24,233 nucleotides of DNA from a virus (Duplodnaviria > Caudoviricetes). Location of the stretch: positions 1 through 24,233 of IMG/VR virus record IMGVR_UViG_3300023119_001218; one strand, 5' to 3'. Position 1 is the first letter of the stretch; each line of letters opens with the position of its first letter. A program made the position numbers and the translations under genes. Of this stretch, positions 1 through 24,233 are shown one piece after another. The notes beneath the pieces were generated by a model that saw nothing but the letters and a program-made list of their open reading frames with translations, was not told where the DNA came from and did no database searches.

Positions 1-799
1 GACCCGGACCAGTAGAGCCACCATTTGAAATAGTCAAGTAACTGTCACTTGCTGCCATCCAGTTTATACTAGATATTGTTCCTGTAACTTCACCGGTAAT
101 TTTTCCATTCACACCATCTACTAATAGTGTTGAATCATCTGCAAAAACAGAACCTGTAATATCTCCAGTTGTTGACGAAATTACTAGACCTGTTACACTA
201 GCACCACTAAAATCAACAGTACCTGTGAAACTACTAGTTCCACTAGAAGTAACGTCACCTGTAATATCCCCTAGAACATTACCAGTTATATTACCAAGTA
301 ATGGGCCTGTAAAGTTTCCAAAAAACTCATTGTTAACTGCATCATAAGCAAGTGTGCTATCATCTGCAAATACACTACCTGTTAAATCACCTACAAACTT
401 TCCGTAAAATGTATTAGTATCAGAGTCAAAAGTTTTTGTACTGTCTTGTCCAAAAATATCACCTATAACGTCTTGGCGTTCTGTTGGAAGTCCGCCGTTA
501 ACACGCAACGATCCACTAGTGTCTACTTCTAGTCTAGCACCGTTTAAGTAGATAAAGTCTTTTACGTATACGTCAGCAAACCTATTAGTTGAAGTACCTA
601 TATCGTACTGCCCGTCTGCGTCTGGTACAAGACTCGCTCCAACTGCTGAACTGCTGCCAGTATCTGGATCAGCGCCTGCACTAAAATCTCTAGCGTACAG
701 TTCCGCAAAGTTGTCATTGATTTTATCAAATGCGCTGCGAAGCGGATCACCATCTCCTCTGTTAGGACTGGTACCGATATTAATTAGTTGTCTTGCCAT
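1..799 (-). CDS. Virion structural/fibre protein with T4 gp9/gp10-like N-terminus; partial, runs off the left window edge
   Basis: Not in the ORF track. Manual translation from ATG 799 is open to position 1: MARQLINIGTSPNRGDGDPLRSAFDKINDNFAELYARDF... It carries GDxTGSVFADDS repeats, has AAGGGG upstream, and its N-terminus parallels the 3030-aa protein. Confidence 0.85.
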   Translation of the reverse strand, partial: MARQLINIGTSPNRGDGDPLRSAFDKINDNFAELYARDFSAGADPDTGSSSAVGASLVPDADGQYDIGTSTNRFADVYVKDFIYLNGARLEVDTSGSLRVNGGLPTERQDVIGDIFGQDSTKTFDSDTNTFYGKFVGDLTGSVFADDSTLAYDAVNNEFFGNFTGPLLGNITGNVLGDITGDVTSSGTSSFTGTVDFSGASVTGLVISSTTGDITGSVFADDSTLLVDGVNGKITGEVTGTISSINWMAASDSYLTISNGGSTGPG

Positions 800-932
800 T
801 AGGTGCCCCTTGTACTCTTATTCGAAGAATGTTGTTTTGCAGAACTGCTTGACGCTCCTGCGGATTTTTTGTGTCGTTGTAGGCAACAGCCTTATTTTTC
901 TTAACCATTTTATCTACTTTTGGTTTATCCAT
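780..932 (-). CDS. Small basic hypothetical protein, 50 aa (MDKPKVDKMVKKNKAVAYNDTKNPQERQAVLQNNILRIRVQGAPNGKTTN)
   Basis: ATG overlaps the stop of the 3030-aa gene (TAATG). The ORF fills the whole gap and overlaps the next gene by 20 nt. It is below the ORF-track cutoff. Confidence 0.65.
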   Translation of the reverse strand: MDKPKVDKMVKKNKAVAYNDTKNPQERQAVLQNNILRIRVQGAPNGKTTN

Positions 933-3900
933 TAGTGTTTTCCTACTACTATTTCAATAACGCCTCTGTCGTTATCATCTTTGCTTTCAAGCGCCTTACC
1001 GATAACTGCACCAATTGCTGGAGTATTGTTTACTATAGCATATCCTGGAATTGCACTAGCAACTAGCAAGTCACCTTTTTGTACTTTTCCTAGAACCTTA
1101 CATGGAACACGCCCTTGCAGTGCAAGTGCTACTACATGCTCGCCTTCTAGTTCTGCGTTCATTAAGTGTGCAGGATTTGTTGATACAACACCTGCAACTC
1201 TATGTGTGCCATGATCTGTAGTTACGGTAAGTTCTGCGTCACCACCAAACACTAGTACAGTGCCCGGTTCATAATCTGCATCTGCCGTGTAGTTCTCTGC
1301 CAAGTCAGCGTAGTATGCTTCAGTAGCAGTTCCACGGAACAGGCTTGCAAATATTTCATTGTATTTTAGCGAAGCACTACCAATGTTGTATGTTGCATCA
1401 ACATCAGGTAGCACACCATCTGCATCAAATATGAATGGTGCAAAACTTGAGCTTGTTGCTACGTCTGCAACAACGATTGCAACTTGTCCTAGTGTTGTAA
1501 CACCAGTGTTAGCGCCAATTGCTATACCAGTTGATGCTGATCCTTTTTCTCCTGGTGCTTCAATAAACGAACTGTAAATCCAGTCAACTGCTAGACTTGG
1601 TTCACCGTTGAAGTTTGAAGTATTCTGTAGTGTACTTTCTGTAACACCAGTAGAACCAATATTAACCGAACCTGGTATTTCTATATCAGGTCCTGCTGTA
1701 ACAGCACCTGCTGTACCTACTGCTCTTAGTATTTCGCCTTGTGCAGGTGTTTTAAATACTAGTGTGGTTGTATCTAGTGATAATACTTCATAACTTGGAT
1801 CACCACCAAGTATCAAAGAGTTAACTTGAATACTACCACTAGCATCAGTTTTTACAATACTATTAACTTCACCAGTTGTTGACACATTTGAAATACCGTA
1901 AGTTCCTGCACCGGTTTTGATAAGTGCTTCACCCGGATCACTGCTTGATGCTATTAAACTTGACGGTTCAAAGTCTGCATCTGAAAGTCCACCACCTTCT
2001 GATATAACAGTACTGAATGGTACTTCGTCAATGTCATTATCTGAACTATCACCGCTCCAGTTACCTAGTACAGTACCATCTTGGATACGCTGAATTTTCT
2101 GTAATGGTAATTGTCCGTTGTTAATTGTTATCCAGCCTGTTGTAGCAGTAAACACATCATTATCAAAACTTGCTACTCCAAGATCGCTTTGAGTAATTCC
2201 TACAGCACTGGATCTTGTTGTCGCTGCATTTAAGTTTAATTTACTTTGTGCTATAGCGGCTGTTGCACTAACATCTGCATTAACAATACTACCTGGAGCA
2301 TACTGGAAGTTGATTGTTGTGTAACGATCTGTTACTTCTGATCCAACAACAGTAACTTCTCTGTTTGTATCAATAGTAATATCACTATCAGGATCCATTA
2401 CACCGTTGGCCCATTCGTCTACAGGTCCATCAATACATAATGCCTCAGCACCACCTAGAACAGCAATAACATCTGGGTCAGGTGATGAGCCTATTGGCTT
2501 ACCATCGCTAAACTCTCCAGTTAGTGGTTCATATATAATTTCAATTATATTACCTTCAACTGCAATACGTTCTATTACGTCAACTACTGTACCTGTTGCA
2601 CCTGTAATTGTTCCTGTAATTGTATCACCACGTTCGTATGGTCCACTAACAATTGATCCTGCATCTACGATTAGTTTTTTGTATTCTGTTGCAACAATTA
2701 ACTGTCCTTCAACTACTTGATCATCATTGTATGTTAACGAACGTAAATCTTTTAATTCGTCACTGTTTCCTAAGAAGTCGTCTACATAAGATTTAGTTGC
2801 TGCATCAGAGTCTGAAGTTGGTGTTGCTAGGTTAGTAATTGTGTTGCCTGCTGCGTTTAGATCGTCTGTCATTGGAACAGCACCGTTTGGAGCAAGCACA
2901 CCTGGGCCTAATTTATTAGCAACTGGATTACCGTTTACATCGTAACCTAAGCGTCTGTTAACATAACCACGTACAGCAAGTTCTGTTGGAACTGTGTCAG
3001 CAGCGTTATCAGTCATTGCTGTGTCTGTTGAGAATTCAGTAACAACCACACCACGCTTAAATCCAAGACCGTCAACATCTGAAAGTGCAATTGAAGCACT
3101 AAATGTAACAGTACCAGTACCTTGGTCAACGCTGAAGAAGCGTCCTACACGGAAGATACCGTTTTGGTCTGTACTTACATAGAACACACGACCTTTGCCA
3201 CGTTCGTCAACTTCGTTTGCTTGGTTTTTCTCTGCAGGCTCACCAAAGATAACGTTTGGATAGTTTGAATCATTAAATCCACCTGTACCAACGTCTAGGA
3301 AGTCATGTGATGTAGCACGACAGGTTGAAATGTTAATTGTAACGTCACCTGTAGCACCTTCAACTAGACCTGCGCGAAGTGTTACAGTTAAACTGCCACG
3401 CAATACTGGATCGTAAATACCTGTAGCGTCTGTTTGGTTAATGGTGTTGTAATCAGCAATGTCAACAACTACATATTCATTGTCTTCTGCTAGAGGAGAA
3501 ATAGTTTCTCTTGTTACTGATCCAGTACCATCTGTACCTGCTGCACCAAATGCAGTACCATCTAATGTTGCAGTTAGTGCAGCATCTGTGTATAGGTCTG
3601 CTGTTACGTTTACGCCAACAACAATATTATCAACATAATAAGTGTTGCCATTTAATTCTGTCATACCAACAACATCACTAAATGTAACTGCCTCACCACT
3701 TTGTAGGTTTATGTCACTGTTAAATGTTACATTTACAGGGTTAGCCTGTGTTGAAGCAGTAAGAGTTAATTCTGTAGTTACATCGTTAACTCCGCGAGCA
3801 TTAAATGCATAATGTTTTTTACCCTGCCAAGCAAACACCGGCGCTTCAACTAGACTTGCCTGTGTCCAACCTATTGGACGGTTTGCTTCTGGTGTTCTTA

Positions 3901-6900
3901 AGTTATTGTTAAGACGGAATATTTCATTACTGTCAAGTGTCGCCTGTAGAGCTAATACAACGTCTCCGATAGTACCACCTTTTTCAGTACCACCTGTTAA
4001 CGGAGTTGTACCATCAAACACATTTCCTACAACCTCTTGTGCTTTGTCAGATTTTACAAGCATTCTAATATAGTCATAACCTTCATCAAAACCTGCTTGT
4101 AAATATCCATCTTCAAGTTCATCACCAATACTGTTACTGTTTAAGAAACTAATTGAACGATAAATTTGTCCTGGGTTTTCATCAAATACAACCGCAGTTG
4201 ATGGACGAATTGTTAATACATCTGGTCTTGCCAAATCACTAATGACATGTGTTTGGTTTCTTCTATACTGTATAAGTTCACCAAATGGAGTATCTTCAAG
4301 TAAACCGTTAGTGCTAAACTGAGCATCGCTAGTTGAGAAATTAAGTTTGAAGACCCTACCATTAAAATATGGTGTACTTGCTTCTACCCAAATATTACCT
4401 TGTAGTGTAACTGCGGTAATTCCACCAGTACCATCTATTTCTGATACTTTGATTAAACAATCGTTATCTGGAGTTACACCACCTAAGTCTGCACCGCTTA
4501 CTAGGAATGTATCGTTAACAGTGTAACTTGAACCACCGTTTTCAATGGTTGCAGTATACTGATTAGCAATAGTTTTTTGAACATTAAACAATGCTCCTGC
4601 TGCAAATGCATCATCTGTAGTTGCAACTACTGTAATATCTGTTCCAACATTGACATATTCACCTACAGTATGTCCTGCCAATGCTGCTGAAGCAACTTCA
4701 TATCTTGCTATAACTGGAACACCTGGGTGATAAACATCAAATTCAGAACGGTTGGATGGCGGATCTTTGAAATCATATGCATACAAGAATAAGTTTTCTT
4801 CGTTGTTGCCGTATCCTGTTGAGTCAACAGTAGCCGGTACACTTCCTGCCCCAAGAGCACCTAGTGTATCACCTGTAAGTTGGTTTGTTGTATCAAATGC
4901 ACCTACAACGCCTGTTAGATAAATTACCCTGCTACCGCCTGTTACAACTGTACTATCTCCTAAGTCTGCCGTATCAACTGAAACAGTACCATATGCTGTT
5001 GAACCTGCTTGCGTTAGTACTTCGCCTGCTGCTATAATGTAAGGATCTGTAAGTGTTAGCACAACATCAGCATCAAAAACTTTTGCTGCTTGTATCATGT
5101 CTTCTGCAAGACGAACACTATCTGGAATTTCGTTTGGATCTGATCCTTCAGCAACTAGTCCGTATTCACCATAACATGAAGAACCAGTTAGCGATCTAAT
5201 CTCTGAACCATTCTTTGAGTAATATGATGTCCAACAGTAGTATGTAAACATAGACACCATTTCTGATAGCGCACCATTAACAGCAACTAGACCATATCCT
5301 AGATCGTTAATCTGTGTGAAGTCGTTTCCTAGTATTGATCTGTTACCTGCTGTTTGTAGTGTAATTGGTAATGGTGCAGCAATACTTTGAACAATTCTTC
5401 TTACAATTAAGGATTGTTGTTGTAGTATTTCGTCATATGCTGACTGTAGGGCTGCGTCTGCCCAAGTACGATCAGGAGTATCATCTGCAGGCATATTAGA
5501 TGTTTCACCATCTGTAATGACTGTGTTGATAATGTCTATCAAGTCTCCTGCTTCAGTTACTTCGGTAGCACTAGCAACATTACCAGCATTGTTATTATAA
5601 CCAACAACAGCAGAACTTCCATCTAACATAGCGCCTACGATTGTTTTTAATTGTACATATGCTGCGACTGTGGCTGCTTGTTCACCTGCAGGTAATTGTG
5701 CAACTGCTCCGTCAACATAAGATTCCGCAGCAGATTTTGTTCCTAAATTGCCTCCGTACTGTATATCGTAACTTAATGCGTCAACAATATATCTTACATC
5801 TCTTTCACATTTTACTGAATCATATGTAAATGACGGTGTAAAAGGTGCAATGCTACCTGCAACTTGTGTTGCAATCCAATCAGTTAATTCGGTTGCAATA
5901 AGGCTTCTGTTTAACTGAAGGATCTGTCTTGCATATAGTTTATTAGTATCTACACCAGGGTCAGTAAATGTAAGTGCGTCGACTACCCCATCGCCTGGTT
6001 CTGCTGTATAAGTTGTTCCATTTGTAATAATGTCAATTACTTCATCATATGCATCGCCAACACGAGTTGTTGCTGTTGAGTCTGCTGCTACTGAATCAAG
6101 TGCAAGAGTTTGTGTTTTACCTACGGCAATAGCAGCAGTAGTTTCTGCCAATTGATCGTCAATGACAACACTTGCAGTTCCTCTACGATATGCAATACCA
6201 TTGTATAGAGCATTGAAGTTTGTTCCTAGTACAGTGTCAAGTGCTACACCGTTAACGATAATGTTTGAGTCTCTTTCACACTTTTCTTCGTTAAATTCAA
6301 ATGTTCCAATTGAATCAAGATCAACACCAGTTGAAAGTTCTGAAGTTAGTCCAGTAAATCCTTGACCATCATTTGAGCTTGGATCAAGTATAAGATCTGC
6401 TGTACCAAAGTCTGGGTCATATAGTGTAACAGCGTTAACTTGGAAACGTCTACCATCAATGTAGAAAGCACACGGAACTTGAGGACGTCTTACAAACAAA
6501 CCTTGAGGGTCTGCTTGTGAACCTAAACTCTGTACTCTTAGGCGGAACGCTGATCCGTCTACACGTTCTGTAACCTGTACTGCGGAGTTACCAACAAACG
6601 CATCAACAAACAATCCTCCACGGAACGCTTGTTTGTTTAAACTTCCTGCAAAACCTGTACCTGTCTGACAATATGGTGATTTAGTAAGCACTTGCCCTTC
6701 TGGGTCAAGCACCATTTGGAAACCGCCATGTCCTTGACCAGTAATGTTACGTAGAATAGTTGCATCGTTCATTAAGAACACATCCATTTGGTCGTTTCTT
6801 AATGGTGGGTTATAATTTGCATCAAATGCAAAAGTAACAGTATCAACCAAGTTGTTAATTACAGTGTCTGGTCCGTCTATTTCTGTCCAGTAATTAGCAA

Positions 6901-9900
6901 TCTCAGTTGCATCAAAAGTGCTGCCTGATGTATTTTCAATTCTACACTGATAATATCTATCTATGCCAGCAAAGTTAAACGTTACAACATTACCAACTCT
7001 ATACAGCTCACCTGATGCCCATGTAGCAGGTTCTGCACTACCGTTAAATAGATCATAATCGTATACCAAGTTTGCGCCAGGAAGGTCCGGACGAACTGGT
7101 GCTGCGCCACTTGGACCATATAGTGTACTCGGCGCTGCTCCTTGTATTAGTTGTGCAGCAATAGTATAAATGTGTTGGATAGCGTCAGCAGTTTCGGCAT
7201 CTTGGCTTCCGTCTACAGGCAATGCGCCATCGTAATATTCGCCCTGTGCTTCTAGTGCAAATTCGTTGCCACCATTACGTAAGTCTTTTACAAGGGCATC
7301 AACAATAAGTCCTGCATCTCTAAAACATGTTGCTCTACTGTAAACACCGAGCAAAGCAGGATATGTTGTTTCTGTATAGTTTACAACTTGTTCTTGGATA
7401 AATTCTCTGTTATCTTCTAATACAAGTGCTGCTGTTTCCCATTTACCTACGTTAGTATAACCTGCACCAATGTTTTTAAGAGATCCTGGTTTTTTCAAAT
7501 AGTGATAACCAAAGTATCCATCTACTTCATTAGTTAATGGATTAATGTACTGTTTACCGTTTGGTACTGTTGCTACATTAAACGAATAACCAACGCCACC
7601 TATATCAGCAGCATCAATTGTAATAAGTTCGTTTGCTTGCCAATTTTCACCAGCATTTGTTACTGTAATGTCAGTAATTGCGCCAGAAGCACTTACAGTT
7701 ATTTCAAATTCAGCACCTTCACCGTAATACTGTGCAGTATATCCATTTGAAGGTATAGTGTAAGTTCCTGCGGCTCTTCCACTGTTAATTTGTGGTTCAA
7801 ACTCTAAACTTTCAATAGCACTGTTACCAAGCACTAGTCCGTCAAATACTGCATCACGATAGAAGAATGTGTTTGCATATCTTGATTGTGATACACGTTT
7901 CTTAGGACGAATAATTACACGTCTAAATTCATCACCTTTGATAGATACGTTTGCTGGAACACGAATTGGAAAATCTTCTTCGTAAATACCTGATTCAATT
8001 CTAATGCTAATTTGTGTACTAACAACATAGTTGCCGTACTCTAGTTCTTCGCCTTCTTCAAATTCAATTGGTTTTAAAAGTTGTATTTCAACTTCGTCTG
8101 TTTCAACAACACTAACCGCTCTTGGACCTGATTCATATCTATAATCAATAATTCTACCAATAGCACCTGAGTTTTTACCTCTTATAACCTTACCAGGTAT
8201 AATGTCTGTATTTTCTGGATTTGCTTGGTCAACAAAACCATAGTTACCATTTGAAATATTAATTTTATAAGTTGTTGTACCATCAACAATACTAGGTGCT
8301 TGTAGAGGACCATCGTTAATAACATCAATAACAGTATCAAACTTTGCTTCAGCAGCACTATCTGCTGCTGCATCTGGTACAATAGCAGGTTCAATGTACT
8401 GTTCAACACGGGTTTGATACAGTGTTGGCGGAGCAGTATTAGTTAAAACATAATCTCTAACAAGTGTTTTTGCATATTCAATACCTGCAATGGTGTATGC
8501 TTTTTGTGTTCCAATAGCAACAGCGGAACTTGCATTTGAATAATATGTAAGTCCTGCATAACGAGATAGATAGTTAGCATTGTTACCTAATAAGATATCT
8601 AATCTAACAGCATCTAGTATAAGTTGGACATCACGTTCACATATAGCAATATCGTAACTTTCTGCAAAACTTGGATATGTTGCATTAATATATGCTGTAA
8701 CTTCTTTTGCCACCCATTCTTTGTTTTGTAAAATAAGTGCGTTAGCATTTGTACGTCCGCTGATTGTACTTGTAATACCTGCTGTAACAACATCTGATTT
8801 ACCTAAACCGTTACCATATGTCATCGTTTGTTGATATGGACCCGGTTCTGGCGGAGCAGAAAGAATTATTTCTTCTGCTTTTTGTGCTGCTGCATTAATT
8901 GTTCTGTATGCATATGCAGGGTTACGTCCTTCCTTGCCGTCTGGTGTAAATTCTTGCGAGTCGCTTCCTGCTGTACTTACGTATAAGTTAACTGTACTTG
9001 TTGCTGCCGCATTATCAACATACAATTTTGTTGCTGCTTGTAAGTCATCAGGACCATTAGGTAAACCTTTTCCTCTAAGATCGCCAGGATGATCAAATAA
9101 ATTTAACGCACCTGTCATTGAGTCGCCTTGACGGCGAACTGCACTCTTACGAGGAATAGCAACGTTAGATAACCAAAAACCTTCTAGATCTTCATCATAG
9201 CCGCCATCTGTAATTGTAAATGTTCCGCTGCCGCCAGCAAGTAATATTCTACCTGTTCCGTCGAGGGCATCTTCTGCTGTCTCGTACAAGGAAATATGAT
9301 CACCATCTGGGATACCTAAGTAATAAGTTCCGCCAGTTACTACTCCAAAAGGATCAGTGCCAGTTGAATTAAACACAAACGGAGCACCAATATATGCATC
9401 TGATAATCCGTGGTTAAGTATTTCTAAGTTTCCTAATTCAAGATCTGTTGCTGTGAATGTATAACCGCTTGCATCTGCAGGTTCATCACCTAGTCGTAAG
9501 CCGCCGCCAGCAACTTCTTTTTCTTGATAATTTCTATCAGCAAAACTTTTGTTAATAACAAGATCACTTACAGTTAAATCTGTACCGTGAACAGAGTTAA
9601 ACGTATCAATTGCTGCTTGGTTAACTGTTACGTTAGCAATTGGCTGTGTAGCAGCATTTAATGGACCAGCAAGTGTAGGTTCTGGGTCATTAGCAACACG
9701 AGAAACTAATTGTTTTAATATTACTTTGCCGTCAACAGTGAAGTCAAATCCGATAGTATCGGGCGATCCGTCTAAACTGTTATCAGAAGCAAGTTCTAAT
9801 AATGCTAAACCACTGCCATCGGATTTAACTAGCGGAACTTTGTTTTCTTGTCCTTCATAGTTGTCTGGTGTATCACTTAAATCAGTAAAACTAATTTGCC

Positions 9901-10024
9901 CACCGATACCAAAAACTGCATACAGTTCTTGGAAGTTTTCGTTTACCTTACGAAAGGATTCACGAATACTATCACCGGTACCGTCGTTACCTGAAACACC
10001 AATATCAATATCTTGTCTTGCCAT
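932..10024 (-). CDS. Giant mosaic virion structural protein (baseplate/tail fibre or spike), 3030 aa
   Basis: gp9/gp10-like N-terminus (IDIGVSGNDGTGDSIRESFRKVNENFQELY); AATKxYVD fibre motifs; pectin-lyase-like beta-helix segments (YVSTAGSD, GIYEEDFPIRVPANVSIKGD); C-terminal ADLAENY...GRVPCKV...IGKALE resembling a peptidase G2-type intramolecular chaperone; GGAG RBS at 10031-10034. Confidence 0.85.
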   Translation of the reverse strand: MARQDIDIGVSGNDGTGDSIRESFRKVNENFQELYAVFGIGGQISFTDLSDTPDNYEGQENKVPLVKSDGSGLALLELASDNSLDGSPDTIGFDFTVDGKVILKQLVSRVANDPEPTLAGPLNAATQPIANVTVNQAAIDTFNSVHGTDLTVSDLVINKSFADRNYQEKEVAGGGLRLGDEPADASGYTFTATDLELGNLEILNHGLSDAYIGAPFVFNSTGTDPFGVVTGGTYYLGIPDGDHISLYETAEDALDGTGRILLAGGSGTFTITDGGYDEDLEGFWLSNVAIPRKSAVRRQGDSMTGALNLFDHPGDLRGKGLPNGPDDLQAATKLYVDNAAATSTVNLYVSTAGSDSQEFTPDGKEGRNPAYAYRTINAAAQKAEEIILSAPPEPGPYQQTMTYGNGLGKSDVVTAGITSTISGRTNANALILQNKEWVAKEVTAYINATYPSFAESYDIAICERDVQLILDAVRLDILLGNNANYLSRYAGLTYYSNASSAVAIGTQKAYTIAGIEYAKTLVRDYVLTNTAPPTLYQTRVEQYIEPAIVPDAAADSAAEAKFDTVIDVINDGPLQAPSIVDGTTTYKINISNGNYGFVDQANPENTDIIPGKVIRGKNSGAIGRIIDYRYESGPRAVSVVETDEVEIQLLKPIEFEEGEELEYGNYVVSTQISIRIESGIYEEDFPIRVPANVSIKGDEFRRVIIRPKKRVSQSRYANTFFYRDAVFDGLVLGNSAIESLEFEPQINSGRAAGTYTIPSNGYTAQYYGEGAEFEITVSASGAITDITVTNAGENWQANELITIDAADIGGVGYSFNVATVPNGKQYINPLTNEVDGYFGYHYLKKPGSLKNIGAGYTNVGKWETAALVLEDNREFIQEQVVNYTETTYPALLGVYSRATCFRDAGLIVDALVKDLRNGGNEFALEAQGEYYDGALPVDGSQDAETADAIQHIYTIAAQLIQGAAPSTLYGPSGAAPVRPDLPGANLVYDYDLFNGSAEPATWASGELYRVGNVVTFNFAGIDRYYQCRIENTSGSTFDATEIANYWTEIDGPDTVINNLVDTVTFAFDANYNPPLRNDQMDVFLMNDATILRNITGQGHGGFQMVLDPEGQVLTKSPYCQTGTGFAGSLNKQAFRGGLFVDAFVGNSAVQVTERVDGSAFRLRVQSLGSQADPQGLFVRRPQVPCAFYIDGRRFQVNAVTLYDPDFGTADLILDPSSNDGQGFTGLTSELSTGVDLDSIGTFEFNEEKCERDSNIIVNGVALDTVLGTNFNALYNGIAYRRGTASVVIDDQLAETTAAIAVGKTQTLALDSVAADSTATTRVGDAYDEVIDIITNGTTYTAEPGDGVVDALTFTDPGVDTNKLYARQILQLNRSLIATELTDWIATQVAGSIAPFTPSFTYDSVKCERDVRYIVDALSYDIQYGGNLGTKSAAESYVDGAVAQLPAGEQAATVAAYVQLKTIVGAMLDGSSAVVGYNNNAGNVASATEVTEAGDLIDIINTVITDGETSNMPADDTPDRTWADAALQSAYDEILQQQSLIVRRIVQSIAAPLPITLQTAGNRSILGNDFTQINDLGYGLVAVNGALSEMVSMFTYYCWTSYYSKNGSEIRSLTGSSCYGEYGLVAEGSDPNEIPDSVRLAEDMIQAAKVFDADVVLTLTDPYIIAAGEVLTQAGSTAYGTVSVDTADLGDSTVVTGGSRVIYLTGVVGAFDTTNQLTGDTLGALGAGSVPATVDSTGYGNNEENLFLYAYDFKDPPSNRSEFDVYHPGVPVIARYEVASAALAGHTVGEYVNVGTDITVVATTDDAFAAGALFNVQKTIANQYTATIENGGSSYTVNDTFLVSGADLGGVTPDNDCLIKVSEIDGTGGITAVTLQGNIWVEASTPYFNGRVFKLNFSTSDAQFSTNGLLEDTPFGELIQYRRNQTHVISDLARPDVLTIRPSTAVVFDENPGQIYRSISFLNSNSIGDELEDGYLQAGFDEGYDYIRMLVKSDKAQEVVGNVFDGTTPLTGGTEKGGTIGDVVLALQATLDSNEIFRLNNNLRTPEANRPIGWTQASLVEAPVFAWQGKKHYAFNARGVNDVTTELTLTASTQANPVNVTFNSDINLQSGEAVTFSDVVGMTELNGNTYYVDNIVVGVNVTADLYTDAALTATLDGTAFGAAGTDGTGSVTRETISPLAEDNEYVVVDIADYNTINQTDATGIYDPVLRGSLTVTLRAGLVEGATGDVTINISTCRATSHDFLDVGTGGFNDSNYPNVIFGEPAEKNQANEVDERGKGRVFYVSTDQNGIFRVGRFFSVDQGTGTVTFSASIALSDVDGLGFKRGVVVTEFSTDTAMTDNAADTVPTELAVRGYVNRRLGYDVNGNPVANKLGPGVLAPNGAVPMTDDLNAAGNTITNLATPTSDSDAATKSYVDDFLGNSDELKDLRSLTYNDDQVVEGQLIVATEYKKLIVDAGSIVSGPYERGDTITGTITGATGTVVDVIERIAVEGNIIEIIYEPLTGEFSDGKPIGSSPDPDVIAVLGGAEALCIDGPVDEWANGVMDPDSDITIDTNREVTVVGSEVTDRYTTINFQYAPGSIVNADVSATAAIAQSKLNLNAATTRSSAVGITQSDLGVASFDNDVFTATTGWITINNGQLPLQKIQRIQDGTVLGNWSGDSSDNDIDEVPFSTVISEGGGLSDADFEPSSLIASSSDPGEALIKTGAGTYGISNVSTTGEVNSIVKTDASGSIQVNSLILGGDPSYEVLSLDTTTLVFKTPAQGEILRAVGTAGAVTAGPDIEIPGSVNIGSTGVTESTLQNTSNFNGEPSLAVDWIYSSFIEAPGEKGSASTGIAIGANTGVTTLGQVAIVVADVATSSSFAPFIFDADGVLPDVDATYNIGSASLKYNEIFASLFRGTATEAYYADLAENYTADADYEPGTVLVFGGDAELTVTTDHGTHRVAGVVSTNPAHLMNAELEGEHVVALALQGRVPCKVLGKVQKGDLLVASAIPGYAIVNNTPAIGAVIGKALESKDDNDRGVIEIVVGKH

Positions 10025-10036
10025 GTTTTACTCCGT

Positions 10037-10399
10037 TTAGATCGCTGGCTGGCTTAAATTATCCATGTCAAAGTTTACACTAACGCCACAGCCGCAACTG
10101 CTCTTTGCATTAGGGTTGTTAATCTCGAACATTGCACCCATTATATCTTTTTTATAATTTATTTCAGTGCCAAAAAGGAACATTAAACTGTGCGCTCCGA
10201 CTACTAATTTGCCAGTGCCTGCATCAATTACATGATCGTTTACTTCAATACCGTCTGGAGAATCTATAGTTCCCCATTCGTATTCAAACCCTGCACACCC
10301 TCCACCTTTTATATTAAGTGATACTGCATAGCAATTTTGTTCGCTACAAATGGTGTTGATTTGGTCTTGAGCTGATTCTGTAAGTGTACAAATGTCCAT
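10037..10399 (-). CDS. iscA: HesB/IscA/ErpA family A-type Fe-S cluster carrier protein
   Basis: GGGCAGFEY and NPNAKSSCGCGVS motifs supply the three conserved Cys. ATG 10399 is preferred over GTG 10405 because AAGGAG (10410-10405) lies 5 nt upstream of it. Confidence 0.93.
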   Translation of the reverse strand: MDICTLTESAQDQINTICSEQNCYAVSLNIKGGGCAGFEYEWGTIDSPDGIEVNDHVIDAGTGKLVVGAHSLMFLFGTEINYKKDIMGAMFEINNPNAKSSCGCGVSVNFDMDNLSQPAI

Positions 10400-10418
10400 T
10401 TTCACTCCTTATCTAATA

Positions 10419-10425
10419 TATTTAT
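10419..10425 (-). promoter_or_regulatory. Putative late promoter motif ATAAATA upstream of iscA and the giant structural gene
   Basis: Resembles the T4 late consensus TATAAATA, and the same motif recurs in front of several genes in the window. Confidence 0.5.
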
Positions 10426-10459
10426 CGAACTATTTTATAATCTTAATGTAAATATATGT

Positions 10460-10747
10460 ATGTTCATAAAAGAATATCAAAAACAGACGTGGCATCAGCG
10501 TAAAAGCAACAAAGGCATAAGTCATGAGTACTACCGGCACAAAACATTTATACTAATGCTTTGTGATAATTGTGGAGTTGAGTTTTCAAGAGAACGTGGA
10601 AGTATGGATCCTAAGCGGATATCCAATAACTACTTCCACGTATGTTCAGATTGTGATGCTAAGAAATTTGCTCAGAAAAAAGGCATAGAAAAGAAACAAA
10701 TATGGGATATGCCTGCTAGTTCTGATTTGCCTATTGGCAAATTGTAA
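10460..10747 (+). CDS. Hypothetical Zn-ribbon-like protein, 95 aa
   Basis: Two CxxC pairs (CDNC, CSDC); basic; TAAATA ends 5 nt before the ATG; its stop abuts the stop of a convergent gene. Confidence 0.8.
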   Translation: MFIKEYQKQTWHQRKSNKGISHEYYRHKTFILMLCDNCGVEFSRERGSMDPKRISNNYFHVCSDCDAKKFAQKKGIEKKQIWDMPASSDLPIGKL

Positions 10748-10912
10748 TTATTCTGCTTTCCAAATAGTCCAAGCACCGTACAAAATGGCTGCATATGCTG
10801 CCAATGCTGCAATAGGCTTGAATATTAGGAAAGATACACCTGCTACTACAAGAATAACACCATCTAATGTTGTGCGCTCTTTGATTCGAGCATTAATCCA
10901 TTTTTGTATCAC
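10748..10912 (-). CDS. Small two-TM membrane protein, 54 aa (MIQKWINARIKERTTLDGVILVVAGVSFLIFKPIAALAAYAAILYGAWTIWKAE); holin-like topology
   Basis: Not in the ORF track. GTG start with AAGGAG 8 nt upstream; two hydrophobic stretches; fills the gap exactly. Function is inferred from topology only. Confidence 0.8.
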   Translation of the reverse strand: MIQKWINARIKERTTLDGVILVVAGVSFLIFKPIAALAAYAAILYGAWTIWKAE

Positions 10913-11171
10913 GGCTTAATCTCCTTAGTTGTTTTTCAAGCATTGAAATACGAACGTCTTGATTACGTATTTTTTCTTCCAATCCTTGAACATATTTTTG
11001 TGAAGGAATAGTATGTTCTGCGCCATCTTCGCCTAGTACAACCATAGTATCAACACCTTGTCCACGCAATCCGCCCAATACTCTGTTAGGGTTTTTATGC
11101 GATTCTGACTTCGATGTCGTTGAACCTTTGCGGCCGTACATTGCGTTCAAGTATCTGTCGCTCATTATCAT
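10893..11171 (-). CDS. Hypothetical protein with C-terminal coiled coil, about 92 aa (start may be ATG 11165)
   Basis: ORF track; GAAGGA upstream; heptad-like LEEKIRNQDVRISMLEKQLRRL; ATAAATA at 11189-11183. Confidence 0.75.
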   Translation of the reverse strand: MIMSDRYLNAMYGRKGSTTSKSESHKNPNRVLGGLRGQGVDTMVVLGEDGAEHTIPSQKYVQGLEEKIRNQDVRISMLEKQLRRLSRDTKMD

Positions 11172-12186
11172 TTCCTTCGTAGTATTTATGTAGTTCTAGG
11201 CTTGCTAAATTTTTACATTTAGACTCTACCATAATATCTGCTGTATCTAAAAACTGCAATGCCCAGTCGTTAACTGCTGTGTTCCACATGTAATCGCTGT
11301 GCGCTCGTAGTTTTGCTTTCTTGTAGCCTTGCTCTAGTAATGTTTCTTTGTTAGGTAATACGTTTGGATTATGATTGACTAGATAATCTTCTCGTGATAC
11401 TGAGTAATGAATAACAGGACGTACACCACGCCAACTATCTATTATGCGTAGATATCTATCGTCGGTGGGTTGAATGTATTCTCCACTAGCGACCCAGTGA
11501 TGGTGTATGTCAAGAACGAGTGCGACGTGGTTGGCAAGTTCCAGACTGGCGTCGATGCCCCACGAGTTTTCGTCATTTTCAATAGTAAGTGTGTTTCGTG
11601 CTTCTGGAGACAGTCTTGGAAGGACGTTGATGATACCGGCTGGACCTTGTCTACCGGAGATGTGGACGTTACATTTGAAGTCTTGCCAATTGACACCGTA
11701 GCCCATCCACCTCGCAACATTGATGTGATACTCGAATTCCTCAATTGATCTCTCCACTATATCAGGGTTGTCAGATGCAAGCACAGTAAACTGACCAGGA
11801 TGCATAGACAACCGTACATCCAACTGCCTTGCAAGCTCGCCGACCCTTGCGAAATGCTTTTCGCAATATGCGACCACATCAGGACGTTTCCAGTAATAGC
11901 ACCAAGTAGGCTCAGTGTATACAGGAAGGACATCACTGCCGAGTCTAACCATTCGTAATTCATGTGGTAAACCTCCTACGTATTCAATCAAGTTGTAGTA
12001 TGACTGAATGTTGTGTACCATGATGGACCACAGTCGTTCTTCTGCAACATCACGAGTCTGACGATTAAGCCACTGTACTGTTGTACTGCGAGTATTTAGT
12101 GGCCGCTGAATTTCTTCTAGCAGTTTCTTTTTCTGCGTTTGATCTGGGTGCATGTACTTGCATGCAAAGCCTATTCTCTTAGTCAT
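11095..12186 (-). CDS. uvsE: UV DNA damage endonuclease (UvsE/UVDE family)
   Basis: RIGFACKY, RLGSD, RLSMHPGQFTVLAS, TIENDE, LDIHHH, HYS, AHSD and MVESK motifs. Start placed at MTKRIGFACK because the longer track start runs through the promoter. Confidence 0.93.
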   Translation of the reverse strand: MTKRIGFACKYMHPDQTQKKKLLEEIQRPLNTRSTTVQWLNRQTRDVAEERLWSIMVHNIQSYYNLIEYVGGLPHELRMVRLGSDVLPVYTEPTWCYYWKRPDVVAYCEKHFARVGELARQLDVRLSMHPGQFTVLASDNPDIVERSIEEFEYHINVARWMGYGVNWQDFKCNVHISGRQGPAGIINVLPRLSPEARNTLTIENDENSWGIDASLELANHVALVLDIHHHWVASGEYIQPTDDRYLRIIDSWRGVRPVIHYSVSREDYLVNHNPNVLPNKETLLEQGYKKAKLRAHSDYMWNTAVNDWALQFLDTADIMVESKCKNLASLELHKYYEGNDNERQILERNVRPQRFNDIEVRIA

Positions 12187-12192
12187 GTTTAT

Positions 12193-12221
12193 AGTATACT
12201 GCCTTTTGTTGTTTATGTCAA
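12193..12221 (-). promoter_or_regulatory. Sigma70-type promoter for uvsE
   Basis: TTGACA (12221-12216), 17-nt spacer, TATACT (12198-12193); the ATG follows after 6 nt. Confidence 0.8.
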
Positions 12222-13040
12222 TCATTTCCAGTTTTCTCTTACCCATAAATCTTTACAATAATGTGGATTAGGATCACCATGAAATACTGCTATACTTGTT
12301 TCATTTAGTATTTTAGGTTCTCCTGGTGTTTCAAAATCTCTGTTGCCTTTTGTTCCTACCATACGAGGTTTACCTCGCATCTCCCATTTATAACTTTGTA
12401 TCCATTCATCGGGCCAATAGTCAAAATCTTGTGTTATCTTGTGACGTATCCAATCTTGATCTCCATGCCAGCGTCGAATTGGTTCTGTAGGATTACGAGC
12501 AAAGTCCTTCCAAACTTGAGGGTGTTGTCCTGAATCAAGTCTAAACACACTTGAATTAAATTTAGGATAATTTTTAATTACAAATCTATTGAAGTCTCTG
12601 CATATTAAAAATTCCCCAGGTTTATGTGTAAACAAATGATCAATGTTACGAAACACAATTAAATCGAGATCTAGATATAATATAGTTCCTCTAAGTGGCA
12701 GTGCTTTGTCAAAAAACATCGGCTTATACCACCAGCCGACTGCTCCACCCATACCGCCAATCTTTGGTAACGGCTCTATTCTAACTCCAGGATCAATTCC
12801 GTCGGGGCGTTCTGTGAAACAAACAAATTCATAGTTAAGTGTACAGTTACGTTTTACCATATTGTACAAGTTGTTTACATACTCCGGACCATACTTGGCT
12901 CCGAATTTCAAACAAACTACATAGTTTTGTTTTGTTCCCATCGGGGTCGGATTTAGCCTCTCTTTGGCTAAATCCAATTTTTCTTGTAACTTACGAGCTT
13001 TCCGTTCGCCTTTAGTTTCCCCGGGATAATAAGTTTTCAT
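12222..13040 (-). CDS. GT-A fold glycosyltransferase (GT8-like)
   Basis: VVCLKFGAKYGPEYVNNL N-terminal motif, FVCFTE, LYLDLD (DxD), FNSSV, GDQDWI and VFHGDPNPH. Its ATG directly follows the queD stop codon. Confidence 0.8.
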   Translation of the reverse strand: MKTYYPGETKGERKARKLQEKLDLAKERLNPTPMGTKQNYVVCLKFGAKYGPEYVNNLYNMVKRNCTLNYEFVCFTERPDGIDPGVRIEPLPKIGGMGGAVGWWYKPMFFDKALPLRGTILYLDLDLIVFRNIDHLFTHKPGEFLICRDFNRFVIKNYPKFNSSVFRLDSGQHPQVWKDFARNPTEPIRRWHGDQDWIRHKITQDFDYWPDEWIQSYKWEMRGKPRMVGTKGNRDFETPGEPKILNETSIAVFHGDPNPHYCKDLWVRENWK

Positions 13041-13490
13041 CTAACCTTCATAAATTGCTGAATTGGCTCCATGTTCGGCACATTCTACTCGCACACAATA
13101 ACAACGATTGTTTGTTTGTTCACGTACTAGTTGATCTGCAAATTTAAATGCGTGTTCTGCAAACTTCTCTGCACCAACGCCGTCAAAAATACGTAGTTCT
13201 GCTAGACCAAACTCTTCCATTTCTTGTAGTTTATATAAAAATGGATCAGCCCTATCTACTGCTACCTTATGATCAAAACTATCTTCAAGCCAAGCCTTCA
13301 AAGGTTTTAGTCCTCCAAAGTCTACAGCCCAGTTTTTATTATCTAATTCGTCACAACCAAATGTAAATGTAAATGCTAATGAATAACCGTGTAGCAGATG
13401 ACAATGTGAATGATCTGCGTTAGGCTGGCGGAACACTGCTGATAAGCCAATGTTGTGTCCGTAATGTTTTGTACTGTAATATTTACCCAT
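13041..13490 (-). CDS. queD: 6-carboxy-5,6,7,8-tetrahydropterin synthase (QueD/PTPS family)
   Basis: CHLLHGY active-site motif, VDFGGLK, FDHK, GAEKFA and VECAEHGANSAIY; GGAGG RBS at 13501-13497. Confidence 0.92.
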   Translation of the reverse strand: MGKYYSTKHYGHNIGLSAVFRQPNADHSHCHLLHGYSLAFTFTFGCDELDNKNWAVDFGGLKPLKAWLEDSFDHKVAVDRADPFLYKLQEMEEFGLAELRIFDGVGAEKFAEHAFKFADQLVREQTNNRCYCVRVECAEHGANSAIYEG

Positions 13491-13566
13491 CTCTTGCCTC
13501 CTGTATTAGTCGAGTAAGTTTGATGCGCAGAGTGTTTATAGTGGGATGAGCATATAAGACCACTGT
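13491..13566 (-). ncRNA. Structured 5' leader of queD; candidate preQ1-I-like riboswitch variant
   Basis: AGUGG-UCUUAUAUGCUCAUC-CCACU-AUAAACAC: 5-bp stem, loop, then A-rich tail as in preQ1-I aptamers. Loop AUGCUCA can pair with downstream UGCGCAU. It lies between the promoter and queD. Confidence 0.5.
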
Positions 13567-13572
13567 ATACAT

Positions 13573-13601
13573 ATATTATACTATATTACTTATCTTGTCA
13601 A
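13573..13601 (-). promoter_or_regulatory. Sigma70-type promoter for queD-glycosyltransferase
   Basis: TTGACA (13601-13596) followed by TATAAT at 15 nt (13580-13575) or TAATAT at 17 nt (13578-13573). Confidence 0.75.
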
Positions 13602-14163
13602 GTGAAACATTAAATTTTTTCCAAGATTTTGGTAACTCCCAATTTTCTTCTGCATAAACAGTAAATTCTACATCTGCAAAACATTCAAATATTTTTGATA
13701 TTTGGTAAATCCAATATCTAGGATCAACTGCTGGTTTTTCTGCTTCTGCATAATTTTTTGTACCTTTGTAAATGTTATTAATAAGTTTATTTTTGCTGTA
13801 CAAATCAAAACCTATAAGTTTAACTTTTTTCTCTTTTGAGTATTTTGCTCCTAAAAGAACAGCATAAGGTCCAGCACCCCAGTGTGCGGGCAAGTCCCAA
13901 CGGTCCATACCCGGATACGGAATATCAGGCAGTATACGCAATTTATGTTCTAGGTTGTATAGATCGTAATGTTCTTTTCTAGACCATATCTTTGGTCTAT
14001 CTTCAAAAGAAATTTCGAACACTTCCTTTAGCATTCTTTTGTCAACACACACTAGATGATTAACTTCAAAGTCGCGGAATATAGCATTACACCCTATTTT
14101 AATTTCTTTAATATTATTAAGGTTAATACCTTTGCGACTTTCGCCGTTGCCAATTATTAACAT
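13576..14163 (-). CDS. DUF115/Maf/sialyltransferase-like Rossmannoid protein (possible glycosyltransferase)
   Basis: IIGNGESR...IGCNAIFRD...LVCVD and GAGPYA...LIGFDL motifs, typical of the MptE-like/CstII-like fold. Confidence 0.6.
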   Translation of the reverse strand: MLIIGNGESRKGINLNNIKEIKIGCNAIFRDFEVNHLVCVDKRMLKEVFEISFEDRPKIWSRKEHYDLYNLEHKLRILPDIPYPGMDRWDLPAHWGAGPYAVLLGAKYSKEKKVKLIGFDLYSKNKLINNIYKGTKNYAEAEKPAVDPRYWIYQISKIFECFADVEFTVYAEENWELPKSWKKFNVSLDKISNIV

Positions 14164-14168
14164 ATCTA

Positions 14169-14182
14169 TATTTAAATAAATA
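14169..14182. promoter_or_regulatory. Back-to-back late-promoter-like motifs (TAAATA minus, 14174-14169; ATAAATA plus, 14176-14182)
   Basis: Sequence tatttaaataaata lies in the 49-nt gap between divergent genes. Confidence 0.5.
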
Positions 14183-14212
14183 CAATGTCAAAAGTTAATA
14201 ATTGGATGAAAC

Positions 14213-16129
14213 ATGGGCGTAGCATACGTAGACACATTTAGAAGAATAGTACTCCAACCTGACGGAGTAACCCTTACTGCTGATGATATAGGAGACACAC
14301 TTACTATTACTAGAGGTAATGGTGTTGCTTTTAATCCAGTAGAAGGTACTGACAGTTTTGAAATAGACGTCAATTACGAATTGTATATGCCTGTTGGTAC
14401 AACAGAACTAAGATTAAACGATGTGCATTCCAATTATTCAAGTGTAACACTAACAGGCGGAAGCAATATTACAGTTACACGGGTAAGCGATACTGAAGTA
14501 AGTCTTGCAGCCACAGTTGGTGGCGCCAGCAAGAGTATATCAGGCATTACACTTTCAAACCCTATAGTAATACAAACAACATCGGCACATAGTTTTACTG
14601 AAGGACGTCCAGTAACCATTGTAGACGTAGTAGGTACAACTCAGTTGAATGGTAATGAATATTACATGGATATTCTTACATCAGACACATTTGCACTGTA
14701 CACCAATGATGCACTAACTAATCCAGTTGACGGTACTAGCGGATTTAGCGCATACGTAAGTGGGGGTGTTGCAACTGGTGAATATTTCCCCAGAACACAA
14801 CTAAGCGAATTATCTGATGTAGAAACAGCAGGTGTTGTAACAAATGATATTTTAGCCTATGACGGTACAGAATTTGTTCCTACATCAACATTTATAGGTG
14901 ATGTCAAAGGCAGTGTTGTAGGTGATGACTCGACAATATTAGTTGATGGAGTTAATGGAAGAATACTTGCACCAGTAGAAAAATTTAGTGGATACACTGC
15001 AAGTCCATTGTATGATATTAACGAAAACGGTGGTGTTAATTTTATAGATGCTAATGTGTTGCTAGGTTTTGTTGGAGGCAGCGCACAAACGGCAAACGCA
15101 GCCCTTAAAAGTCAGTCCTTGGCAGTTGATTGGACACCGGTTGTAGGATCTATATATACCAATAATAAGTTTCAAATAAGAACTATTCAAGGAAACGCAA
15201 CCGATGTATTGCGTGACAGTGTTGGATTAGCACCAGAAGGCTGGGGAGACACTGCTATAATAGGAAATATTAACGATACCGGTAGTTCAGTAGAAATGGT
15301 TGGCGGTATTGGTGTTTCCGGAAGTTATACAACCATTGTAGGCGAACAGGTTCAGATTAATACCGACGGCAACTACCCACTTTTACTCAACTGTGGAGTA
15401 CAACTCGGCCTTAATAGTGGAATTACTTTTGAAGGTCCGTTTAGTGATGCCAATGATACGTATTTGGTTGCAGATTTACAAACAGCAAGTAGAACAATTA
15501 CCTTACCAGATGCAAGTGGAACAGTTGTCTTAATAGACAGCGGAGGGAAAGTAGTACAGCCTCTAGTAGGAGACTTAACAGGATCAGTGTTTGCTGATGA
15601 TTCAAGTCTAATGGTAGACGGAGTTTCTGGTAATTTATATTCTACTGACATTTATTTTACTGGTACGTTATATCAAAACGGTGTAGCGTTCCAAAGTGGA
15701 GCAACAGTAAGCGACAAGTCAGATAACGTTGATTATAATATTTTATTCACAAGCGATACATCTGGAACACAGACTGTAGCAGGAATAGACAACGGATCTC
15801 TTATATACAATCCAAGCACAGGGCAAGTTAGTGCTGTTGATTTTAACTCAACATCAGACGAAAATCTTAAAAAGAACGTTACTACTATTGATTCAGCATT
15901 GAATAAATTGTTAGATTTAAGAGGCGTAAACTTTAACTGGATCGAAAACGGAAATTACGCAATGGGTGTAATTGCTCAAGAAGTTGAAAAAGTTATTCCG
16001 GAAGTTGTTAGCACAAGCGGAGATACAAAAAGAGTAAACTACGGAGCAATGATAGGACTATTAATAGAAGCAATCAAGGAGCAACAAATACTTATTCAAG
16101 ACCTTAGTAGTAAAATGAAGGAATTGTAA
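14213..16129 (+). CDS. Tail fibre protein with C-terminal peptidase S74 intramolecular chaperone
   Basis: TSDENLKKNV...LRGVNFNW...GVIAQEVEKVIPEVV...VNYGAMIGLLIEAIKE plus coiled coil; E1-FCCH-like beta domain (ISGITLSNPIVI...VVGTTQLNGNEYY); LSELSDV motif; GDxxGSVxxDDS repeats. Confidence 0.88.
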   Translation: MGVAYVDTFRRIVLQPDGVTLTADDIGDTLTITRGNGVAFNPVEGTDSFEIDVNYELYMPVGTTELRLNDVHSNYSSVTLTGGSNITVTRVSDTEVSLAATVGGASKSISGITLSNPIVIQTTSAHSFTEGRPVTIVDVVGTTQLNGNEYYMDILTSDTFALYTNDALTNPVDGTSGFSAYVSGGVATGEYFPRTQLSELSDVETAGVVTNDILAYDGTEFVPTSTFIGDVKGSVVGDDSTILVDGVNGRILAPVEKFSGYTASPLYDINENGGVNFIDANVLLGFVGGSAQTANAALKSQSLAVDWTPVVGSIYTNNKFQIRTIQGNATDVLRDSVGLAPEGWGDTAIIGNINDTGSSVEMVGGIGVSGSYTTIVGEQVQINTDGNYPLLLNCGVQLGLNSGITFEGPFSDANDTYLVADLQTASRTITLPDASGTVVLIDSGGKVVQPLVGDLTGSVFADDSSLMVDGVSGNLYSTDIYFTGTLYQNGVAFQSGATVSDKSDNVDYNILFTSDTSGTQTVAGIDNGSLIYNPSTGQVSAVDFNSTSDENLKKNVTTIDSALNKLLDLRGVNFNWIENGNYAMGVIAQEVEKVIPEVVSTSGDTKRVNYGAMIGLLIEAIKEQQILIQDLSSKMKEL

Positions 16130-17319
16130 TGGGGTTTAGTGTTAAGGGCAGTTCGGTTCTACAAGAAAATTTTATTCCGTTTGTTTGGGGATCTGGCGAT
16201 CAAGTCACACCACCTACTTTTAATAGTTCATGGACACCTGAGCCACCAAGCGATTCATACTACGGATTTGATGTTGCAGTTGGACTTAATAAAATAGTAG
16301 TAGGTGCATATAGAGATCATACCGTTGACGGTGCTGACCTTGGAGCAGTTTATGTTTATGATCTAGATGGTTCAAATGAAATAAAAATATCAAATACAAT
16401 GCCATCAAAAGCCACCTTTGATGATTTTGGATATTCTGTAGATATAGGATGTGGTAAAATTGCAGTCGGGTCAAGAGGATATGATGGTGCAGTAGCCGAA
16501 AGCGGCAGAGTTGAAATTTTTGATATTGATGGAACAAAGGTTGTAGAACTTGATAGGCCTACAGGACATGGTTTTGCTAGATTCGGACAATCATTGGCTA
16601 TTGCTGATAACAGAGTTGTAATAGGTGCTCCGTACAGTGACGCTTACTTTACGCAAGGTGGTGCTGCTTTTGTTTACAATCTAGACGGTACAAACGAAAT
16701 TGAATTAGTTCCTTCTAGTAAAAGTAGTAATAGATTATACGGTTATGAAGTTGCTATAGGTCACGGAGTTATTGCAGTTGCAGAAATAGGTAGAGAAGGC
16801 ACAGCTGATGTAGTAGGAAGAGTTTTCTTGTTTGATTATAGCGGAAACGAAATTGGAACTATTACAGGTTCAAACACAGCCGGTGATGACTTCGGTAGAA
16901 AAATATCAATCGGTTGCGGGAAAATTGTAGTTGCAGAGCCTTCTACAGGTGTTGGTGACGGGGCTGCATATGTGTTTGACTTGCAAGGTAATCAGTTAAC
17001 AACGTTTGTGGCTGCGGCTCACGATGTGTCAATAGGTAATGGTAGAATTATAGTAAGTAGTGGCAGCACAGCAAGAATTTATAATTTAGATTTCCAAGAT
17101 CTAGGCACTTTGTCATTCCCTGGCACTTCAGGAGTAGGTGCTACATATACAAGCGATACTTCATTTGGATTTGCCCGTACTTCTCATGCAATCGGTAATG
17201 GGAAGATTGTAGTTGGAGCGCCATACGCTGGAAGTAACCAAGGCGAAGTTTTTGTGTTCGATACTCCGCATGTTTACACAATCTATGATGCAATAGATTT
17301 GCAAAGAGGAAATAAGTAA
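16129..17319 (+). CDS. FG-GAP-repeat seven-bladed beta-propeller protein 1 (putative receptor-binding/fibre-tip protein)
   Basis: Repeats of FGxSVAI...IVVGAP...GAVYVYD; TAATG coupling to the fibre gene. Confidence 0.85.
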   Translation: MGFSVKGSSVLQENFIPFVWGSGDQVTPPTFNSSWTPEPPSDSYYGFDVAVGLNKIVVGAYRDHTVDGADLGAVYVYDLDGSNEIKISNTMPSKATFDDFGYSVDIGCGKIAVGSRGYDGAVAESGRVEIFDIDGTKVVELDRPTGHGFARFGQSLAIADNRVVIGAPYSDAYFTQGGAAFVYNLDGTNEIELVPSSKSSNRLYGYEVAIGHGVIAVAEIGREGTADVVGRVFLFDYSGNEIGTITGSNTAGDDFGRKISIGCGKIVVAEPSTGVGDGAAYVFDLQGNQLTTFVAAAHDVSIGNGRIIVSSGSTARIYNLDFQDLGTLSFPGTSGVGATYTSDTSFGFARTSHAIGNGKIVVGAPYAGSNQGEVFVFDTPHVYTIYDAIDLQRGNK

Positions 17320-18389
17320 TGGCATTCTATTTACAGGGTACAAAAGTAATTGATGATACTGGTAACCCTATCCTTGACGGTTTTGATAGTGTAGCAAATA
17401 TTGCTGCTACCGAAGTAAAAATTACCACCGGAAGCGATACTGCCGGAGACAATACAGGACTTTCGGTTGCTGCTGGAATGCACAATACATGGGCCTATAC
17501 AATACGTCAATACAATAGTAGTGCGGGTAGGGCAGTATGGTGGACATATAATTTTATAGAAAGTTATGGAGGTGTTGGTACTGTTTTTGGAAGAGGTGGT
17601 GTTGCTACTAGAAGTGGAATAATAGCAATTGGTGATCCTAACTATGATGGATCCGGCACTGCTATAGGACAAATTAGATTATCAGTTGGATCAAACAACC
17701 AAAACTTCCTAGCAGAAACAAATATTGGTCCTGCTACAGCAGTAGACTATTCATATTTTGGAATAAAACTTGCAATGGGCTGTGGCAAACTTGCTGCTGG
17801 TACAATTTCAGGAATTAACAATACTCCAACAAAAGTTTGTATTTTTGATCTCGATAGAACCCAACCAGCAGGCGGTAGCCAATCAAAAAATCGGTATACA
17901 GTCCAAACCAGCAACGAAATTATAATTCAAGATCCGTCAGGGTCAACAGGCAGTTCAACCGGCTTCGGACGGTACGGTCTATCTCTTAACCATGCACGTT
18001 TAGCAGTTGGAGATCCGCTTTACGATAGCGGATCATTTAATAACTCCGGAATAGTTTACATTTTTGATATGTATGGCAATTATCTTTTTCCTATAGAACC
18101 TAGTGATCCTGGTAATTCTGGATATTTTGGTTCATCGATTGCAATAGGTTGTGGGAAAATTGTAGTAGGTGCTGAAGGCGGCAGTCTTAGAGAGGGTGCA
18201 GTTTACATTTATGATCTAGATGGTTCAAATGAAATAAAAATTACAGCAAGCGATGGTGCTACCAATACTTATTTTGGACATAGTGTTGACGTAAGAAACA
18301 ATAAAATTTTAGTAGGCGCACAGGGTGATTCTAGCAGTCGAGGAGCAGTTTATCTATATGATCTAGACGGTTCAAATGAAATAAAAATA
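16342..18389 (+). repeat. Dispersed near-identical DNA repeat shared by propeller genes 1 and 2 (copies at 16342-16389, 18208-18241 and 18342-18389)
   Basis: TTTATGATCTAGATGGTTCAAATGAAATAAAAAT (34 nt) is identical at 16355-16388 and 18208-18241. 16342-16389 and 18342-18389 differ at 3 of 48 positions. Confidence 0.85.
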
Positions 18390-18572
18390 GTAGGATCTGA
18401 TACCGATGCTGGCGATCAATTTGGTGCATCAGTTGCTATAGGATCTAGTAAAATATACGTAGGATGTCCTAATGTACTAGTAAACCTAGAAGCACGGGGT
18501 GCTGTATACGAATACGAAATCGGATCAACAATTGATACAATGTATGAAGACTGGTTGGAGGTTCTATATTAA
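17319..18572 (+). CDS. FG-GAP-repeat beta-propeller protein 2
   Basis: YFGSSIAIGCGKIVVGA...GAVYIYDLDG repeats; TAATG coupling. Confidence 0.85.
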   Translation: MAFYLQGTKVIDDTGNPILDGFDSVANIAATEVKITTGSDTAGDNTGLSVAAGMHNTWAYTIRQYNSSAGRAVWWTYNFIESYGGVGTVFGRGGVATRSGIIAIGDPNYDGSGTAIGQIRLSVGSNNQNFLAETNIGPATAVDYSYFGIKLAMGCGKLAAGTISGINNTPTKVCIFDLDRTQPAGGSQSKNRYTVQTSNEIIIQDPSGSTGSSTGFGRYGLSLNHARLAVGDPLYDSGSFNNSGIVYIFDMYGNYLFPIEPSDPGNSGYFGSSIAIGCGKIVVGAEGGSLREGAVYIYDLDGSNEIKITASDGATNTYFGHSVDVRNNKILVGAQGDSSSRGAVYLYDLDGSNEIKIVGSDTDAGDQFGASVAIGSSKIYVGCPNVLVNLEARGAVYEYEIGSTIDTMYEDWLEVLY

Positions 18573-19795
18573 TGGCTTACAAAATAAACGGTAATAATGT
18601 ACAAATAGATTCAACTAATTTTTATATAGATGTTAGTTCTCTTGATACAACCACACTTCCAAGCAATCAAGTAGATATTACAGGATCAGACGGTGCTGCT
18701 GGCGATAAGTTTAGTTCTGGGATAGCAATTGGCAACGGTAAAATTTATGTTGGGAGGGACGAGTTTGGCGAAGCCAATGGAGCAACTCGTGCGGCTTCTT
18801 TTCATATATTCAACTTAGACGGTACCGAAGAAGCAAGAATTGTACCAAATTATCCACTATCAAACAACTACTACGGCCGGAACTTTACCAATAATAATTC
18901 AATAGCAGCAGGATGCGGAAAGGTAGTAGTCGGTGCTTATGGATTGGACGAATGGACCTTGGGAGGTTCGGCCTTTATTTTTGACGCAGATGGTTCAAAC
19001 CAGATACACATACAAAATCCAAACTATGCAATTGGTACAGTAAATGATACTTTTGGTGCTGCTGTTGCAATAGGACACGGATTGATCGCTATTGGCGATC
19101 GTGCCCACCTCGGCGGTGGCACAATATATATCTACTCATTAGATGGAAATTTTATACGCGAGATGGACTATGGGTTTTTAAACGGAGGGCTTAGTGACGA
19201 TTACGGGAGAAGTCTTGCAATAGGAAATAATAGAATTATTGTTGGAGCATGGGCAGACGACGATGATGGCAATGCTAGTGGATCAGCATATATTCTCGAC
19301 TTTGAAGGAAATCTAGTAAACAAAATTACAGCAAGCGATGCAGCCGCTGGTGATAACTTTGGTTACAAAGTAGCGGCTGGATGCGGAAAGTTTTTAGTAG
19401 GTGCGCCTGCTGCTAGAAAGGTATATGTATTTGATGCTGATGGCAATGAAGAATTTATTATTGATGAAAGTGCATCATCAGACATCTTTTTTGGTAAGGG
19501 ACTTGCTATCGGTGATGGAAGAATAGTAGTCGGAATGGAACAAGCAGACTCGCCAGGGTTTAATAACGACGGCGGAATGAAGGTTTATGATCTTTCAGGA
19601 ACTGAACTATTTGTTTATAGACCTGAAGTTGCAGAGGTTTATTCAGGTAATTGTGTGGCTATTGGCCACGGTAAGATTGCTCTTGATATTGCAGGCGGCA
19701 GTTTTGCAAGCTCAAGTATACAAGGATCAGTGAGCCTTTGGGATACACCCAAACAAACTCACATCCTTGATTTTATTAAACACCAAATTAGATAA
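18572..19795 (+). CDS. FG-GAP-repeat beta-propeller protein 3
   Basis: KITASDAAAGDNFGYKVA and IIVGAWADDDDGNASGSAYI repeats; GGAGG upstream; TAATG coupling. Confidence 0.85.
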   Translation: MAYKINGNNVQIDSTNFYIDVSSLDTTTLPSNQVDITGSDGAAGDKFSSGIAIGNGKIYVGRDEFGEANGATRAASFHIFNLDGTEEARIVPNYPLSNNYYGRNFTNNNSIAAGCGKVVVGAYGLDEWTLGGSAFIFDADGSNQIHIQNPNYAIGTVNDTFGAAVAIGHGLIAIGDRAHLGGGTIYIYSLDGNFIREMDYGFLNGGLSDDYGRSLAIGNNRIIVGAWADDDDGNASGSAYILDFEGNLVNKITASDAAAGDNFGYKVAAGCGKFLVGAPAARKVYVFDADGNEEFIIDESASSDIFFGKGLAIGDGRIVVGMEQADSPGFNNDGGMKVYDLSGTELFVYRPEVAEVYSGNCVAIGHGKIALDIAGGSFASSSIQGSVSLWDTPKQTHILDFIKHQIR

Positions 19796-19796
19796 C

Positions 19797-20063
19797 TTAT
19801 AAATCTTTTTTAACATCCTTCAAGTCATCTTTTAGTTCTTGTATTGTTGTTTTAAGAGATCGTATGTAAATGGCAAAGTTCGCTATTTGGTTAAGTGCCC
19901 AGTACCACCAGGTTACTCCTACTGCGAAAAATACACTACATATTATAACTATGGTATAATGATACCAAGTTTCTAGTCCTATCCAATATACGAATACGAT
20001 TAGTGCTAATGCGGTGAAAGAAAGTATTGTGGCAGCCGCTTGCCACAGTTTGATATGATCCAT
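19797..20063 (-). CDS. Membrane protein with two TM helices and a C-terminal coiled coil, 88 aa
   Basis: Two hydrophobic stretches; LKTTIQELKDDLKDVKKDL; GGAGG RBS at 20075-20071. Confidence 0.8.
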   Translation of the reverse strand: MDHIKLWQAAATILSFTALALIVFVYWIGLETWYHYTIVIICSVFFAVGVTWWYWALNQIANFAIYIRSLKTTIQELKDDLKDVKKDL

Positions 20064-20090
20064 TGTAATGCCTCCATGCCTATTGCAAAT

Positions 20091-20098
20091 TATTTATA
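20091..20098 (-). promoter_or_regulatory. T4-type late promoter TATAAATA
   Basis: Exact match to the consensus in the intergenic gap, upstream of the RBS of the 88-aa gene. Confidence 0.6.
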
Positions 20099-20127
20099 GA
20101 CAATTAGAGAAGTATTATAATGTAATA

Positions 20128-21258
20128 TTAAGAAGAAATTTTACCGAACGGTTTCCAAACACCGGGTGTACCTTCACGCACACAAACCCAGCCAACATAG
20201 CCTGTTGGTGCTGCATTGGTATTGTACATAACATCGCCCTGGCGGAATGTTCCATTTGTTGGTGCTGACTCACCGCTCATAATTTTTGTGCCAGCAACTT
20301 CGATAGCATTTGCTGTAGAAATTGACACATTCTCAGCAACGTTATTCACTCCTACACCAAGTTTGCCATAGATACTAACTCTAGCATTATCATTGCCGTT
20401 TTGACCAATGTCGATCTTGCCGTTTGATTTGACAGTTAAACGTGTAGTATTGTCGGTAAGTATCTGTAAGTCATCAGTTGTCCATGTACCCATTTTAACT
20501 GATTTTGCATCAGTATCAATAAAAAATTCGCTATCAAGAGTAGTAATACTTAATATGCCATTAGGAGCATCTGTACCGATACCTAAACGCTGGCTATCAC
20601 TGTTGTAGATGATAAATTCGTCAATGCTTAGATTGCCAAGTGTGCGTAGATTGTTTAATGTTCCAACTTTAGTTAGGCTACTTTTTCTTATACTAGGACC
20701 TAGCTCATCAACAGTTAACAAGTCTATATTATCAATTTTATAAGACTGTCCTCTATTAAGATCAATTGATTCTGTTGACCATATACGATCTGGATTGGCT
20801 CTGTATACAAATTGCTTAGTAGGACCTGCTTCCTTCCAAACAATACCTTTTCCATAGATACTGCCGCCTGCGTCTGGAACAAATTCTAATGGAGAACTTC
20901 TTTCGTTACGAACATCTGCTGTAATTTCATCAACGTGTAGACTTGTTGCTGTAATCTTTCCATCAACATTTAGTCCACCTAAAATCTTAACACCGTCGTT
21001 GTTTTTAAGGGTATTGACCCATAAGTTATCAGCGTGTAGACCGTCATCTTTGACAGCAACAACTTGTTTTGTTGCGTCATCCTTAATTCCTACACTGCTA
21101 AATTGTGTGATACGTCCGCCGTGTATCTTGTCGCCGCTGATTTCATTGTTGAAGAATGTCGGCTTTTCGGCGGGTTTCAGTGCTATTTTTTCAATAGCAG
21201 TATGAACACCATCCAACGACTGTTTTAAACTTGCCAGGGTATCGTTAACGTGCTCCAT
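20128..21258 (-). CDS. Probable virion/tail-fibre-associated protein, 376 aa
   Basis: Beta-rich; RLGIGTDAP fibre motif; C-terminal GTFRQGDVMYN...GYVGWVC...GTPGVWKPFG module seen on phage fibres and spikes; ATAAATA at 21299-21293. Confidence 0.65.
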   Translation of the reverse strand: MEHVNDTLASLKQSLDGVHTAIEKIALKPAEKPTFFNNEISGDKIHGGRITQFSSVGIKDDATKQVVAVKDDGLHADNLWVNTLKNNDGVKILGGLNVDGKITATSLHVDEITADVRNERSSPLEFVPDAGGSIYGKGIVWKEAGPTKQFVYRANPDRIWSTESIDLNRGQSYKIDNIDLLTVDELGPSIRKSSLTKVGTLNNLRTLGNLSIDEFIIYNSDSQRLGIGTDAPNGILSITTLDSEFFIDTDAKSVKMGTWTTDDLQILTDNTTRLTVKSNGKIDIGQNGNDNARVSIYGKLGVGVNNVAENVSISTANAIEVAGTKIMSGESAPTNGTFRQGDVMYNTNAAPTGYVGWVCVREGTPGVWKPFGKISS

Positions 21259-21298
21259 TTGTCAGTTTCCTATTTTAGAATATCTCATACTGTATTTA

Positions 21299-22591
21299 TT
21301 AAGATATCTTCAATAGTACTGTGTCAGGGTTGCATCTTCCGTTAAGTTTAGTGTCAGTTGTTGGGATTTCTTCTAAGAACTTGCGTAATTTTACTTTGCC
21401 AGCATCCTTAAACGCTCGTAGTTGCTCATCTGGCTTGCGTAATGTCTTTTGAATACTCTCATCTTCTTTATATCCGATGATAGTAGTACCTTTGACTTGT
21501 AATCCGCTGCCATCTCTGCCCATACCAGTTGGGTCTGGATTAATAGCAACATACTTGCCAAGTTTGCGTGTTTTAACGTTAAACACCCAAAGTTCACTTG
21601 CTCCAATAATTTGCTCTGGAGTAATACTTGCGAGTTTATACTTTTCGTCTGTTTTGCAGTATTTTAGTTTTGAAACTAACTTGTCTGCACTCTTTGGTTT
21701 AGCCTTGCGAGGCTTACGGTTTGCTTTTGCACTATCAATAATGAAGTCTAGTGCTGATCGTAATTCGTCAATAGCCGAGCGATATTTTTTGATGTCTGCT
21801 TTTTTAATGTGGGCGTATCCTTCTTTAAGTTGCACCCATTGGTCTGCTTCTCGTTCTTCCATTTTTCCGAGCTGACCAGAAGTCGGCATACGTTCGAGTT
21901 CGTCATAGTCGTCGAGTACGTTTTCATAAAACCCTTTCATTTTACGTGCATGAGCTTGGCTAGGTTGTAACTTTTGGAAGTGCTTTTTAAAATCAAAACC
22001 TTTTGGATCGAATGTTTTAGGATCTTCAACCCAACCTTCTAACCATACATCGATATCTTCAGCCATATCTTGTGACTGATCTCGGATACGTTCTTGGATA
22101 GTAGGAACATATACGTTTGCTTTTTCTTTTTCTTCCGCTTTCTTTTCAATTACAACTTTGCTTCCTTCTTCGATCGCGATTTCAATGCGTCTCTTAAGAA
22201 AGTTACTCATGGGTTCTTTACTACCCATAGTGCCTGCTAGACTTTCCCAATAGTCATTTTCTTTTTCACTATAATCAGGAGCACCGTCAAGTAGTGTACT
22301 TGCAATAATTCCTGCTGTAATACTCATTTTACTGCTAGGAGCAGACTTTGCTTTCTTGATTTGATCTGCTGTATAGCCGTTTGCTTTCATCCATTTAAAA
22401 ACACTAAGGTATAAATCAGCAGGCTTAAAATTTTCATAATAGAAAGATCGGCACATTTCTCTTTGACGATGAATCTGCTCGCCATTCCAATTTTCCCATC
22501 CATCCCAACTTGGTGCTGCAAGTTTTGATCCACGCTTTACACGAGGTGCGCCGCGAACTGCTTTTTTCTTACGTGCTTTCGGAAGTGCCAT
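21299..22591 (-). CDS. Hypothetical phage protein, 430 aa, Lys-rich and largely helical
   Basis: Long ORF with AGGAG RBS (22602-22598) and its own sigma70-type promoter; no recognised catalytic motif. Confidence 0.85.
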   Translation of the reverse strand: MALPKARKKKAVRGAPRVKRGSKLAAPSWDGWENWNGEQIHRQREMCRSFYYENFKPADLYLSVFKWMKANGYTADQIKKAKSAPSSKMSITAGIIASTLLDGAPDYSEKENDYWESLAGTMGSKEPMSNFLKRRIEIAIEEGSKVVIEKKAEEKEKANVYVPTIQERIRDQSQDMAEDIDVWLEGWVEDPKTFDPKGFDFKKHFQKLQPSQAHARKMKGFYENVLDDYDELERMPTSGQLGKMEEREADQWVQLKEGYAHIKKADIKKYRSAIDELRSALDFIIDSAKANRKPRKAKPKSADKLVSKLKYCKTDEKYKLASITPEQIIGASELWVFNVKTRKLGKYVAINPDPTGMGRDGSGLQVKGTTIIGYKEDESIQKTLRKPDEQLRAFKDAGKVKLRKFLEEIPTTDTKLNGRCNPDTVLLKIS

Positions 22592-22616
22592 CTGTATCTC
22601 CTAACTCTGTTTTAAC

Positions 22617-22645
22617 ATTATATAGCCACTATTAAGCAAAGTCAA
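22617..22645 (-). promoter_or_regulatory. Sigma70-type promoter for the 430-aa gene
   Basis: TTGACT (22645-22640), 17-nt spacer, TATAAT (22622-22617). Confidence 0.8.
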
Positions 22646-23063
22646 GTATTTCTTCGCGATTATCTGTATATAAAACTTTTTTAATACCGAAACTAGCGAT
22701 AATTTTAGAGCAACCTGGACAGGGTTTAGCAATACCATATATCCACCTCTTAGAGCCGCTGTACGGTCGTTTAACGCGGACTATGTTTAGTTCGCACTGT
22801 GCTAGTTGTCCGGGTGTAATCAAGCGTAGTGCATTGCGTATAGCGTCTACTTCAGCATGCATAAACATTTGATCTTCACGATAACCGTCTCCCATCATCA
22901 TAGGATGAGTTTTCATTTGGTTGAAACCTGTAGCAATTAAATGCTTTTTGTAAGTAATTCCTGCGGCCATCGGAACACGACGAGAATTTGCATAACCACC
23001 AGAATCGATAGCCAAACGAGTAAGCATTTCTAAAATACGCTGATTCATGCTATTAACGATCAT
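22632..23063 (-). CDS. Zn-dependent cytidine/deoxycytidylate deaminase-superfamily protein (start uncertain: 23081, 23063 or 23048)
   Basis: ATGFN, MHAEVDAI and AKPCPGC motifs (HxE...PCxxC); FGIKKVLY. Confidence 0.85.
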   Translation of the reverse strand: MIVNSMNQRILEMLTRLAIDSGGYANSRRVPMAAGITYKKHLIATGFNQMKTHPMMMGDGYREDQMFMHAEVDAIRNALRLITPGQLAQCELNIVRVKRPYSGSKRWIYGIAKPCPGCSKIIASFGIKKVLYTDNREEILDFA

Positions 23064-23071
23064 TGTGGGAC

Positions 23072-23788
23072 CTAATCCCACAAATTTTCAAAATACTTCC
23101 CAAAGAGTCGGAAGCCATTTGAAATCCTTTCTTGATATGCTTTTTTACCTTCCCAATCAGTCTTTGCAGTGTGATTAGGACCATGTACCATTCGGCTGTT
23201 GCCGTTTTCTAGTTTCTCCCATTGTAGATCGTATTCACCAGTTTCAAACTGTTCTTCCCAGCGTCCGTCATCTACTTTGGTTTCAAACGCAAAGATCATT
23301 TCGTCTAGCACCCAGTCCCAGCGTTCAAAGTGTTTGTCATCTACTTCGCCGTTGTCCTTTTGCTTCTTGGTAAGTTTCTTACCGTGCAGTTCTTTAGGCA
23401 CATCTTTTAGATCAACATGCGGGGCGCCATGCTTGGTTTCCTTTAGTTGCTTGAGCATAGGAAGTACGATGTAGGAAAGTGTATGATCCATGCTCCATGT
23501 ATCCCAACGATCAATGTGTACTTTGATAGTACGTTTCTTCTTGCTGTCAATCCAACTTAGAAACTTATACAACCAAGTGTGGGGACGATCTCCCCACTTA
23601 TGAATGTCACCTACTTTGGGTTCAGGCCATACGCTACCATGAGCAAGCCATTCGCCAAATTTGTGTACACGATCTGCGGTGTGTGGAAATCCGTGTTCGT
23701 CTTTTTCCTTCGGCACCCAGAACATCAAAAGTTCTGCTAGTTGATAGGGTCCAAACCAATTTTTATATGGTCCTAGTTTAATCTTCAT
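23072..23788 (-). CDS. Hypothetical phage protein, 238 aa, Trp-rich
   Basis: Long ORF overlapping the upstream gene, with AAGGTGGTGAG before the ATG. Confidence 0.85.
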   Translation of the reverse strand: MKIKLGPYKNWFGPYQLAELLMFWVPKEKDEHGFPHTADRVHKFGEWLAHGSVWPEPKVGDIHKWGDRPHTWLYKFLSWIDSKKKRTIKVHIDRWDTWSMDHTLSYIVLPMLKQLKETKHGAPHVDLKDVPKELHGKKLTKKQKDNGEVDDKHFERWDWVLDEMIFAFETKVDDGRWEEQFETGEYDLQWEKLENGNSRMVHGPNHTAKTDWEGKKAYQERISNGFRLFGKYFENLWD

Positions 23789-23963
23789 AGCTCACCACCT
23801 TTACGTTATGTTCTTTGCCTTCGATTGCAAAAGTATCTGCAACTTCCATTGCACTATGCGCATCCTCAAATAACATAGGACGCAAGTCCCAACAGTCCTC
23901 TGTTTTTTCTGTTACAAAGATCCAGTCGTCTTTTCCATCAAGACACACCATTACTGCATACAT
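23778..23963 (-). CDS. Small acidic hypothetical protein, 61 aa
   Basis: TAATG coupling to the upstream ORF and overlap with the downstream gene. Confidence 0.7.
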   Translation of the reverse strand: MYAVMVCLDGKDDWIFVTEKTEDCWDLRPMLFEDAHSAMEVADTFAIEGKEHNVKVVSYED

Positions 23964-24233
23964 TATGATAGCCCCGCAATTAGTTTATAATTGTCCCACG
24001 CCTTTTGTGCCGCAGGGTTCTTTGCAATCTCCTCTTCTGGAGCAAATGTGTCTAACCAGTAGTAAGGCAGACGTCGAGGGTGAGCACCAAACTGTCGTGG
24101 CTGGTGCAGTTTACCATAGCCATACAAGTCAATTAGAATTTCACGCATCTCTTGTTCGTGATCTTCTAATCCTGCCCACTCTGCATTACTAAATCCGCCA
24201 TAGAGATAACCATCCCAAATCTGTTTCCAGTGA
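23963..24233 (-). CDS. Hypothetical protein, partial (5' end lies beyond the window)
   Basis: The frame of track ORF 23963..24148 stays open to the window edge (HWKQIWDGYLYGGFSNAEWAGLEDHEQE-MREIL...). Confidence 0.75.
   Translation of the reverse strand, partial: HWKQIWDGYLYGGFSNAEWAGLEDHEQEMREILIDLYGYGKLHQPRQFGAHPRRLPYYWLDTFAPEEEIAKNPAAQKAWDNYKLIAGLS

Follow-up and report, generated by a model that had tools for sequence, protein, structure and literature searches.

A conserved pseudoknot in phage queD leaders as a candidate translational ON riboswitch with an altered preQ1-I-type pocket

Does the leader of a phage queD gene act as a metabolite sensor, and if so, what would it bind and how would it control translation? 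The question is raised by a viral contig of 24,233 bases, analysed here as a whole (the window), for which an earlier note had proposed a preQ1-I-like riboswitch variant ahead of queD. The contig carries tail and baseplate genes, a UV endonuclease and an IscA-like gene, and since its relatives reach 340-380 kb, the window can be regarded as part of the genome of an aquatic jumbo phage not yet in culture. The gene downstream of the proposed element (13041..13490, minus strand, 149 aa) is a QueD/PTPS homolog by family matches, in agreement with its naming as queD: its ORF, read from 13490 to 13041, matches the Pfam PTPS family above cut-off and TIGR03367 below cut-off, and contains a CxxxHGY motif. 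The same CxxxHGY, instead of the CxxxHGH by which QueD (CPH4 synthase) is defined (PMC10516641), is found in 113 of 120 ORFs led by the RNA motif described below. A glycosyltransferase-like gene (phrog_1962; 12222..13040, minus strand) begins immediately after the queD stop codon, and an ORF of 195 aa with no assigned function (phrog_30607; 13576..14163, minus strand) lies upstream, its stop codon overlapping the -10 region of the predicted queD promoter. Among the 14 window proteins scanned, folE was not found. The strand opposite to queD encodes a 3030-aa tail/baseplate protein and three tandem FG-GAP-repeat-like proteins (932-10024 and 16129-19795), which are ordinary in this phage group.

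All features of the leader are on the minus strand. The -35 hexamer TTGACA (13596..13601), recognized by sequence and promoter scan, lies within the last codons of the upstream ORF. Between it and its proposed partner, a perfect TATAAT (13580-13575), the spacing is no more than 15 nt, and the partner at 17-nt spacing is TAATAT, with 10/12 matches in all; the promoter is a less exact one than proposed, and its -10 region (13573..13580) can be read in two registers. The predicted start falls at about 13568-13565, a start near 13566-13568 being plausible. Of 176 regions upstream of the motif, 52 contain a sigma70-like promoter, compared with 3.0 in shuffles, and 49 of the 52 have 16-17 nt spacing; [AT]AAATA occurs within 25 nt in 60 of the 176 regions (14.9 in shuffles). 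Nine metatranscriptomes contain part of the stretch, but only in contigs where genes of either strand are covered alike and from which start site and expression are unreadable; one of these contigs spans 13429-14146, across the promoter.

Downstream of the predicted start, the leader contains the 5' strand of stem P1 (AGUGG, 13560..13564, with an invariant closing G), loop L1 (13554..13559; a variable H, which is U here, an invariant C and U, and variable bases after them) and the 5' strand of P2 (AUGC-UCA, 13547..13553). These are followed by a U-C junction (13545..13546), in which C13545 stands at the place of the preQ1-I specificity cytosine by positional analogy (PMC8752633), the 3' strand of P1 (CCACU, 13540..13544), an A-rich loop L3 that ends in an invariant A-Y-U-C (13530..13539), and the 3' strand of P2 (UG-C-GCAU, 13523..13529), the putative switching strand, whose partner would be either the loop or the start-codon region. 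The assignments come from alignment (P1 5' strand, L1, L3), covariation and pairing tests (P2 5' strand), and covariation and pattern scans (P1 3' strand). The Shine-Dalgarno (SD) sequence GGAGG (13497..13501) is placed 6 nt ahead of the AUG. Both helices are where the earlier note had put them: P1 pairs 13564-13560 with 13544-13540 around a 15-nt loop, and 13553-13547 forms six of seven pairs with 13529-13523, leaving U13549.C13527 unpaired. In single-sequence folding the leader alone folds no better than chance (z -0.15), so the evidence for the motif is comparative.

Close QueD relatives are encoded on an estimated ~940 viral stretches, of which the best 80 were taken as the set of queD leaders from related phages on which conservation and covariation could be checked. 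The motif model, which was built partly from these loci, matches 77 of the 80 QueD-selected loci, one of them twice; of the three misses, one contig stops 38 nt before the ATG, and in two queD lies directly behind another ORF. In an alignment of 66 distinct rows, six of which have a 3-nt junction and sit one column out of register, 87.8% of the cells pair, versus 66.2% in shuffles (0/500 as high) and 36-51% with the partners slid; 10 of 12 pairs show two-sided changes, and both helices covary. Parsimony on the QueD tree (137 rows, from a parser that demanded three P1 pairs and the pocket-side pair) counts 58 two-sided changes versus 19 breaks for P1 (slid control 5/257) and 150 versus 52 for P2 (slid control 29/507), all of them counts inflated by exchange between leaders and coding regions. 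A held-out pattern fixing two of the five P1 pairs retrieved 118 loci, all with at least 4/5 pairs and 111 with 5/5, compared with 5/5 P1 pairs in 1/52 for a chance pattern of like length without the motif. On these sequence comparisons the stem, the loop and the loop-tail pairing are real and strongly conserved.

The motif directly heads QueD in 115 of the 118 held-out loci, and in the other three an inserted gene stands between it and queD. For the pocket-side pair, the estimates are ~2000 stretches with A-U and ~290 with G-C, the latter heading QueD in 113 of 120 sampled cases, while a complete scan for A.C gave one genuine case among 20 matches. Five QueD subfamilies are preceded by the motif, which stays with QueD proteins as little as ~36% identical: identical cores are found ahead of QueDs 36-44% identical, and 5 of 13 cores common to different proteins precede QueDs less than 50% identical. 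One strong copy per contig is present in 21/21 large contigs (four weak second matches in them were rejected as chance), and the motif travels with queD even where queD is tens of kb from folE and queE. Across these genomes, a strict link of the motif to queD-led operons is apparent. Four leaders head other genes with queD following, namely a cupin gene (L296), two methyltransferase-like genes (L302, L309), and a gene for a canonical CxxxHGH QueD (L308) in tandem with a phage-type QueD. Locus L025 has two motif copies, one before an inserted methyltransferase-like gene and the other before queD (2131-2178 and 2928-2975), which suggests gene insertion with leader duplication. Locus L012 (2743-3447) encodes a QueD with a long in-frame N-terminal extension, and the motif is ahead of the extension.

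A search of 185,579 prokaryote species by one strict pattern gave seven matches, three of them genuine and all three on 5.5-6.3 kb MAG contigs with phage-type neighbours (by eye). By this pattern the motif appears to be phage-restricted, with none in bona fide bacterial contigs; diverged cellular forms may exist. Among cultured phages no QueD above 60% identity was found, DNA searches with two leaders for cultured carriers returned chance matches only, and the motif model has no strong match in Paride, Phosso, Vibrio 2.275.O, ACP17 or BUCT-ZZ01. Vibrio phage 2.275.O has a short preQ1-I-like leader (MG592671.1:334845-334879; locus L345:1501-1535) with P1 and tail as in the queD motif and the SD right after U-C, preceding a queC-gat-folE operon that adjoins queF and yhhQ. 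This single instance is OFF-like and represents the only lead in a cultured phage; relatives of it were seen in 0/80 QueC leaders (by eye), and a pattern for it gave 52 chance matches. The literature searched contained no description of the queD motif or of the folE twin introduced below. In the available parts of PMC10690425, the terms are absent from the main text and supplements 3-6 have no PTPS or queD match, the gene table comprising only genes within 25 bp; queD and preQ are absent from the main text of a 2026 preprint on non-coding mining; and the portions at hand of PMC6884629 and PMC11625349 do not mention riboswitches and the word phage, respectively.

Can this element be assigned to the preQ1-I class? 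The comparison is with the type I riboswitch, which we take to be Rfam RF00522. A check against the Rfam preQ1 models spoke against the assignment, as no preQ1 family was matched at E up to 10 between 12500 and 14500 (a search run without a positive control), and five other motif loci had no preQ1 match at E up to 5. The architecture is nevertheless that of preQ1-I type I (Carnobacterium antarcticum; PMC8752633, PMC11625349, PMC10622847): a small H-type pseudoknot, a 5-bp P1 with a G-C closing pair, Y-C ahead of the 3' strand of P1, an A-rich L3, a second conserved tail C at the C31 position, and control of a que gene. The key type I bases are G5, U6, U7, U16, C17, A30 and C31 (PMC8752633). 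In 58 distinct rows picked by protein, not by motif, and mapped to preQ1-I by position, the equivalents of G5 and C31 are kept in 58/58, that of C17, the specificity cytosine before the P1 3' strand, in 57/58 with one alignment gap, and the U before it (U16) in 40/58. In contrast, the U6 position is variable (A 25, U 20, C 13), the U7 position is C in 58/58, and the A30 position, just before the C31 equivalent, is U in 58/58. The variable base is followed in L1 by an invariant C and U (each 58/58), and the A, U and C at the end of L3 are likewise each found in 58/58. The preQ1-I subtype consensus has UU after P1 in types I and III (PMC11625349, PMC10622847, PMC8752633), and U6C costs 35,000-fold affinity in the E. 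coli aptamer (PMC10622847); the same study reports burial of the SD in P2.

The queD motif further differs from preQ1-I in lacking a tail adenine that would read the minor-groove edge (A27/A29/A30), in its strongly covarying P2 of 6-8 bp, and in its occurrence only in phages. Whereas preQ1-I buries the SD in P2 or uses a terminator, so that the ligand turns expression OFF, the SD of the queD motif is outside the knot and is predicted to be freed; its more distant placement, pointed out earlier for this copy, is general, the distance from the core to the start of the SD being 9-30 nt in 176 of 178 leaders. The description as a preQ1-I-like variant therefore holds for the covarying H-type pseudoknot, the layout and the tie to queD, and does not hold for class membership, given the three differing pocket bases and the Rfam result: the motif is built like preQ1-I but fails membership, its pseudoknot being a comparative, not a structural, one. 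Conservation clusters at the helix junction, as in an aptamer. Guanidine-III and SAM-II are H-type pseudoknots too, in which conserved bases of L1 cross a long P2, and guanidine-III is a translational ON switch of similar size. They differ from the queD motif in their conserved bases and gene context, and neither was matched in Rfam at E up to 10.

Two rival partners have to be considered for the switch. The pairing proposed earlier joins the loop to GAUGGGUA (13491-13484, minus strand), the loop complement that covers the start codon. The near duplication of loop and tail in this copy makes it strong here (-9.1 kcal/mol); over 41 loop types the own start is favoured in 19 and the start of others in 22 (p 0.46). 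Without such a preference we rejected it as the family switch and consider it a quirk of this copy. Folding points, with moderate confidence, to the P2 3' strand as the conserved rival partner, which would otherwise mask the SD or AUG. Of 178 distinct leaders, 164 have this strand paired to the SD/AUG region in the minimum free energy structure, and only 17 have it paired to the loop. In this copy the predicted OFF state is an alternative hairpin over SD and AUG (13484..13529; z -2.36), in which the P2 3' strand (13529-13522) contributes to -10.9 kcal/mol, compared with -5.1 without it. When the knot is blocked, the mean opening cost over the 178 leaders falls from 7.5 to 4.3 kcal/mol, with a drop of at least 1 in 157; the cost in this copy changes from 10.1 to 5.1, which leaves ~5 kcal/mol of masking once the knot has formed.

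The controls temper this result. For 25 of 30 types, the P2 3' strand extended by 3 nt favours the ribosome site of its own leader, whereas the 5-nt strand alone does so in 18 versus 12 of 30 (p 0.39), in a test covering 176 of the 178 leaders after two with the SD less than 8 nt away were dropped. A shuffled strand pairs on average 3.57 bases with the ribosome region versus 3.62 for the real one, and gives a median drop of 2.35 versus 3.19 kcal/mol, the real value exceeding the control in 121 of 178 related leaders. Hence a mutually exclusive structure over the ribosome site is seen in folding, and the shuffled-strand and 5-mer controls weaken it. P2 itself is weak, with a median duplex energy of -5.65 kcal/mol. 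A translational ON switch is the best reading of the leader and is moderately supported by these predictions; that the switch would be gated by a ligand we consider somewhat better than an even bet.

A minimal twin of the motif, found ahead of folE, comprises a short P1, a loop AUCCWC and the sequence AAC(A)-UC-GGAG, in which the SD occupies the place of P2. It is present in 47 of 80 folE-selected loci (33 distinct), where selection demanded three P1 pairs. In a comparison of 31 of the 33 distinct loci, all four P1 pairs change on both sides and the three loop-SD pairs never vary, which is no proof of an OFF pairing. Metagenomes contain 121 matches, 45 of them well-paired, and 41 of these 45 head folE. 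Both motifs have in common a core in which U-C-X-H-C precedes the 3' strand of P1 and the tail reads A-A-Y-U-C-X'-G; the X-X' pair is C-G at folE and either A-U or G-C at queD. The queD motif is located within 6 kb in 16 of the 47 twin loci, and the twin could be parsed in only 7 of 21 folE loci of large contigs. Its extra tail A goes with an A-U closing pair of P1; examples are L661:5925-5954 and L657:1093-1123, from the folE leader set L655-L734. With the SD within the knot, the twin is predicted to be wired OFF; its other closing pairs and 1-nt L1 may indicate a different ligand. Rfam searches of folE-twin loci gave nothing relevant, and inspection by eye of 32 regions upstream of queE showed no twin. 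A second conserved type of folE leader is a hairpin with loop ACAAMG and a covarying stem, often with the complementary CCGUGU just before the SD (L634:1322-1400, L635:1322-1400; also L223, L239, L254 and L259), and has no Rfam match. DNAVirus_406 (Fremin et al. 2023; PMC10690425 supplements, in part) is a viral, mostly freshwater motif within 25 bp of folE that may be either the twin or this second type. Being 66 nt long and linked to folE, it is unlike the queD motif, as compared by description and not by alignment.

The genes of the pathway narrow the range of signals. FolE is encoded in 20 of the 21 large motif-bearing contigs, only 6 of which are at least 90% complete, and so is a DpdL-like family of small T-fold-like proteins (20/21) that has the LxxxHRHxF signature given for DpdL (PMC10516641) and matches proteins of ACP17 and phiST. 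QueE is present in 5/5 contigs, QueF in 1/5 and a likely transglycosylase in 5/5. There is no clear QueC in the 21 large contigs (6 of them at 90% completeness or above); matches over cut-off in three were rejected as partial (~60 positions) and weak, one being NAD-synthetase-like by eye. The transglycosylase assignment is a lead only, since it depends on an ESM cluster (0.94) with TGT on 17% of its members, and there is no PHROG or NCBIfam match. The TGT-like protein of ~510-580 aa adjoins the DpdL-like gene (L333-L337) and shares 37% identity with a protein that lacks annotation in the Pseudomonas phages PA5oct and Paride; it is a candidate for an unrecognised DpdA subfamily. PA5oct, a related cultured phage, has restriction-resistant, G-modified DNA (PMC12191111). 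The presence of folE, queE and the DpdL-like gene, with no clear queC, makes preQ0 or preQ1 an unlikely signal, and by gene content the pathway likely ends at CDG or 7-deazaguanine.

The ligand had been proposed to be preQ0, preQ1 or a related purine or pterin. From this range preQ0 and preQ1 lose their lead, as U6, U7 and A30 differ and no clear QueC is found, and a pterin becomes the favoured reading. The invariant U and the two invariant cytosines are suggestive of a guanine-faced ligand; in other riboswitches, guanine and reduced pterins are read by pockets that combine C and U. If a single ligand acts OFF at folE and ON at queD, the gene logic points to the intermediate between them, dihydroneopterin triphosphate (H2NTP). 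We tentatively name H2NTP or dihydroneopterin, at odds that overall stay below even. A precedent is the THF-II riboswitch (folE motif; PMC6800512), which controls folE at the ribosome site with a cytosine implicated in recognition, and which binds reduced pterins including 7,8-dihydroneopterin at ~18 uM. It differs in being a two-stem hairpin with an internal loop, the RBS in P1 and no pseudoknot, known from Rhizobiales and metagenomes and predicted OFF only (PMC6800512); neither the queD motif nor the folE twin has an Rfam THF-II match.

The explanation that we prefer, by a slight edge over even odds, is a conserved phage RNA pseudoknot acting as a translational ON riboswitch that would respond to a guanine-faced metabolite from 7-deazaguanine synthesis, with H2NTP or a closely related reduced pterin as the likeliest candidate. 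Without ligand, the P2 3' strand would pair downstream and hide the SD or AUG. A ligand held between P1 and P2, with the two invariant cytosines and the invariant U as candidate contacts, would lock the weak P2, withdraw the switching strand and open the start site. H2NTP would suit this role as FolE product, QueD substrate and folate branch point: one metabolite would turn the folE twin off and queD on, and pterin would be drained into DNA-base modification only when plentiful. The variable base next to P1, unusual in a tight pocket, weighs against this riboswitch, as do the four leaders that head genes other than the usual QueD, although queD follows in them. The main rival, which we judge unlikely, is a protein-binding translational operator, in which translation of queD, and of folE, would be set by a conserved protein, of phage or host origin, bound to the pseudoknot. 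Phage pseudoknots with such a function are known (PMC535899, PMC3014915), the invariant loop bases would also suit a protein site, and the one phage group to which the motif is limited could supply its own protein. The T4 gene 32 operator, a leader pseudoknot ahead of the ribosome site of a phage mRNA, is a repressing element bound by the product of its own gene (PMC535899); the queD core is instead common to divergent QueDs of five subfamilies, which makes QueD itself an unlikely binder and still leaves room for another protein. The position of the invariant bases at the helix junction, where preQ1-I has its pocket, argues for a small molecule rather than a protein.

Other ligands are less probable again. 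Guanine released by a DNA transglycosylase, 7-deazaguanine, CDG or GTP all have the guanine-like face that a cytosine reads, the DpdL-like and TGT-like genes are present, and an excess of guanine or GTP could sensibly switch queD on; we regard such a purine-type signal as improbable, because an end product should switch queD off, GTP or guanine should not switch folE off, and the queE upstream regions seen by eye carry no twin. A true preQ0 or preQ1 sensor with a rebuilt pocket, supplied by host QueC and QueF, would account for the type I layout and the retained G5, C17, C31 and frequent U16 equivalents, and is very improbable in view of the pocket substitutions, the affinity lost with U6C, the Rfam and QueC results and an ON polarity that is odd for an end product. 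Marginally lower still we place a ligand-independent element, such as a fixed 5' knot shielding the mRNA end, a device for a constant translation level or a temperature- or ion-sensitive leader: it would fit the location at the predicted 5' end and the weak P2, but would have no need for invariant unpaired bases, a conserved U.C mismatch or a link to queD and folE alone out of hundreds of genes.

To our knowledge, riboswitches are known almost only from cellular genomes. The queD leader is a phage-restricted riboswitch candidate in which the altered preQ1-I-type pocket and the predicted ON output are new. With RNAs of 25-45 nt and few ligands on the shortlist, the question is directly testable. 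At about one chance in three, a shade below that given to the ligand itself, we envisage a phage-only riboswitch class for H2NTP, a rewired preQ1-I fold of opposite polarity (OFF at folE, ON at queD) by which aquatic jumbo phages would meter the flow of pterin to folate synthesis in the host on one side and to the 7-deazaguanine modification of viral DNA on the other. If this is true, one of the best-studied small aptamer folds would gain a new ligand and an ON output, the folE twin of ~25 nt would be among the smallest natural aptamers, and lytic phages would read host metabolite pools through their own RNA.
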